A stretch of 64,000 nt of DNA. It comes from Thermoplasmata archaeon. Lineage in GTDB: Archaea > Thermoplasmatota > E2 > JACPAO01 > JAHFTW01. A model generated the notes under the pieces. The model saw only the letters and a program-made list of their open reading frames with translations, was not told the origin of the DNA and did not search any database. Shown here piece by piece: positions 1 through 64,000 of the stretch. The position numbers and the translations under genes were made by a program. Where the stretch lies: the NCBI GenBank assembly GCA_034667725.1, contig JAXDQS010000010.1, positions 320,001 to 384,000 on the forward strand, given 5' to 3'. Each line of letters opens with the position of its first letter. The stretch's first letter is position 1.

Positions 1-436
1 AATCTTGGATGCTGCCGTCCAACTCCTGCCGGGCTTGGTCATCCACGACCACGCCTACACCACCAGCGACGGCGTCAAGAGCGGGCGACTGGACGAGCTT
101 GCCAACACGCTCTACATCCTCGACCAGACCGCCTCTCGCTACAAGGATGGGGGCGGACTCGGCAAACCGTTCAAGGAAGTCGCCTTCGAGATTGCCCAGG
201 AACGGAACCTGAAGCACGGCAAACTCACGATGAACGACTCCGAGACCGCGCTCAATCAGTTCCGCGACGAGAGGATGATTAGGTTCGAGGACCGGGACCT
301 GACGCTGGAGTCGCACTTCACCATCGCCAAGGGATCGGTCGATTGCCTGAACGTCTACTTCGAGCCGCTGCCGAACCGCAAGCAAGTGCTCGTTGGCTAC
401 GTCGGTCCGCACCTAACCAACAAGGGGAATCGCTGA
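1..436 (+). CDS. 3' part of hypothetical protein (truncated by window edge); C-terminus resembles toxin/RelE-like domains ending in GYVGPHL
   Basis: Open frame to stop at 434-436, lower GC than the rest of the window; C-terminal NVYFE...VLVGYVGPHL. Confidence 0.6.
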   Translation, partial: ILDAAVQLLPGLVIHDHAYTTSDGVKSGRLDELANTLYILDQTASRYKDGGGLGKPFKEVAFEIAQERNLKHGKLTMNDSETALNQFRDERMIRFEDRDLTLESHFTIAKGSVDCLNVYFEPLPNRKQVLVGYVGPHLTNKGNR

Positions 437-970
437 TTATCCGACCTTGAACAGACGATGTTGGGGAACAGGAGGCTCGTCAAACAGGCGCACAGCCGCC
501 GATCGATGCATGGCGGATCGCAAGCGTGGCAGCCTTGCGCGATTCAACACCCTGGCCAAGATGTCTTACGCGGGCTAAGTTGACAAGCCAACCGAGAGTC
601 GTCATAGCTGTACGGCATTTTCCCTAAGACCACCTGCTCTTTCTGTCGACATGCCTCTAACGGCTCCCTGTGACTTCGCGTTGTAGCCCCGTTGTAGCCA
701 TCCGCCACCGGACCCACTTCACGGTCCGGTAGCCGGCGGCGTCATGCACCTGCGGCTCCAAGTCCACTTCCTGCGATGAGCAGGTGACGCGGAACTGGTT
801 CGGCACCACGTCCTTTGGCAGTCTACGAGTCTGCGATTCCCAACTCCTCGCAGATTGGTGCAACCGCGTCGCGAAAGTCTGAAGCAGAGCGCCTGCATCC
901 ACCCCTTTGGCGAGCAGGTCGGGTTTGTGTGCCAAACCCCCCCTAGTTCGTGTGCCTCCAGAATGGGCGT

Positions 971-995
971 CCGGGTTCAAATCCCAGTGTCCCCA
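971..995 (+). repeat. tRNA 3'-end fragment (T-arm + acceptor 3' strand), probable att site
   Basis: CCGGGTTCAAATCCCAGTGTCCCCA = TPsiC arm plus acceptor strand, no 5' half; coincides with a GC-content shift. Confidence 0.65.
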
Positions 996-1034
996 TTCTG
1001 CAGCCCGGCCGGTTTCGCTGCGAAGCGTCCGACG

Positions 1035-2231
1035 TCAACCCTGCACGGCCCGCCGGGCCGCGACCATCTGGTAGGCGGCGACCGTCAAGGTCACGACGAC
1101 GACCAGGAGCGTCAGGCCGGCGGCGACCGTGAACAGGCTGGACTTCCAGTCGAACGCGACCGGCGGCGGGCGGGGCTCGACGTTGGCCGTCATGACGGCG
1201 CCGTCAATCAGCTCGTTGCACTCGTTGCGGGCTTGCAGGCCGGCGTAGCCGGGCTGGACGTCGTCCCACCACAGGTCGAGCACGAACGCCTCGGGGGCGG
1301 CCTGCGCGAAGGTCATCTCGTAGGTGGCAAGGACAGCGGGGCCGTGGACCTCGACGTAGTAGTCGCCGAACTGGTCGAGCGGGACCTCGAGGGTCGCGGC
1401 GGCGGGCGCGTTGAGGGCGGGCGCCAAGGTGAAGTTGCCGAGGGCGGCGCCGTCGGGGGCGTACACGGTGAACGCGAGGGCGGTCGAGCCGGCGGGCGCC
1501 ATGCTCTCCGATCGGGCGGACAGGGTGGCCTTGCCGAACAGCCGCTCGTTGGGGATGGCGTGCACGCGGGAGTGGGCCTCCTCGCGCACCAGGTAAGGCG
1601 TGCCGTCGGCGGGCTCGGCATGGCTCCACGAGGCCGGCCCCTGGCGGCTGGCGCCGGCGGGGGAGCCGACGCGCAGGTGCATCTCCCAGGCGTCGGCGTC
1701 GCCGGCCGCCTGGATGGCCCCGGTGGCGTCGTCCCGGAAGCCGCGCTGCGTGACGAACCAGGTGGCCTGGAACGCGTCGGCGCCCGTGACCGGGTCCAGG
1801 ATGGGCGCGGGCCCCAGGCGCACGGTGGCGTCGATGGTGGTGGCCATCATGGTTGCCGGCAGCGTTTGGGAGAACCCGGAGGCGGCGGCTGGCACCAAGG
1901 TGTCGGCCGCGATGCTGTCGGGCGTGCGGTTGGCGGGCGCGAACTCGCCGACGTCGATGGTCAGCGGGACGGTGCCCCAGTTGCCCAAGGCCTGGATGCG
2001 GCCCTTGTTGAGGTCGGGGCGGAGCTTGGCCCAGCCGCATCCGGAGAACGGCTCCTGGACCTGGCTGGCGGCGTCGGCCCCCACCGCGAAGTGGCCCGAG
2101 GCGTGGGTGCCGGCCGCGTAGTAGTAGTCGATGCCGTCGACGTTGTACATCGCCTCCGCCTGGCTGGCGCCGGGCGCGGGCAGAGCCAGGAGCCCCAGGA
2201 GGACGGCCAGGGCGGGCAGCAGGCCGCGCAT
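1035..2231 (-). CDS. Secreted protein with C-terminal membrane anchor (398 aa)
   Basis: MRGLLPALAVLLGLLALPAPGA signal peptide, C-terminal TM; TGATG coupling to upstream gene. Confidence 0.8.
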   Translation of the reverse strand: MRGLLPALAVLLGLLALPAPGASQAEAMYNVDGIDYYYAAGTHASGHFAVGADAASQVQEPFSGCGWAKLRPDLNKGRIQALGNWGTVPLTIDVGEFAPANRTPDSIAADTLVPAAASGFSQTLPATMMATTIDATVRLGPAPILDPVTGADAFQATWFVTQRGFRDDATGAIQAAGDADAWEMHLRVGSPAGASRQGPASWSHAEPADGTPYLVREEAHSRVHAIPNERLFGKATLSARSESMAPAGSTALAFTVYAPDGAALGNFTLAPALNAPAAATLEVPLDQFGDYYVEVHGPAVLATYEMTFAQAAPEAFVLDLWWDDVQPGYAGLQARNECNELIDGAVMTANVEPRPPPVAFDWKSSLFTVAAGLTLLVVVVTLTVAAYQMVAARRAVQG

Positions 2232-2851
2232 CACGCGTCCCTCCGTCCGTGCAGCAGCCCGGCGACCACTTCGAGGTCGACCTGGCCCGCCTGGAACTTG
2301 AACAACCCGGCGCCGAGGGCGGGGATCAACGAGGCGGCCGCGGCGTACCATCCCCACGAGATGTTGGTGGAGGTGTAGCCGGTCGGCTCGTCCAGCCGCG
2401 CCGAGAACTGCGACTCCACGCCGTGGGCCGCCATCGACTCCGGCATCCACAGCCAAGCCATGACGGCGGCGGCCGCGATGGCCGCGACGGCCACGGCCAC
2501 GAGCGCCAAGGCGATCCGCCGCCGAATGACGCGGTCCACGAACGGAATCTCGCCGAGGAGGACCAGCCCCAAGGCGACGGCGGCCGTGGCAAGGGCGGCG
2601 GGCAGGTACGTGGCCAGGCGCTCGGCCAGCTCGGCGTCCGGCTGGACGTCGCCGGTCCAGCGGTCGGCGTTGTAGGCCAGATGGTGCCGGACGATGCCGT
2701 CCTCGCCTTGGTTGTAGGCGCCGTCCGGCGCCGTCTGGCGGCCGCTGCTGTGGTCGTACTCGAACCAGGTCAGGGACCAGGCGCCGGCCAGCCCGGCAAG
2801 GGCGAGGATGGCCATGGCCGCGGCGCCCAGGCTCCGTTCGTGCGGCTTCAC
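2231..2851 (-). CDS. Integral membrane protein (~4 TM)
   Basis: Four hydrophobic segments; GTGA overlap with upstream stop; GGAGGTG RBS. Confidence 0.75.
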   Translation of the reverse strand: MKPHERSLGAAAMAILALAGLAGAWSLTWFEYDHSSGRQTAPDGAYNQGEDGIVRHHLAYNADRWTGDVQPDAELAERLATYLPAALATAAVALGLVLLGEIPFVDRVIRRRIALALVAVAVAAIAAAAVMAWLWMPESMAAHGVESQFSARLDEPTGYTSTNISWGWYAAAASLIPALGAGLFKFQAGQVDLEVVAGLLHGRRDA

Positions 2852-4965
2852 GGCGCGCACCTCCGGAGAGCCAGGCAGGCGTCGACGGCCTGGACCGTGG
2901 CCGCCGGCCCCGCCTCTTGGCTGGGGGAAGCGCCTTGCAGCACGGGCATCCGGACGTACATCTGCGGGATGGCGGTCGAGTTGGGGAACGCAACCCCCGG
3001 GACCGGGAACACCGTGCGCGGGTCGAGCTGGAGTGTCGGCAGCAGCAGCTGGGCGTCACCGTCGAACGACACCACGACGTCGGAGGGGGTCGTGGCCGAG
3101 GCGTGGTCCGGGTAGGGGTACTGGAACAGCCAGAGCGCGAGGCGGTGGCCTTCGGGGATGTGGACCTCGAGGGGCTCGAACTCGACCTGGGCGACGTAGC
3201 GTTCTCCAGGCTGCAAGGCCTGGGGCTCCTCGCCGCCGGCGTAAAAGCGGAGGTTCATCTGGGCGTGGCCGACGACCGGGATGCCGGCCGGCTTCCACGT
3301 CATGACGGTGGAGCCTTCCGCGATGAGCGTGCGGACGATGGTGGGCGAGCGCACCAGCCCTTTGGGGTCCATGTCGAACAGCCACGCCGCCAGGAAGCCG
3401 CCCTCGCCGGTCACCTTGAAGGGGACCTTGGCCTGGGGCATGCCCGAGAGGTGCAGGCCGTCGGGGAACGGCTCGGAGACGAGCTGGACGATGTTGGTGG
3501 GCATGGCGCCGGTCGAGGCCTTCAGGGTCGCCTCGCCGGCGGCACCGCTCCCGAGCACGCCGTCGGCGCCCAAGGCGAGCGACTGCCACGCGGGGGCCGC
3601 CGGCGGGAACGCGTCCGCGTTGCGCCAGAAGCCCAGGTCGTCCTGGACCTGGATGGCCGGCCCGGTGTCCACCTGCGCGTCGCCGAGCAGGTGCTTGTCG
3701 AACCAGCGGGCAAGGATGTCGCCGAAGTCCATGCGGCAGGCGAGCACGACCCAGCCGGGCGCCCCGGGCTGGCAGTTGCCGTCGGGCGTCTGGTGGCCCC
3801 ACTGGCCGTACCACTCCTTGACCTCCAAGCCCTTGGCGCGCAGGGCGAGGTTGAACGGGACCGCCGAGTGCGGGTCCACGTTCCAGTCCTGCAGGCCGTG
3901 GACCAGGAAGACGCTGCCCTTGTAGTTGGCCAGGACGTCGTCGCGGTGGTCGCGCTCGACCCAGTAGGAGCTGGCGGCCGCCATGCGGCTGCCTTCCGCC
4001 GCCGCGACCTGGCCAAGGGCCTGGCCTTCGAGCGCCTCGGGGCACAGCAGGTTCTGGCGGTCCTGGTACTCCTTGCGGCCGGTGGCATGGCCGATCCCTG
4101 CCGGGGGAACCGGCCACGGCTCGCCGAGCAGCGGCCCGACGTTCTCCTCCCACAGGTCGCCGCCGGCGGGGAACTGCTCGCTGAAGCCGAAGCCCCAGTA
4201 GACGTCCTTGCTGTGCATGATGGCGGCGCGGGTCTCGGCGCTGCCGTTGTGCAGCATCAGGTCGTAGACGTCCGGAAGCCCGGAGATGGGGACGATGGTC
4301 TTGAGGTACGGGTTGCCGGTGCCGGCCGCCGTCCACGGCGTCGAGCCGTCGTACGACACGCCGATCATGCCGATGTTGCCGTTGCTCCAGGGCTGCTCGC
4401 CCAGCCAGGTCAGCGCCTGGTCCAAATCCGCGGTCTCGTCGGGGCCGAACAGGTCCATGCAGCCGCCCGCCGTGCCGGTGCCGCGCACCGCAAGCTGGAC
4501 GACCGTGTAGCCTCGCGGCAGCATGTTCTGGACCAAGAGCGGCGTCATCTGGGTCTGGTTCTCCATGGTGAGCCCGTCCTGCTCGTAGTACGGGCCCGCG
4601 TCCACGATGATCGGTGTCGGCGCCGTGTGGTTGTCGGGGCGCCAGACGGCCATCACGATGTCCACCCGCGCGTCGTCGCCTTGGGACCCGAGCACGCCCG
4701 TGAAGCCCATGGCGTCGGCCGCCGGCCCGTAGGCGGGCCGCGCCGACTCCAGGGTGATGAGCTCAGGCCGCATCGCCGGCCGCAGCGAGCCCGTTACCAG
4801 GGGCAGGCTCCCGGCGGCGCCGGTCATGTACGCGCCCTCGAAGACGCCCGGGTTCCGGTACGGCGAGTCGGTGTCGAACCCGTCGAACTCGTCGTACGCC
4901 TCCAGGCATCCGCCCAAGGTCAGCGCCAGCAGCAGGCCCGTGATGGCAAGCGACCGCGACCGCAT
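2848..4965 (-). CDS. CocE/NonD family (S15, X-Pro dipeptidyl-peptidase-like) hydrolase, lipoprotein
   Basis: Lipobox LGGC; RGTGTAGG, WSNGNIGMIGVSYDG nucleophile motif, HGLQDWNV, GQWGH. Confidence 0.88.
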   Translation of the reverse strand: MRSRSLAITGLLLALTLGGCLEAYDEFDGFDTDSPYRNPGVFEGAYMTGAAGSLPLVTGSLRPAMRPELITLESARPAYGPAADAMGFTGVLGSQGDDARVDIVMAVWRPDNHTAPTPIIVDAGPYYEQDGLTMENQTQMTPLLVQNMLPRGYTVVQLAVRGTGTAGGCMDLFGPDETADLDQALTWLGEQPWSNGNIGMIGVSYDGSTPWTAAGTGNPYLKTIVPISGLPDVYDLMLHNGSAETRAAIMHSKDVYWGFGFSEQFPAGGDLWEENVGPLLGEPWPVPPAGIGHATGRKEYQDRQNLLCPEALEGQALGQVAAAEGSRMAAASSYWVERDHRDDVLANYKGSVFLVHGLQDWNVDPHSAVPFNLALRAKGLEVKEWYGQWGHQTPDGNCQPGAPGWVVLACRMDFGDILARWFDKHLLGDAQVDTGPAIQVQDDLGFWRNADAFPPAAPAWQSLALGADGVLGSGAAGEATLKASTGAMPTNIVQLVSEPFPDGLHLSGMPQAKVPFKVTGEGGFLAAWLFDMDPKGLVRSPTIVRTLIAEGSTVMTWKPAGIPVVGHAQMNLRFYAGGEEPQALQPGERYVAQVEFEPLEVHIPEGHRLALWLFQYPYPDHASATTPSDVVVSFDGDAQLLLPTLQLDPRTVFPVPGVAFPNSTAIPQMYVRMPVLQGASPSQEAGPAATVQAVDACLALRRCAP

Positions 4966-4968
4966 GGC

Positions 4969-7005
4969 TCAGCTCCTGGTGGCCACGCGCACTGGGGAGC
5001 CGCCCGTGACGCCCGCGCCCAAGACCTCCCGCAGGACCTTGTCCTTGCCCTTGCCGACCAGGACGTCCTCGAGGACCTCCAGCACGCCGCGGGCCTGGAC
5101 GATCTCCACCCGGCTGCGGTACACGGGGTTCAGCAGGATGTCGTTGGCGTTGGCCGTCGGCACCACGACACGGGCGAAGCCCGAGTCCACGGCCGACTCG
5201 ATCAGCTGCGTGATGCCCTTGACGGCCTTGACGGCGCCGGTGACGGTGAGGCCGCCGATGACGACCGTGTCCTGGCGCACCTCGACGCCGTGGACGGCCG
5301 ACAGGGCGCTGACCGCCATGGCCAGGCCGCAGCCGCGCGCGTCGACGCCGTCCTGCGGGATGACGCTCTGGACGTGCAGGTCGCTGTCCGCGACCGTCGT
5401 GCCGGTGACCTTCTTGAGCCACGCCTCGACGATCTCGGTCTCGGCCGGGGCGCTGCCTTCGAGGCCGCCCCCGAACGCCATGAGGCCGCCCTGGCGCGAC
5501 AACGGCGCCGTGACGGCGGCGTTGACGGGCACCACGAGGCCGGCGGGCTCGCCGACCTCGCCCGTGCCGACCAGGCCGGCGCCGTGCGCCATGCCGACGA
5601 GGGCGTCGGTGGAGCGCAGGCCGTCGTGGCTGCGGCGCTCCTCCAGGCCCTGCTCGGCGATCTGCTGCTCCAGGCTGCGGCTGAGGCGCTTGGCCTCGCG
5701 CACGTCCTCGGCGGTCACGACCTTGCTGCCGCGCGCCTGCGCGACGTCGCCGGCCGTGCGCACCAGGCCGCCCAGCTCGCGCAGGCGGAGGGTGAGCTTG
5801 CCGCGCTGGCCGCTGCGGCGCTGGCCCTCGAGGATGACCTCGGCGATGGCGTGGGCCTCGAACTTGGCGATGCGGCCGTCGTTCTTGACCTCCTGCGCCA
5901 CGAAGCGGCACAGCTTGAGGCGGTTGTCGTGGTTGTCCGGCATGGTGCTGTTGACGTACACCTCGTAGCCGTAGCCGCGGATGCGGGAGCGCAACGCCGG
6001 GTGCAGGCCGGTGTGGCGGCCGTCCGGGGTGTGGATGGCGTCGAGGTTGCCGGCGGCCACCAGGATGAAGTCGCAGGGGAGGGGCGCGGTCTTGACCATG
6101 GCGCCGCTCGAGGTCTCGGACTGGCCGACGATGGTGTATTGGCGGTCCTGCATCGCGGTCAGGAGCGCCTGCTGGCTGTCGAGGCGCAGCACGTTGATCT
6201 CGTCGATGAACAGGATGCCCTTGTGCGCCTTGTGGATGGCGCCGGGCTCGACGCGGTCGTGCGCCGGCGTCTCCAGGCCGCCAGACTGGAACGGGTCGTG
6301 GCGCACGTCGCCCAAAAGGGCGCCGGCGTGGCTGCCGGTGGCATCGACGTAGCGGGTGTGGTTGGCCTGCTTGGGGTCGTACTCCAGCAGCACCTTCGGG
6401 ACCAGGTAGGGGGTCGCGTCCTTGGCGTTGCGGAACAGCGCGAACAGGAAGGCGGCCACCAGGACGGCGATGCAGAACACCATCACGGTGAGCAGCGTGA
6501 AGCCCTCGACGAAGAAGCCGGCGAAGCCCAAGCCCAGGATGGCGCCCACCGCGATCCACTCGACCAGCTGGCGCGCCACCTTCTTGCGGCGGGCGAGCCG
6601 GCGCATCTTGGCCGCGACCACCTTGCCGTTGCCCGGCGCCGTGGTGTTGACGAGGGGGGCGTTGGGGTCCTTCTTGTTGTGGACCATGAGGACGTCCTCG
6701 AGCTGCTGCGGCGGGAGCATCTCCTTCAGCGCCTTCGCGATCATGGACTTGCCCGTGCCGGGGTCGCCGATCAACAGCAGGTTGCGCTTCTGGGCGGCGG
6801 CCTTGCGGGCCACGGCGACCGCCTGGTCTTGGCCGATGACCTGCTCGATCAAGAGCTCGGGGACGGGGACGTTGTCCGAGTCCTGGATGCCGGACTGGCG
6901 GTCCACCCACTCGTAGGGATCATTGATCATCCGGTCGGAAGCGGCGGTCGCCTTGGCGTGGCCGTTCGTGGGGGCGGTCTGGGAGGCCTTGGTCCTGGTG
7001 GTCAT
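4969..7005 (-). CDS. lonB: Archaeal membrane LonB homolog with degenerate protease active site
   Basis: QVIGQD, Walker A GDPGTGKS, two TM helices, DPFQSGGLETP, Walker B LFIDEIN, ALRSRI, LRLRELGGLVR; catalytic Ser and Lys replaced. Confidence 0.9.
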   Translation of the reverse strand: MTTRTKASQTAPTNGHAKATAASDRMINDPYEWVDRQSGIQDSDNVPVPELLIEQVIGQDQAVAVARKAAAQKRNLLLIGDPGTGKSMIAKALKEMLPPQQLEDVLMVHNKKDPNAPLVNTTAPGNGKVVAAKMRRLARRKKVARQLVEWIAVGAILGLGFAGFFVEGFTLLTVMVFCIAVLVAAFLFALFRNAKDATPYLVPKVLLEYDPKQANHTRYVDATGSHAGALLGDVRHDPFQSGGLETPAHDRVEPGAIHKAHKGILFIDEINVLRLDSQQALLTAMQDRQYTIVGQSETSSGAMVKTAPLPCDFILVAAGNLDAIHTPDGRHTGLHPALRSRIRGYGYEVYVNSTMPDNHDNRLKLCRFVAQEVKNDGRIAKFEAHAIAEVILEGQRRSGQRGKLTLRLRELGGLVRTAGDVAQARGSKVVTAEDVREAKRLSRSLEQQIAEQGLEERRSHDGLRSTDALVGMAHGAGLVGTGEVGEPAGLVVPVNAAVTAPLSRQGGLMAFGGGLEGSAPAETEIVEAWLKKVTGTTVADSDLHVQSVIPQDGVDARGCGLAMAVSALSAVHGVEVRQDTVVIGGLTVTGAVKAVKGITQLIESAVDSGFARVVVPTANANDILLNPVYRSRVEIVQARGVLEVLEDVLVGKGKDKVLREVLGAGVTGGSPVRVATRS

Positions 7006-7009
7006 GCGG

Positions 7010-8845
7010 TCACATCTTCTTCTTGCGTCCGGCGCGGACGTGGGACTTGCGTTTCGCGGTGGCGGCGCTCACCGCCACGATGGCGGAGGCGGTCAAGGAG
7101 CCGGCAACGCCCATCACGACGCTCGAGGAGGTCGCGGGGGCGGGGTTCGGGGGTGGCGGCGGGTTCGGCAGGCCGGCGGCCGCGGGGCCGCGCAGCTCGG
7201 TCACTTCGATGAGCTCGGCGAAGTCGACGAAGCCGTAGTTGCCGACGGCGTAGAACTCGCGCTGGTAGAACTCCCCCAGCGGGCGGTTCTGGTACTCGAA
7301 GGGAGCCTGCGGCAGCTCCAGGAAGTCGTCGGACAGGTCGTTGTAGAGGCTCACGGGCTGGCTGTTGAGGAAGCCGTCCTTCTGCCGCAGCGCCTGGTCG
7401 CCGACCCGGAGGTCAATCTCCTCCAAGAGGCCGTAGTGCTCGTCGATGGCCACGATGGCCTTGAAGTACTCCGGCTTGTAGGCGTAGCTCGCGTCGTCGG
7501 GCCAGTCCGCCACGCGCTTGAAGACCAGGTGGATGACGCCGGAATACTCCCGGTAGATCATGTCCTGGATGTTGGTCTCCGCAAGCGGCATGTTGGCGTA
7601 CACGATCTGCAGCGCGTCGCCGTACGACTGGGGCTCGCCCCAGGCGACCAGGCGGGCGGCCGGGTCGTACTTGCCGTAGGCGCCGTCGAGGCGGACGCGG
7701 GTGGCGTTGCCGGCCACGACGACCTCGGTGGTCAAGAGCGCCATGCGGCCGTCCGAGCGCACGCCCAGCTTCGGGCGGCCGCCCGCGAGCGGCGCCTCCC
7801 CGATGTGCTCGGGCGCGCCGCCCTCGGGCCGGAAGCGGAACATGTGGATTTCGCCGGGCCGCGCCGTCGGGTCCCAGCTTGGCGCACCCGCGCCCTCGGC
7901 GACCAGGCAGCCGACGTACAGCCAGCCTTCGGAGATGACCGGGTTGGTGCTGGTCGCGCACGGCGCGATGACGTTGGCCGCCGCGGACTTGTAGGGGTCG
8001 CCGACGTTGGCGCTGGTGGACACCCACGAGATGGCGCCCCGGGCGGTGGCCGCGCCGGACGCCGGCGCGTCCTCGGCGGCCGCGGCCGGCTGGGCGGCAA
8101 GCGGGTCCCTGACTTTTTCCAGCAGCTCCTTGGCTTGGCCGGCCAGGCTGGGGTCGCGGGCCGCCCCGGCGCCGGCCGCCGCCAACGGCTGCTCGTTCCA
8201 CAGCAGGACGACGTGGTCGCTCAACGGGTCGTAGGCGAACCAGGTCTGGCCGATGCGGTTGCCGGCGTGCAACGCGTCGATGTAGTCCACGTTGTACGAG
8301 CCGTCCTGGTTGGCGTTGATGTCCTGCAGGCTGCCGAACTTCTGCGCCGCGATGACGTAGCGCCAGCCGCCCGTGCCGTTGCCGCCATTGTCCGGCGGGA
8401 CGGCGTAGAGCGAGGAGATGAACACGTGGCCGTACGGGTCGAGCGCGATGCCGGGATGCTCGCCGGTGGCCGTCGAGGGGATGCCGTCCGGCTGGAAGTA
8501 GGGCTTGTCGAGCCACGACGCGCCATGGTCCTGGCTGGTGTGCGTGGTGTACTGCTGGCCCCCGCGGCTGCGTGCCTCGGGACCGTCGCCGGCGCTGGAG
8601 CCGTGCAGGCTCGCGAAGATCATGTTGTTGACGTCGTCGGGGTCCACGACGATGGCCGGCGACCCCAGGGCGTCCGCGCCGTCCCATGCCTGGATGGGGC
8701 ACTGCCCGTTGGTCGTGTCCGGGCAGGCGATGAAGATGTCGTACTGGACGGCGTCCCGCGGCTCCGACTGCGCCAAGGTCATGGTGGGGGCTGCCGCCAG
8801 GAACAGGCAGCAAGCGACCAAGACGGGGCGATTCACTCCGAGCAC
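7010..8845 (-). CDS. Secreted, membrane-anchored protein with Asp-box/BNR motif (beta-propeller-like)
   Basis: Signal peptide, SQDHGASW Asp-box, Pro-rich linker, C-terminal TM + basic tail; start may be 8836. Confidence 0.8.
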   Translation of the reverse strand: MLGVNRPVLVACCLFLAAAPTMTLAQSEPRDAVQYDIFIACPDTTNGQCPIQAWDGADALGSPAIVVDPDDVNNMIFASLHGSSAGDGPEARSRGGQQYTTHTSQDHGASWLDKPYFQPDGIPSTATGEHPGIALDPYGHVFISSLYAVPPDNGGNGTGGWRYVIAAQKFGSLQDINANQDGSYNVDYIDALHAGNRIGQTWFAYDPLSDHVVLLWNEQPLAAAGAGAARDPSLAGQAKELLEKVRDPLAAQPAAAAEDAPASGAATARGAISWVSTSANVGDPYKSAAANVIAPCATSTNPVISEGWLYVGCLVAEGAGAPSWDPTARPGEIHMFRFRPEGGAPEHIGEAPLAGGRPKLGVRSDGRMALLTTEVVVAGNATRVRLDGAYGKYDPAARLVAWGEPQSYGDALQIVYANMPLAETNIQDMIYREYSGVIHLVFKRVADWPDDASYAYKPEYFKAIVAIDEHYGLLEEIDLRVGDQALRQKDGFLNSQPVSLYNDLSDDFLELPQAPFEYQNRPLGEFYQREFYAVGNYGFVDFAELIEVTELRGPAAAGLPNPPPPPNPAPATSSSVVMGVAGSLTASAIVAVSAATAKRKSHVRAGRKKKM

Positions 8846-8932
8846 CGATCCACCGCGGCTCCACAGGGCCGCGACCCCTGCGTCGCATTGCCGGGATAGA
8901 AAGCTTGGGGTGGCGTTGTGTTGCCCCGGCGG

Positions 8933-10654
8933 CTACGCGACGCGCTCCGGGTGCCCCCACCGCGGCACGACGGCCCGGTGCGCCAATCCTTGCGCCCGGC
9001 ACAGCCGCTCGTACCGGTCGCCCGTCAAGTCGGGGCGCTCGCTGTGGATAGGCACCAGCGTCTTGGGCCGCAGCGTCTCCAGGATCTCCTGGATGTCCTC
9101 CTGCGCGAGGTGCCCGCTCACGTGGGTCCGCCGCGGCTCGTGGTCGGGCGCATTGAGGTTGAAGGCGCGCAGCCAACGGTGCAGGCGGAACTGGTCCATC
9201 TCCATGTCGTCGTTGTGCGGCTGCGTCTGCGAGTGGATGTAGAGGCCGCCCGCCGCCGACCGGTCGGGGAACACCTCGAACAGGTCGGTCATGTTGAACA
9301 GCGTCAGGCTCACGAGGTAGCCGCCGGGGTCGCGGGCCACCTCGGCGGCGGTCACGACGTGCGGGTCGCCGAACGGCACCGGCTGGGTGATGACACGGTC
9401 GCGGCCTTGGTATTCGTCGCGGCCGCCCAGGAGCTCGAACTCCCAGCGCGCCAGGTCGCGGCTGGCAAGGTCGAGCCACTCGGCAGGCGACACCTGGATG
9501 AAGTCGATGGCGAGCCGCTGCTTGTCCGCGATGGGCATCTCGCCTGGGCGGCGCAGCAGGTGCGAGCCGCCGCGCACCAGGACGCCAAGGTGCGGGCTGG
9601 TGCGCCAGTCCGGCGCCTCCTCGCAGCCAGCCTCACGGAGCGCCGACAGCAAATGCGCCTGCTTCGCCGAGATCAGCAGCCGGCGGCCGACCGAGGCGGC
9701 GACGCGGTGCAGGCTGCGCAAACGGTCGAGGTCGCGCGGCGGGTAGCCGACGCCGACGAACGGCGGGCCGCCAGCGGCCTCGTGCGCCTCGACGAGGGCG
9801 CGGACCTCGTGCTCGACGTCGGACTCACGGTCGGTGCCATGGCCATGGCGGCCGTGGTCGCTCACCCGCGTGCCCTCCATGATGAGCACGTCGGCCTCGG
9901 CGGCCGCCTTCAGGAACGCGGCGGTCTTGGCGGGGTCGGAGCCATGGCGCCGGAAGTCGCCGGTGTACACGACCTTGGTGTCGCCGTCCGTGAGCACGAA
10001 GGCGCCGGCGCCCTGGATGCTGTGGTCCACGGCATGGAACGTCAGGGCCCACTTGCCATGCGTGACGGCCTGCGGGCTGGTGACGAACGGACGCTCGACG
10101 CGCGGGTCGTCGTCGGAGTAGCGCACGTCGCCGAGGCCGCCCTTCTTGTTGCGCTGCAGGACGCCGCGGACGCGCAGGTCGGTGTAGTCGGTCTCCCAGC
10201 CGCCGACCCCCGTGGCCTCGACGCTGCGGAGCGTGGCAAGGCTGAGGGGCGAGGTGACGATGGGCAGGTCGCGGCGCAGCAGCCCAATGAGGCCGCAGTG
10301 GTCCACATGGGCGTGACTGACGAGCGCGAAATCGACGGGGGAGTCGCCCGACACGCCGCCGAGGTCCGGGCGGTAGAGGCGGGGCAACGCGCCGCGCCAC
10401 GGGATCAGGTCGAGCGCGCCCAGGTCCGCGGCCGCCATGTGGGCGCGCGGCTTCTGGAAGGCGTCGAAGTAGTCGTTCCAACCCGGCCGGCGCTCGAAGG
10501 CCGCGGGCGAGAAGCGGTCCTCGCCGCCCATCGTCTGCGCGGCGCCGAAGCGCTTGCCGACGTCCAGCATGACGCGCAGGCCGGGGGCTTCGAGAAGGAA
10601 GGCATTGCCGCCGATCTCGCCGACGCCGCCGAAGCCGGTGAGCGTGACGGTCAC
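8933..10654 (-). CDS. MBL-fold beta-CASP hydrolase, RNase J-like
   Basis: GGVGEIGGN, SHAHVDH, DHSI, YTGDF, HVSGH, PIHSE motifs; GGAGG RBS before GTG. Confidence 0.85.
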   Translation of the reverse strand: MTVTLTGFGGVGEIGGNAFLLEAPGLRVMLDVGKRFGAAQTMGGEDRFSPAAFERRPGWNDYFDAFQKPRAHMAAADLGALDLIPWRGALPRLYRPDLGGVSGDSPVDFALVSHAHVDHCGLIGLLRRDLPIVTSPLSLATLRSVEATGVGGWETDYTDLRVRGVLQRNKKGGLGDVRYSDDDPRVERPFVTSPQAVTHGKWALTFHAVDHSIQGAGAFVLTDGDTKVVYTGDFRRHGSDPAKTAAFLKAAAEADVLIMEGTRVSDHGRHGHGTDRESDVEHEVRALVEAHEAAGGPPFVGVGYPPRDLDRLRSLHRVAASVGRRLLISAKQAHLLSALREAGCEEAPDWRTSPHLGVLVRGGSHLLRRPGEMPIADKQRLAIDFIQVSPAEWLDLASRDLARWEFELLGGRDEYQGRDRVITQPVPFGDPHVVTAAEVARDPGGYLVSLTLFNMTDLFEVFPDRSAAGGLYIHSQTQPHNDDMEMDQFRLHRWLRAFNLNAPDHEPRRTHVSGHLAQEDIQEILETLRPKTLVPIHSERPDLTGDRYERLCRAQGLAHRAVVPRWGHPERVA

Positions 10655-10800
10655 GCCGCGGCCTCCGCGTGGCGGACGGCGGCCCCGCAGGTAGAGCAGG
10701 TCAGGAGGAAGCAGGCCCGCCGATGGGTCGGGCAGGGCGCCGACTGGACGGTGCGGGGGCTGCAGTGCCCGCACCCTGCCAGGATGCCGTTCCCCTCCAT
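10651..10800 (-). CDS. Putative zinc-finger microprotein (49 aa)
   Basis: MEGNGILAGCGHC...CPTH...C...CSTC; stop overlaps next start (GTGA); TATA-like CTCAAGTAT ~25 nt upstream. Confidence 0.5.
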   Translation of the reverse strand: MEGNGILAGCGHCSPRTVQSAPCPTHRRACFLLTCSTCGAAVRHAEAAA

Positions 10801-10943
10801 GGAGGCGCTCCAGAGGGTGCGGATACTTGAGGGATGGCAGGGGGGCGGTGAAGGCGGGGGGCTACGCGCCCAGGACATGCCGCGCGATCACGAGCCGCTA
10901 GCCGGGGCTCCGCCCACCGTCGGGCCTCCCCCGCGGCCATTGC

Positions 10944-12089
10944 CTACGCGCCCAGCACGTGCCGCGCGATGACCAACCGTTGAATCTCGCTCGTCCCCTC
11001 GAAGATCTCGAAGATCTTGATGTCCCGCATGTAGCGCTCGACGGGGTAGTCCTTGGTGTAGCCGTTGCCGCCGTGGATCTGGACGGCCTCAATGGTGGCC
11101 TTCATCGCCATCTCGCTTGCGAACAATTTGGCGCGGCTGGCGGCGTGGGTGAAGTCTTGGCCGTGGTCCTTGAGCCAGGCGGCCTTGAGGTACAGGTTGC
11201 GGGCGGCCTCGATGTGGACGTCCATGTCGGCGAGCTTCCACTGGATGGCCTGGTTGGTGGCGATGGGCCGCCCGAACTGGTGGCGTTCCTTGGCATACGC
11301 GATGGAGGCCTCGTAGGCGGCGCGCGCGATGCCGACGGAGCCGGCGGCGGCCATGATGCGGCCGGTGTCAAGGGTGCTCATGGCGATCTTGAAGCCCTCG
11401 CCCTCGCGGCCCAGCAGGGCGTCCTTGGGGACTTCGAGGCCTTCGAAGAACAATTGGTTGGTGTAGGAGGCGTTGAGGCCGAGCTTGTGCTCGTTGCGGC
11501 CGACCTTGAAGCCCTTGGCCTTGGTGTCCACCACGAAGGCGCTGACGCCGCGGGCGTCCTTCGAGTTGGCGTCGGTGCGCGCGAACAGCACGCAGACGTC
11601 CGCCACGGCGCCGTTGGAGATGAACTGCTTCTGGCCGTCGATGACGTAGTGGTCGCCTTCCAACCGCGCGGTGGTGCGCAGGCTGCCGGCGTCGCTGCCG
11701 GACTCGGGCTCGGTCAAGGCGTAGCAGCCCAGGTAGTCGCCGTTGGCGAGCTTCGGGAGGTAGTGCTGCTTCTGCGCCTCGGTGCCGTAGGTGAGGATGG
11801 GGCCGACGCTCAGGCTGGCGTTGGCGCCGAAGATGACGCTGTGGCTCGCGCACGCCCGCGCCAGCTCCTCCGCCACCAGCGCGAAGCTGACGTAGTCCGC
11901 CCCGGGGCCGCCGTACTTCTCCGGCACCGTGATGCCCAGCAGGCCCAGCTCGCCCATGCGCCTGGCCGTCGCCATCGGGAACGAGCCCTCGCGGTCGTGC
12001 TTGCCGGCCACGGGGACGATCTCGGTCTCGGCGAACTCGCGCACCATGTCGCGCACCATGCGCTGGGGCTCCGAGAGCTGGAAATCCAC
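10944..12089 (-). CDS. Acyl-CoA dehydrogenase
   Basis: YALTEPESGSDA, GQKQFISN, RHQFGRPI, QIHGGNGY, IFEGTSEIQR. Confidence 0.95.
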   Translation of the reverse strand: MDFQLSEPQRMVRDMVREFAETEIVPVAGKHDREGSFPMATARRMGELGLLGITVPEKYGGPGADYVSFALVAEELARACASHSVIFGANASLSVGPILTYGTEAQKQHYLPKLANGDYLGCYALTEPESGSDAGSLRTTARLEGDHYVIDGQKQFISNGAVADVCVLFARTDANSKDARGVSAFVVDTKAKGFKVGRNEHKLGLNASYTNQLFFEGLEVPKDALLGREGEGFKIAMSTLDTGRIMAAAGSVGIARAAYEASIAYAKERHQFGRPIATNQAIQWKLADMDVHIEAARNLYLKAAWLKDHGQDFTHAASRAKLFASEMAMKATIEAVQIHGGNGYTKDYPVERYMRDIKIFEIFEGTSEIQRLVIARHVLGA

Positions 12090-12147
12090 GCGGCTCCAGA
12101 GGGCGTCCCCTACATGAGGGCGGCGCGTGGGGGGCGAACGGCCAAGG

Positions 12148-13227
12148 CTACGGGTTGACGCCGACGCCGCTGCCGTTGCCGGGCCCGCCCCAGGCGTACT
12201 TGTCGCCGCCGAGGCTGCGGACGTTGTAATACGGGGAGTCGCCGGTCAGGAAGGTCGGGGCGCTCTTGATCCAGCACACCCAGTTCTTGGCGTCCACGTC
12301 GCAGGGCGTCGAGAACTGGGAGGCGGCCGCGCTGGTGGCGTAGTTGCCGTTGCCCATGTCGGTGGCGGGCTTCGGGAGGCCGGAGACGACGGTGCCGTCG
12401 TACACTTCGCCGAACCATTGGACCTGGCTGTCCTGGGTGAACGTGCCGCTCCACATGGTGCCGGGGAAGTAGCCGACCCACTGGTTGGTCCACCAGGCCC
12501 ACCAGTTGCCGCCGTAGTACACGTAGCCCATGTAGGAGTTGGTGCCGGCGGCGACGACCTTGCCGGGCACGATGGAGGAACTGTACTGGACCCAGCCGCA
12601 GCCGTTGTAGCACTTGGGGACGCCGTTGACCCAGGAGAACACGAACAGCCGCACGTCGCCGGTGCCGCCGTAGTCGCGGCTCTTGGTCCAGCCGATCTCG
12701 ACGATGTTGCGGGTGCCGCCGCCGCCCGCGATGACGGCGATCTCGTTGAGGGAGTGGACGCCGGCCGCGCCGGAGATGGCGGGGTTCTGGACCGTCGTGG
12801 TCATGCCGCCGCCGTCCCGGCTGCCCGCGGCGGGCGCGGGGTCGTAGAGGGTGGCGTAGAAGTAGGGCGCCGACGCGCCGAAGGCGGGCGGCTGCCACCC
12901 GCGCAGGTCGCTCGGGGGGATCGGCTGCGGCCGCTGGCCCTCGGGGCAAAGCGGCGCCGGGTCGGGCACCGGCGGCAGCACGAGGGACGTCTGCACCGTG
13001 CCTGGGGTCAGGTCGCCGACCGGCTGCAGCAGGTCGCTCACCGTGACGGGCGCGAACGGGAACGGCGGCGGCGAGGCCACCTCGTAGGCCTGGGCGCAGT
13101 AGTAGGACGGGTCCGGCTCGGGGTCGGACGCCGCCGGGGTCGTCGCCGCGAACAGCGCGACCAGGAGGACCGCGGGAAGCCACGCGCGGCCGGAATGCCT
13201 TCTGCCAGAGCTGGGGTTGCTGGGCAT
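12148..13227 (-). CDS. Secreted neprosin-family glutamic (prolyl) endopeptidase
   Basis: Signal peptide; CPEG propeptide motif; NIVEIGW, CYNGCGWVQ, VGYFP, WFGEVY, DMGNG. Confidence 0.8.
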   Translation of the reverse strand: MPSNPSSGRRHSGRAWLPAVLLVALFAATTPAASDPEPDPSYYCAQAYEVASPPPFPFAPVTVSDLLQPVGDLTPGTVQTSLVLPPVPDPAPLCPEGQRPQPIPPSDLRGWQPPAFGASAPYFYATLYDPAPAAGSRDGGGMTTTVQNPAISGAAGVHSLNEIAVIAGGGGTRNIVEIGWTKSRDYGGTGDVRLFVFSWVNGVPKCYNGCGWVQYSSSIVPGKVVAAGTNSYMGYVYYGGNWWAWWTNQWVGYFPGTMWSGTFTQDSQVQWFGEVYDGTVVSGLPKPATDMGNGNYATSAAASQFSTPCDVDAKNWVCWIKSAPTFLTGDSPYYNVRSLGGDKYAWGGPGNGSGVGVNP

Positions 13228-13333
13228 GGCACGCGACCGGCCCCGCTTTACATAACAGCTTTGGATAATGGCGACTCGATGCCCGGCCAGCAGCCATACG
13301 GTTATCACCTGCCGCCTCGTCGAAACGCCCAGG

Positions 13334-14422
13334 ATGACAGGCCCGCGCCTCGAGCGTCCCGCGCCCAAGCCGATCGGCCCGGTGGCCACTGAGCGCCAGT
13401 GGACTCCCGCCGAGGTCGAGGTTGAGGCCCGCCGCCTGGAGGGGCGCATCGCCCAGCCGGCCCGCTGGGGGCGCGAGATGTGCCGCATGATCGCGCCGCT
13501 CACGCTGGAGGTCAACCGCCTCAAGGCCGAGACGGACACCATCATCCTGGCCCACTCCTACCAGACCCCCGACATCGTGTACGGCGTCGCGGACGAGGTC
13601 GGCGACTCCTACGGCCTGTCCAAGAAGGCGATGCAGGCCAGCCAGAAGCAGATCCTGTTCTCCAGCGTCCGCTTCATGGCCGAGACCGCCAAGCTGCTGA
13701 ACCCCCAGAAGCGCGTCCTGATCCCCGAGCCCACCGCCGGATGCAGCCTGGCCGACGGCGTCACCCCCGAGGACGTCCGCCGCCTGCGCGCCGCCCACCC
13801 CGGCGTCCCCGTCATGGGCTACGTCAACACCACCGCCGCCGTCAAGGCCGAGCTCGACGTGGTCTGCACCAGCGCCAACTACCTCGCCATCGCCAAGCGC
13901 CTCCCCGGCGACGAGCTGATCTTCGTCCCCGACCGCTTCATGGGCGCCCACCTCCAGGCCGAGCTGCCCCACAAGCGCGTCCACATCCACAGCGGCGAGT
14001 GCGAGGTGCACGTCCAGTTCGACGCCGCCAGCGCCCGCGCCTGGAGGGCCCAAGCCAAATCCGAAGGCCGCGACCTCGTCATCCTCGCCCACCCCGAGTG
14101 CGACCCCAAGGTCCTGTTGGAGGCCGACTTCGTGGGCTCGACCGAGAAGATGATGGACTACGCCCGCAAGCTGGAGGCCTCGGGCAAGGTGGACGTCATG
14201 CCGATCACCGAGTGCGGCACGGCCGACCGGATGCGCGCCGAGATGCCGAGCCTGCAGATCTACGGCGCCTGCGTCCAGTGCCCGCACATGAAGAAGACCG
14301 GGCTGCCGGCGATTCTGCAGGCGTTGCAGGCGCCGCGGCCGGACCAGGTCGTCGAGATTCCGGCGGCCATCGCGGCGCGGGCCCGGCGCAGCCTGGACGA
14401 GATGTTCCGGCTGGCCGAGTGA
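13334..14422 (+). CDS. nadA: Quinolinate synthase
   Basis: ILAHSYQ, FMAETAKLLNP, CSLA, YVNT, CEVH, AHPEC, CPHMK. Confidence 0.95.
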   Translation: MTGPRLERPAPKPIGPVATERQWTPAEVEVEARRLEGRIAQPARWGREMCRMIAPLTLEVNRLKAETDTIILAHSYQTPDIVYGVADEVGDSYGLSKKAMQASQKQILFSSVRFMAETAKLLNPQKRVLIPEPTAGCSLADGVTPEDVRRLRAAHPGVPVMGYVNTTAAVKAELDVVCTSANYLAIAKRLPGDELIFVPDRFMGAHLQAELPHKRVHIHSGECEVHVQFDAASARAWRAQAKSEGRDLVILAHPECDPKVLLEADFVGSTEKMMDYARKLEASGKVDVMPITECGTADRMRAEMPSLQIYGACVQCPHMKKTGLPAILQALQAPRPDQVVEIPAAIAARARRSLDEMFRLAE

Positions 14423-14439
14423 GGCCCCGCCCCCACTAG

Positions 14440-14487
14440 ACACAGATTCCCACAGACCCATTTGGAAAAGGTCTGTGGAATCTGTGT
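14440..14487. repeat. AT-rich imperfect palindrome between convergent genes (terminator or REP-like)
   Basis: ACACAGATTCCCACAGACC-11 nt-GGTCTGTGGAATCTGTGT, 18-bp stem with one bulge. Confidence 0.7.
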
Positions 14488-14496
14488 TTCGTCGGC

Positions 14497-15396
14497 TTAC
14501 TTGCGACGGGCCACGAGCGCCGCGCCCAGGATGCCCAAGGCGGCCACGAGGGCCATGCCGTCGGGCGCCGGCTCGGAGTCGGTGCCGGGCGTGACGCCGT
14601 CCGGGTTGCCGTTGACGAACACCCAGTCGTGGTCCTTGGCGAGCTGGGCGGGGCCGTCCTTGCCGGTCTCCTTCAAGAGGATGTGGCTGTAGTTGTGGAA
14701 CTTGACGTGCGCCTCGGTCCACGCGCCGGCGGGGGCCTTGTAGGTGATGTTGAAGGTCTTCACGGCGGGCGGCTCGTAGACCTCCGACTGGAAGCCTTGG
14801 ATGGTGCCGCGGTCGGCCTGGATGTTGGTGAACATCACCATGCTGCGGGCGTTGGCGTCGATGGTGACGCGCAGCTGGAACGTGACCTCCCCCGACGTCA
14901 TGGTGTAGGGGAAGGTGATGCTCGGCGTGATGGTGTGCGCCGCGTGGTAGGTGACGTTGTAGCTGCCCGCCTTGGTCTGGGTCTCGTCGCCGAGGGTGGC
15001 GGTGACGTTGACGGTCTGGTTCACGACGCCGGGCGCGAGGGGGCCGGCCTTCAGCTTGAGGACGCCCTGGCCGGTGATGGCGCCGCTGGGGGCGGCCGTC
15101 GGGGGGATGGGGCCCGTGCAGTCGGCGGGGTCGTAGCTGAGGGTGAGCGGGGCGGATAGGTTCAGCCACGCCGGCGGGTTGGCCAGCGTGAAGGTCGCCT
15201 CGGCGGCGGTCTCGCCGGGCGCCAGGCTCTGCAGCAGCACGCCGCAGCCGACGACCAAGGTCACGGGAAGGTCGCCGGTGCCGTTGTAGGGGATGTTGGC
15301 GGCGTGGCCGACGGTGAGCTCGAAGGCGTCGGCCTGGGCTTGGGCCTGCGGCGCGGCAAGAAGGGCGGCGGCCAGCAGCAGGAGCGGGATGCGCAT
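14497..15396 (-). CDS. Secreted surface protein with C-terminal sorting-like signal
   Basis: MRIPLLLLAAALLAA signal; ends PAPDG-TM-RRK; ATATAT box ~25 nt upstream. Confidence 0.8.
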   Translation of the reverse strand: MRIPLLLLAAALLAAPQAQAQADAFELTVGHAANIPYNGTGDLPVTLVVGCGVLLQSLAPGETAAEATFTLANPPAWLNLSAPLTLSYDPADCTGPIPPTAAPSGAITGQGVLKLKAGPLAPGVVNQTVNVTATLGDETQTKAGSYNVTYHAAHTITPSITFPYTMTSGEVTFQLRVTIDANARSMVMFTNIQADRGTIQGFQSEVYEPPAVKTFNITYKAPAGAWTEAHVKFHNYSHILLKETGKDGPAQLAKDHDWVFVNGNPDGVTPGTDSEPAPDGMALVAALGILGAALVARRK

Positions 15397-15440
15397 CGTC
15401 TTGCCCACGATGCCCGTTGATATATGGGGTTTCTGGAGAA

Positions 15441-16205
15441 TCAGCCGATCTCCATCGGGCTGAGAATCTTCTGCAAAAGCGCGATGGCGGACAAGGAGGC
15501 GAGGTAGCTGGTGGCCGGGTTGGTGGGGCTGGGGAGGTTCTCGACCTCGATGCGGGCGCGGCCGAACGAGCCCTCGATGATGACCTTGTGCGAGTTGCGG
15601 GTGGCAAGCGGGTCGACGGCGACCTGGACATGGGTCTGGTCGAAGCCGAGCCCGGCCAGCGCGAGGGTGGCGGCGACATTGACGTTCTTGGGGAAGCGCG
15701 CCACCGCCTCGCGCGCCGGCCCGGAGAACAGCAGCGTCCAGCGGTCGGTGCCCTTGTCGAGGCCCGCCGGCGGCTTGGTGGTCACCAGCGTCACCGACTT
15801 CAGGTCCCCCATGGCGGCGGAGCGCACGCCGTCGACGCCCATGACGGCGCCGCTGGGGAGGTAGATCTTGCCGCCGGCGCGGCGCGCCAGGCCCAGCAAA
15901 TCCTCCCGCAGCGCGTCGTCGGCCAAGGCGCCGATGGTGAGGACCATGGCCTTCTTGCCGGCGGCCAAGGCGTCGCGGACGGCGGTCTGGACGACGCCCT
16001 TGTTGGCGCATTCGACCAGCAGGTCGCAGCGGGCCACCACGTCCGCCGCGTCCTGGGCGATGCGGGCGCGCGGCAGGGCGCGCAGCACGGCCGTGGCGTC
16101 GGGGTCGATGTCGTAGAGCCATAGCTCCGTCACGCCGTCCATCGTGCTGGCCGCGCGCGCGACCTGGCTGCCGATGGCGCCGCATCCGACGATGCCGACC
16201 TTCAC
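15441..16205 (-). CDS. nadX: L-aspartate dehydrogenase
   Basis: VGIVGCGAIG Rossmann, PSGAVMGVDG, FPKNVNVAAT, NPATSYLA. Confidence 0.92.
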   Translation of the reverse strand: MKVGIVGCGAIGSQVARAASTMDGVTELWLYDIDPDATAVLRALPRARIAQDAADVVARCDLLVECANKGVVQTAVRDALAAGKKAMVLTIGALADDALREDLLGLARRAGGKIYLPSGAVMGVDGVRSAAMGDLKSVTLVTTKPPAGLDKGTDRWTLLFSGPAREAVARFPKNVNVAATLALAGLGFDQTHVQVAVDPLATRNSHKVIIEGSFGRARIEVENLPSPTNPATSYLASLSAIALLQKILSPMEIG

Positions 16206-16245
16206 GCAGGCGGCGAGCCGCGGCCTGCGGAAAGCCGTGCCGCCG

Positions 16246-17166
16246 TCAGTAGCGGCGGCGCGCGGCGGCCGCGACCGCGAGCACCGCGAGGGCGGCGGCG
16301 AACGCGGGCACGGGCGGGGAGGCGCGGGCGGGCGGGGCGGCCTCGCCGTGGGGGGCGGTGGCGCGGGCCAGCAGGTTGACCTGGATGGTGAAGCCGGCCT
16401 CGTCGCCGAGGGTGGAGCGCGGCGTGATTTCGACCCCGAAAGACTCCTCGCCGGCCTGCTCGGCGTGGTACTTGATGGGCAGCAGGACGGTGGCGCCGCG
16501 GGCGAGGAGGGTCGGGGGCGGCAGCTCGAGCTGGCCGTTGCGCGGCGCGTCGGCGGGCGCGAACTCGAGCAGGGTGAGGGCGTTGCCGAGGTTGGTGACC
16601 TCGACGACATAGGTGAGCGTCTCGCCGGCGGCGCCTTTCAGGATGGTGGTGGCGACGCTGGCTGTGAGGAGCCCTTGGTAGGCGACCCGGACGATGGCGC
16701 TGCGGGACGCGGGCGGCGCGTTTTGGCCGGTGTCCGGGGCGGGCTGCTGCAAGGTGGCCTGGAAGCGCAGTTCGAGGGGGGTCTCGCCGAGGGCTTGCTC
16801 GCTGGCCGTGACGCTGAACTGGCCCGTGCCGGTGGTCTCCATCTTGCTCACGCAGTCGGGAAGGGGCGCCGCCACGGTCAGGGCGCCGACGAGGTCGATG
16901 CCGAGGGGCGTCTCGGGCGTCTCGAACTCGATGAAGCTGCTGGGGACGAGGAGGCCGTGCAGGTCGCTGGCGGGGCCCTTGCACGTGATGGCCCAGGAGA
17001 CCGCGACCCGACCCACGTCCCGGTTCGCCGCGAGCGGCGTCTCCGGCACGGCGATGTCGGTGATGGCGAACTCCACGCCCGCGTCCTGCGCCATGGCGTT
17101 GGGCAGGGAGAGGAGTGCGAGGGCGAGGGCGGCGGCGAACGGCAGGGTCTGGGTCGGGATGCGCAT
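16246..17166 (-). CDS. Secreted surface protein (Ig-like/COG1470-type) with sorting-like tail
   Basis: Signal peptide, VTNLGN motif, SPPVP-TM-RRRY; GGAGG RBS. Confidence 0.8.
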   Translation of the reverse strand: MRIPTQTLPFAAALALALLSLPNAMAQDAGVEFAITDIAVPETPLAANRDVGRVAVSWAITCKGPASDLHGLLVPSSFIEFETPETPLGIDLVGALTVAAPLPDCVSKMETTGTGQFSVTASEQALGETPLELRFQATLQQPAPDTGQNAPPASRSAIVRVAYQGLLTASVATTILKGAAGETLTYVVEVTNLGNALTLLEFAPADAPRNGQLELPPPTLLARGATVLLPIKYHAEQAGEESFGVEITPRSTLGDEAGFTIQVNLLARATAPHGEAAPPARASPPVPAFAAALAVLAVAAAARRRY

Positions 17167-17167
17167 G

Positions 17168-18046
17168 TCAAGTCCTCCGATGGGCAAAGGCAGCGGCGGC
17201 CAGGAGGGTGAGGGCGAGCAGGCCGGCGGCGGGCAGCGGCGCCGTCTCGTCGACCTCCGGCGCCTTGAACAGCACCTCGATGCGGAGGGTCGGGCCGCGC
17301 TCGGTGCTGCCCTTGGCCACCGGGGTCACCTCGAGCGCCATGACCTGCGAGGTCCAGATGCCGGCCGGCGCCTCGAAGGTCGCCTCGACGTCCTGGCTGG
17401 CGCCGCGCGCCAACTCGACGGCCGGCATGGTGAGGGTGCCGCCGACGGTGGCGTTGCGGGGCGTTGCCTTGGCCTCGAGCCGGACGGCGACGTTGCCGAC
17501 GTTGGTGAACCGGAGCGGCACCTTGGCGGTGGGCCCCTCCATGCCGATCACGGGCTGGGGCGCGCTGACCTGGAGGAACGGGACGGCGGCGGCCTTGAGG
17601 GTGAAGTTGGCCTCGGCCTCCTCGGCGGGTGCCGCGGCGGCCGCGAACTCCGGGATGCTGGCCACGACGCGGGAGTCCTGCGGGGTCAGCGCCTCGAACC
17701 CGCTGCCTTGCAGGCTGGCCAGGTAGACGATGCTGGCGCTGCTGCGCTCGGTCGTCGGCTCCAGGCATGGGGCCACCTCCACCAGGATGGCCTCGGGGCC
17801 GGACCAGGTGACCGGGGCGTCGCCGTTGCGCTCGACCTGGATTTCGACGTGCTCGGCCAGCCGGCCGGCGGCGGTGCGGGCCAAGACCTGCGGGCAGTCC
17901 AGGCTCACCGTCACCGTGGCGTTGGCCGAGGTCAGGCCGGGGCGCACGACGTCGGCGTCCAGGCCGACGCTGACCTGCAAGTCCGCGGCGGCCGCGGGGA
18001 CCAGCACGAGGACAGCCAGCAGGGCAAGGACGGCCAAGCCGCGCAT
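17168..18046 (-). CDS. Secreted surface protein (Ig-like) with sorting-like tail
   Basis: MRGLAVLALLAVLVLVPAAAA signal, FTNVGN, APLP-TM-HRRT. Confidence 0.8.
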   Translation of the reverse strand: MRGLAVLALLAVLVLVPAAAADLQVSVGLDADVVRPGLTSANATVTVSLDCPQVLARTAAGRLAEHVEIQVERNGDAPVTWSGPEAILVEVAPCLEPTTERSSASIVYLASLQGSGFEALTPQDSRVVASIPEFAAAAAPAEEAEANFTLKAAAVPFLQVSAPQPVIGMEGPTAKVPLRFTNVGNVAVRLEAKATPRNATVGGTLTMPAVELARGASQDVEATFEAPAGIWTSQVMALEVTPVAKGSTERGPTLRIEVLFKAPEVDETAPLPAAGLLALTLLAAAAFAHRRT

Positions 18047-18121
18047 GGGCGGCGACACCCCTCCTGGTTCAAGAGTGCGCTGGTGCGCTCGTTTGAAATG
18101 GCGGGCCCAGGTGGATGCCGC

Positions 18122-18952
18122 GTGCAGGCGCCGGCGACGGTCGACTGGCTGGGGCTCTACCTGCTGGAGGACCTCGGCCCCGGCGACGTCACCTCCGAGA
18201 CCCTGCTGCCCCACTCCGAAGGCCGCGCCCGGGTCGTCGCCCGCGGCCGCACCCTGGTGGCCGGCGCCCGGCACGCAGCCGAACTGTTCCGCCGCCTCGG
18301 CGCCGCCGCCACCGTCCAGGTCGCCGACGGCGCCTGGGCGGAGCCCGGCGCCACGGTGCTGGCGGTGCAGGGGCCGGCGCGGGCCATCCTGGCCGGCGAG
18401 CGCACGGCGCTGAACCTGCTGGCCCGCATGGGCGGCATCGCGACGGCGACCCGGGCGCTGGCGGACCAAGGCGTGCGGGTGGCGGGCACCCGCAAGACCA
18501 CGCCGGGCTTCCGGGCCTTCGAGAAGGAGGCCATCGCGATCGGCGGCGGCGACCCGCACCGCATGGGCCTGTGGGACGCCGCCATGGTCAAGGACAACCA
18601 CCTGGCCGCCGTCGGGGGCGACGTGGCGGCCGCGGTGCGGCTGCTGCGCGAGCGCCATCCGGGCTTGGTGGTGGAGTGCGAGGTCGAGCGGCGCGAGGAC
18701 GCCTTGGCCGCGGCGGCCGCTGGCGCGCACTGGATCCTCGTCGACAACCAGCCGCCCGAGGTGGGCCGGGTCTGGGCCGAGGAGGTGGCGCGGCTGCACC
18801 CGGGCGTGCGCTTCGAGGCCTCCGGTGGCGTGACCCCGCAGACCGTCTTGGCCTACGCCTGGGCCGACCGCGTCAGCCTGGGCTGGCTGACCCAGAAGGC
18901 GCCCGCCTCCGACTTCGCGCTCGACTGGGACCCGGAGCCCGCGTCCCCATGA
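18122..18952 (+). CDS. nadC: Quinolinate phosphoribosyltransferase
   Basis: EDLGPGDVTS, ERTALNLL, GTRKTTPG, HRMGL, KDNH, EASGG. Confidence 0.93.
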   Translation: MQAPATVDWLGLYLLEDLGPGDVTSETLLPHSEGRARVVARGRTLVAGARHAAELFRRLGAAATVQVADGAWAEPGATVLAVQGPARAILAGERTALNLLARMGGIATATRALADQGVRVAGTRKTTPGFRAFEKEAIAIGGGDPHRMGLWDAAMVKDNHLAAVGGDVAAAVRLLRERHPGLVVECEVERREDALAAAAAGAHWILVDNQPPEVGRVWAEEVARLHPGVRFEASGGVTPQTVLAYAWADRVSLGWLTQKAPASDFALDWDPEPASP

Positions 18953-19692
18953 CCGCCACCAACATCCCCGCCGGCCACCCGCGCGCGCACAGCCTCCGGG
19001 TCCGCGAGGCGATGAAGGACGCGGTCGCCGCCGGCCTGGTCCACCCCACCGGCCTGATCGCGCATGGCCGGGGCGAGGCGTTCGACTACCTCCTGGGGGA
19101 ACGGACCCCGCCCGAGGCCGTCGCCGCCATCCATGAAGCCGCGCTCATGCTTTCCGGCGCCCGCCAGCCGGTCCTGAGCCTGAACGGCAACGTGGTGGCG
19201 CTGGCGGCGGCGCAATGCCTGGAGGTGGCGGCCGCGCTGCCCAGCCTCCGGCTGGAGGTCAACCTGTTCCACCGCACCCCTGAGCGGGTCCTGCGCCTGC
19301 TGGACGCGATGGCCGCCGCGGGCGCCGCCCCCGACCAGGTGCTGGGGGCCGCGCCCGACTTCCGCATCCCAGGCCTCGACTCCGACCGCGCCCGCTGCTG
19401 CAAGGCCGGCATCGGCGGCGCCGACGTCGTGCTGGTCCCCCTCGAGGACGGCGACCGCTGCCAAGCCCTCAAGGCGATGGGCAAGCAGGTCGTCACGGTG
19501 GACCTCAACCCCCTGTCCCGGACGGCGCGGGCGGCCGACGTCACCATCGTGGACGAGCTGACGCGCGCCCTGCCCCTGCTGGCGGCGGCGCTGCGCGCGC
19601 CGGCCAGCTTGCGGGGGGCGTTCTCGAACCGCGCCAACCTGGAGGCGGTGCAGCGCAGGATGGCGGCGCGGCTCGGGGAGCCATTGGGGTGA
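18949..19692 (+). CDS. pps: Archaeal phosphopantothenate synthetase
   Basis: IPAGHPR, GLIAHGRGEAFDYLLGE, EVNLFHR, VPLEDGDR, DLNPLSRT. Confidence 0.93.
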   Translation: MTATNIPAGHPRAHSLRVREAMKDAVAAGLVHPTGLIAHGRGEAFDYLLGERTPPEAVAAIHEAALMLSGARQPVLSLNGNVVALAAAQCLEVAAALPSLRLEVNLFHRTPERVLRLLDAMAAAGAAPDQVLGAAPDFRIPGLDSDRARCCKAGIGGADVVLVPLEDGDRCQALKAMGKQVVTVDLNPLSRTARAADVTIVDELTRALPLLAAALRAPASLRGAFSNRANLEAVQRRMAARLGEPLG

Positions 19693-19866
19693 TGGACGTG
19701 GCCTTTTCCATCAGCAATCCTTTTGCAGGGGTTCCTTCCGCGATCGACCGTCATTTGGAGCTTGCGATTCTTGCTCGTGGGGGGCCATGAATCAAAATGC
19801 TTAACTAGCCTCAAATCCACGTGCGGCCCGCAACGGGGCTTCGCGGCCCCGGTCTTCGGTGTACCA

Positions 19867-22800
19867 ATGCCTGCCGCCCGATTTTCCCGCATCCTGGCCC
19901 CCGCCCTCGCCTTCGTGATGGTGGCCACCCTGTTGGCGACCCCCGCGAGCGCGGTGGCCCCCTTCACCAACTCCGTGGTGGACGCCCAGCTCGTCACCGA
20001 CTACGGCGCCGGCGGCCCCTTCGGCTCCTGGCAGAAGCAGTACGAGTGGACGACGCTCTACCTGCACTCCTCGTGCGCCGAGAACGTGGTGGGTCCCGAG
20101 CCCACCGAGGACTACTCGGACTGCATCCCGGCCGGGGCTGCGACCCACCTTCTGGACACCCAGTACCCGACCAAGACCTACGGCAACGTGATGCTGCTGG
20201 AGCCCGTCGACACCACCAGCGGCCTCGGGCCCACCCTGACGGCGGGCAACTACGCCGACTTCCCCAACGCCGCCCCCTGCGTCAACGACTACCTGGTCAC
20301 CGCGGACACCCTCATCTCCGGCTTCGACAGCACCATCTGGATGTCCGGCGACCGCATCAACTCCAACCGCCTCCGCGTCGTCGCCACCCTGCTGGACGGC
20401 TCCAGCGGCGCCTGCAGCCCCACCGGCAGCAACCTGGCCACCTTCGACCTCACCAGCTCCACCCCGGCCCCCCAGTCCTGGTCCCCCATCGACCCCACCA
20501 CCGGCGTGTTCTCCGGCGCCATCGACATCCCGAGCGCCCACGGCACCGAGCACGGCCTCCTCGTCAAGGCCGGCAGCCGCCTCCGCTTCTCCATCGGCCT
20601 CGTCACCGACGACACCTGGACCCTGGGCGACGGCGGCGCCAACGTCCTGCTCGACGGCGTGGACGTCGCCTCGCGCGTCCGCGTCCACAGCGACTCGGCC
20701 CGCATCAACATGTGGACCGCCGACCGCTTCGGCGCCGTCGAGGACGCCTTCCCCAACAGCGCCATCGCCCCCATCGCGGACCGCAAGGTGTTCTTCAACG
20801 CCGTCCAGTTCGACCCCTTCGGCCACACCCAGGCCTGCCCCAGCGTCCCCGCGGCCGCCAACGGCTGCCCGCGCGACGCCATCGAGGAGCACGACATGCG
20901 GCTGCGCATCAAGGACGTCACGCCGACGCACACCGCCATCAACGGCTTCTGCTCCAGCGGCTTCCTGTGCTACGACCGCTACGTCAAGCTCGACCTCGGC
21001 CAAGGCCTGCAGGACAACGACGGCGGCAACCGCGACTCGTTCCTGGGCTGCTGCGACGAGCCCGCCATCCGCCCCATCAAGGCCCCTGCCACCACGGCGG
21101 ACAACAAGGAGGGCATCCAGCGCTACGCCTACACCTTCGTGTACGGCCAGACGTTCCCGGACGGCCTGTACCAGATCGAGTTCCAGGACCGCACCGAGAA
21201 GTGGGTTTTCACCCGCACCTTCGAGATCGGCAACACCGGCTTCACCTTCCAGTTCCACCCCAAGGAGCAGACGGTCAACGCGGACGGCAGCATCGCCGAC
21301 CACACCGTCGCCCTCGGCGAGCTGACGAAGTACAGCATGACGATCCGCAACGACGGCCCCCGCGCCGACACCTTCGGCCTCGCGGTCCCCGTCCCCGGCC
21401 TCGGCTGGTCCGCCTCGTTCAGCCCCAGCTCCATCACGCTGAACCCCAAGCAGGAAGGCAGCGTCGAGGTCACCGTCGCGCCCGCCCCCGCGGCCCGCCC
21501 CGGCGACATCAAGGTCGTCGCGGTCACCGCCACCAGCCTGGCCGACAGCACCGTCAAGACGCTCTACACCCGCACCACCCTGACGGCCCAGGAGGAGTTC
21601 GGCATCGAGCTGAGCTCCCCGATGGACGGCATCCAGACCCGCCCGCAGGTCCCGACCAACTTCCCGCTCGACATCCGCAACGCCGGCACCGTGCTGGACC
21701 AGTACGTCCTCACCGCCTCGAACGCGCCGCCGGGCTGGGTCGTCCAGATCAACCCGAGCTTCCTGCCCGTCAAGGCGGCCAGCCGCGAGACCCTGTCGGT
21801 GCGCGTCACCGCCCCCGCCGAGGCCGCCGCCGGCTCCTCCTTCACGCTCCTCCTGAAGGCGTGCCGCACGGTCGACATGTCGGTGTGCGGCGAGCTGTCG
21901 ATGCCCGTCAACGTCTACCACGTCGACGACGTCCGCGTCAGCGCCCTCAAGGACCACATCGTGCTGCGCGACGCCGCCCTCGACCGCAGCGCCGGCGCCA
22001 CCAAGGACCGCCTGTTCGACCAGGGCCCGCTGTTCCGCGTCCTGGTGGAGAACAAGGGCGACCGCGAGGACACCATCGAGATCACCGGCGGCTGGACCCC
22101 CGGCCAAGGCGCCAACGACCGCACCAACTGCGAGGGCAGCCCCACCAACTCCGGCGACGGCGTCCCCGACGGCTGGCGCTTCAACCTCCTCGACTCCGCC
22201 AGCGGCGTCGAGGACCCCGGCCTGGTCCTCCCGGCCCCGGCCGGCGGCCGCCTGACGAAGTTCACGGCCGGCTCGCCGACCTACACCTTCCACCCGTCCC
22301 CGGCCGCCCCCCAGAAGGGCGGCGCGGGCGCCAGCACCAACTACGCCGGCGACTTCCGCCTCGGCCACCTCACCCTGGCCCCCGGCGCGTCCCAGTACGT
22401 CTTCATCGACATGTACTGGGTCCAGCCCACCGGCGCCGGCTGCCTGGCGCAGATCGCCACCAACTACCGCACCCGGATGCCGGCCCCGGTGGCCGAGTTC
22501 CGGCTCACCTACCGCAGCCTGCGCGAGGAGGCCGTCAAGGGCGCCTTGGTCCTGACCGGCGAGATCGACGGCAGCACCCGCGACGACATCGTGGCCGAGG
22601 ACGCCCGCGTCCCGGGCACCCCCCACGGCGTCCTTCTGGAGTACGCCCTCGGCCAGTCCGACATCGGCTTCGCCCCCATCAACAGCGGCTCCCCCTGGGC
22701 CACCTACAACCTGGTGCTGACCAACACGGGCCGCGAGGTCGACCACCTCAAGCTGCGCGTCGACGACGGCAAGAACGGCTGGCGCCACCAGATCCTGGCC

Positions 22801-25653
22801 CAGTCGGCCGCCCTCGCCACCGGTGTCGTGGGCAGCTTGTCGACCACCGACCCCGGCGGCCGCGTCGCGCGCTCCAACCCGTGCCTCCCCACGGACGCGC
22901 CGGCGTCGCAGAACTTCCGCTGCAACAGCATCGGCGTCTACGACACCGTCTACATCCAGGTGCGCGCCATCCCGCCCGCGGGCCGCGTCATCGTCGGCGA
23001 CTCCGACGACATGACGATCAGCCTGACGTCGGACTTCAGCTCCACCGGCACCATCATCGACACCAAGACGGTCCGCACCTACGTCCAGGGCACCTACGGC
23101 CTCGACGTCGAGAGCTTCAACACCAACCTGGTCGGCTACCCCGGCCAGGTCGTGAAGTTCCCCTACACCCTCCGCAACGTCGGCCAGGAGAACGACCGCT
23201 ACTTCCTGCAGGGCAAGGCCGACACCGGCGCCGAGGGCTGGACCACCAGCCTCAGCTCCGGCAGCGTCGTCGCCGTCCCCGGCGGCCGCGAGTTCCACGG
23301 CTTCCTCGCCGTCACCGTGCCGACCAACGCGCCCATCACCGACCCCGCCATCCTGGCCGACCTGGACCCGGACGCGGCGCCCCCTGCGCCCGCGCACTTC
23401 CGCATCGAGGCCATCAGCATGGACAACCCGGCCAAGCAGTCGCGCGTGCTGGACTTCTTCCTGCCCGTCACGACCTACAAGGGCCTGACCGTGGTGGCGC
23501 CCGACGTCGAGATCGCGCCCGGCACCTCGGACCGCATCCAGGTCACGACCCGCGCCACCGAAGGCGCCCCGGCCCCCGGCGTGACCTACGACGGCTACTA
23601 CTCGAGCCACCCTGACCAGGAGCCCCCGCTGCCGCGCGGCTTCTCGTTCACCTGCCTGCAAGGCCCCGGCCTCCCCGGCGACAACGGGCACCCCCACTTC
23701 GACGACAAGCGCGGCTGCGACCCGAACGCCCCTTACTGGCTGGAGGTCTTCTTCAACTCCGGCGACGAGGCCATCCAGCAGCTCGAGGTCAACGTCCCGT
23801 CCAACCAGCTCGGCATCAGCCGCATCGCCCACCGCATCGCCGTGGTCGCGGACGTGTCCGGCAGCGAGGACATCGTGACCTACGTGGACGCCGTCATCAA
23901 CATGGGCTCGCTCTACGGGGTCGCCCTGGTCGAGGACGAGGACAAGGCGACCCGCATCATCCCGCCCGGCAACCTGGGCGCCGCGGGCCCGACCGTGGTC
24001 TACAACGTCCGCGTCGAGAACAAGGGCCTGTCCCCGCAAAGCGTCCTCCTGACCAACTCCGACCTCCCGGCCGGCTGGCAGATCTTCTACGAGACCCGCA
24101 ACCTCGACGTCCAGCCCCCGGGCCACTCGCTCGTCGGCGGCCCCGAGAGCTGCGAGTCCACCGTGGACCCCTGCAAGAACGTCGACCCGCTCGACTACGA
24201 GATCGTGCAGATCGGCCTCAGCGCCCCCGCCGACGCGGTCCCGGGCGACGTCGCCACCGTGCTCATCTTCGGCACCGTCCAGCAGAACACCGACCAGGTG
24301 GCCCAGCTGGAGCTGCGCGCCATCGTCGGCAAGTACGCCATGACCGTCACCGGCGTCCCGCAGACCGCCTACGTCGCGCCGCAGGAGCAGGCCCGCTTCG
24401 CCGTCGAGGTCCGCAACACGGGCAACGTCGACACCGGCGTGCTGGTGACGGCGGTCCTGCCGCCCACGGTCGCCAACGACTTCCCCGTCAGCTGGAGCGA
24501 CGACCTGTGCGGCGAGCCGTACACCGCGGAGCGCGGCGGCGGCAAGCTGGCCGACGGCTCGTGCAAGGTCGACCTGGCCCCGGACGAGACGCGCACCGTG
24601 CAGCTCGAGGTCCTGACGCCCGAGGCGGCCCCCACCAAGGCGGGCCCCGGCTACGACGTGACCCTGTCCGCCAAGGCCGCGGAGTTCTCCTCGGCGGTCG
24701 CCAGCGGCGCCCTCAAGGTCAAGATCCTGGACTACCAGATGGCCGACGTCGACGGCGACCTCCAGAAGGAGTTCGCGGTCGACGGCTGCACCGTCGCCCA
24801 GACGGAGGGCTGCCTGCCCGACGCCGCCGACGGCTACGAGACCTTCCGCGAGAACCTGCTGGCGGTCGGCGTCACGACGCGCCGCGCCCCGCTCGAGCAG
24901 TACCTGTCCGCCGACGGCCGCGCCGCCCACACCAAGGACGGCGCGCTCGACCTGCGGCCCGACGCCGACGGCGACGACAAGACCGACCTCGTGCTGGACG
25001 ACAACAACGACGGCCTGCCGGACATCCTGTGGATCCCGGCCACCAACCGCGTCCAGCGCCTGAACTTCACCCGCGACGTGGACGCCGACGGCCTGGCCGA
25101 GTACTTCGCCGACCTGGAGGGCGACCAGCAGTGGGACGCGGTCTACAACCTCGCCCGCGGCGAGTTCGTCGGCCTCATCCAGACCTACGCCGACAAGGAC
25201 GGCTTCCTCGACTACATCGTGGACGCCGACGGCGACGGCGAGATCGACCAGTACGAGACCATCCTGTTCGGCGGCCCCAACGGCAAGCTCGGCAACATCC
25301 AGTACAACGCCCTCATCGACGGCGACGACCTCCTGGACAAGGCGTTCGACACCGACGGCGACGGCCAGCCCGAGTACTTCCTGCCCTACGCGGCGCCCGG
25401 CGAGACCCCCAAGTCGGTCCCCATCGTCCTCGAGGACGTGACCGGCGACGGCAAGCTCGACTGGACCTACGACCACCTGGGCAAGGGCGGCAAGCCGACG
25501 AGCTACTACGACCCCGTCACTGGGGAGCGCGGCCTCATCGACTCGAAGGGCGAGTTCCTGGGCGACCTCCAGAAGTACTGGTACATCGCCCTGCTGTTCG
25601 GCCTGGCCCTCGTGCTGTTCGTGGCCCTCGTCGTGGTCACCCGCCGGAAGTGA
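19867..25653 (+). CDS. Giant secreted surface protein (~1930 aa): tandem COG1470/NPCBM-associated-like Ig domains, DxDxDG Ca-binding repeats, C-terminal TM
   Basis: Signal peptide; about 7 repeats of xxNxGxxxD...GW; many DxDxDG motifs; YWYIALLFG...TRRK tail. Confidence 0.88.
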   Translation: MPAARFSRILAPALAFVMVATLLATPASAVAPFTNSVVDAQLVTDYGAGGPFGSWQKQYEWTTLYLHSSCAENVVGPEPTEDYSDCIPAGAATHLLDTQYPTKTYGNVMLLEPVDTTSGLGPTLTAGNYADFPNAAPCVNDYLVTADTLISGFDSTIWMSGDRINSNRLRVVATLLDGSSGACSPTGSNLATFDLTSSTPAPQSWSPIDPTTGVFSGAIDIPSAHGTEHGLLVKAGSRLRFSIGLVTDDTWTLGDGGANVLLDGVDVASRVRVHSDSARINMWTADRFGAVEDAFPNSAIAPIADRKVFFNAVQFDPFGHTQACPSVPAAANGCPRDAIEEHDMRLRIKDVTPTHTAINGFCSSGFLCYDRYVKLDLGQGLQDNDGGNRDSFLGCCDEPAIRPIKAPATTADNKEGIQRYAYTFVYGQTFPDGLYQIEFQDRTEKWVFTRTFEIGNTGFTFQFHPKEQTVNADGSIADHTVALGELTKYSMTIRNDGPRADTFGLAVPVPGLGWSASFSPSSITLNPKQEGSVEVTVAPAPAARPGDIKVVAVTATSLADSTVKTLYTRTTLTAQEEFGIELSSPMDGIQTRPQVPTNFPLDIRNAGTVLDQYVLTASNAPPGWVVQINPSFLPVKAASRETLSVRVTAPAEAAAGSSFTLLLKACRTVDMSVCGELSMPVNVYHVDDVRVSALKDHIVLRDAALDRSAGATKDRLFDQGPLFRVLVENKGDREDTIEITGGWTPGQGANDRTNCEGSPTNSGDGVPDGWRFNLLDSASGVEDPGLVLPAPAGGRLTKFTAGSPTYTFHPSPAAPQKGGAGASTNYAGDFRLGHLTLAPGASQYVFIDMYWVQPTGAGCLAQIATNYRTRMPAPVAEFRLTYRSLREEAVKGALVLTGEIDGSTRDDIVAEDARVPGTPHGVLLEYALGQSDIGFAPINSGSPWATYNLVLTNTGREVDHLKLRVDDGKNGWRHQILAQSAALATGVVGSLSTTDPGGRVARSNPCLPTDAPASQNFRCNSIGVYDTVYIQVRAIPPAGRVIVGDSDDMTISLTSDFSSTGTIIDTKTVRTYVQGTYGLDVESFNTNLVGYPGQVVKFPYTLRNVGQENDRYFLQGKADTGAEGWTTSLSSGSVVAVPGGREFHGFLAVTVPTNAPITDPAILADLDPDAAPPAPAHFRIEAISMDNPAKQSRVLDFFLPVTTYKGLTVVAPDVEIAPGTSDRIQVTTRATEGAPAPGVTYDGYYSSHPDQEPPLPRGFSFTCLQGPGLPGDNGHPHFDDKRGCDPNAPYWLEVFFNSGDEAIQQLEVNVPSNQLGISRIAHRIAVVADVSGSEDIVTYVDAVINMGSLYGVALVEDEDKATRIIPPGNLGAAGPTVVYNVRVENKGLSPQSVLLTNSDLPAGWQIFYETRNLDVQPPGHSLVGGPESCESTVDPCKNVDPLDYEIVQIGLSAPADAVPGDVATVLIFGTVQQNTDQVAQLELRAIVGKYAMTVTGVPQTAYVAPQEQARFAVEVRNTGNVDTGVLVTAVLPPTVANDFPVSWSDDLCGEPYTAERGGGKLADGSCKVDLAPDETRTVQLEVLTPEAAPTKAGPGYDVTLSAKAAEFSSAVASGALKVKILDYQMADVDGDLQKEFAVDGCTVAQTEGCLPDAADGYETFRENLLAVGVTTRRAPLEQYLSADGRAAHTKDGALDLRPDADGDDKTDLVLDDNNDGLPDILWIPATNRVQRLNFTRDVDADGLAEYFADLEGDQQWDAVYNLARGEFVGLIQTYADKDGFLDYIVDADGDGEIDQYETILFGGPNGKLGNIQYNALIDGDDLLDKAFDTDGDGQPEYFLPYAAPGETPKSVPIVLEDVTGDGKLDWTYDHLGKGGKPTSYYDPVTGERGLIDSKGEFLGDLQKYWYIALLFGLALVLFVALVVVTRRK

Positions 25654-25658
25654 GCCCC

Positions 25659-28601
25659 ATGCGCACCTGGACCGCCTACGCCCTCGTCCTGCTGCTGGCC
25701 GGCCTCCCCGCCGCGTCGGTGGGCCAGTCGCCGCCCAACCGGGAACCCGTGGCCGACGCCGGCCTCGACGTCTCGTACGCCGAGTCGAGCGCGCCCCCGT
25801 GGTCCCCGGCCACCAACCCCCAGTCCGAGGGCTTCCTCGACGGCACCCGGTCCTACGACCCCGACGCCGCCGACGAGGGCGCCGAGGTCCTCCGGTTCCT
25901 CTACCGCCCGACGCCGCCGCCCTCGTGCGCGGTCCCGTGCACGACGCCCGCGTTCGTGGACATCACGGCCCTGCCGATGATCGCGTCCACGACGCCCGGG
26001 CCCCAGTGCCCGGACCTGCAGCTGCGGCGCGGCGCCGAGAAGGGCGAGGCCAAGTTCCTCATCCCCAACATCCCGCCCGGCCCCCAGAAGGCCTGCGTCT
26101 ACGACATCGAGATGCGGGTCGAGGACCGCGACCTGGGCACCGACGAGCAGACCGTCCTGGTCACCATCCTGAACGACAACCAGCCCCCCACCTCGACCCT
26201 GGCGCGCCCCATGAGCTTCCTGCTGGGCGACACCTACCTGTCGGGCGTGGCGGTCGGCGAGGTCGACATCCAGGGCAACCACGGCAAGATGGTGACGCTG
26301 CGCGCCACCGGCCTCAAGGACGACAAGGAGGTCCGCTCGGTCCAGATGCGCTTCTGCCGCCCCGCGTGCGGCGAGGGCGCCGAGTTCGTCAAGGACGTCC
26401 CCCTCGTGGACAAGCGCGTCCTGCCGCCGCCGCCCGCCGGCGAGCTGTCGGAATGGACGGCGCCGCTGCCCGTCGACACGCCGTGGCTCGTCGTCGGCGA
26501 GTACACCGTCGAGCTTCTCGTCCATGACGGCGAGGCCGGCACCTTGCACATCGGCGGCGACGCCACCGGGGTCGCCTCGCTCTCGGTCGGCGCCATCGAG
26601 TCCGGCCAATGCGCCACCACGCCGCCGTCGCCGGGCCCCTGCCTGTTCCTGGAGAGCGTCGCGCCCATCCTGAGTGTTGCGCCCAACCTGTGCTTCCTCG
26701 GCTCGACCACCCAGCCGCCCCAGGCGCTCGGCGTCGGCCAGACCCTCCGCCCCATCGTGGAGGCCTACCTGCCGCAGCCCGAGGTCTACACCACCGGCCC
26801 CGGCGCCGCCACCGAAATCACGGACAAGGGCCTCATGGTCTGGAAGGTCACCTACCAGACCTGCAGCGGCCTGCGCGAGGCGCCCGGCGAGGTCGCCGTC
26901 GGCACCGAGATCGAGGTCCGCTACCCGTACTTCCTCAGCCTGGACACGCTGTTCAAGGGCGACCAGGAGCTCAAGCTGCGCGCCTACGACCGCTACGGCA
27001 ACCCGCCCACCGAGCTGGTGGTCCCGCTCACCACCGACACCGCAACACCGCAGTACCTGGTCGACGTGCCCGCCGTGAGCTACCGCGGCATCCCGTTCAC
27101 GGCCGTCGCCTACGTCCACGACCGCATCTCCACCCAGGTCACCCTGACGGTGGACATCTTCAACCGCACCGCCGCCGGCAAGGCCGTCTCGTACGTCAAC
27201 CAGACCGCCCTCGGCGCCGCCCCCGGCCCCAACTCCAGGAGCTTCATGGTGCCGCCGCTGCACACCGCGCTGCGCACCGACATGTGGGGCGCCCACGACC
27301 GCAAGAGCAGCTGCCAGTACCTGTTCGACCTCGACGGCGACCTCAAGCTGGACATGTGGTTCGACCCGCGCAACAGCAGCGCCGGCGGACTCATCGCGGC
27401 CCCCGGCAAGCGCGCCACCGACCCCATCGACTTCGTGGTCGACGCCGACGACGACGGCCTGGCCGAGCCCGGCGAGCCGCTGGTCCCCGGCGCCGTGGCG
27501 GGCGTCCTCAAGCACAAGGACACCTGCCTGTCGCCGTTCCAGCCGCCGTTCGTCGCAAGCGCCGTCCGCGGCCGCGACCTCGAGGCGTTCCTCAACAGCA
27601 GCACCGGCCTGGGCACGCAGGCCTTCCTGTTCGAGCTCAACCGCACCTTCCTCGGCCGCACCAGCTACAGCTTCGCGATCGAGGACGTCGTGTTCAACCG
27701 CGACGCGCTACCCCGCTACGTCTTCGAGTACAAGGTCAACGGCACCGCCCACCTCAGCCCCCAGAACCTGACGGGCTCGTTCGTGACGGAGCAGGCCTAC
27801 GTCGACGCCGGCATCGAGGCGTTCCACGTCGACCCCAAGCCCTACCTGCCGGGCGACGCCGTCGTCCTCAACGTCACCATGCTGCAGCGCTCGCCCCTGA
27901 AGCCTGGCCCCGAGGTCCCGCTCACGCTGCGCCTGTCCGACCCGGCGTTCGCCAACTTCACCAGCCCCCCGCTCGGCCCCGGCGACCGCCACAAGCTGAC
28001 CCTGACCCGGCCGTTCGACCTCAACGTGTTCAAGGGCAACCTCACCTTCGCCCAGCAGAACGAGGCCCGCCAAGGCTTCGGCCCCGGCATCCACGTCCTG
28101 CGCGGCAACGTCACCGTCCCCAGCCACGTCGAGGAGCGCGGCACCGCCAACAACACCGCCTCCACCCGCTTCGAGGTGTTCCTCGGCAAGGTCGTCGTGG
28201 GCCAGCTCAAGGCCGGCGACGTCGCCACCGGCGAGGTGTTCTACGTCCGCGCCGGCGACCGCGGCTTGCCCGCCGAGGCCGTCCGCCTCAACGACAAGGC
28301 CGAGGTCCTCGAGTCCTTCGCCGTCAGCCTGGACCAGACCTTCGGCTCGCCCCGCTACGCCTTCACCTACCTGAAGGACGGCAAGCCGCTGGATGCCTAC
28401 TGGGACCCCCAGTCCCGCTACGACCTCGCCAACGGCCACCTGTGCAACCAGCAGGCCGACGGCGACGTGGCGCCCAAGTGCCGCGCCGTCACCGTGGTCG
28501 GCTCCGGCCTGAGCGAGCAGGCCGAGGTCGACTCGCCCCACGTGGAGCTGCTGGCCGTCGTCGCGATGCTGCTGGGGCTGGCGCTGCGGCGCCGCAAGTA
28601 G
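25659..28601 (+). CDS. Large secreted surface protein (980 aa), PKD/Ig-like, sorting-like tail
   Basis: Signal peptide, NREPVADAG and LDGTRSYDPD (PKD-like), DLDGD, SP-TM-RRRK. Confidence 0.85.
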   Translation: MRTWTAYALVLLLAGLPAASVGQSPPNREPVADAGLDVSYAESSAPPWSPATNPQSEGFLDGTRSYDPDAADEGAEVLRFLYRPTPPPSCAVPCTTPAFVDITALPMIASTTPGPQCPDLQLRRGAEKGEAKFLIPNIPPGPQKACVYDIEMRVEDRDLGTDEQTVLVTILNDNQPPTSTLARPMSFLLGDTYLSGVAVGEVDIQGNHGKMVTLRATGLKDDKEVRSVQMRFCRPACGEGAEFVKDVPLVDKRVLPPPPAGELSEWTAPLPVDTPWLVVGEYTVELLVHDGEAGTLHIGGDATGVASLSVGAIESGQCATTPPSPGPCLFLESVAPILSVAPNLCFLGSTTQPPQALGVGQTLRPIVEAYLPQPEVYTTGPGAATEITDKGLMVWKVTYQTCSGLREAPGEVAVGTEIEVRYPYFLSLDTLFKGDQELKLRAYDRYGNPPTELVVPLTTDTATPQYLVDVPAVSYRGIPFTAVAYVHDRISTQVTLTVDIFNRTAAGKAVSYVNQTALGAAPGPNSRSFMVPPLHTALRTDMWGAHDRKSSCQYLFDLDGDLKLDMWFDPRNSSAGGLIAAPGKRATDPIDFVVDADDDGLAEPGEPLVPGAVAGVLKHKDTCLSPFQPPFVASAVRGRDLEAFLNSSTGLGTQAFLFELNRTFLGRTSYSFAIEDVVFNRDALPRYVFEYKVNGTAHLSPQNLTGSFVTEQAYVDAGIEAFHVDPKPYLPGDAVVLNVTMLQRSPLKPGPEVPLTLRLSDPAFANFTSPPLGPGDRHKLTLTRPFDLNVFKGNLTFAQQNEARQGFGPGIHVLRGNVTVPSHVEERGTANNTASTRFEVFLGKVVVGQLKAGDVATGEVFYVRAGDRGLPAEAVRLNDKAEVLESFAVSLDQTFGSPRYAFTYLKDGKPLDAYWDPQSRYDLANGHLCNQQADGDVAPKCRAVTVVGSGLSEQAEVDSPHVELLAVVAMLLGLALRRRK

Positions 28602-28663
28602 CCAACGCCAGAGCGTCCCCGGCAGTCGTGCGCCTTATCCGGGTCCCGCGCTTCGCGCCCCTG

Positions 28664-29917
28664 ATGACGTGGAAGGGGCGGTTCCTAGGGGCCGCGGAGG
28701 ACATCGGGCGCCTCGGGTTCGTCCTGGAGTCGGCGGGCAGCAAGTTCCTGTTCGACTACGGCATGGAGCCGGACAAGCCGCCGCAGTATCCGCTGCCGGC
28801 GCCGCCCATCGACCGGGTGTTCCTGACGCACGCCCACCTCGACCACTCCGGCATGATCCCTTGGGTGGCCGCGCGCTACGACGCCAGCATCCTGTGCACG
28901 CCGCCGACGCAGGAGGTCGCGACCCTGATGCACCGCGACTCGCTCAAGATCGCCCGCAGCGAGGGCTTCCCCGAGCCGTACGGCGACGCCGACATCGAGG
29001 CGGCCATCGCCCAGACCGAGCACATGGACTTCACCCACCCGAAGCCGCTGGGCCACCACACGCTCCGCCTCCACTCCGCCGGCCACATCCCCGGCGCCTC
29101 TCAGATGGAGCTCAAGGGCCCCAACGGCACCCTGGTGTTCACGGGCGACCTCTACACCCGGCCGCAGCGGCTCGTCATGGCGGCGCACCAGACCCGCTGC
29201 GACGTGCTGTTCATGGAGTCCACCTACGCCGGCCGCGAGCACCCGGCGCGCGAGGACGTCGAGCGCGACTTCGTGGCGTTCGCGCAGGACGTCAAGGGCC
29301 GCGGCGGCATCCTCCTGGTCCCCGCGTTCGCGGTCGGGCGGGCGCAGGAGATCGCCATGGTGCTGGCGGGCAAAGGCTTCAACGTCTGGATGGACGGCAT
29401 GGCGCGCGCGGTCGCCAAGATCTACGCGCAGTACCCGGACTACCTGGAGGACTTCAGCGCCTACCAGCGGGCGCTCGCCAACGTCAAGATGGTGCACAAC
29501 CACCGCGGCCGCAGCAACGCGCTCCGCGAGGCCGACGTCATCGTCACCACCGGCGGCATGATGGACGGCGGCCCCATCCTGTGGTACTTGGACCACGTCC
29601 GCAACGACCCCAAGTCCGCCGTGGCGCTCACCGGCTACCAGGTCGAGGGCACCAACGGCCGGCGCCTCCGCGACGAGGGCATCGTGGACTTCGAGCCCGA
29701 CGAGCCCGGCACCCGCGTCCACAAGATCGAGTGCGAGGTGCGCCACTTCGACTTCAGCGCCCACGCCGGCCACAAGGACCTGGTCGCGTTCGCCAAGGCC
29801 ACCCGGGCCAAGGACGTCGTGCTGTTCCACGGCGACAAGCGCGAGATGCTGGTCGACGACCTGTCCGACTTCGCGACCGTGCACCTGCCGATGCGCGACC
29901 AGGAGTTCGTGCTGTAG
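28664..29917 (+). CDS. MBL-fold beta-CASP ribonuclease (aCPSF2-like)
   Basis: THAHLDHSG, AGHIPGA, FTGD, MESTY, PAFAVGRAQE, GYQVEGT, FSAHAG, FHGD. Confidence 0.9.
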   Translation: MTWKGRFLGAAEDIGRLGFVLESAGSKFLFDYGMEPDKPPQYPLPAPPIDRVFLTHAHLDHSGMIPWVAARYDASILCTPPTQEVATLMHRDSLKIARSEGFPEPYGDADIEAAIAQTEHMDFTHPKPLGHHTLRLHSAGHIPGASQMELKGPNGTLVFTGDLYTRPQRLVMAAHQTRCDVLFMESTYAGREHPAREDVERDFVAFAQDVKGRGGILLVPAFAVGRAQEIAMVLAGKGFNVWMDGMARAVAKIYAQYPDYLEDFSAYQRALANVKMVHNHRGRSNALREADVIVTTGGMMDGGPILWYLDHVRNDPKSAVALTGYQVEGTNGRRLRDEGIVDFEPDEPGTRVHKIECEVRHFDFSAHAGHKDLVAFAKATRAKDVVLFHGDKREMLVDDLSDFATVHLPMRDQEFVL

Positions 29918-29918
29918 G

Positions 29919-29945
29919 AAGCCGCCTGGGCGATTTGAACACCCG
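29919..29945 (-). repeat. 27-bp direct repeat of tRNA-Thr 3' end
   Basis: aagccgcctgggcgatttgaacacccg identical to 30049-30075. Confidence 0.9.
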
Positions 29946-30049
29946 CCCCCACGGCCGGCGCGCGGCCGCGGGGTCCGCTCGCCTCCGGCTTGCTGGGTGC
30001 CCAAATCCCCAGGTCGTCTCCATGGCGGGCGCTGGGCGCCGCCGATGCA

Positions 30050-30122
30050 AGCCGCCTGGGCGATTTGAACACCCGACCTGCTGATTACGAATCAGCTGCT
30101 CTACCAACTGAGCTAAGGCGGC
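30050..30122 (-). tRNA. tRNA-Thr(CGT)
   Basis: GCCGCCTTAGCTCAGTTGGTAGAGCAGCTGATTCGTAATCAGCAGGTCGGGTGTTCAAATCGCCCAGGCGGC(T) folds as a cloverleaf; no encoded CCA; TTTAAA box at ~30171-30176. Confidence 0.97.
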
Positions 30123-30171
30123 ACGCGCGGGCCCCAGAGGGGCCGGCAGGCGCGCGACTTGGCCGTTCCAT

Positions 30172-31245
30172 TTAAACGCGACGACCCCGCGCCTCACCGT
30201 AGAGGCCGCGGAACGCCTCGGCCGTGCGCCGCCAGGAGAAGCGCTGGCGCACCCAGCCGTGCGCCGCCTGCCGCTGCGCGGCGGCGGGGCGCGGGGCGCG
30301 CAGCGCGGCCTCCAGCACGCGCGCCAGGCCGTCGGCGTCGGCGAACCGCCGGGCCTGGTCGCCCAGGGTCTCGCGGAACACCGGGATGTCGCTGACCGCG
30401 ACCGGCGTGCCGCAGGCGAGCGCCTCCAGCGGCGGGAACCCGAAGCCCTCGTCCACGGTGGGCAGCACGAACAGGTCGGCGCCTTGGTAGAGCCGCAGCA
30501 GTTCGTCGTCGCCGACCGCGCCCAGCCGGCGGACACGGCCCCCGAGCTTGGCCTCCCATGCGGCCTCGCGCTCGCGCTGCGCCGCCCACGCGGGGCGGCG
30601 GACGCGGGCGGGCCCGGCGTGCACGATGCGCAGCCGCGGGTCGCCGACGCGCGCGGCGGCCTCCAGCAACTGGTCGAACGGCTTGCGCGGGTTGAGGTCG
30701 GCCACGCACAGCACATGGACGGCGTCGCGGTCGGCGTAGGCCGGGTGGAGCGGCGCGTCGGGGGCGGCGGGCTGGAACCGCCCGGACACGCCGGACGGGA
30801 TGGCGTGCAGCCGTTCGTCGGGGACGCGGACGCGGGCGGCCACGGCGTCGCGCACGGCGCTGGAGACGCAGGCGAGGTGGACCTTGCGGGCCGCGAGCTT
30901 GGCGAGGCCCCGGTCGAGCGCGCGCGCCTCGGTCGGGCTGATGCCAAGCAGGCCCGCGTGGGTCTGGGGGAACAGGTCGTGGACCGTGGCGACGTCGCAC
31001 CGCGGATGCGCGACGACGTGGAAGGTCGAGTGCAGCACGTCGCGCTTGGGCCACGGCCGGAACGCGCCCTGCAGCCGCATCGAGACGAAGCCGCCGACGC
31101 GCCGCTTGCCCAGACGCAGTTCCCACGGCTTGAGGCGGAGGCGCCGCACCGGCTCGCCCGCGTCGGCAAGGGCGGCGGCGAGGTCGTTTGAATAGCGCGT
31201 GACGCCTTGCACGGCGGCGGCGTCGGGCGCGTGCAGGATCACCAC
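30172..31245 (-). CDS. Glycosyltransferase family 4
   Basis: TVHDL, PRK, EGFGFPPLEALACG, FSW; start approximate. Confidence 0.88.
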   Translation of the reverse strand: MVILHAPDAAAVQGVTRYSNDLAAALADAGEPVRRLRLKPWELRLGKRRVGGFVSMRLQGAFRPWPKRDVLHSTFHVVAHPRCDVATVHDLFPQTHAGLLGISPTEARALDRGLAKLAARKVHLACVSSAVRDAVAARVRVPDERLHAIPSGVSGRFQPAAPDAPLHPAYADRDAVHVLCVADLNPRKPFDQLLEAAARVGDPRLRIVHAGPARVRRPAWAAQREREAAWEAKLGGRVRRLGAVGDDELLRLYQGADLFVLPTVDEGFGFPPLEALACGTPVAVSDIPVFRETLGDQARRFADADGLARVLEAALRAPRPAAAQRQAAHGWVRQRFSWRRTAEAFRGLYGEARGRRV

Positions 31246-31303
31246 GCCCGCGCCAAGGCCCACAACCCTAAGCCTTTTCTTGCAGAGGCGCGAGCCCCGG
31301 CTG

Positions 31304-32326
31304 GTGCGCATCGCCATCCTCAGCACCTTCCCGCCGACGGCGTGCGGCATCGGCGAGTACGCCGCCCAGCAGGCCCGGCACTTGGAGGCCCAAGGCCACA
31401 CCGTGGAGCGCGTGCGCCTGGAGGAGCTGCGCGAGAAGGGCTGGCGCACCGGCAAGGACGGCGCGTTGCGCGCGGCCCTCGCGGCCGTGGACCGCGCCGA
31501 CCGGGTCATCGTCCACTACCAGATCGGCTTGCTCAAGGACGAGTCGCGCCGCGTCCGCGGGCTCGGCTACTTCGCGCCGCAGGCGGGGCTGCTGCGGCTG
31601 CTGCGCCGCGCCGGCAAGAAGGGCGAGGTCGTGGTCCACGAGTCGAGCTACAAGCTCTACCGCGGCCCCGGCGAGTTCGTGCAGTACCCCGTCTCGTGGG
31701 TGGTCCACCGCGCCGCCCACCGCCTGGTGTTCCACACGGAGTTCGAGCGCAAGGCGTTCGAGGAGCGGTTCTTCCGCCACCCGCGCGCCGAGGTCCGCCC
31801 GCACCACGGCGAGTTCACGCCCAACGTCGAGGCCGACCGCGCCACCGCGCGCCAGCGGCTGGGCCTGCCCGCGGGCGAGCACGTCACGCTCTGCATCGGG
31901 TTCTACACGCCGTCCAAGGGCTTCCCCGAGTTCGCCGAGGCGTTCGCCGCCGCCCTCGCCGACGGCACCCTCCCCAAGGACCGCCACCTCCACGTCGTGA
32001 CCTCGGTGCGAGTCCCCACCGACCGCGCCGCCCAGGAGGGCCTGGCCAAGCTGGAGGCGCGCTGGGCCGGCCACCCCAACCTCCACGTCCGCAACCAGTT
32101 CGTGTCGCCAGAGGAGTTCGACCTCTGGGTGCTCGCCAGCGACGTGGTGGCGCTGCCCTACACCTCGACGTTCTCGTCGGGGGTCGCCGCCCGCGCCCGC
32201 CTGCTGGGCCGCCGCATCCTCGCGGCCGCCGTGGGCGGGCTGCCGGAGCAGCTCGGCCCCGGCGACCTCGCCTACGACGGCCCCGACGGGCTGCGCGCCG
32301 CGTTCCGCGCCATCGCGGCCTCGTAG
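31304..32326 (+). CDS. Glycosyltransferase family 4-like
   Basis: STFPPTACGIGEY, GFYTPSKG, ASDVVALPY, SSGV, VGGLPE. Confidence 0.85.
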   Translation: MRIAILSTFPPTACGIGEYAAQQARHLEAQGHTVERVRLEELREKGWRTGKDGALRAALAAVDRADRVIVHYQIGLLKDESRRVRGLGYFAPQAGLLRLLRRAGKKGEVVVHESSYKLYRGPGEFVQYPVSWVVHRAAHRLVFHTEFERKAFEERFFRHPRAEVRPHHGEFTPNVEADRATARQRLGLPAGEHVTLCIGFYTPSKGFPEFAEAFAAALADGTLPKDRHLHVVTSVRVPTDRAAQEGLAKLEARWAGHPNLHVRNQFVSPEEFDLWVLASDVVALPYTSTFSSGVAARARLLGRRILAAAVGGLPEQLGPGDLAYDGPDGLRAAFRAIAAS

Positions 32327-33366
32327 ACCGCCAGCGTGCCCTGCGCGGTGCGCGTCCAGGTGAACTGGCGGGCGTGCGCCAGCCGCTCGGCCCGCGGCGG
32401 GAACCGCGCGGTGCCGGCGTGGAGGGCGGCCAGCTCGGCGCCGATGGCGCCGGCGTCGAGCGCGACGTAGCGCGCCGCGTCGCCCAGCACCTCGCGGTGC
32501 GGCGGGATGTCGCTGGCCAGCACGCGGGCGCCGCACGCCAGCGCCTCCAGCGGCGGCAGCCCGAAGCCCTCCGCCATGGAGGGATGCACCACGACGTCGG
32601 CGTGCGCGTAGAGCGCGCGCAGCGTCGGCTCGTCCACCTGCCCCAGCGCGACGTAGCGGCCTTCCTTGGCCAGCCGTTCCGCGAACGGCCGCAGCCGCTC
32701 GCCGGCGAGGCGGTGCGCGGGCGGCGGGATCCAGCGGCCGGCGTGCACCAGGCGGACGAACGGCAGCGCCAGCGCGGCCTCGGCCACCAGGTCCACCCGC
32801 TTGCGCAGCTCGGCGTTCATCACGACGAGGACGTTGAGCATCCCGTCCTGGAACGCGGCGGGCCGCTCGCCGGGCTCGGGGTGGAACCGGGCGTGGTCCA
32901 CGCCTTGCGGCACGACATGGATGCGCGCCGGGTCGGCCTGGGCGGGGAAGCAGCGCAGAATCTCCTGCCTGGAGTGCTCGGTCGGCGTCACGATGCGGCT
33001 GTGGCGCAAGGCGCGGCGCAGCAGGCGGCGGTGGTGGCGCAGGCCGCGGGCGGTGAGGCCGTACAGCTCGGGCCGCGCCACCGGCATGACGTCGTGGACC
33101 GTGATGACGTCGGCCGGCACCAGGGGCGGGTTGTAGTAGTACTGCGTGGCGTGCACCAGGTGGCGCCGCACCACGGGCAGCAAGGTCGAGGCGCGGAGGG
33201 TGAGGATGCCGCCGACCCGCAGCGGCCCTATGCGCCACTCGCGGTAGAACGGGATGTGGGGCCGCACGTCCACGCCGAGGGACCGGAGCCCGGCCACCAG
33301 CGCCTCGGAGTAGCGGGTGGTGCCGTCCCAGCCTTTGGTGCGCAGGTAGTGGACCGTGACCTTCAT
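32272..33366 (-). CDS. Glycosyltransferase family 4
   Basis: ITVHD, GVDHARF, EGFGLPPLEALACG, FTW. Confidence 0.9.
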   Translation of the reverse strand: MKVTVHYLRTKGWDGTTRYSEALVAGLRSLGVDVRPHIPFYREWRIGPLRVGGILTLRASTLLPVVRRHLVHATQYYYNPPLVPADVITVHDVMPVARPELYGLTARGLRHHRRLLRRALRHSRIVTPTEHSRQEILRCFPAQADPARIHVVPQGVDHARFHPEPGERPAAFQDGMLNVLVVMNAELRKRVDLVAEAALALPFVRLVHAGRWIPPPAHRLAGERLRPFAERLAKEGRYVALGQVDEPTLRALYAHADVVVHPSMAEGFGLPPLEALACGARVLASDIPPHREVLGDAARYVALDAGAIGAELAALHAGTARFPPRAERLAHARQFTWTRTAQGTLAVYEAAMARNAARSPSGPS

Positions 33367-33460
33367 CGGCGCTCGCTCGCACCTTGCGCCTGCATTTGGC
33401 CGTGTGGGCCGGGCGGCGGCGACCACGCAAGCCTTTCAGGGTGGGGCAGGTCCGCTGGGC

Positions 33461-34237
33461 GTGGAGAGCTTCGGGGGCTACCTCCGCATCGTCCGCAAGC
33501 GCGGGCCCCAGCCCTACTGGACCCCCATCGCGCCGGTCCATCGGCTGTTCTCCTACCCGCTGTCGTACCTCTACTGCGCCTTGGGCCTCACGCCGCTGGC
33601 CGTCACCTTGCTCGGCCTCGCCGTCGCCGTCGCGGGCGCCACCCTCGTGCTCGGCTCCCCCCTCGGCGGCTGGCAGCTCTGGACGGGCCTCGCCTTGCTG
33701 AACCTCGGCGTCGTCCACGACGCCTGCGACGGCGAGGTGGCCCGCTGGCGCATCCACCACCGCCTCCAGTCGCCCAAGACGTACCGCGTCGGGATGTTCG
33801 CCGACTTCTGGGCCTACGCCATCGTCGTCCAGGCCCTCCTGCCCGCCGTCCTAGGCTACGTCGCGTTCCAGCGCGGCGCTCCCGTCGCGCTGGCCTGGCT
33901 CGGCGCCGCGGCCGCCTTCATGCTGCTTGCGGCCTACGTCGCGGGCTTCGCGCGGCCGGCCTACTGGCCGGGCCGCGGCCCGTCGCCGGCCGACGAGTCG
34001 TTCAGCTTCGCGGCCGGCGGGCCGCCGTGGCTCCGGCTCGCGCGCAAGGCCTACTTCCAGGTCTTCGAGACCGCGATGTTCACGTTCCACGCCACGGTCG
34101 TGGTGGGGGCCTGGACCGTGGTGGGCGGCGCGCCGCCATGGGCCATCGGCTACGTCGCGTTCGTCGGCGCCGCCCTGACGGCCGCCTTCCTGGTCGGCCT
34201 GGCCCAGACCCTGCGCCGCTTCGACCAGGAGGGCTGA
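33461..34237 (+). CDS. CDP-alcohol phosphotransferase family membrane protein
   Basis: TP..VT, DACDGEVAR...G.FAD signature, multiple TMs. Confidence 0.82.
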   Translation: MESFGGYLRIVRKRGPQPYWTPIAPVHRLFSYPLSYLYCALGLTPLAVTLLGLAVAVAGATLVLGSPLGGWQLWTGLALLNLGVVHDACDGEVARWRIHHRLQSPKTYRVGMFADFWAYAIVVQALLPAVLGYVAFQRGAPVALAWLGAAAAFMLLAAYVAGFARPAYWPGRGPSPADESFSFAAGGPPWLRLARKAYFQVFETAMFTFHATVVVGAWTVVGGAPPWAIGYVAFVGAALTAAFLVGLAQTLRRFDQEG

Positions 34238-34238
34238 G

Positions 34239-35891
34239 GTGGCCGCGGTCGGCCGCAAGGCGCTGGTGCTGCTGGCCAGCCAGGTCGTCGGCTCCGTCAT
34301 GGGCTATGGCGCCATCCTGGTCATCGGCCGCTACTTCCCGCCGGCGGCCTACGGCGCCTGGGCGGTGGCGTTCGCGGCCGGCTCGCTTTTGGTCATCCTG
34401 ATGAACCTGGGGTTCGGCGAGGCGTTCGTCCACTTCGTCGCGCGCGGCGCCGACACCGGGCGGGCGCTGGGCGTGTTCCTCCGGCTGCGCCTGGCCCTGA
34501 CGGCCCTCACGGTCCTGCTGGTGCTGGCGGCCGCCTGGCTCTACACCGGGCCCTTGGGCGGCGAGCTCACCGACGCCACCACTTGGCCGGTCTTCTGGCT
34601 GGCCTTGGCCACCATGGTGCTGTCGGTCGTGCGCCAGATGCCGCTCGACCTGTGGCTCGGCCGCCAGCAGGTCCACCGCACCGAGGCCATCAAGACCCTG
34701 GACACCGCGCTCAACCTCGTGCTGCTGGCGGCCCTCGGCGTCGCGCTGGCCGCCCAGGAAGGCCGCTGGACCCCGGTGGGCCCCCTCGCGCCCGCGCTGG
34801 CGGACCTGCTCGGCGTCACCCGGCCGTGGAGCGTGCCCGAGATTGCCATCGGCCTGGCGCTGTGCACCCTTGCCGCCAAGGCGGCCACGCTGCTGCCGAC
34901 CTTGGCCTGGTGGTCGCGCGACCGCGTTCCGCCCGGCCCTTGGGACCGGAAGCTGGCCCGCCAACACTGGGACTACGCGCGCCCCATCGCGCTCGCCGGC
35001 GCCGTCGCCATCGCGCTCGGCGCCACCGACATCATCATGCTCGGCTTCTTCCACACCACGGCCGACACCGGCCTCTACGGGATGGCGCAACGGGTCTCCG
35101 GCCTGGCCCTGCTGGCCGCCACCGCCGTCGGCACCATCCTGCTGCCGTTCTTTTCGCAGGTGCTGGGCGGCGGCCGGCACGCCGAGGCCGCCCGCGCCCT
35201 CGGCCTCGCCGAACGCTACCTGCTCATCCTCACCCTCCCGGTCGCGGCCGCCTTCGTGGCGCTGCCCGGCCCCGTGCTGCACGTCGCCGTCGGCGACCAG
35301 TACCTCGACGCCGCCGTCCCGCTTGCCATCCTGGGCGGCCTCGCCGTCGTGTTCGCCGCCTCGGTGCCGCTGCGGCTCAAGCTCATGGGCGGCGGCTTCC
35401 CCAAGGAGACGCTGCGGGCCAGCATCCTCAACACGGTGCTCAACGCCCTGCTGAACCTGTGGTTCATCCCCGACGCTCCCGGCCTCGGCCTCAAGGGCGC
35501 CGGCGCCGCCCTCGGCACCCTGCTCTCCACCCTCGTCACCTACGTCTACCTGCGGCTGCGGGTGCGGCGCCACTTCGGCGTCCCCTTCTGGAACGGCCGC
35601 CTGGCCCACATCACGCTCGCCGGCGCTGGCCTGGCGGCCCTCTGGGCCCTGGCCCACCAGTCGCTGGGCGCCAGCGCGTTCGCCCACGCCTGGCAGCTGG
35701 TCGCGTGGGGCGGCGCCGGCACCCTGCTGTTCCTCGGCTGGCTGGTGCTGCTGGGCGAGCTGCGCGGCCCCGACTTGCGCTACTTCGCCAGCCTGGTGTC
35801 GCCGGGAGGCCTGTGGCGCGAGCTGAGCGGCCGCGGCGGCACCCCGCCCGAGGGCGACGACGACCCCCCGATGCCACCCCAAGGCACATAG
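34239..35891 (+). CDS. Oligosaccharide flippase (Wzx/MOP family)
   Basis: 12-14 TMs, TDIIMLGFF...GLYG.A, NLWFIP...GAGAALGT. Confidence 0.88.
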   Translation: MAAVGRKALVLLASQVVGSVMGYGAILVIGRYFPPAAYGAWAVAFAAGSLLVILMNLGFGEAFVHFVARGADTGRALGVFLRLRLALTALTVLLVLAAAWLYTGPLGGELTDATTWPVFWLALATMVLSVVRQMPLDLWLGRQQVHRTEAIKTLDTALNLVLLAALGVALAAQEGRWTPVGPLAPALADLLGVTRPWSVPEIAIGLALCTLAAKAATLLPTLAWWSRDRVPPGPWDRKLARQHWDYARPIALAGAVAIALGATDIIMLGFFHTTADTGLYGMAQRVSGLALLAATAVGTILLPFFSQVLGGGRHAEAARALGLAERYLLILTLPVAAAFVALPGPVLHVAVGDQYLDAAVPLAILGGLAVVFAASVPLRLKLMGGGFPKETLRASILNTVLNALLNLWFIPDAPGLGLKGAGAALGTLLSTLVTYVYLRLRVRRHFGVPFWNGRLAHITLAGAGLAALWALAHQSLGASAFAHAWQLVAWGGAGTLLFLGWLVLLGELRGPDLRYFASLVSPGGLWRELSGRGGTPPEGDDDPPMPPQGT

Positions 35892-35907
35892 GACCCGAGG
35901 AGGTCGC

Positions 35908-36708
35908 GTGGGCGTGGCAGGGCCGGCGAGCCTCATCGTGACGGTGCGCAACGAGGCGCGCCACCTGCGCCACCTGCTGGACTCCATCGCGCCGCAGCAG
36001 GGCATCCGCGAGGTCATCGTCGTCGACGCCATGAGCTCGGACGGCAGCGCCGACATCGCCGAGTCCTACCGGGGCCAGCTCCCCGGCCTGCAAGTGATTC
36101 GCCAGGCGTGCCGGCGCGGCGAGGGCCGCAACCTCGGAGCCCAAAGGGCGACGGGCGACCTGCTGCTGTTCACCGACGGCGACTGCATCGCCAACCCGTT
36201 CTGGGCGCAGCGCCTGGTCGCGGCCTGGGGCGGCGCCCCCGACCGCGTCGTGGCCGGCCAGACCATCCTGACGGGCTACTGGGCGTTCACCAAGCTGCAC
36301 CGGGTCGAGCTGCCCCACCGCGGCCAGGACACCACCTGGCCAAGCTGCAACCTCGCCTATCCCCGCGCCTTGTTCGAGCGGCTCGGCGGCTTCGACCCCG
36401 GCTTCGTCACCGCCGAGGACATCGACCTCAACTTCCGCGCCGTCCGCGCCAACGCCACCATCGTGCACGCCCCGGACGCCATCGTGTACGCCCGCGCCCG
36501 CGACTCGGTCGGCGGCTTCCTCAAGCAGGCCTACTGGAACGGCTACGGCCGCAAGCAGCTCACCCGCAAGCACGGCGGCCTCTGGGCCGACTACAGCCTC
36601 ACCCGGCTCGCCCGCCTGCACGGCGGTTCCCCCTGGGCGTGGCTGCGCATGGGCGCCGGCCTGGTGGGCTACGTCGAGGCCAAGCTGGGACGGCCGCCGG
36701 CGCGCTAA
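35908..36708 (+). CDS. Glycosyltransferase family 2
   Basis: VRNE, VVDAMSSDGS, FTDGDC, GGFD..AEDIDL. Confidence 0.9.
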   Translation: MGVAGPASLIVTVRNEARHLRHLLDSIAPQQGIREVIVVDAMSSDGSADIAESYRGQLPGLQVIRQACRRGEGRNLGAQRATGDLLLFTDGDCIANPFWAQRLVAAWGGAPDRVVAGQTILTGYWAFTKLHRVELPHRGQDTTWPSCNLAYPRALFERLGGFDPGFVTAEDIDLNFRAVRANATIVHAPDAIVYARARDSVGGFLKQAYWNGYGRKQLTRKHGGLWADYSLTRLARLHGGSPWAWLRMGAGLVGYVEAKLGRPPAR

Positions 36709-36830
36709 GAGTCTGAAGCATCGGCCCTCTATCCGTTTGGCAATCTGGAGCGTGGAGCCGGCAAGGGCCGGCCGCGCCGCCGGCGTTCGGCTCCAGGCAG
36801 CCAAACGCCAGAGGACGGATGCGGAAGACT

Positions 36831-37586
36831 CTAGCCATACAGGGTCGGATTCAGGATGCGGTAGGCCTCGGCGACCGGCTCCCGCCGCCGGCGCAGCCAA
36901 CCATCCTCGGCCAACAGCAGGTTGCGCCGGTTGTGCGCCACCACGGTGTAGCCGGCATCGCGGCACCAGGACCGCAGCCGCGGGTCGGCGACCGCGTCGG
37001 CGGTCGTCCAGTGATGCGTCTCCACCAGGACGGCGCACGGCCGCCAGCGCCGCGTGTCCAGGCCGGCCAGAATCTCCAGGTCGGACCCCTCGACGTCGAT
37101 CTTCAGCAGCCCAAACCCGCCCGGCGGCAAGTGCCGCTCCAGCACCTCGCCCAAGGTCACGCAGTCCACCTCGATGGCCTCGGCCTGCGATCCGGCCCAG
37201 TCGCCGCGCAGCGTGCTGGTCTCCCCTTGCAGGAAGAACTGGCGCCGGCCGGCCACCACGTCCACCACCGCCGCCACGAACCGGTCCCGCGGCCGGCGCC
37301 GCCGCCAGGCGCGCCGCCAGCGGGCGTCGCCCTCGATGGCCAGCCCCGACCAGCCGCAACGGTACAGCAGGTAGGTGTCCGACGACTCGACGGGGTGGTG
37401 CGCGCCCACGTCCACGTAGGTGCGCGGCGCGTGGCCGTCCAGCAGGTCCATGAGGACCCGGTCCTCGCCTTGGTGCGAGTAGGACCGGCGCTCGGTGGGG
37501 AACCAGCCCGGCAGCGCCCGCTCCAGGCGGTTCAGCACCCGGCCGGCCAGCCAGCGGCCTGGAACCCAAGCGTCGCCGGCGGCCAC
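36831..37586 (-). CDS. FkbM family methyltransferase
   Basis: YSHQGED, YVDVGAHHP, GWSG, LLKIDVEG; start uncertain. Confidence 0.8.
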   Translation of the reverse strand: MAAGDAWVPGRWLAGRVLNRLERALPGWFPTERRSYSHQGEDRVLMDLLDGHAPRTYVDVGAHHPVESSDTYLLYRCGWSGLAIEGDARWRRAWRRRRPRDRFVAAVVDVVAGRRQFFLQGETSTLRGDWAGSQAEAIEVDCVTLGEVLERHLPPGGFGLLKIDVEGSDLEILAGLDTRRWRPCAVLVETHHWTTADAVADPRLRSWCRDAGYTVVAHNRRNLLLAEDGWLRRRREPVAEAYRILNPTLYG

Positions 37587-37680
37587 GAGGCAGCGACCCG
37601 CCGGCTTGCCATGAGGATGCCGGCCCTGCCCACCGTCCCGCGTGGCTAAATGGGACGCCCCGCGTCGCCCGGCCAGCGCC

Positions 37681-38385
37681 ATGCGCGTCACCATCCTCAT
37701 CCCCACCCTCAACGAGGAGGCCGGCATCGGGCCCACGCTGGACCTGGTGGACCGGCAGGCCTTCGCCCAACGGGGATGGGACCTGGAGCTCCTGGTGGTG
37801 GACGGCAACTCAAGGGACCGCACCCGCGCCGAGGCCGAGGCCCGCGGCGCCCGCGTCGTGGTGGAGCCCCGCCGCGGCTACGGCCTCGCCTACAAGCGCG
37901 GCTTCGCCGTCGCCACCGGCGACTGGATCGTCACGGGCGACGCCGACTGCACCTACCCGCTCGACCGCGCCCACCTGCTGGTGGAGGAGGCCATCGAGCG
38001 CGGCCTCGACTTCGCCTCCTGCGACCGCTACGCCACGCTCCAGCCCGGCGCCATGAGCGCCAAGCACCGCTTCGGCAACTTCGTGCTCTCCGTCACAGCA
38101 CGCACCTTGTTCTTCGTCCGCCTCAACGACTCCCAGAGCGGCATGTGGATCCTCCGCCGCGCCGCCCTGGCAAGCGTCCCCTACGAGAAGTTCAGTGATG
38201 GCATGGCCTTCAGCCAGGAGATCAAGATCGACGCCTTCAAGCGGTTCCGCGGCCGCGCCGTCGAGCTGCCGGGCGAGCTGCGGCCCAGGATCGGGACGCC
38301 GGTGCTGCAATCGTACCGCGACGGGCTGCGGAACCTGCGGCTGCTGTTCGCACGGCGCGTGAACGGGAAGTGGCGGAAGGCCTAA
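37681..38385 (+). CDS. Glycosyltransferase family 2 (Dol-P-sugar synthase-like)
   Basis: IPTLNEE, VVDGNSRD, GYGLA, DADCTYP, DSQSGM. Confidence 0.9.
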   Translation: MRVTILIPTLNEEAGIGPTLDLVDRQAFAQRGWDLELLVVDGNSRDRTRAEAEARGARVVVEPRRGYGLAYKRGFAVATGDWIVTGDADCTYPLDRAHLLVEEAIERGLDFASCDRYATLQPGAMSAKHRFGNFVLSVTARTLFFVRLNDSQSGMWILRRAALASVPYEKFSDGMAFSQEIKIDAFKRFRGRAVELPGELRPRIGTPVLQSYRDGLRNLRLLFARRVNGKWRKA

Positions 38386-38951
38386 GGCTCCGGCAACTCC
38401 GCCGGCCGCAGCGCCTCGAGGTCCGTGCCCACCTCGGCGCACAGCTCGTCATGCAGGCGGCGAATCTTGAGCCAGGCGTGCGGGAGCCCCTTCGCCTGGT
38501 ACTTGGTCTCCAGTTGCGCGAGGGTCAGCCGGCGGTCGCCGCTGTGGAGGTTGTCGGCGTGCGCCACGATGCGCTCCTCCAGGCTGCGCGGCGTGTAGTC
38601 GCCGTCGGGCAGGCCCAGCTGCTTGGCCTCGGCGCGGTCGATGCCGGCGCCGGTATGCCGCTCGACGGCGAGCACGGTGCGCGGGTCCCATTGGCCGTCG
38701 GCGCGCAGCAGGCCGGCGCCGACGGTGGCGTGGTGGATGCCTTGGGTGACGCTGCGGCCGATGTCGTGCAGCAGCGCGCCGGCCTGGACGACGTCGCGCT
38801 CGACCACGAGGCCGTTGCGCTCGGCGGCGTCGGCCATGGCGGCGGCCAGCGCCTCGACGGCGCGGCAGTGGGCCAGCACCCAGGGCGGCGGGGCCGCGGC
38901 CTGGAGGCGGCGCCAGGCCTCACTGCGCGATCTGGGGGAAGTGGGGCGCAA
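38382..38951 (-). CDS. HD-domain phosphohydrolase (archaeal)
   Basis: HC..V, LLHDIGR, H..VG, ERHTGAG, P.SLEERIVAHADN. Confidence 0.88.
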   Translation of the reverse strand: MRPTSPRSRSEAWRRLQAAAPPPWVLAHCRAVEALAAAMADAAERNGLVVERDVVQAGALLHDIGRSVTQGIHHATVGAGLLRADGQWDPRTVLAVERHTGAGIDRAEAKQLGLPDGDYTPRSLEERIVAHADNLHSGDRRLTLAQLETKYQAKGLPHAWLKIRRLHDELCAEVGTDLEALRPAELPEP

Positions 38952-39459
38952 GCTCCTCGATGCGCTCCTGGAGGGCCTGCTTGAGCTGGTTGGTGCGGAC
39001 GGCCTCCATCGGCTCGTTGCAGGCGGGGCAGATGAACTGGAGGTCGATGGCGTCCTCGAACAGGATGCGCCGGTGCTGCGACTTGCAGGCGTAGAACTGG
39101 TGGTCCTCCTCGAACTTGAGCTGCTTGCGGAGGTTCAGCAGCTCGTCGGCCCAGCGGCGGCGCAGGATGAACTTGACCTCGTTGAGGTCCAGGTCCCACA
39201 GGAAGGTCTCCCAGCCCTTGGAGTCGGTGTCCTTGGCGTACTCGGCGACGTGCGCCTCCATCATGCGGTAGAGCACCTTGCGCACGGCGCTCGGCTTCTG
39301 CTCCTTGAAGTGGTCCACGATGTCCACGCCGGAGATGTGCGGGTGGTCTTGCAGGAAGTGGGCCAGGCTCATGCCCTCCTCGCCGACCTCCTCGCGGATG
39401 TAGGCCTGGATTTCAGGGTCTTCCAGGGTCGGTTCCCAGTCGTCGTCGCGAACGGTCAT
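38920..39459 (-). CDS. tfe: Transcription factor E (TFE alpha)
   Basis: Winged helix VRKVLY..., GW..F.W, Zn ribbon C...H / CPAC. Confidence 0.88.
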   Translation of the reverse strand: MTVRDDDWEPTLEDPEIQAYIREEVGEEGMSLAHFLQDHPHISGVDIVDHFKEQKPSAVRKVLYRMMEAHVAEYAKDTDSKGWETFLWDLDLNEVKFILRRRWADELLNLRKQLKFEEDHQFYACKSQHRRILFEDAIDLQFICPACNEPMEAVRTNQLKQALQERIEELAPHFPQIAQ

Positions 39460-39502
39460 CAGGTGCGGGCCCAGAAGCGCGCCGGGTCGGGATAACCGTT
39501 TC

Positions 39503-40066
39503 TCACTCCTCGGAGTCGTCGGGGGCCGCCATTGCCGCGCCATCCGCGGCAACCACCCGTTTGCCGTGGGCGGTGGGGACCACCCTGAGCTTGGCGCCGG
39601 GGAACGCGTCGTGCTCCCATGCCCCGCCGCGCAGCCGGTCGAGCAGGAGGGCCAAGGCCGCCACTTCGCTGTGCGGCTGCGACCCGACGGCGACGTTGGC
39701 GTCAGCCATCTGGTAGAGGTCGCCGGGCACCTTCTCGGCGCCGACGACCACCAGCACGTCGCGGCCGTCGGCCAGCACCCGGGGCGCGGCCTCCGACAAG
39801 GGCGTGCCGTACATCGTGAGGTGGACGACCTGGCCGCCGGCCTTCTGCCACGCCGCGACGGCGCCCTTCCAGCCGCCGCCCGACTCGCACGTGAAGCCGC
39901 CGCCGAAGCGGGCGGCCACGGCGTTGACGGTCTGCACGACGCCCATGTCCTCCTCCGCGATGCGGACGCGGGCGGCGCCCAGCGCGCGGGCGGTGAGGGC
40001 GACGTGGGTGGTGATGCGCTTGTCGCGGGCGGGGCGGTGGCCGAGCCGGAGCACCTCGACCCTCAT
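39503..40066 (-). CDS. trm56: tRNA (cytidine(56)-2'-O)-methyltransferase aTrm56
   Basis: LRLGHRPARDKRITTHVALTARA, HLTMYG, GAEKVP, QPHSEVAAL. Confidence 0.95.
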   Translation of the reverse strand: MRVEVLRLGHRPARDKRITTHVALTARALGAARVRIAEEDMGVVQTVNAVAARFGGGFTCESGGGWKGAVAAWQKAGGQVVHLTMYGTPLSEAAPRVLADGRDVLVVVGAEKVPGDLYQMADANVAVGSQPHSEVAALALLLDRLRGGAWEHDAFPGAKLRVVPTAHGKRVVAADGAAMAAPDDSEE

Positions 40067-40731
40067 GGCGCACCCAGGTGGACGGTGACCTCGAGGCGGT
40101 CGCCGTCCTTGCACGGCAGGGCGTCGCGCAGGCGGACGGGGGCGATGAGCTCCAGCGTCGTGGTGTAGTGGCTGCGGTGCGGCAGGATGGTGGCGCACGC
40201 CAATTCGCCGACCGTGGCAGGGTGGCAGGTGACGCCGCCGAAGGTGCGCCCCTCCGCCTGGAAGCCCTCGATGGTGTGGACCGGGTTCCTCCTGAGGTAT
40301 CGGAGCTTGTTGGCCTCTGCGCCGGACAATTCCAGGTTGAGGGTGCCGGGGTAGGGGACCCAGCCGAGGCGGGCCTCGAACTGGCTGACGTAGCCGGGGC
40401 GCGACAGGTAGTAGCGGCCCTCGCCGAGGCCGCCCTTGACGTGGCCGGCAAGCGTCACGCGGTCCTGCGCCTCGAACAGGCGACGGTAGACCAGATGCTC
40501 GGCGCGCAGCAGCTCGCGGCCGGGCTCGGTGATGCGGATGCGTTGGCGCCGGATGCCCATCTCGCGCGTCACGAGGCCGGCGTCGGTGAGCTCGATGAGG
40601 CGGCGGCTTGCCGTCTGCTGCGACAGCCCAAGGAGGGCCGCGAAGTCGCCGGAGGCGAGCTCGACGGCGTCGTCGAGGGCGCCCAGCAGGGCCAGCTGCT
40701 TGAGGGCCTCCACGTCGCTCGGCCGGGTCAC
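40063..40731 (-). CDS. ribK: CTP-dependent riboflavin kinase with N-terminal HTH (RbkR)
   Basis: SQQTASRRL HTH; GLGEGRYY, PYPGTLN, RTFG, LELIAP. Confidence 0.93.
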   Translation of the reverse strand: MTRPSDVEALKQLALLGALDDAVELASGDFAALLGLSQQTASRRLIELTDAGLVTREMGIRRQRIRITEPGRELLRAEHLVYRRLFEAQDRVTLAGHVKGGLGEGRYYLSRPGYVSQFEARLGWVPYPGTLNLELSGAEANKLRYLRRNPVHTIEGFQAEGRTFGGVTCHPATVGELACATILPHRSHYTTTLELIAPVRLRDALPCKDGDRLEVTVHLGAP

Positions 40732-40776
40732 GGGCGCGCGGACACGGGGCCTTCGCTTTGGCCTTTTGGCCGTCGC

Positions 40777-42732
40777 CTAGGCCTTGCGGCGCATCTTGGG
40801 CGCCATCTCGAGGGTCGGTTCCTGGGGCGTGAAGGTCGCAAGCAGCTGCTTGTAGAGCCCTTGCTCGGCGCCCTTGGTGGTGGCAGCAAGGCGCTGGACG
40901 ATGAGCTCGGGGGTGCTGCGCGCCATCTGGCCGATGCGCGGCATCCGGTCCACGACGAGGCGGTTGTGCGCGTCCAGGCCGGTGGCCTCGATGCCGTCCA
41001 GCCGCACCGGGGCGGTCGTGTGCCGCAGGACGTGCTGCGCCATGTGGCTCACGACGACGGCGAGGCTCGGGGAGTCCTGGAGGCGGTCGAGGAAGAAGCC
41101 CAGGATGCGGGCGGCGGCCTCCATCTCGGTGACCGACTCGACCTCGTCGGCCAGCACCAGGCGGCGCTCGTGGCCGAGGGCAAGCGGCAGGAAGCTGCGC
41201 AGGAAGGTCTCGAAGGCGCCGGCGTCCAGGCTGCGGCGGGCCGTGATGTAGTGCAGCTCGTCGATCCATGGCACCTCGACGCCCGCGCCGACGACCGGCA
41301 GCCCGAGCCGCGCCATCAGCACCAGTTGGGCAAGGTGCTCCAGCAGCGTGGTCTTGCCGCCGGAGTTGGCGCCGGTGAGGATGGCGACCGTCTCGTCGCC
41401 GCCGATGTGGTAGGCGATGCGCTGCACCGGCTCGTCGCGCGGCCCCGCGAGGTCGAGGTGGACGGAGTCGCCGAACGCGAGGTGGGACCCGAACCGGGCC
41501 GGGTGCAGGTCGTAGTGGTGCGCGAAGCAGCCGAGGGCGAACCGGACCTCGAACTCCTGGTGCGCCGCCAGCTCCTTGCGGATGGGGTCCCGCAGGTCGT
41601 GGAGCGCCTTGGCGGCGCGGGCGAGGTCGTGGTGGCGGGCGGCGCGGCGCCGGAACGCCTGCGCGGCCTCGACCCGCCGCAGCTCCTCCTCGTCGATGGC
41701 GACGGGGTGGCCGCCGACGAACGGCTGGAACGCGACCCCGGTGCGTTCGCGCAGCAGGTCGCGGCCTTCCTGGAGGCAGGCGTCGACCGCGCGCTGGACG
41801 GGGGCCGGCAGCTTGCGGCCGAGGCTCGCCAGCAGGTCGGCGCCGGTGATGGTGACGGTGGCAAGGCGCTCCTTGAGGCGCGCGTCCAACTCGGCGCGCA
41901 CCGCCTCGACGGCGGGCCGCAGCGGCGCCTCGGACGGCGGCGGCGGGAGCTGCGCGAGCAAGGCCAAGGCCTGCGCGGCGGCGCCGGGCGCGCCCAGCAG
42001 CGCGGACAGCTCGGCGGTGGCCTCGATGGCGTCGCGGTTGGCCGTGAACCAGGCCAAGGTGGCCTCGGGGAACAGCTCGCAGGCGGTGGTGCCGGCCGGG
42101 ACCTCGACGAGGTTGGGCAGGTGGTCGAGGTCGGCGCCGTCGTCGGGCACGAACAGGGCGAGGTCGTAGCCGCCGGCGCGCTCCACGTCCTCCATGCCGC
42201 CAAGGCTGGCCCAGCGGCCGTAGCCCTGCTTGGCGAGGCGGTCGAGCAGCTGCGGGTCTTGGACCAGCACGACGCGGCCGGTCTCCATCCGGGGCGGCGG
42301 CGCCTGGGGCGGGCGCAGGCGGGCCAGGAGCGCGCGCACCCGCTTGCGGTCGAGCCGCGCCACCGTCGCCTTGTCGGCCATGACGGCCTGGGCGCTCCGC
42401 TCGGCGGCCGCCGCGTCCGGCAGCGGGCCCAGCAGGCGCAGGCGGTTGCGGCCCTGCGGGGTGGCCGCGAAGCCGCGCAGGCGCTCCAGCACCTCGTCGT
42501 GGACGCGGCGCGCGGGGGCAGTGGCCAGGAAGCCCTCCTCGTCGGCGATGCCGCGCAGGTGGCGCAGCAGCTCGATGGCGCGGCGCTCGGAGATGCCGGG
42601 CACGGCGGCGATGGCCTCGAGGTCGCAGCGCTCCAAGGCGAGCGCCAGCTGCGGCTCGCCCTTGAGATGGGTGAGGGCGGCCTGGGCCAGTTGCGGGCCG
42701 AGCCAGGCGACGGCCTCCTTGAGGTCCTTCAT
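40777..42732 (-). CDS. MutS2/MutS5-like ATPase with N-terminal HhH, no Smr domain
   Basis: VPGISERRA HhH; TGANSGGKTT Walker A; DAGAFE; LADEVE; VSHM; STPEL. Confidence 0.85.
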   Translation of the reverse strand: MKDLKEAVAWLGPQLAQAALTHLKGEPQLALALERCDLEAIAAVPGISERRAIELLRHLRGIADEEGFLATAPARRVHDEVLERLRGFAATPQGRNRLRLLGPLPDAAAAERSAQAVMADKATVARLDRKRVRALLARLRPPQAPPPRMETGRVVLVQDPQLLDRLAKQGYGRWASLGGMEDVERAGGYDLALFVPDDGADLDHLPNLVEVPAGTTACELFPEATLAWFTANRDAIEATAELSALLGAPGAAAQALALLAQLPPPPSEAPLRPAVEAVRAELDARLKERLATVTITGADLLASLGRKLPAPVQRAVDACLQEGRDLLRERTGVAFQPFVGGHPVAIDEEELRRVEAAQAFRRRAARHHDLARAAKALHDLRDPIRKELAAHQEFEVRFALGCFAHHYDLHPARFGSHLAFGDSVHLDLAGPRDEPVQRIAYHIGGDETVAILTGANSGGKTTLLEHLAQLVLMARLGLPVVGAGVEVPWIDELHYITARRSLDAGAFETFLRSFLPLALGHERRLVLADEVESVTEMEAAARILGFFLDRLQDSPSLAVVVSHMAQHVLRHTTAPVRLDGIEATGLDAHNRLVVDRMPRIGQMARSTPELIVQRLAATTKGAEQGLYKQLLATFTPQEPTLEMAPKMRRKA

Positions 42733-43247
42733 GCGGACATCTCCCACAAGGCGCGGTTGTCCGGGTCCTGGGCCTGGGTGCCGGTGCCGGGCTCGGCCAG
42801 GACGCGGCGGTCGGGGCGGAGGGCGTAGCCGTCGTCCATATGGTAGACCTGGAAGTATTGGCGGTGGAGCCATGCGCCGGTGCTCTTGCTCTTGCGCCGG
42901 TTGCCGCCGACCCAGCGCCAGATCTCGACGGAGTCGTAGAGCGGGTCCCACGGGACGACGGCGAGGTCGGCCTTCTTCTGGCCGATGCCCGAGTGGGCGG
43001 TGACCTGGATCCAGCGGGTGCGCTCGCCGCGCCGCTTGGCCACCAGGTCGATGCAGCCGAAGACGTCGTTGCTCTGGCTGACGAAGATGGGTCCCCGCTT
43101 GATGCCGGTGCGCACGCAGCGGTGGACGGTGTAGCCTTCGGCCTCCAGGAGCTTCAAGGCCGCCAGCTCGATCTGGGTGCCTTTCTTGGAGCGGTTGACC
43201 TTGCGCTTGGGGGCCGCGGCCGGCGGGGGCAAGGTGGGGTCGTCCAC
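42729..43247 (-). CDS. Hjc-like PD-(D/E)xK nuclease
   Basis: KGTQIE...L..EGY.V, DVFGCIDLVA, WIQVT; ATGA overlap with the MutS-like gene; start approximate. Confidence 0.65.
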   Translation of the reverse strand: MDDPTLPPPAAAPKRKVNRSKKGTQIELAALKLLEAEGYTVHRCVRTGIKRGPIFVSQSNDVFGCIDLVAKRRGERTRWIQVTAHSGIGQKKADLAVVPWDPLYDSVEIWRWVGGNRRKSKSTGAWLHRQYFQVYHMDDGYALRPDRRVLAEPGTGTQAQDPDNRALWEMSA

Positions 43248-43611
43248 GCCAAAGGGAGCCGGCTGGATGAGATGATGGGGCCGGAGAGGTGGGTGAATGC
43301 ACGCGACGCCGCGCCGGCCTCTGGCAGGGCCCTCATGGAGAACGCGGCAGGGTTGAAGCCCGGCCTGCGGATTCCGCGGCCCGCCCGCCTTCCAAGTGCT
43401 TATGTCCATCGAGGGACATACCTTCGATTGCGTGTTCCGCTTGAAACGGGTACTCGCGGCCCCCAGCGTGGGGCCAGGGCGCGCCGCCCCTGTTCGCGTG
43501 GCGCCGCCTGCACTCCGGCAACCGGGGGGACGACCTCTGGCAGACAAGCCCATCCCCCGCCGGCACCACCCCCTCCGCCTTCTTGCGCCAAGCATTCGAG
43601 AGGTCTGAACC

Positions 43612-44418
43612 ATGAAAGTCCGAGATGTGATGACCACCGTCCTGGTGACGGTGGAGAAGGATCGAAACCTGAAGGACGTGCTCCACACCATGCGCGAGCA
43701 CAACATCACGAAAATCCCCGTGGTCGAAGACGGCGAACTGGTCGGCATCGTGACCGACGGCAAGATCGCCGACAAGCTCGGCCGCATCCACAACAAGAGC
43801 GTCCAATTGACGACGATGCACGCCTCCTCCGTCATGGAGAAGGACTTCCTGCGCGCCCACCCGGACGAGGATCTCGCGGTCCTCTTGGCCGACGTCGGCA
43901 AGCCCGGCGTCACCATGGTGCCGGTCGTGCAAGGCCGCAAGCTCGTGGGCATCGTCACCAAGGCGGACCTGCTGCGCCTCGTCGAGGCCGACACGCCCGT
44001 CGAGGAGCTGATGCAGCGCGAGCTGAAGTCCGTCAGCCCGGACGAGCGCATCATCCACGCGCGCCGCCTGCTCTTGGACAACGACATCGCCCGCCTGCCC
44101 GTCCTGGAAGGCGGCCGGCTGCGCGGCATCATCGCCGAGCACGAGATCGCCGAGGCGTTCGCCGACCTCAAGACGGCCGACGCCCACGTCCAGCGGGTCA
44201 ACATCCGCGACCTGCAGGTCGGCCCTTTCATGCGGCGGCAGGTCGTGACGGCCAAGCCCGGCATGACCGCCCGCCAGGCCGCCCGGATGATGCTGGACCA
44301 GCACGTGGGAGCGCTGCCCGTGGTCGCCGAGAACGGCGTCATCCAAGGCATCGTCACCCGCACGGACCTGATCCGCACCTTCGCGCCGTCCGAGCGCGTG
44401 CCCGCGATGGCCGCCTGA
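43612..44418 (+). CDS. CBS-domain protein (four CBS motifs)
   Basis: KVRDVMT, IPVV..GIVT, LPVL..GII, LPVV..GIVTRTD; GAGAGG RBS. Confidence 0.92.
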   Translation: MKVRDVMTTVLVTVEKDRNLKDVLHTMREHNITKIPVVEDGELVGIVTDGKIADKLGRIHNKSVQLTTMHASSVMEKDFLRAHPDEDLAVLLADVGKPGVTMVPVVQGRKLVGIVTKADLLRLVEADTPVEELMQRELKSVSPDERIIHARRLLLDNDIARLPVLEGGRLRGIIAEHEIAEAFADLKTADAHVQRVNIRDLQVGPFMRRQVVTAKPGMTARQAARMMLDQHVGALPVVAENGVIQGIVTRTDLIRTFAPSERVPAMAA

Positions 44419-44479
44419 GCCGCGCCCGCGCGCCCCTTTTCCTTCCTCCTCCCTCTGTTCTGCCCGGCTGCCGCCCCCG

Positions 44480-44644
44480 TCAGCCCCGGCGCCGGATCAC
44501 GAGATGGTCGTCCTGGATGCGAATCTCCAGCTCGTCGCCGTGCCGGAACGGGAACTTCGAGTCGCGCACCAGCCGCTGGCTGATGTAAATCAAGGTTCGC
44601 GACGACTCGGATTGGTGCAGCCGGCCTTCGCCGACCAAGGTCAT
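44480..44644 (-). CDS. Small AbrB/MazE-like DNA-binding protein (54 aa)
   Basis: LIYISQRLVRDSKFPFRHGDELEIRIQDDHLVIR swapped-hairpin pattern. Confidence 0.65.
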   Translation of the reverse strand: MTLVGEGRLHQSESSRTLIYISQRLVRDSKFPFRHGDELEIRIQDDHLVIRRRG

Positions 44645-45038
44645 GGCCGAAGGACCGGGGCACGGTGGATGGCGTGCTTGGATCCAAGAATTGGCGCCAT
44701 TGGCTGGCGCCAATCCCGGGCGCGCCCGCGCCCCGTGCGCGCGGCGCCTCGCGCCACGCGGCCGTTGGGCCGGCCGCCGCCCGCGCCGGCGCGTGGCCGG
44801 CGGGTCGGCGGACGGCCGGCGTGCATCGCGATGCCGGCAGCGGCGCAGGGCCGCCCGGTCTCATCCATGCGCATCCAGCCATCATCCCCGCGGCAGCCAT
44901 CCCCCGGCCCGATTCCAGCCTTCGCGCCGGGTTGGTGAAAGGTCGGGGGCGGCGATCGGCGCCTGTTCCTGGGTCCAGGCAAGTGATGACGCCTGGCGGG
45001 CTTGTTCCCGCGGTGCTTCTCGCACCAGGACCAACCCC

Positions 45039-45614
45039 ATGTTGACCCAGACCCACCTGGCCGCGGCGCTGCTGCTGACGGCCCTCACCGCCACCGCCGC
45101 CCAAGCGGACCCCGCCGCTGACGCCACCCTCGAGTGCAGCTTCGCGACCCACGCCGACTACCTCGCGATGGACAGCAAGCTCGCCAAGTCCAAAGGCGGC
45201 GCCGTGCGGCTGACCGACGTCTGCGACGCCGTGAAGATCGACCTGCCGACGGCAAGCGACCCCTGTTCCGACTACGATGCCACGTACCGCGTGAGTTGGG
45301 CGTTCTACGTCGGCGGCCTGGCCCGCGACCCCATCGTGAACAGCGCCGTCTACTGGGCCACCGCCACGACTTCGGAGACCTGGACCAAGAGCGGCAGCTA
45401 CTGCGTGCTCACCTCCACCGAGTGCGACATCGAAGTGACGGACGGCAGCCGCTTCCACCACGAATGGTTCACCCACACCGGCTACGGCTCCCACGAGGTC
45501 ACGTGGGGCCAGTACAAGCAGCTCGCGCTCTCCGACGTCCGGGTGTCGTGCCGGACCCTCGAAGCCTCCGGCGCCGTGGCCCCCGGCGTCTACGTCTACG
45601 GGAGCAAGGAGTGA
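45039..45614 (+). CDS. Secreted Cys-containing hypothetical protein
   Basis: MLTQTHLAAALLLTALTATAAQA signal; 6 Cys. Confidence 0.72.
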   Translation: MLTQTHLAAALLLTALTATAAQADPAADATLECSFATHADYLAMDSKLAKSKGGAVRLTDVCDAVKIDLPTASDPCSDYDATYRVSWAFYVGGLARDPIVNSAVYWATATTSETWTKSGSYCVLTSTECDIEVTDGSRFHHEWFTHTGYGSHEVTWGQYKQLALSDVRVSCRTLEASGAVAPGVYVYGSKE

Positions 45615-45664
45615 TCCGCCTAGCCCGCCTCCTCCCCTCATCCCACCCCGTCGCGGTGACCCCG

Positions 45665-47083
45665 ATGCGCCCCCCTTCCATCCTCCCGATCCTGCTGCTC
45701 GCGGCCGCCCTTTCCGGCTGCGCGCAACCCTCCTCGCAAGACCTCGCGGCCCCGTTCGGCGAACTGCGCGACGGCGCCGTGTTCCACTACCGCGCCACTG
45801 GCTTCGACGTTCTTGACAACCCGTTCGACGCCGAGGTTGCCTACGCCATCGCCGCCCTGCCCGACGCCTTGCGCGCCGATGGCCGGATTGTCGAGGACGC
45901 ATACGGCTGGCAGGCCAGCGCCACCCTCGTGGGCCCGATGAGCCGCAACGAGAAGACGCCCGGCCTGCACCGCTTCGCGGCCGCCTGGGCCGAGCCGCTG
46001 AGCTTCTTCCCCGACGGGCCGCGGCTGGTCAGCCTGAACCCGCTCGTGTTCCCGGTCAAGCATGACTGGTTCGCCCGCCTGCCGGCGCCGCTCCCGGTCT
46101 CGGACACCCCGCTGCTGGCGTTCGAGCCCCTGCTGCACGGCTACGCCTTGGGCGAGTCGGTCTACGTCGGCGACCTGGAGCTGGCGTTCGGCGGCACCTT
46201 GGACCGGCCGACCTTGTGCTACCGCGACGCCGGCGAGGCCTTCCTGTGCGTCGAGGCCGAGGCCGACGGCGCCCCCCTGCCGCGCCGGGTCGCGGTGCGC
46301 GACCCGCGCGCAGGCGGGGACGCCTGGACGCTGGAGCGCACGGCGTGGACCCAAGGCGAAGGCGCGCCCATCCCGCTCGGCGCCGGCCGCGCGCCCAAGC
46401 ACAGCCTGCCCGCGGCGCGCGCGCCGATGGAGGAGGCCGCCTTCGGGCCGACCGTCGCGGTCGTGCCGCCCATCGGCCGAGTGCCGGACCTGAACTTCAC
46501 GCCGGCGCTGGCGGAGGCGCTGCGCAGCAAGGTGCTCTTCGACGGGCCCGCGCCGCGCACCTACCCTTCCGACTGGAGCTTCGACCTGGCCTACCGGCTC
46601 GTCGGGCCCGACGGCCGGGCGTACGACGCGACCGGGACGGTGGTCGGCAGTTGGCGGTTCCAGTTCCGCGACGGCAACGCCGACGAGGTCGTGTTCGACC
46701 GGATGGTCTACGAGCACGCGGCGGCCGGGACGCCGGTGATGGAGCCCGCCACGCCCGACACCTGGTGGCAGCACGGCGCCCTCACGGTGCCCGGCTACAC
46801 GGGGCCGGACGGCATGGAGGTCGTGCCGCTGTTCGACGCGCTTGTCCACTACGCGCCGGTGCTGGATGGCCCCGCCGAGGCCGTGGCGTGGCTCGACAAC
46901 GCGCCCTCGAACGAGGACGGGCCGACCTGGTGGGCCATCGCCTCGCACTGCCACGACGACCAGCCGCCGACCCGCCTCGTGCTGGACGCCCGCACCGGCG
47001 CCATCCGGCTGGCGTTCCGCGGCGTGCAGTGGAACGACCCCATCGGGTTCGACTGCGGCGACGGCGTGATGCCCATCCGGTAG
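45665..47083 (+). CDS. Hypothetical lipoprotein
   Basis: MRPPSILPILLLAAALSGC lipobox. Confidence 0.75.
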   Translation: MRPPSILPILLLAAALSGCAQPSSQDLAAPFGELRDGAVFHYRATGFDVLDNPFDAEVAYAIAALPDALRADGRIVEDAYGWQASATLVGPMSRNEKTPGLHRFAAAWAEPLSFFPDGPRLVSLNPLVFPVKHDWFARLPAPLPVSDTPLLAFEPLLHGYALGESVYVGDLELAFGGTLDRPTLCYRDAGEAFLCVEAEADGAPLPRRVAVRDPRAGGDAWTLERTAWTQGEGAPIPLGAGRAPKHSLPAARAPMEEAAFGPTVAVVPPIGRVPDLNFTPALAEALRSKVLFDGPAPRTYPSDWSFDLAYRLVGPDGRAYDATGTVVGSWRFQFRDGNADEVVFDRMVYEHAAAGTPVMEPATPDTWWQHGALTVPGYTGPDGMEVVPLFDALVHYAPVLDGPAEAVAWLDNAPSNEDGPTWWAIASHCHDDQPPTRLVLDARTGAIRLAFRGVQWNDPIGFDCGDGVMPIR

Positions 47084-47121
47084 GCCGAAGGCTTTTGACG
47101 GCGGCACGGCGCTGCAAGGCC

Positions 47122-48468
47122 ATGCGCATCCTTGCTGCCGTCCTTGCGCTGGCCGCCGCCGTGGCGTTCCTGCCCGGCGGGTCGGCCCAGACGCACCAGT
47201 GCGGCGATATCGACCTGGTGTTCAAGAACCCGGACCTGCAGCCGGCGGACGACGGCTTCATCCACGCCGAGGGACAGTTCTTCGCGCAGTTCCAGGCCAT
47301 CGGGCCGCGCGCCGCCGAGATCGCCGTCTTCGGGTTCAGCTTCGGCGCCCACACCATCGACGTGGACGAGGCCGTGTGCGACGCGCCGCAGTGGGCCACG
47401 GGCGCCTACGTCCCCAACTACCGCGCCGACCGCGACGCCAGCGACGGCTTCTTCATCCCGATCAAGACCACGCTGGTCCCGGACGGCACCTACGCGGTCG
47501 CCGTGCACGCCTACGACGCCCAGAACGTCGAGCTGGCGCGCTTCTGGGGCAAGGCCATCGTGGACAACTGCGACCCCCAGCCCACGCCGGCGCAGGAGAA
47601 GTGCGACCAGGACCCGGCCCAGCTCGTCGCCCACGACGCCACCGCCCCGTGGCCCATCGTCCTGCCCGGCGACGGCCAGGCGCTCGACGGCCACCAGTTC
47701 ACCATCGAGTTCGGCGAGCCGCTCTCCAACCTCACGGTCTACCTCAACGGCCAGGACATCACCGCCCAGATGGCGGCATGGGACGGCCGCCTGTGGGATG
47801 GCGACTACGTCCCCGACTACGGCCCCGGCGGCCTCAGCGAAGTGGTCGCCCCGCCGTGCAGCGGCGCCCCCGGCCAGGCGTGCGAGCACTACGGCCCCGC
47901 CTACGAGTGGACCGGCCGCCCGCTGGTGGACGCCGACGTGGTGCGCATCGAGGCGCACGACCTGGCCGGCAACCTCGCCGTCAAGGACCTCCACATCGGC
48001 TCGGGGCTCACCAGCGGCGCCGTCACCGCCGACGTGGCGCTGCTGTCCGACTCGGTGGACCACCTCGAGCAGCCGGCCGCCGCGGGCGGCGCCGCCGTGT
48101 TCCACTTCAACATCACCAACAACGGCGGCGGCACCGGCCACCCGTTCGCCGGCGCCCAGGCGCCCCCCGGCTGGACCGCACGCTGGGAGCCGGTCCATGT
48201 CGTGGTGGCGCCCGGCAAGACCGAGCCCCAAAGCCTGCGCGTCGAGGTGCCCGCCGGCACGCCGGACGGCCGCTACGCCGTCAACGCCACCTTGACCTAC
48301 GCCTCGGGCAGCGAGGAGAAGGTCATCGCGCGGCCGCTCTGGGTGGTCGTCGGCGCCGGCACGGCCGCCGCCACGAGCCCCGCCGACGACGGCGCGACGG
48401 CGCCGCTGCCGGCGCCGTTCGCGGCCGTCGCGGCGGCGTTGCTGCTGGCGCGGCGGCGGCTGCGCTGA
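47122..48468 (+). CDS. Secreted surface protein with NPCBM-associated-like domain and sorting-like tail
   Basis: Signal peptide; ITNNGG...PPGW...VEVP; APLP-TM-RRRLR. Confidence 0.8.
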   Translation: MRILAAVLALAAAVAFLPGGSAQTHQCGDIDLVFKNPDLQPADDGFIHAEGQFFAQFQAIGPRAAEIAVFGFSFGAHTIDVDEAVCDAPQWATGAYVPNYRADRDASDGFFIPIKTTLVPDGTYAVAVHAYDAQNVELARFWGKAIVDNCDPQPTPAQEKCDQDPAQLVAHDATAPWPIVLPGDGQALDGHQFTIEFGEPLSNLTVYLNGQDITAQMAAWDGRLWDGDYVPDYGPGGLSEVVAPPCSGAPGQACEHYGPAYEWTGRPLVDADVVRIEAHDLAGNLAVKDLHIGSGLTSGAVTADVALLSDSVDHLEQPAAAGGAAVFHFNITNNGGGTGHPFAGAQAPPGWTARWEPVHVVVAPGKTEPQSLRVEVPAGTPDGRYAVNATLTYASGSEEKVIARPLWVVVGAGTAAATSPADDGATAPLPAPFAAVAAALLLARRRLR

Positions 48469-48524
48469 ACGGCCCCGGTTCCGCCCCGTCGCGCTTATCT
48501 CCAAGCCGGCGGTTTCAGCCTGGG

Positions 48525-49397
48525 ATGGCCGAACCCCGACCGCGTGGATTCCTGGTGGCCATCGGCGGCAACGAGGACAAGACGTCGGACAAGGCGGTCC
48601 TCCGGTCGGTCCTGGAGCTGGTGCGGGGCGGCTCGCGCCACGTCGAGGTCATCCCCACGGCGTCGACGCTGCCGAAGGAGGTCGCGGACGACTACATCAA
48701 GGCGTTCAAGGACCTGGGCGTCCGCAAGGTCGGCATCCTGGACATCCGCAGCCGCGAGGACGCCGACCGCGAGGACTACGCCCAGCGCGTCCACGACTGC
48801 GACGTGGTCTACATCACGGGCGGCGACCAGGTCCGCCTGACCAGCCTGCTTGGCGGCTCCAAGGTGGGCCAGGCGATGCGCGACACCTACTTCGACGGCG
48901 GCGTCGTGGCCGGCACCTCCGCGGGGGCCGCCGCCATGAGCACCACGATGATCGCGGGCGGCGACCACGAGCAGGCGATGCGCAAGCGCTCGGTCGCCAT
49001 GACGCCGGGGCTCGGTTTGGTGAAGGACTGCGTCATCGACACCCATTTCCTCGACCGCGGCCGTGTCAGCCGCCTGCTGGAGGTCGTGGCCACCAACCCG
49101 GGCACCATCGGCCTGGGCGTCGGCGAGGACACGGGCATCCTGGTGCGCGACGGCCACCGCGTCGAGGTGCTGGGCTCCGGCATCGTGGTCGTGGTGGACG
49201 GGAAGGAAATCCGCACCAGCAACGTCCCGGACGCCGGCCCGCACGAGCCGTTGGCGGTCGAGCGGCTCATCCTGCACACCTTGGTCGCGGGCTACGGCTT
49301 CGACCTGGCGGAGCATGTGTACAGCGCCCCGCCGGCGAAGAAGAAGACCGCCGAGGAGAAGCGGGCCGAGGCCAAGGCGGGCGAAGCCGGCCGCTGA
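48525..49397 (+). CDS. cphB: Cyanophycinase (peptidase S51)
   Basis: IGGNEDK, IPTAS, TGGDQ.RL, GTSAGA, IDTHF..RGR..RL, GVGEDT. Confidence 0.88.
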   Translation: MAEPRPRGFLVAIGGNEDKTSDKAVLRSVLELVRGGSRHVEVIPTASTLPKEVADDYIKAFKDLGVRKVGILDIRSREDADREDYAQRVHDCDVVYITGGDQVRLTSLLGGSKVGQAMRDTYFDGGVVAGTSAGAAAMSTTMIAGGDHEQAMRKRSVAMTPGLGLVKDCVIDTHFLDRGRVSRLLEVVATNPGTIGLGVGEDTGILVRDGHRVEVLGSGIVVVVDGKEIRTSNVPDAGPHEPLAVERLILHTLVAGYGFDLAEHVYSAPPAKKKTAEEKRAEAKAGEAGR

Positions 49398-49412
49398 CCC
49401 CCCTCGGGGGGT
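49397..49412 (+). terminator. Hairpin after cyanophycinase gene
   Basis: ACCCCC-CTCG-GGGGGT stem-loop directly after the stop codon. Confidence 0.45.
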
Positions 49413-49536
49413 TGACATGTCTTGCCACGCCAGCTTCGCGCATGGCGGCGATCGCCCCGCCCTCTCCCGGAACTCTTTAAGAACGCCAGCAGGTCGCCGC
49501 CAACAGGGAGCGGCCGCTCCCGATCCAGGGACCCCA

Positions 49537-51345
49537 ATGCCCACCTACACCTTCCGCTTCGCCGGCGAGTCTGGCGAGGGCGTCATCTCCGCGGGCGAGA
49601 TCGCCTGCCTGGCCTTGTCGGACATCGGCTTCAACGTCTTCACGTTCGAGTCCTACCCCGCCGAGATCAAGGGCGGCCACTGCTGGTACCAGGTCCGCTC
49701 CGGCAACGAGGAGGTGCTGTCCGCCGGCACCGCCGTCGACTGCCTGTGCGCCTTCAACCAGGAAGCGATCGACAGCCACATGAAGGCCGTCGGCAAGGGC
49801 GGCGTGGTGGTCTACGACCCCGGCCAGGTCACCAAGCTCCCCAGCGACCGCCCCGACCTGGTGCTCTACCCGGTCCCCTTCGACACCCTGGTGAAGGAGA
49901 AGGTCCAGTCCCCGAAGTCGAAGAACGTCTTCGCCGTCGCCACCGTCGCGGCCCTCTACGGCATCCCCGCCGCCGAGATCAAGAAGACCATGCAGAAGAA
50001 GTACAAGGGCAAGAACCCGAAGCTGCTGGAGCTCAACGACCTCGCCGTCGACGCCGCCTACGCCCACGTGGCCGGCCTGGAGCGCAAGCACACCGGCGCG
50101 CTGCGCGTCGGCGCCCACGACGAGGAACGCATCCTCCTCAACGGCAACGACGCCATCGCCCTCGGCGCCCTGGTCGCCGGCTGCGACTTCTTCGCCGGCT
50201 ACCCCATCACGCCCGCAAGCAGCATCCTCGAAGCCCTGGCAACCGAGATGCCCAAGCTGGGCCACACCTGCATCCAGGCCGAGGACGAGATGTCCGCGCT
50301 GGCCCACTGCCTCGGCGCCTCCTACGCCGGCAAGAAGCCCGCCACCGCCACCTCCGGCCCCGGCCTGTCGCTGATGCAGGAGCTTCTCGGCCTCGCCTCC
50401 ACCGCCGAGCTGCCCGTCGTCATCATCAACTGCATGCGCGGCGGCCCGTCCACAGGACTGCCGACGAAGCCCGAGCAGAGCGACCTCAACGAGATGGTCT
50501 ACGGCTCCCACGGCGAGGCCAGCCGCATCGTGATCGCCCCCGCCGGCGTCCGCGACTCGTTCTACCAGACCATCTGGGCGTTCAACCTGGCCGAGAAGTA
50601 CCAGGTCCCCGTCATCCTCGCCACCGACCATTCGCTCTCCAACCGCACCGAGAACATCACCCTCCCGAAGCTGAAGGGCACCCCCATCCTGCGCCGCAAG
50701 ATCGCGACCGAGGCCGACCTCGCCGACTACAAGCGCTACAAGCTCACCGCCGACGGCGTGAGCCCCCAGGCCCTCCCCGGCCAGCCGGGCGGCGTCCACG
50801 TCGCCGAGGGCCTCGAGCACAACGAGTACGGCAACCCCAACTACACCGGCCCCAACCACGAGGCCATGATCCGCAAGCGCCTGCACAAGATCGACGACGC
50901 CTGGGACTACCCCGGCGCGGTCGAGCGCTTCGGCGACGAGAACCCCGACGTCCTGGTGGTCACCTGGGGCAGCACCAAGGGCCCCACCAAGGAGGCCGTC
51001 ACCGCCGCCCTGCACGAAGGCAAGAAGGTCGGCTACGTCGTCCCCAAGATCCTCAACCCGCTGCCCGTCAAGGGCTTCCTTGACCTCGTCGCCGCCGCCC
51101 CCCAGGTCATCGTCGCCGAGATGAACCACACCGGCCAGCTCGAAGGCCTGCTGCGGAAGCACATCGCGCGCGACTTCGTCCGCCTCAACAAGGTCCAGGG
51201 CAGCCCCATGACCTGGCTCGAGATCAAGGAGAAGATCGACGGCGTCGTCGCCGGCACCATCCGCGCCCAGCCGACCCATGGCAGCGTGGCGCCCACCCAC
51301 AGCCCCAAGGGCAAGCCGCCCCAGACCCAGGAGGTCGACGCTTGA
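49537..51345 (+). CDS. korA: 2-oxoacid:ferredoxin oxidoreductase alpha subunit (gamma-alpha fusion)
   Basis: GESGEGVISAG, YPAEIKGG, GYPITPAS, QAEDE, TSGPG, RGGPSTGLPT, EMN. Confidence 0.93.
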   Translation: MPTYTFRFAGESGEGVISAGEIACLALSDIGFNVFTFESYPAEIKGGHCWYQVRSGNEEVLSAGTAVDCLCAFNQEAIDSHMKAVGKGGVVVYDPGQVTKLPSDRPDLVLYPVPFDTLVKEKVQSPKSKNVFAVATVAALYGIPAAEIKKTMQKKYKGKNPKLLELNDLAVDAAYAHVAGLERKHTGALRVGAHDEERILLNGNDAIALGALVAGCDFFAGYPITPASSILEALATEMPKLGHTCIQAEDEMSALAHCLGASYAGKKPATATSGPGLSLMQELLGLASTAELPVVIINCMRGGPSTGLPTKPEQSDLNEMVYGSHGEASRIVIAPAGVRDSFYQTIWAFNLAEKYQVPVILATDHSLSNRTENITLPKLKGTPILRRKIATEADLADYKRYKLTADGVSPQALPGQPGGVHVAEGLEHNEYGNPNYTGPNHEAMIRKRLHKIDDAWDYPGAVERFGDENPDVLVVTWGSTKGPTKEAVTAALHEGKKVGYVVPKILNPLPVKGFLDLVAAAPQVIVAEMNHTGQLEGLLRKHIARDFVRLNKVQGSPMTWLEIKEKIDGVVAGTIRAQPTHGSVAPTHSPKGKPPQTQEVDA

Positions 51346-52295
51346 GCCCGAACCCCCCCACCGCCACCCCCGGCCACGCCCTCCCCGAGGCCGACCACGT
51401 CAAGCCCATCAGCAAGCCGAGCCAGCTTCCGGTCTCCGGCGACCTGACCGCCAAGGACTACAAGGGCACCCTGCCCCCGGTCTGGTGCCCCGGCTGCGGC
51501 GACTTCGCCGTCCTCAACGCCATGCAGAAGGCGCTCGCCGACCTCAAGCTCCCGCCCCACGAGGTCGTCTTCGTCTCCGGCATCGGGTGCAGCAGCCGCT
51601 TCCCCCACTTCATGAACGCCTACGGCTTCCACGCCGTCCACGGCCGCAGCCTGCCCGTCGCGGTCGGCGTCAAGCTCGCCATGCCCGACAAGACCGTCAT
51701 CGCGGTCGGCGGCGACGGCGACGGCATGGCCATCGGCGCCGGCCACTTCGTCCACACCGCGCGCCGCAACCCCAAGCTCGCCTACGTCATGATGGACAAC
51801 GAGATCTACGGCCTCACCAAGGGCCAGGCCTCGCCCACCTCCGAGGTCGGCCTCAAGACCAAGACGACGCCGTTCGCGGCCCCCCTCAAGTCCGCCGACC
51901 AGCCCGTCAACCCGCTCGCCCTCGCCCTGATCTCGGGCGCCACCTGGGTCGCGCGCGGCTACTCGGGCAAGGTCAAGGAGCTCACCGACCTGATCAAGCA
52001 GGCCATCCAGCACGACGGCTACGCCTTCCTCCAGGTCGTGAGCCCCTGCGTGACGTTCCACGACATCTACGAGGCCGCCAAGGCGAACCAGCGCCAGCTC
52101 GAGCCCACCCATGACCGGCACGACAAGTTCGCCGCCATGAAGGCCGCCATGACCGACCACTGGGTCACCGGCGTGTTCTACGAGGAGACCCGGCAGCACT
52201 TCCACGCCGCGCTGGACAGCCAGAAGGCCGACGCCGCCGCCCGCAAGGGCACCGGCCTCGCCGCCCTCGCGGCGCGCATCACGGCGACGGCGTAG
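51342..52295 (+). CDS. korB: 2-oxoacid:ferredoxin oxidoreductase beta subunit
   Basis: WCPGCGD, SGIGCS, HGR, GGDGD, DNEIYGLTKGQ, SPC. Confidence 0.93.
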   Translation: MSPNPPTATPGHALPEADHVKPISKPSQLPVSGDLTAKDYKGTLPPVWCPGCGDFAVLNAMQKALADLKLPPHEVVFVSGIGCSSRFPHFMNAYGFHAVHGRSLPVAVGVKLAMPDKTVIAVGGDGDGMAIGAGHFVHTARRNPKLAYVMMDNEIYGLTKGQASPTSEVGLKTKTTPFAAPLKSADQPVNPLALALISGATWVARGYSGKVKELTDLIKQAIQHDGYAFLQVVSPCVTFHDIYEAAKANQRQLEPTHDRHDKFAAMKAAMTDHWVTGVFYEETRQHFHAALDSQKADAAARKGTGLAALAARITATA

Positions 52296-52304
52296 CCCCG
52301 CCCG

Positions 52305-52595
52305 CTACCCGTCCAGGACGCCCAGCAGGATGCCGAGCGCAAGCTCCATCAGGCCGCCCATGACCTCGGCCCCGAAGTCCACCTCGGGCACCTTGTGCTG
52401 GCGCCGCGCCACCGCCGACTTGACCTTCCGCACCGCCCACCACGTCCGGAGCCATCCGAAGCCAAGCGCCCGCAGGTCGCGGCGCAGGCTGCCCCACGCC
52501 CGCCGCGCCACCTTCTCGTCGCGCGCCGCCGGCGCCAGCAGGTCCTCGGTGTGCCGCTCCAGCACGGCGCGGACCTGCGCCTCGTGGCCGGTCAT
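52305..52595 (-). CDS. Small hypothetical protein (96 aa)
   Basis: ATGA coupling with upstream ORF; hydrophobic C-terminus. Confidence 0.55.
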   Translation of the reverse strand: MTGHEAQVRAVLERHTEDLLAPAARDEKVARRAWGSLRRDLRALGFGWLRTWWAVRKVKSAVARRQHKVPEVDFGAEVMGGLMELALGILLGVLDG

Positions 52596-52828
52596 GCGCC
52601 CACCGCGTCCAGCACGGCCTCGGCCGCCACGTCGTCCCACCGGCCGCGCAGCCGCCGCGCGCCGCGCGCGCACTGCCGCACCAGCCGCTTGGCGGCGCGG
52701 CGCCGCAAGCCCGCGGCCCGCAGCGCGTGGTAGGCGCGCCGGCGGACGCCGCGGCGGGCCAGCGTGGCAAGCAGGCCGGGGCGGGCAAGCTCGCGCATCA
52801 TGGCGGCAAGGACGCCGCGGGGCTCCAT
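52592..52828 (-). CDS. Small Arg-rich hypothetical protein (78 aa)
   Basis: ATG start, fills intergenic gap, coupled to downstream ORF. Confidence 0.5.
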   Translation of the reverse strand: MEPRGVLAAMMRELARPGLLATLARRGVRRRAYHALRAAGLRRRAAKRLVRQCARGARRLRGRWDDVAAEAVLDAVGA

Positions 52829-52853
52829 GGAGGCCCCAGGCGCGGGCGCGGCT

Positions 52854-53537
52854 TCAAGGCTGGCGGTCCAGGGGCGGGCCGCAGCGGTAGCCGTCGAGCG
52901 ACCAGTGGTCGGCGGGGGTCACGAGCCGCACCTTGGCCCAGTCGCCGCACAGCCGGGCCAGCCAGACGGCGGTGTCGCCTTCCGTCACCTTGTAGGCGTC
53001 GAGGCCGCCCAGCACGTCCACGCGCTCCCAGGCGACGACCTCCAGGTCCACCGAGTTGGAGAACGGCTCGGGGGCGCCGCCGTCGCGCGCCCAGGTGCCG
53101 CGGCAGGTCTCGGACCAGCGGGCGCCCGCCTCGAGCCGGCCCGGCCGGCCTGGGCAGGCGTCGAACCGGAAGCGGGCGGCCTCGTTGGCGACGACGGCGC
53201 CACCCTTGGCCACCACCGTCTCGGAGTCGATGGCGTGACGGGCGCGGGTGGCGGGGTCGTTCCAGTGGACGGCGTCGTCGGTGCGCACGATGTCGTCCCA
53301 CGCCGTCACCTCATGGATGGCGACGCGCTCCAGCAGACGGGGCGCGCCGGCCACGTCGAGCGGAGCCGGCGGCAGCAGCGTCGCCTCCAGGGTCCAGCGG
53401 GCGTCGGGCGCGAACGAGCCGCGCGTGCCCGACGCGGTCCACCCAAGCAGGACCTCGGCGCCGGCCGGCGTCGGCTGCACGCAGCCCGCGACGGCCAGGA
53501 GGGCGAGCGCCAGCAGGGCCGGCCGCGGCAGCCTCAT
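52854..53537 (-). CDS. Hypothetical lipoprotein
   Basis: MRLPRPALLALALLAVAGC lipobox; ATGA coupling. Confidence 0.72.
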   Translation of the reverse strand: MRLPRPALLALALLAVAGCVQPTPAGAEVLLGWTASGTRGSFAPDARWTLEATLLPPAPLDVAGAPRLLERVAIHEVTAWDDIVRTDDAVHWNDPATRARHAIDSETVVAKGGAVVANEAARFRFDACPGRPGRLEAGARWSETCRGTWARDGGAPEPFSNSVDLEVVAWERVDVLGGLDAYKVTEGDTAVWLARLCGDWAKVRLVTPADHWSLDGYRCGPPLDRQP

Positions 53538-54385
53538 GCTCCGCGCCGCCGGGCCCGCGCCGTCACGGCGACGGCGGCGGCAAGGGCGGCCAGGGCCGCG
53601 GGCGCCTCCAGGCCCGGGCCGTCGAGGTGGCCCAGCCGCTTGTCGGCCTCGGGGTTGAAGAAGCGAATCTGCCAGGGCGATGAAGTGTCGAAGCCTTGGA
53701 GCTCCATCGTGGGCTGGTCGCCCGTGCGCGTGAAGGTGCCGTTGTAGCCGACGCCGACGACCTCCTGGACGACCCAGCCTGCCGGGGCGCGGACGACGAC
53801 GGACTCGATGACGGGCTTGGACACTTCGACCGCGCTGTCGGTGGGCAGCCCGGCGGTCGCGTTCGGTTGCGCGCCGTGGAGGGTCATGCGGGAGAAGTCG
53901 TGGGCGACGTGGAAGCCGTACTCGCGCACCGCCTGGGTCTCGAAGTCGGCGAACGGCACCTCGGCGCCGAGGGTGGAGCCGTCGTGGGCCTGGGCGGGTT
54001 CGTCGTAGAAGCCGTGGCCGAGGTGGCGCCACGTCGTGGCGTAGACCGGGCGGATCGGGGTCGCGGTGGTGTAGGGGGCGCCCGGCGCGAGGAACAGGCT
54101 CTTGTTGCCCATGTCGAGGCCGCCGGGCCAGAGCTTGAGGGTGCCGTAGCGGAACGCCTCGGCCTCCGCCTGGGAGGCGCGGCCGTCGCCGTTGAGGTCC
54201 ACGTCGGCCCAAGACGACTGCCTGGCCGTCTCGTTGAGGTCCTCGTCCACGGTGATGCGCACTTGGCGGAAGCCGTCGGTGGGCTCGATGACGACGATGC
54301 AGAAGGCGTCCGGCGGCGCCTCGGCGGCCACGCTCGGGGCCAGCACGGCCGCGACCAGGACGGCGAGGGCCGCCCGCAACGTCAT
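53534..54385 (-). CDS. Secreted surface protein with EF-hand-like loop and sorting-like tail
   Basis: Signal peptide, DLNGDGRASQAE, GPG-TM-RARRR. Confidence 0.75.
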   Translation of the reverse strand: MTLRAALAVLVAAVLAPSVAAEAPPDAFCIVVIEPTDGFRQVRITVDEDLNETARQSSWADVDLNGDGRASQAEAEAFRYGTLKLWPGGLDMGNKSLFLAPGAPYTTATPIRPVYATTWRHLGHGFYDEPAQAHDGSTLGAEVPFADFETQAVREYGFHVAHDFSRMTLHGAQPNATAGLPTDSAVEVSKPVIESVVVRAPAGWVVQEVVGVGYNGTFTRTGDQPTMELQGFDTSSPWQIRFFNPEADKRLGHLDGPGLEAPAALAALAAAVAVTARARRRGA

Positions 54386-55854
54386 TCCTCCAGGATGCGC
54401 TGCAAGACGATGCGCAACCCGGCGGCGGTGGGCCCCTTGCCGAAGTAGTCCATGCCCGCTGTCCAGGCCTTGGAGGCGATGTCGAGGTGGGCCCACTGGG
54501 TGTCCTTGGCGAAGTGCTTCAAAAACGAGCCGCCGATGCTGGTGCCGGCGCGGTTGCTGAGGCTGATGTTCTGCAGGTCGGCGTAGGCGCCCTTGTTGGC
54601 CTCGTCGTACTCCTCGCCCTGGGGAAGCTGCCAGGCCTTGTCGCCGCAGGCGCGCGAGTCCGCCACGAGGCGCTGGGCGAAGCGGTCGTCGCTGGAGAGG
54701 ACGGCGACGTAGGTGGCGCCGACGGCGATGTCGCAAGCCCCTGTGAGGGTGGCCATGTCGACGATCCAGGCCGGCTCGAAGGTGCGGGCGTGCGTGATGG
54801 CGTCGGCCAGGATGAGGCGCCCCTCGGCGTCGGTGTTGAGGACCTCGATGGTGGTGCCGTCCTTGGCGGTCACGATGTCGCCGGGCCGCTGCGCCGTGCC
54901 GCTGGGCATGTTCTCGACGGCGGGCACGATGCCGACGACGCGGTGCTTGACCCCGAGCGCCTTGAGGGTGCCCATGAGTGCCACGGTGTTGCAGGCGCCG
55001 ACCTTGTCGTACTTCATCTCCCACATCTTGTCGCCCGGCTTGAGCGAGATGCCGCCGGAGTCGAAGCAGACGCCCTTGCCGACCACGCAGAGGGTCTTCT
55101 TGGCGCCCTTCGGGTGGTAGTCCATCGTGATGAGCTGCTCCTCGTTCGCGGACCCCTGCGCGACCCCGCACAACGCGCCGAAGCCTTCCCGCCGCAGCTC
55201 CTCGCGGCCCTTGACGGAGACCGAGAAGCCAAGCTTGCGGCCGCGCGCCTTGGCCTCCGCCGCGAGCCACTGGGGCGTGCAGACGTTGGCCGGCGTGTTC
55301 GAGAGCAGGCGCGAGTCGTTGACGGCGCCGGCCACGACGGCGGCGCGCTCGATGGCGCGGCGGGCCGCGGCGGCCGCCTTGCCGTCCACCACGACCTGGA
55401 GCGTCTCGAGCTTGACGGGCTTGGGCTCGTCCGGCTTCTCCTCCTTCTTGCCCTTCCACTGGTCGAAGTCGAGGGCGCCGATCAGGACGCCGTGCGTGAT
55501 GGCCTGCGCGGCGGCGGGATGCCGGACGTCGGAGGCGAGCGTGGTCGCGGCCGTGCGGCAGCCGAGGCTTGCGCAGGCGCGGGCGGCAAGGTTGGCCAGG
55601 GTGCCGACCTTCTCCTGCGTCAGCTTCTTCGGGTCGCCCAGCCCGACGAGCAGCACCCAGCCCTTCGGGGTCGGGACCGAGCGGAGCGCCTTGAACGGCA
55701 AGCCGATGTCCTTGTTGTCCAGGACGGCCTTCACGGTCGGGTCGGCGTGCAGGCCGAACGCCTTCAGCCCAGGAGCCTTGCGCTGGGCGTCCACGCCCAC
55801 CACGAACGCCTGCGCCTTGGCCTGGCTCAAGGAGACGGGGACGACTTCGACCAT
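54382..55854 (-). CDS. pepA: Leucyl aminopeptidase (M17)
   Basis: VGKGVCFDSGG, MKYD, ENMP, NTDAEGRLILAD, TLTGA, HLDIA. Confidence 0.95.
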   Translation of the reverse strand: MVEVVPVSLSQAKAQAFVVGVDAQRKAPGLKAFGLHADPTVKAVLDNKDIGLPFKALRSVPTPKGWVLLVGLGDPKKLTQEKVGTLANLAARACASLGCRTAATTLASDVRHPAAAQAITHGVLIGALDFDQWKGKKEEKPDEPKPVKLETLQVVVDGKAAAAARRAIERAAVVAGAVNDSRLLSNTPANVCTPQWLAAEAKARGRKLGFSVSVKGREELRREGFGALCGVAQGSANEEQLITMDYHPKGAKKTLCVVGKGVCFDSGGISLKPGDKMWEMKYDKVGACNTVALMGTLKALGVKHRVVGIVPAVENMPSGTAQRPGDIVTAKDGTTIEVLNTDAEGRLILADAITHARTFEPAWIVDMATLTGACDIAVGATYVAVLSSDDRFAQRLVADSRACGDKAWQLPQGEEYDEANKGAYADLQNISLSNRAGTSIGGSFLKHFAKDTQWAHLDIASKAWTAGMDYFGKGPTAAGLRIVLQRILEE

Positions 55855-55947
55855 TGGGCGCGGCAGGAAGGAGATGGCGATAAAGCGAGCGCACCCCCGC
55901 GGCGCACGCCTGACCCCTTATCAACCGCCTCCGAGTCGGCGCCGTTG

Positions 55948-56610
55948 GTGCGCGTCGCCGTCCTGGCCTCCGGCCATGGCTCCAACCTCCAGGCCTTGCT
56001 GGACCACGCCGCCGCCGGCCGGGTCCAGGCCAAGGTCACGCTGCTGGCCACCGACAAGCCGGGCTGCGGCGCCGTCGTCCGCGCCCGCAAAGCCAAGATT
56101 CCCGCGGTCGTCGAGTTGCCGAAGGAGAAAGGGGAAACGTCGCAGGCCTACGACGCCCGCCTTCTCGAAACCCTCCAGGCCGAGCGCCCCGACCTCGTCG
56201 TCCTGGCCGGCTACATGCGCATCGTCGGCCCCGCCATCACCGGCGCCTTCCCCGGACGCATCGTGAACATCCACCCGAGCCTGCTGCCGGGCTTCCGCGG
56301 CCTCGGCGCCGTCGCCCAGGCGCACGCCGCCCGCGTCAAGGTCGCCGGCTGCACCACCCACCTCGTCACCGACGAGCTCGACGGCGGCCCCATCCTCCTC
56401 CAGGCCGCCCTGCTGGTCCGCGACGGCGAGGGCTTGGAGCGGCTGCAGCAGAGAATCCTCCGCCTGGAGCACCTGCTGCTGCCGCGCACGGTGCAGTTGT
56501 TCGCCGAGGGCCGCATCGCGCCCGACGGCCGCATCGCGCCCGGGCCCTCCTGGCTGGGCCTGCCGGGCCTCGACCTGGCCTCCGGCGCGATGTACGGCGA
56601 GGGCTTCTGA
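55948..56610 (+). CDS. purN: Phosphoribosylglycinamide formyltransferase
   Basis: LASGHGSNLQA, LAGYMRI, NIHPSLLP, GCTTH..LDGGPI. Confidence 0.95.
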   Translation: MRVAVLASGHGSNLQALLDHAAAGRVQAKVTLLATDKPGCGAVVRARKAKIPAVVELPKEKGETSQAYDARLLETLQAERPDLVVLAGYMRIVGPAITGAFPGRIVNIHPSLLPGFRGLGAVAQAHAARVKVAGCTTHLVTDELDGGPILLQAALLVRDGEGLERLQQRILRLEHLLLPRTVQLFAEGRIAPDGRIAPGPSWLGLPGLDLASGAMYGEGF

Positions 56611-57935
56611 TGTGGGCCTACCAGGAGGCGCTCGCTTGGCTCTACGCCCGCCAGAAGCTTGGCATCAAGCTCGGACTCGCCAAGGTCGAGCGGTTGCTGG
56701 AGCGCGTCGGCGACCCGCACAAGGCGTTCGCGAGCATCCACGTCGCCGGCACCAACGGCAAAGGCTCCGTGACGCGGATGCTCGCCGACGTGCTGCGCCA
56801 CGCCGGGCTCCGGGTCGGCCACACCACCAGCCCGCACCTCGTGACGTTCCGCGAGCGCATCGAGGTCGACGGCCAGTCCATCGCGGCCGAGCAGGTCGCG
56901 GCCGGGCTCGCCGCCCTCCGCCCCCATGTCGAGGCCTTGGACGCGGACGGCGCCCCGCCGACGTTCTTCGAGGTCGTCACCGCGCTTGCGTTCCTGCACT
57001 TCAAGGAGCAAGGCGTCGCGTGGGCCGCCGTGGAGACCGGCCTCGGCGGGCGCCTGGACGCCACCAACGTCCTCGACCCGCGCCTGACCATCGTGACCAA
57101 CGTCGCGCTCGACCACACCGAGCAGCTCGGCCCCACCGTCGGCGCCATCGCGTGGGAGAAGGCCGGCATCATGAAGCCGGGCGTGCCGTGCGTCACCGCC
57201 TGCCACGGCGAGGCGCTGCTGGTCCTGAAGCTCCGCAGCCGGGAGCTTGGCGTTCCCATGAGCATCATCGGCGAGGACTACACCGTCGTCCCCGACCTGG
57301 AGCACCTGGTCCTGCTGCGGCCGACCGGGGAGTCGCGCTACGCCGTCGGCCTCGCGGGCGCCCACCAGCGCGAGAACGCCGCCGTCGTGGTCGCCGCCGT
57401 CGAGGCGCTCCGCCAGCAGGGCGTCGCCATCCCGGAGGAGGCGGTGCGCCGCGGCCTGCGCTCCGCCTACAACCCCGGTCGCCTCGAAACCTTCCAGCTC
57501 GAGGCGGAGCGCTTGGCCGCCGGCGCCGGCCCGCGCAGCGTCACGGTCCTCGTGGACGGCGCCCACAACCCCGCCGGCGGCGCGGCGCTCCGCCAATACC
57601 TGTTCGACGCCGGCTGGCGCGGCTTCGACCTGGTGGCCGGCTTCTGCGCCGACAAGGCCTGGGCCGAGACCCTCGACAACTGGCTGCTGCCCGCCGCCCG
57701 GCTGTGGGGCGTGCCGGTGCGCAACCCGCGCAGCCTGGACGCCGCCGCCGTGCGCGCGGCCGGCGCCGAGGCGGGCGTGCGCTCCGCCGCCGCGCCCGAC
57801 GTGGCCACCGCGCTCCGGCTTGCCGTCGAGGCGGGCGCCGACCGCATCGTCGTGGCGGGCTCGCTGTTCCTTGCGGGCGAGGCCATCGCGGTGCTGCGCG
57901 GCGAGCCGCTGGAGGAGATCCGTGGCGCGCAGTGA
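56610..57935 (+). CDS. folC: Folylpolyglutamate/dihydrofolate synthase
   Basis: HVAGTNGKGS, TSPHL, ETGLGGRLDATN, EKAGI, DGAHN, GSLF. Confidence 0.95.
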   Translation: MWAYQEALAWLYARQKLGIKLGLAKVERLLERVGDPHKAFASIHVAGTNGKGSVTRMLADVLRHAGLRVGHTTSPHLVTFRERIEVDGQSIAAEQVAAGLAALRPHVEALDADGAPPTFFEVVTALAFLHFKEQGVAWAAVETGLGGRLDATNVLDPRLTIVTNVALDHTEQLGPTVGAIAWEKAGIMKPGVPCVTACHGEALLVLKLRSRELGVPMSIIGEDYTVVPDLEHLVLLRPTGESRYAVGLAGAHQRENAAVVVAAVEALRQQGVAIPEEAVRRGLRSAYNPGRLETFQLEAERLAAGAGPRSVTVLVDGAHNPAGGAALRQYLFDAGWRGFDLVAGFCADKAWAETLDNWLLPAARLWGVPVRNPRSLDAAAVRAAGAEAGVRSAAAPDVATALRLAVEAGADRIVVAGSLFLAGEAIAVLRGEPLEEIRGAQ

Positions 57936-59925
57936 GCCGCTGCCGGGCTGGCGCGAGCCGGTCGAGGCCTACCTGCTGCTGCGCGCCGCCGGCCTGAAGC
58001 CGCTGCTGTTCGACGGCCTCGGCGCCCACCCCGAGGCGCGCCACGCCGTCTTGGCGTTCTCGCCGCGCGTCGAGGTGCGCATCCAGGGCCGCGACGTCGA
58101 GGAGCGCTGGAGCGACGGCGCCTGGGAGGTGTTCCAGGAGGAGCCGCTGGCCTACCTGCGCCGCCGCGTCGGCCCCGCGCAAGGGCCGTCCACGGGGCCG
58201 TTCACCGGCGGCTGGGCGGGCGCCGTCGGCTTCGCGTTCGCGCGCAGCCTGGAGCCAAGCCTTCCCGCCGGGGCTTCGTCGGCGCTGCCGGACGTGGTGC
58301 TGCGCGACTGCCAGGAGGCCGTCACGTTCGACCGCGCCGCCCGCACCTGGGCCTTGCATTGCGAGGAGGACGACCGCATCGCCGAGGTGCAAGCGATCCT
58401 CGCGGGCACGCCCGAGGCCCCGCGCGTCGCACCCACGCAGCCGGCGTGGACGCCCAGCATGGCGCAAGCCGGGTTCGAGGCCGAGGTGGTGCGCCTCAAG
58501 GCCCGCGTCCACGACGGCGACCTGTTCCAGGCCAACCTCGCGACCCGCTGGTCCGCGCCGTGCGCCGCCGACCCCGCCGCCCTGTTCGCCGCCCTCCAGC
58601 AGGCGAACCCGAGCCCCTGGATGGCGCTCCTGGAGTTCGACGGCTTCGCGCTCGTGAGCGCCAGCCCCGAGCAGCTGTTCGCGATCGAGGACGGCCGGAT
58701 CCGGGCGCGGCCCATCGCCGGCACCCGCAAGCGCGGCGCGACGCCGGCGGAGGACGAGGCGATGGCGGCGGAGCTGCGCGCCGACCCGAAGGAGCAGGCG
58801 GAGCACACCATGCTGGTCGACCTGGTGCGCAACGACCTGGCGCGGGTGTCGCAGCCGGGCAGCGTGCGCGTGGGCGAGCGCATGAGCGTGGAGCGCTACC
58901 GCCACGTGATGCACCTTGTGAGCCGCGTCGAGGGCACGCTGCGCGCCGGCGTCCACCCCGTCGATGCGCTGGCGGCGCTGTTCCCGGGCGGCACGGTCAC
59001 GGGCGCCCCCAAGCTGCGCGCGACCCAACGCATCCTGGAGGCCGAGCCGGCGGCGCGCGGCTTCTACACCGGCTCCGCGGGCTTCATCGGCCGCGGCCAC
59101 CAGGCGCACTGGAACATCCTCATCCGCACCCTCCAGCTCGAAGGCGGCCTGGCGCACGTCCACGCCGGCAGCGGCATCGTCGCCGACTCCGACCCGGCGC
59201 GCGAGTGGAAGGAGGCCGGCCGCAAGGCGCAGGCCCTGCTGGAGGCCGCGACCGGCCAAGCCGGCGCGACGGGGGCGGCGACCCGGCTCGGCGAAGTCGA
59301 GGCCGCCGGCGCATGGGAGCCGCCGCGCGCCGAGCCCCGCCACCCCGACGCGCGCGTGCTGCTGGTGGACAACGAGGACTCGTTCGTCCACAACCTTGCC
59401 GACTACTGCGCCGCCCTCGGCGCCACGGTCGAGGTGGTGCGCAACCGCGTCGACGTCGCGGCCGCCGCCGCGGCCCACCGCGCGACCCACGTCGTGCTGT
59501 CGCCGGGCCCGGGCTGGCCGCGCGAGGCGCCGCGCACCCTGGAGGCGGCCCGCGCGCTGCACGGCCGATTGCCCATTCTCGGCGTGTGCCTCGGCCACCA
59601 GGCCATCGGCGAGGCGCACGGCGGCACGGTGCGGGTCCACCCGCGCGGGCCGGTGCACGGCAAGGCCGACGCCGTCCACCACGCCGGCGCTGGCCTGTTC
59701 GCGGGCCTGCCGTCGCCGATCGCGGCGACCCGCTACCACTCGCTTGCCGTGGAAACCGCGGGCATGGGGCCGGATTGGCAGGTGGATGCGTGGCTCGCGG
59801 ACGGCACCGTGATGGCTCTCCGCCACGCGGCCGCCCCAACCTATGGCCTCCAGTTCCACCCGGAATCCCTTTGTACGCCGCTTGGGCTCGAACTCCTGGA
59901 CCGCTTCTTGCGGGTGCGACGATGA
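57922..59925 (+). CDS. Fused aminodeoxychorismate synthase PabB-PabA (chorismate-binding + glutamine amidotransferase)
   Basis: SASPE, PIAGTR, EHTMLVDLVRND, FPGGTVTGAPK, AGSGIV; DNEDSF, SPGPG, GVCLGHQ, QFHPES. Confidence 0.88.
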   Translation: MARSEPLPGWREPVEAYLLLRAAGLKPLLFDGLGAHPEARHAVLAFSPRVEVRIQGRDVEERWSDGAWEVFQEEPLAYLRRRVGPAQGPSTGPFTGGWAGAVGFAFARSLEPSLPAGASSALPDVVLRDCQEAVTFDRAARTWALHCEEDDRIAEVQAILAGTPEAPRVAPTQPAWTPSMAQAGFEAEVVRLKARVHDGDLFQANLATRWSAPCAADPAALFAALQQANPSPWMALLEFDGFALVSASPEQLFAIEDGRIRARPIAGTRKRGATPAEDEAMAAELRADPKEQAEHTMLVDLVRNDLARVSQPGSVRVGERMSVERYRHVMHLVSRVEGTLRAGVHPVDALAALFPGGTVTGAPKLRATQRILEAEPAARGFYTGSAGFIGRGHQAHWNILIRTLQLEGGLAHVHAGSGIVADSDPAREWKEAGRKAQALLEAATGQAGATGAATRLGEVEAAGAWEPPRAEPRHPDARVLLVDNEDSFVHNLADYCAALGATVEVVRNRVDVAAAAAAHRATHVVLSPGPGWPREAPRTLEAARALHGRLPILGVCLGHQAIGEAHGGTVRVHPRGPVHGKADAVHHAGAGLFAGLPSPIAATRYHSLAVETAGMGPDWQVDAWLADGTVMALRHAAAPTYGLQFHPESLCTPLGLELLDRFLRVRR

Positions 59926-60800
59926 GTGCTGGAATCGCCTACGTGGACGGGAAGATTATGGACCTGGCGCAGGCGCGCGTCCCGCTGCTGGACCGCGGCT
60001 ACCTCATGGGCGACGGCGTCTTCGAGACCCTGCGCACCGCCAACGGCCACGTCTTCCGCCAAGCCCAGCACGAGCAACGCCTGCTGAAGGGCCTCAAGGT
60101 CCTCAACCTCGAAGGCGAGCTGGTGGACGAGTTCCGCGCCGCCGTCGACGCCATGGTCCGCGAGGGCACCCGCCAGTTCGGCGGCGAGCTCTACCTCCGC
60201 TTCATGGTCACGACCGGCCCGCAGGAGGACGTCCTGGAGTCCGGCCGCGGCATCACCACCACCGCGATGGCGAAGAAGTTCAAGCCGTACCCGATGCAGT
60301 ACTACTCGCACGGCCTGCAGGTCGTCGTCTCCAAGTCGAGCCGCAAGGACTCCCGCAGCCCGCTGGCCCGCGTCAAGTCGCTCTCCTACCTCCCGCACGT
60401 CGTGGCCCGCCGCGAGGCGCTGTCGCTCACCGCCCACGACGCCCTGCTGCTGAACGAGCACGGCCGCGTCGCCGAGGCCAGCACCTCCAACGTGTTCGCC
60501 GTCGTCGACGGCCGCGTCCACGCCCCCGGCGAGGCCGAGGGCGCGGTCGCCGGCGTCATGCGCGGCGCCGTCCTGGAGGCGGTCGCGGAGGCCGGCCTCG
60601 ACGTGGTCGAGCGCCTCACCGTCGAGGAGGCCGCCCGCGCCACTGAGATGTGGCTCACCAACACCACCGGCGGCATCGTCCCGATCACCCGCTTCGGCGA
60701 CGCCCCCGTCGGGGCCGGCCGCAAGGGCGACCTCACGACGCAGCTGTCGCACGCCATCGAGGCCGAGTTGCGCGGCCCGCCCGTGGCCCGCCATGCCTGA
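59922..60800 (+). CDS. Class IV aminotransferase-like, probable aminodeoxychorismate lyase
   Basis: DRGYLMGDGVFETLR, KSLSY, EASTSNVF; folate operon context. Confidence 0.85.
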   Translation: MSAGIAYVDGKIMDLAQARVPLLDRGYLMGDGVFETLRTANGHVFRQAQHEQRLLKGLKVLNLEGELVDEFRAAVDAMVREGTRQFGGELYLRFMVTTGPQEDVLESGRGITTTAMAKKFKPYPMQYYSHGLQVVVSKSSRKDSRSPLARVKSLSYLPHVVARREALSLTAHDALLLNEHGRVAEASTSNVFAVVDGRVHAPGEAEGAVAGVMRGAVLEAVAEAGLDVVERLTVEEAARATEMWLTNTTGGIVPITRFGDAPVGAGRKGDLTTQLSHAIEAELRGPPVARHA

Positions 60801-61620
60801 GCCGACGCGCACGCTGGCGCTCGCCCGCGGCCGCCGCCTCCCCTGGGGCCACCGCACGCTCGTGATGGGCATCCTCAACGCCACGCCCGACTCGTTCAGC
60901 GACGGAGGCCGTCTCACCCCGGACAACGCCGCGGAGCGGGCCGAGGCGCTGCTGCGCGCCGGCGCCGACCTCTTGGACCTTGGCGGCGAGTCGACCCGCC
61001 CCGGCCACGCGCCCGTCGCCGCCGCGGACGAGCTGGCGCGGGTGCTGCCCGTGCTGCGCGCGATCCGCCGCGCCGCCCCGGACGCCATCGTCTCGATCGA
61101 CACCCGCAAGGCCGAGGTGGCGCACGCCGCCGTCGCCGCCGGCGCCGACCTCCTCAACGACGTCGGCAGCCTCGCCGACCCCGGCCTGCTGGCGGTCGCG
61201 AAGGAGGCCGGCTGCGCCCTCGTGCTGATGCGCAGCGGCCCCGTCCAAGGCGAGCTGCTCAACGGCACCCGGCGGCAGTTGGCGGCGCTGGTGGCGCAGG
61301 CCCGCGGCGCCGGGCTGGCCGACGACCAGGTCGTGCTCGACCCGGGCCTCGGCTTCGGCGACCCGCCCGGCGGCGACGCGCGCGCGAACCTGGCGCTGAT
61401 CCGCGGCGTGGCGGAATACTCCCAAGGCCATCCGGTGCTGGTGGGCGCCAGCCGCAAGCGCTTCCTCGGCGTGCTGACCGGCGTCGAGCGGCCCGAGCAG
61501 CGCGTCGTCGGCTCGGTGGCGGCGGCGGTGCTGGCCGCGCAGGCTGGGGCCGCGATGGTGCGGGTGCACGACGTGGCGGAGACCGTGCAGGCGCTGCGGG
61601 TCGTGCAAGCCGATGGCTAA
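60793..61620 (+). CDS. folP: Dihydropteroate synthase
   Basis: MGILNATPDSFSDGG, GGESTRPG, SIDT, DPGLGFG, SRK, RVHDV. Confidence 0.95.
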   Translation: MPEPTRTLALARGRRLPWGHRTLVMGILNATPDSFSDGGRLTPDNAAERAEALLRAGADLLDLGGESTRPGHAPVAAADELARVLPVLRAIRRAAPDAIVSIDTRKAEVAHAAVAAGADLLNDVGSLADPGLLAVAKEAGCALVLMRSGPVQGELLNGTRRQLAALVAQARGAGLADDQVVLDPGLGFGDPPGGDARANLALIRGVAEYSQGHPVLVGASRKRFLGVLTGVERPEQRVVGSVAAAVLAAQAGAAMVRVHDVAETVQALRVVQADG

Positions 61621-62480
61621 CGGACCAGCCGCGCCCCGTTTGGGTCCACGCCCGCCGCGACCACCATGCCGTGCGGCGCCAGCAGGCGCTCCGCCTCGTC
61701 CAGCCCGCCGCCCGTGCACCACAGCGTGTTGCCCAGCATCGACTGGCCCCACCGCGTCTCCGGCGGGAGCATGTCGCCGAGCGCGCGCATCGCGACGGGC
61801 ATCAACCCCAACGCCAGGCTGAAGGCGTGCGCCTCGTCCAGCAAGACTTCCCACGCCCGTGCGCGGCCGGCCGCCAGGATCCGGTCCACGGCCGGGTCGC
61901 CCAGCGCGCGCGTCTTGAGCTTCCAGGCGGCGTCCTTGATGATGCGCGGCGTCGGGATGCCCTCCCCCATCACGCAGAACAGGAAGCGCGCCCCCGGCGC
62001 CGGGTCGACGCGCATCGCCCAGCCGTGCGGCGGCACGCCGGGCTTGAGGCGCAGCTCGCCCGCGCCGTTCCAGGAGCCCACGACGTCGCCGAGGCCCGTG
62101 CCGGCGGTCACCTCGGCGGCGTGGGCGGCGGCCAGCGCGTGCTCCGGCTCCAGGTCCAGCTCCGCGACGGCGGCAAGGCAGGCGGCCAGCGTGCCGGCGG
62201 CGCTCATGCCGAAGCCCTGCCCGACCGGCAGGTCCAGCCGCAGCTCGACGTCGAGGCTCGCGGCGGGCGCCAGCGCGCGCACGGCGGCGGCGGTCACGGG
62301 CAGGTCGCGCGGCTGGCCGTCGACGGTGATGGCGCCGCGGCCGGGGCGCACGGTGGCGGTGGCGCCGGCGTCGAGGCTCCAGCCGGCGCCGCGCGAGCCT
62401 TTCGCGAGCGGGTCGCTGGCCTCGTCGTGGACGGCGAACAGGCCGGAGACGTGGCCGGGCGCGAAGGCGCGGCGGGTCAA
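61617..62480 (-). CDS. Pantoate kinase (GHMP family)
   Basis: FAPGHVSGLF, GSRGAG, PVGQGFGMSAA, GTGLGDV, SMLG; TTGA overlap with coaBC. Confidence 0.9.
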   Translation of the reverse strand: MTRRAFAPGHVSGLFAVHDEASDPLAKGSRGAGWSLDAGATATVRPGRGAITVDGQPRDLPVTAAAVRALAPAASLDVELRLDLPVGQGFGMSAAGTLAACLAAVAELDLEPEHALAAAHAAEVTAGTGLGDVVGSWNGAGELRLKPGVPPHGWAMRVDPAPGARFLFCVMGEGIPTPRIIKDAAWKLKTRALGDPAVDRILAAGRARAWEVLLDEAHAFSLALGLMPVAMRALGDMLPPETRWGQSMLGNTLWCTGGGLDEAERLLAPHGMVVAAGVDPNGARLVR

Positions 62481-63715
62481 GCCTTGGCCTTCCCAGGGCC
62501 GGCGGCGACCAGCTCCACGACCAAGGGCAGCACGCGCGCCTTGGGGCCCGTGAAGGTGGTGTGGCCGTGCGCGTCCACGAGGTGGAGGGTCGTGTCCTCG
62601 GCGCCGAAGCTGGCGGCGAGGTTGGCCACGACGTAGTCGGCCCGGTAGCGGCGCCGGCGCTCGGCGGCGCGCTCCAGCAGGCCCGCCGCGTCGGACTCGG
62701 CCTTGAAGGCGACCAGGACGGCCTTGGGGGCGCGGCGGCGCAGGGTCGCGATGACCTTGCCGAGCGGCGCGAGGCGGAGGTCGAGGGCCTTCTGCCCGCT
62801 GGGAATCTTGCCCTTGGCGGGCTTGGCGGCGTAGTCGCCGACGGCGGCCGGCATCCACACTTGGGCGAAGCCGGCGAGCTTGGCCTTCGCCGCCATCGCC
62901 GCAAGCTCGGCGTGGGTGGTGAAGCGGCGCGTGAAGGGCGCAAGGTGGCCGGGGACGGGCTCGGTGCCGACGCCGTGCCACAACTCGACCTCGGCGCCGA
63001 GGCGGCGCAGCTCGGTGGCCAGCAGGAAGCCGGTGCGGCCGGAGCTGCGGTTGGTGAGGACGCGGACGGGATCGATGGGCTCGGCGGTGGCGCCGGAGAC
63101 CACGAGGGCGCGCTTGCCCGCCAGCGGACCCTTCTCCTGGGCGAGGCGGTGGATGACGGCCTCGACGATGGCCTCGACGTCCGCCAGCTTGGCCTTCTTC
63201 TCCGCGCGCGCCGGCTCGACCCAAGTGACGCCCAGGCGCTCGACGAGGGTCTTGGCGTGCTCGGCCACGATGGGGTGCTCCAGCATCGCCTCGTGCATCG
63301 CGGGCGCGACGACGATCGGGGTGCCGGTGCCGACGGCCACGGTGGCGCAGGTCGTGACCGGGGTGTCGTCGATGCCCAGCGCCATCTTGGCGACCGTGTT
63401 GGCGGTGGCGGGCGCCACCAGCAGCAGGTCGGCCTTCCCGGGCACGTCGCCCAAGAGCGCGATGTGCTCGACGGCGCCGGTCAGTTGCGTGATCGGCTTG
63501 TGGCCGGTGGCGAACTCCAGGGCGTCGGGGTGCAGGATGCGGGTCGCGCCCGCCGTCATCACCGGGACCACGTCGGCGCCGTGGCGAATGAGCTCGCGCG
63601 CCAACTCGACGCACTTGACCGCCCCGATGGAGCCCGTCACGCCCAGCACGATGCGGCGGCCGGCCAGGTGGCTGCTCGACGCGCCGCGGATGTTCTCGAC
63701 CGGGTGCACGCCCAC
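62477..63715 (-). CDS. coaBC: Phosphopantothenoylcysteine decarboxylase/ligase
   Basis: GVTGSIGA, APATAN, PAMH, GATAEPIDPVR..NRSSG, AAVGDY, FKAE, VVAN. Confidence 0.95.
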   Translation of the reverse strand: MGVHPVENIRGASSSHLAGRRIVLGVTGSIGAVKCVELARELIRHGADVVPVMTAGATRILHPDALEFATGHKPITQLTGAVEHIALLGDVPGKADLLLVAPATANTVAKMALGIDDTPVTTCATVAVGTGTPIVVAPAMHEAMLEHPIVAEHAKTLVERLGVTWVEPARAEKKAKLADVEAIVEAVIHRLAQEKGPLAGKRALVVSGATAEPIDPVRVLTNRSSGRTGFLLATELRRLGAEVELWHGVGTEPVPGHLAPFTRRFTTHAELAAMAAKAKLAGFAQVWMPAAVGDYAAKPAKGKIPSGQKALDLRLAPLGKVIATLRRRAPKAVLVAFKAESDAAGLLERAAERRRRYRADYVVANLAASFGAEDTTLHLVDAHGHTTFTGPKARVLPLVVELVAAGPGKAKA

Positions 63716-63815
63716 GCCACGCGCAAGGTGGTCTTAGGCCCAGCGGGCGCCCGTGGGTTCCCTGGGCGGGCCACGGACCTCTCGGCCCGTGGCCCGCTGG
63801 GTGAACACGAGAATC

Positions 63816-64000
63816 CTAACGCTCGTAGTCGAACTGCTGGATGGCGGACAGCCAAGCGCCCGTCTTGGCGACCTTGGCCCAGACCGTCATCTGGTAGTGG
63901 CCGGTCGGCGCCTGGCCCGGCTCGAAGCCGTAGTGCAGCACCCAGCCGCCGTCGGCCTTGGTGAAGCGCTCGACCGCCACGTCGTCGTGCAGCGTGAAGT
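63816..64000 (-). CDS. 3' end of hypothetical protein (truncated by window edge)
   Basis: Open frame FTLHDDVAVERF...QQFDYER* with typical codon usage. Confidence 0.6.
   Translation of the reverse strand, partial: FTLHDDVAVERFTKADGGWVLHYGFEPGQAPTGHYQMTVWAKVAKTGAWLSAIQQFDYER

Follow-up and report, generated by a model that had tools for sequence, protein, structure and literature searches.

A LonB paralogue lacking the Ser–Lys dyad is conserved beside a surface protein gene in Thermoplasmatota

A LonB-like gene and its neighbours

The window, a 64,000-nucleotide stretch of a Thermoplasmata archaeon contig (JAXDQS010000010.1, positions 320,001 to 384,000), encodes a LonB-like protein, P0001, whose reading frame is uninterrupted over all 678 residues (Table 1). 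The protein scored 634.6 bits against the LonB equivalog model TIGR00764 (cut-off, 516.6; model positions 6–601 of 608) and matched the Pfam entries Lon_C, LonB_AAA-LID and Mg_chelatase. A match to PF05362 (5.3e-11) identifies, at the level of sequence, a C-terminal Lon protease (S16) domain. Searching the Protein Data Bank with phmmer returned Thermococcus onnurineus LonB (3k1j, E 4e-151), and residues 479–658 appear to correspond to the P domain of Archaeoglobus fulgidus LonB (1z0c, E 4e-29).

Table 1 Coordinates of the LonB-like gene, its motifs and the neighbouring genes (window positions)
Feature	Position	Strand	Details
LonB-like gene (P0001)	4969..7005	(-)	678 aa; AAA+ with TM hairpin insertion; Lon protease-like domain without Ser/Lys
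Walker A, GDPGTGKS	6745..6768	(-)	Residues 80–87; G, P, G, T, G, K, S invariant in 118/118 dyad-less homologues
Two-helix TM hairpin	6439..6564	(-)	Residues 148–189, between Walker A and Walker B; Kyte–Doolittle windows 1.95, 2.94
Pore-loop region, DPFQSGGL	6274..6297	(-)	Residues 237–244; aromatic F239, F/Y in 118/118 homologues, flanks invariant
Walker B, LFIDE	6199..6213	(-)	Residues 265–269; D268, E269 invariant in 118/118
Clade-specific 7-residue insertion, TPDGRHT	6010..6030	(-)	Residues 326–332, just before Arg-finger helix; gap in 3k1j alignment
Arg-finger region, LRSRI	5980..5994	(-)	Residues 338–342; R339, R341, R343 invariant in 118/118
Beta1–beta2 loop of protease-like domain, GTGEVGEPAG	5539..5568	(-)	Residues 480–489; 5 residues longer than in LonB (5-residue gap in 3k1j)
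Gly558 codon at catalytic Ser position, then Cys559	5332..5334	(-)	By alignment to 3k1j/1z0c and canonical LonB; in GVDARGCG, residues 553–560 (5326–5349)
Leu601 codon at catalytic Lys position	5203..5205	(-)	By alignment to 3k1j/1z0c and canonical LonB; in KGITQLIE, residues 596–603 (5197–5220)
Partner gene A (P0123)	7010..8845	(-)	611 aa; no Pfam family; signal peptide and beta-propeller ectodomain, then a C-terminal TM helix and a short basic cytoplasmic tail
Gene C	2848..4965	(-)	S15 (X-Pro dipeptidyl-peptidase/CocE-NonD type) hydrolase; PF02129 1.8e-46, PF08530 1.5e-14
Gene D	2231..2860	(-)	209-aa polytopic membrane protein; overlaps gene C end; homologues in L009, L010
Gene E	1035..2234	(-)	399 aa; signal peptide, beta-sandwich ectodomains, C-terminal TM helix; 4-nt overlap with gene D stop

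P0001 carries the full set of AAA+ motifs: Walker A, Walker B, sensor-1, Arg finger, sensor-2 and pore loops. Its hydrophobic segments, residues 148–166 and 171–189, form the membrane-anchor insertion of the LonB type, and the hairpin is also kept in homologues from each of the three subclades (A, B and C) described below. Two stretches depart from known LonB. In the insertion that precedes the Arg-finger helix, P327, D328 and G329 are nearly invariant within subclade A, with a comparable insertion in P0003. The lengthened beta1–beta2 loop shows the highest conservation of any motif in the protease-like domain, its G, G, G, E, P and G being invariant across subclades A, B and C; in Lon proteases this loop is a mobile element flanking the active site (PMC9569914).

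Partner gene A ends 4 nt ahead of the LonB-like start. An AlphaFold2 model of its product (pLDDT 82) is predicted to be all-beta with weak sialidase-type propeller matches, and fold searches gave generic six-bladed (sialidase-type) propeller matches only (TM 0.3–0.48), from which no function could be read. By coordinates, a gene of the same family lies directly upstream, on the same strand, of 16 of 16 dyad-less copies in 10 genomes, and profiles for the dyad-less domain and for partner A matched the identical 10 of 151 genomes. Partner identity follows the LonB-like subclade, at approximately 40% within and 25% between subclades. No A-family gene was found near the canonical LonB of the same genome. 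What is new here is that dyad-less LonB adjoins, in every copy examined, a gene of the Pfam-less partner A family, whose members share the layout given for P0123 in Table 1. Open frames of 1,073–1,276 aa that resembled natural partner/LonB-like fusions were rejected, being Arg-rich and out of frame, the kind of read-through typical of DNA with high G+C.

In subclade A the pair belongs to a five-gene operon of conserved gene order that includes a secreted S15 peptidase. This peptidase gene, C, starts 3 nt past the LonB-like stop, and its product has a signal peptide, a lipobox-like LTLGGC and a retained nucleophile motif, GVSYDG; it occupies the same position in five other loci (those of P0021, P0018, P0033, P0005 and P0006). 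Genes D and E, like the partner family, are without a Pfam family. An Atlas model of D may resemble claudin/PMP22-type tetraspans (TM 0.66–0.77), which we treat as a lead only, while the model of E (pLDDT 80) gave generic beta-sandwich matches from which, again, no function is readable. Some subclade B proteins (P0069, P0093 and P0120) have multi-TM N-terminal extensions of approximately 250 aa; BLASTP and hhalign detected no similarity between these and protein D.

Loss of the dyad in a conserved family

Alignment of P0001 to 3k1j and 1z0c is gap-free around both catalytic positions. The canonical LonB of the same genome (P0002) reads GVEGDSAS and GGVTAKIE at the columns where P0001 reads GVDARGCG and KGITQLIE, and the dyad pattern ([E/D]GDSA[S/T] ... 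K) is absent from P0001, which has Gly558 and Leu601 at those sites. P0001 is thus a LonB-family homologue, but one that ought not to be catalogued among the LonB proteases; its status as a pseudo-protease is well supported. A sequence-only reading of this locus had reported AAA+ motifs and a two-TM insertion canonical for LonB, together with Ser-to-Gly and Lys-to-Leu replacements. The motif coordinates match, the hydrophobic segments are present, and the alignments to solved LonBs and to the genome's own canonical LonB agree on both replacements.

More than 115 homologues from independent assemblies of Thermoplasmatota metagenomes also lack the dyad. They form one clade with three subclades, and the monophyly of A+B+C received support of 100 in FastTree and 100 SH-aLRT in IQ-TREE; the stem branch between this clade and canonical LonB is long (0.43–0.47). 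In 118 of 118 dyad-less homologues, Walker A keeps its Lys, Walker B its Asp-Glu and sensor-1 its Asn; the three Arg of ALRSRIRG are retained, as are the Arg residues of sensor-2 and the aromatic residue of the pore loop. The residue at the catalytic Lys position varies (Leu, Met, Gln, Val, Glu, Asp, Ala or Arg), leaving no conserved general base. In a few members half of the dyad survives, as Ser combined with Met or Gln, or as Lys combined with Gly.

The protease-like domain is under purifying selection. Compared with an ortholog of 86% identity (L037), dN/dS was 0.16 for the AAA+ residues 198–450 and 0.14 for the protease-like domain, values calculated from a single pair by the NG86 method in a genome of 72% G+C; dN/dS estimates span 0.14–0.26. 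P0001 combines descent from an active AAA+ protease with catalytic loss, ATPase motifs, selection and an active paralogue alongside, as a pseudo-protease paralogue does. The sequence-only reading had held that the gene is no decaying pseudogene and is a functional LonB paralogue with its motor kept and proteolysis lost; the single clade of more than 115 dyad-less homologues and the dN/dS of 0.14 bear out the former, and the sequence data favour the latter, its core proposal.

Canonical LonB was found in 151 of 151 Thermoplasmatota genomes searched, and the genomes with dyad-less copies are related (seven genera, four families). The genome of the window encodes the intact canonical LonB, P0002, with its dyad, as well as a second dyad-less paralogue, and it holds three dyad-less LonB/partner A pairs; the sequence-only reading had mentioned neither the obligate partner gene and the operon nor these two or more additional copies of the module. 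Up to three or four dyad-less paralogues occur per genome, none linked to the canonical lonB locus. Additional LonB matches in complete Thermoplasmatales-like genomes were set aside, being AAA-only proteins of approximately 500 aa (approximately 300 bits) rather than full-length dyad-less LonB. Full-text literature searches found no description of a dyad-less archaeal LonB; MEROPS is said to hold unspecified non-peptidase homologues of S16 (PMC9569914). The dyad-less LonB family is conserved and so far undescribed.

Proposed role and alternative explanations

The conservation of a dyad-less family that always adjoins a surface propeller gene suggests that P0001 probably pulls on or unfolds proteins and has given up degrading them. 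On balance, the sequence evidence leads us to favour a functional, non-proteolytic paralogue of the archaeal membrane protease LonB, which would work as a membrane AAA+ unfoldase or dislocase together with its surface partner. We infer the unfoldase, dislocase or translocase role and its mechanism as follows. P0001 would form a LonB-like hexamer on the cytoplasmic side of the membrane, its pore entrance turned towards the bilayer, and would use ATP to grip and thread polypeptide without cleaving it. This pulling motor may be recruited by, or work upon, the partner's TM helix and tail and those of the co-encoded surface proteins (the S15 peptidase, D and E). The dead protease domain would supply ring and chamber, with the remodelled, conserved beta1–beta2 loop lying beside the former active site.

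The loss of the dyad might be thought an artefact, yet only the two substitutions themselves speak for a sequencing error or a pseudogene of recent origin. The frame is open at full length, the loss is common to all those homologues across independent assemblies, and the clade is deep, monophyletic and under selection; homologues, trees and dN/dS together lead us to reject this explanation. Proteolysis could instead persist with Cys559, next to the lost Ser, as an alternative nucleophile, as the sequence-only reading had allowed. Among 45 subclade A sequences there are 21 with Cys, 9 with Ser and 8 with Thr at this +1 position, which is Ala in canonical LonB, and a small subgroup (P0030 and P0034–P0038) pairs Thr at +1 with a retained Lys; with Cys, Ser or Thr in 38 of 45, residual or unusual catalysis is possible in subclade A. 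However, the position is Val, Ala or Leu in the other 7 and always Leu or Ile in subclades B and C. No residue takes the place of Lys as general base, and no conserved new His or Lys was found in the dyad-less domain beyond those shared with canonical LonB. The proposal is weakened accordingly, and we consider a Cys559-based protease very improbable.

Two other arrangements would fit the same sequence data: rings shared with canonical LonB, and a role that is purely structural. In shared rings P0001 would be a regulatory or structural subunit of mixed hexamers, tuning the activity or substrate choice of the canonical protease instead of building a machine of its own: every genome with dyad-less copies has a canonical LonB, the AAA+ interface motifs (Arg-finger region included) are identical to those of canonical LonB, and rings of active and inactive paralogues are established for FtsH/FtsHi, as described in PMC8197885. 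Against such hexamers stand the several dyad-less paralogues per genome, each with its cognate partner gene and away from the canonical lonB locus, the clade-specific insertions that adjoin the Arg-finger helix and occupy the protease-domain beta1–beta2 loop, and the long stem branch, and we judge them unlikely. A further alternative is an ATP-regulated assembly platform that would anchor and organize propeller A, the S15 peptidase, D and E through its 12 TM helices, with no threading. A platform would be in keeping with the strict synteny that every subclade shows with genes for secreted and membrane proteins, and with the retained TM hairpin, and inactive Lon-like domains do serve as ring scaffolds in RadA/Sms, ComM and BrxL. 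The pore-loop aromatic and a second pore-loop segment are, however, conserved as strictly as the nucleotide-binding residues, as would be expected of a machine that grips and translocates polypeptide, whereas a passive scaffold has no need of it; a platform of this kind also seems to us improbable.

Building on the favoured reading of a non-proteolytic unfoldase or dislocase, we tentatively raise a broader idea, possible if doubtful, that dyad-less LonB and its single-pass propeller partner might constitute a new kind of archaeal envelope machine. A cytoplasmic AAA+ ring would grip the TM helix and tail of the partner or of a co-encoded surface protein, and ATP would drive either the extraction of surface proteins from the membrane or the transmission of force across it. 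Such a machine would be an archaeal parallel to ERAD-type dislocation or to the import motor of FtsHi, and would have been duplicated to yield at least three diversified specificities per cell.

Comparison with known systems

Archaea are regarded as having a single protease that is membrane-bound and ATP-dependent, LonB. The family described here is a conserved offshoot of it that appears to have dropped proteolysis, kept the motor and acquired a gene-for-gene tie to an uncharacterized family of surface proteins; the partner family and the operon genes D and E thereby gain a first functional handle from genomic context. If the motor extracts or pulls membrane proteins, it would give non-degradative AAA+ dislocases a simple model in prokaryotes. 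There is also a problem of annotation: public records name the dyad-less proteins ‘ATP-dependent protease LonB’, a consequence of their above-cut-off scores on the LonB equivalog model, although they cannot use a Ser–Lys mechanism.

P0001 shares its domain order, TM hairpin, and ATPase and pore-loop motifs with archaeal LonB (T. onnurineus 3k1j/4zpx, A. fulgidus 1z0b–1z0w; TIGR00764; MEROPS S16). It differs in having Gly and Leu for Ser and Lys, in its invariant beta1–beta2 loop (5 residues longer) and the 7-residue insertion before the Arg finger, in the obligate linkage of its gene to a surface partner gene and in being present beside a canonical LonB. A functional analogy may be drawn with chloroplast FtsHi, which the account in PMC8197885 presents as paralogues of a membrane AAA+ protease that retain the AAA+ module despite having lost catalytic residues of the protease domain, and that occur alongside active paralogues. 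FtsHi, however, is of the M41 metalloprotease type and belongs to a eukaryotic organelle, whereas P0001 is of the S16 Ser–Lys type and archaeal; the motor role of FtsHi is experimental and that of P0001 is read from sequence. The likeness is one of analogy; the two events are not homologous.

RadA/Sms, ComM and BrxL are soluble and act on DNA. Like P0001 they combine a Lon protease fold without proteolysis and a ring-forming ATPase, and RadA and BrxL chains (5lkq, 8eil and 8emc) were distant matches of the P0001 C-terminal domain in the Protein Data Bank. P0001 nevertheless falls far under the cut-offs of these families (RadA TIGR00416, 36.3 bits versus 403; BrxL TIGR02653, 33.6 versus 628; YifB/ComM-type TIGR00368, 68 versus 362). 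Unlike them, it is genuinely descended from LonB, has a membrane anchor and carries pore loops of the protein type. LonC of Meiothermus taiwanensis (4fw9 and related), as portrayed in PMC3391209, is likewise a Lon subfamily that lost one of two activities with its architecture kept. It is the mirror image of P0001, retaining the protease without ATP-powered unfolding, whereas P0001 has lost the protease dyad but has intact ATPase motifs.

Identity of P0001 and the lost dyad

The window (G+C ~72%) carries an uninterrupted minus-strand frame for P0001, a 678-residue protein above the cut-off of TIGR00764, the curated equivalog model for LonB (634.6 versus 516.6 bits), and with the Pfam domains Mg_chelatase/AAA, LonB_AAA-LID and Lon_C. 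A phmmer search of PDB sequences aligned it over its full length with Thermococcus onnurineus LonB (3k1j, E = 4e-151; 4zpx, E = 5e-124), and its last 180 residues with the Archaeoglobus fulgidus LonB protease domain (1z0c, E = 4e-29). The active-site surroundings are gap-free in these alignments, with Gly558 in the catalytic Ser column and Leu601 in the catalytic Lys column, while the Walker A, Walker B, pore-loop and Arg-finger segments are all retained. This upholds the sequence-only reading of a LonB with canonical motor motifs and both dyad residues lost, whose motif coordinates were reproduced exactly on re-mapping. Residues 148–189 are a hydrophobic two-helix hairpin. Judged by sequence, P0001 is a LonB-family member by descent; it lacks the defining catalytic feature and therefore ought not to be classed among the LonB proteases.

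The same assembly (2.32 Mb in 26 contigs, ~90% complete) encodes a canonical LonB, P0002 (873 bits), with GVEGDSAS and GGVTAKIE unaltered, so that a second lonB, suggested as a check, is present with its dyad intact. It also holds a full-length second dyad-less paralog, P0003 (contig 6, 621 bits), and an additional LonB-like gene, truncated to its N-terminal part by the start of contig 10.

The dyad-less family

The best 120 matches from a search of 5.8 billion proteins came nearly all from Thermoplasmatota metagenome assemblies, the named ones as ‘ATP-dependent protease LonB’ or ‘Lon-like ATP-dependent protease’. Ser, Lys or both were absent in every one, bar two fragments that do not span both dyad positions. 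These homologs split into three subclades, each with its own pseudo-active-site motifs: A, which includes P0001; B, which includes P0003; and C, with mainly Met or Arg in place of the Lys. In both FastTree and IQ-TREE phylogenies, the subclades form a single clade (support 100; stem, 0.43–0.47 substitutions per site) nested among archaeal canonical LonBs, and the proposed search for homologs sharing the substitutions was thus borne out. P0030 and P0034–P0038 (subclade A) keep Lys (TQKIE) and have Gly then Thr at the Ser position (EGTG), and other members of the clade keep Ser and replace Lys with Met or Gln; loss of the two residues is therefore not uniform. P0069, P0093 and P0120 (subclade B, 891–908 aa) have, in their gene calls, an extra N-terminal region of ~250 aa with several hydrophobic segments and no detected similarity to operon protein D.

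The motor residues do not vary among 118 dyad-less homologs: all have the Lys of Walker A, the Asp-Glu pair of Walker B, the Asn of sensor 1, the three Arg of ALRSRIRG and the Arg residues of sensor 2, and the pore loop carries an aromatic residue, Phe or Tyr, in every case. Conservation drops in the protease-like domain relative to the AAA+ core, yet the domain is clearly constrained. Between P0001 and its 86%-identical ortholog at L037, dN/dS was 0.16 for AAA+ residues 198–450 and 0.14 for the protease-like domain (NG86, one pair). Its most conserved element is a Gly-rich loop (GTGExGEPAG), five residues longer than the LonB beta1–beta2 loop. As the latter is a mobile element beside the Lon substrate site (PMC9569914), we infer that the former active-site groove retains a binding or gating role.

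Canonical LonB was found in all 151 Thermoplasmatota genomes sampled. Scored with a profile built on the protease-like domain of A, B and C, the dyad-less copies of the own genome reached 259–264 bits against 167 for the canonical one. At E ≤ 1e-60, this profile detected 16 dyad-less copies, spread over 10 of those genomes; 7 of the 95 genera are represented, and the family codes number four (the window's own family and order, with two more). The paralog was not found in complete Thermoplasmatales-like genomes, whose second LonB match is a ~500-aa AAA-only protein. In these genomes (L016–L021; G050, G056, G095, G038 and G080), that protein matches the AAA+ core of LonB only, at ~300 bits, and one of them has a separate 193-aa open frame with an intact GDSAS Lon protease domain (L021). 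A few bacterial ‘LonB’ proteins from a Planctomycetota MAG, Thermincola sp. and metagenome contigs (P0135, P0143/P0313, P0144, P0151 and P0152) also lack the dyad; they are placed as sister to the archaeal clade on long branches, a join that is not robust, and dyad loss may be more widespread than this clade.

Operon and surface partner

The P0001 gene lies in a tight minus-strand operon, with intergenic gaps of 3–4 nt or overlaps. The five-gene order is repeated at the loci of P0021, P0018 and P0033; those of P0005 and P0006 read LonB-like–C–D–E (LonB-like–C–D on the shorter contig), the contigs ending before A.

Operon genes and related features (window positions unless a contig or locus is named)
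Feature	Position	Strand	Description
RMMBL gene	8933–10774	−	upstream of operon
A (P0123)	7010–8845	−	upstream partner gene
P0001	4969–7005	−	dyad-less LonB paralog
C	2848–4965	−	S15 X-Pro dipeptidyl-peptidase-type hydrolase; lipobox-like signal peptide; GVSYDG nucleophile motif
D	2231–2860	−	polytopic membrane protein
E	1035–2234	−	signal peptide and C-terminal TM helix
P0124, then P0003	contig 6 start, L022:1826–3853		module, subclade B, dyad-less
P0125, then N-terminal LonB-like fragment	L023:19–519 and 1119–3284		cut by contig 10 start
Fourth A-family gene	contig 6:7565–9406		no LonB-like gene after it
S15 paralogs	contig 10:277481–279019; contig 3 (three sites)		distant from LonB-like genes

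Protein A matched no Pfam family. AlphaFold2 models it (pLDDT 82) as an all-beta propeller, after which the chain continues into a linker rich in Pro, a single TM helix and a short, basic tail. Homologs of A also lie upstream of dyad-less LonB in subclades B and C, and the own genome has two more modules of partner and LonB-like gene, one of them with only the N-terminal LonB-like part; their partners P0124 and P0125 share 42% identity with one another and 25–26% with P0123. No A-family gene was found near its canonical lonB. The A-family profile and the dyad-less profile match one and the same set of 10 genomes out of 151; these are related (7 genera) and do not count as 10 independent events. 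Coordinates place an A-family gene immediately upstream of each of the 16 dyad-less copies, on the same strand, and partner similarity follows LonB-like subclade. The pairing persists through three ancient subclades. Accessory genes differ between subclades (S15 peptidase, further propellers, small lipoproteins) and are consistently secreted or membrane proteins.

An ESM Atlas model of D resembles eukaryotic claudin/PMP22/clarin-type four-helix tetraspans (TM 0.66–0.77), and its sequence-feature matches comprise nothing but unnamed membrane proteins of actinobacteria and Thermoplasmatota. The RMMBL gene, 88 nt from the operon, encodes a 613-aa metallo-beta-lactamase/beta-CASP-type protein, probably an enzyme of the RNase J/CPSF kind; the other loci examined did not have it beside the module. 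At least four more S15 paralogs in the own genome are 28–37% identical to C.

Possible roles of P0001

P0001 unites an intact, strongly constrained AAA+ motor bearing protein-type pore loops and a membrane anchor with a protease-fold domain that is constrained though dyad-less, and its gene is co-inherited with that of a single-pass surface partner. The sequence-only view that it is no decaying pseudogene stands: the homolog family shares the loss, the frame is open and dN/dS is low in the protease-like domain itself, which refutes a pseudogene or sequencing error. The Cys beside the lost Ser had been offered as a possible new nucleophile. Cys, Ser or Thr does occupy this +1 position in 38 of 45 subclade-A members, but it is hydrophobic in the remainder and throughout B and C, and there is no conserved general base, making proteolysis through Cys559 highly improbable. 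Mixed hexamers with canonical LonB, which coexists universally, are unlikely given several paralogs each with its own partner, and insertions peculiar to the clade, next to the Arg-finger helix and within the protease-like domain. A passive assembly platform is just as doubtful, as the pore loops are strictly conserved. P0001 is very probably a functional pseudo-protease with an active ATPase.

Solved LonB is a hexameric ring with TM hairpins and pore entrance facing the membrane. P0001 would form a similar ring, taking hold of a polypeptide at the membrane face and threading it without cutting; A and E, alike in topology, offer candidate segments in their TM helices and basic tails. It may work as a pulling motor or dislocase, or A and E may recruit and regulate it. 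Dislocation together with the partner is tentatively proposed; the joint claim of a functional pseudo-protease with this mechanism we consider somewhat favoured.

The dyad-less feature is real and conserved, and apparently undescribed so far: no account of a dyad-less archaeal LonB or of its partner family appeared in the literature searched, an incomplete coverage (MEROPS non-peptidase homologue lists, for example, may mention them). The main addition here is the genomic context of partner and operon. Functionally, P0001 resembles the FtsHi pseudo-proteases, inactive paralogs of a membrane AAA+ protease, and more loosely RadA, ComM and BrxL, which have inactive Lon-like domains and to whose families it does not belong by family-model scores. 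LonC is the mirror case: as described (PMC3391209), it keeps the protease and loses ATP-powered unfolding, the reverse of P0001.
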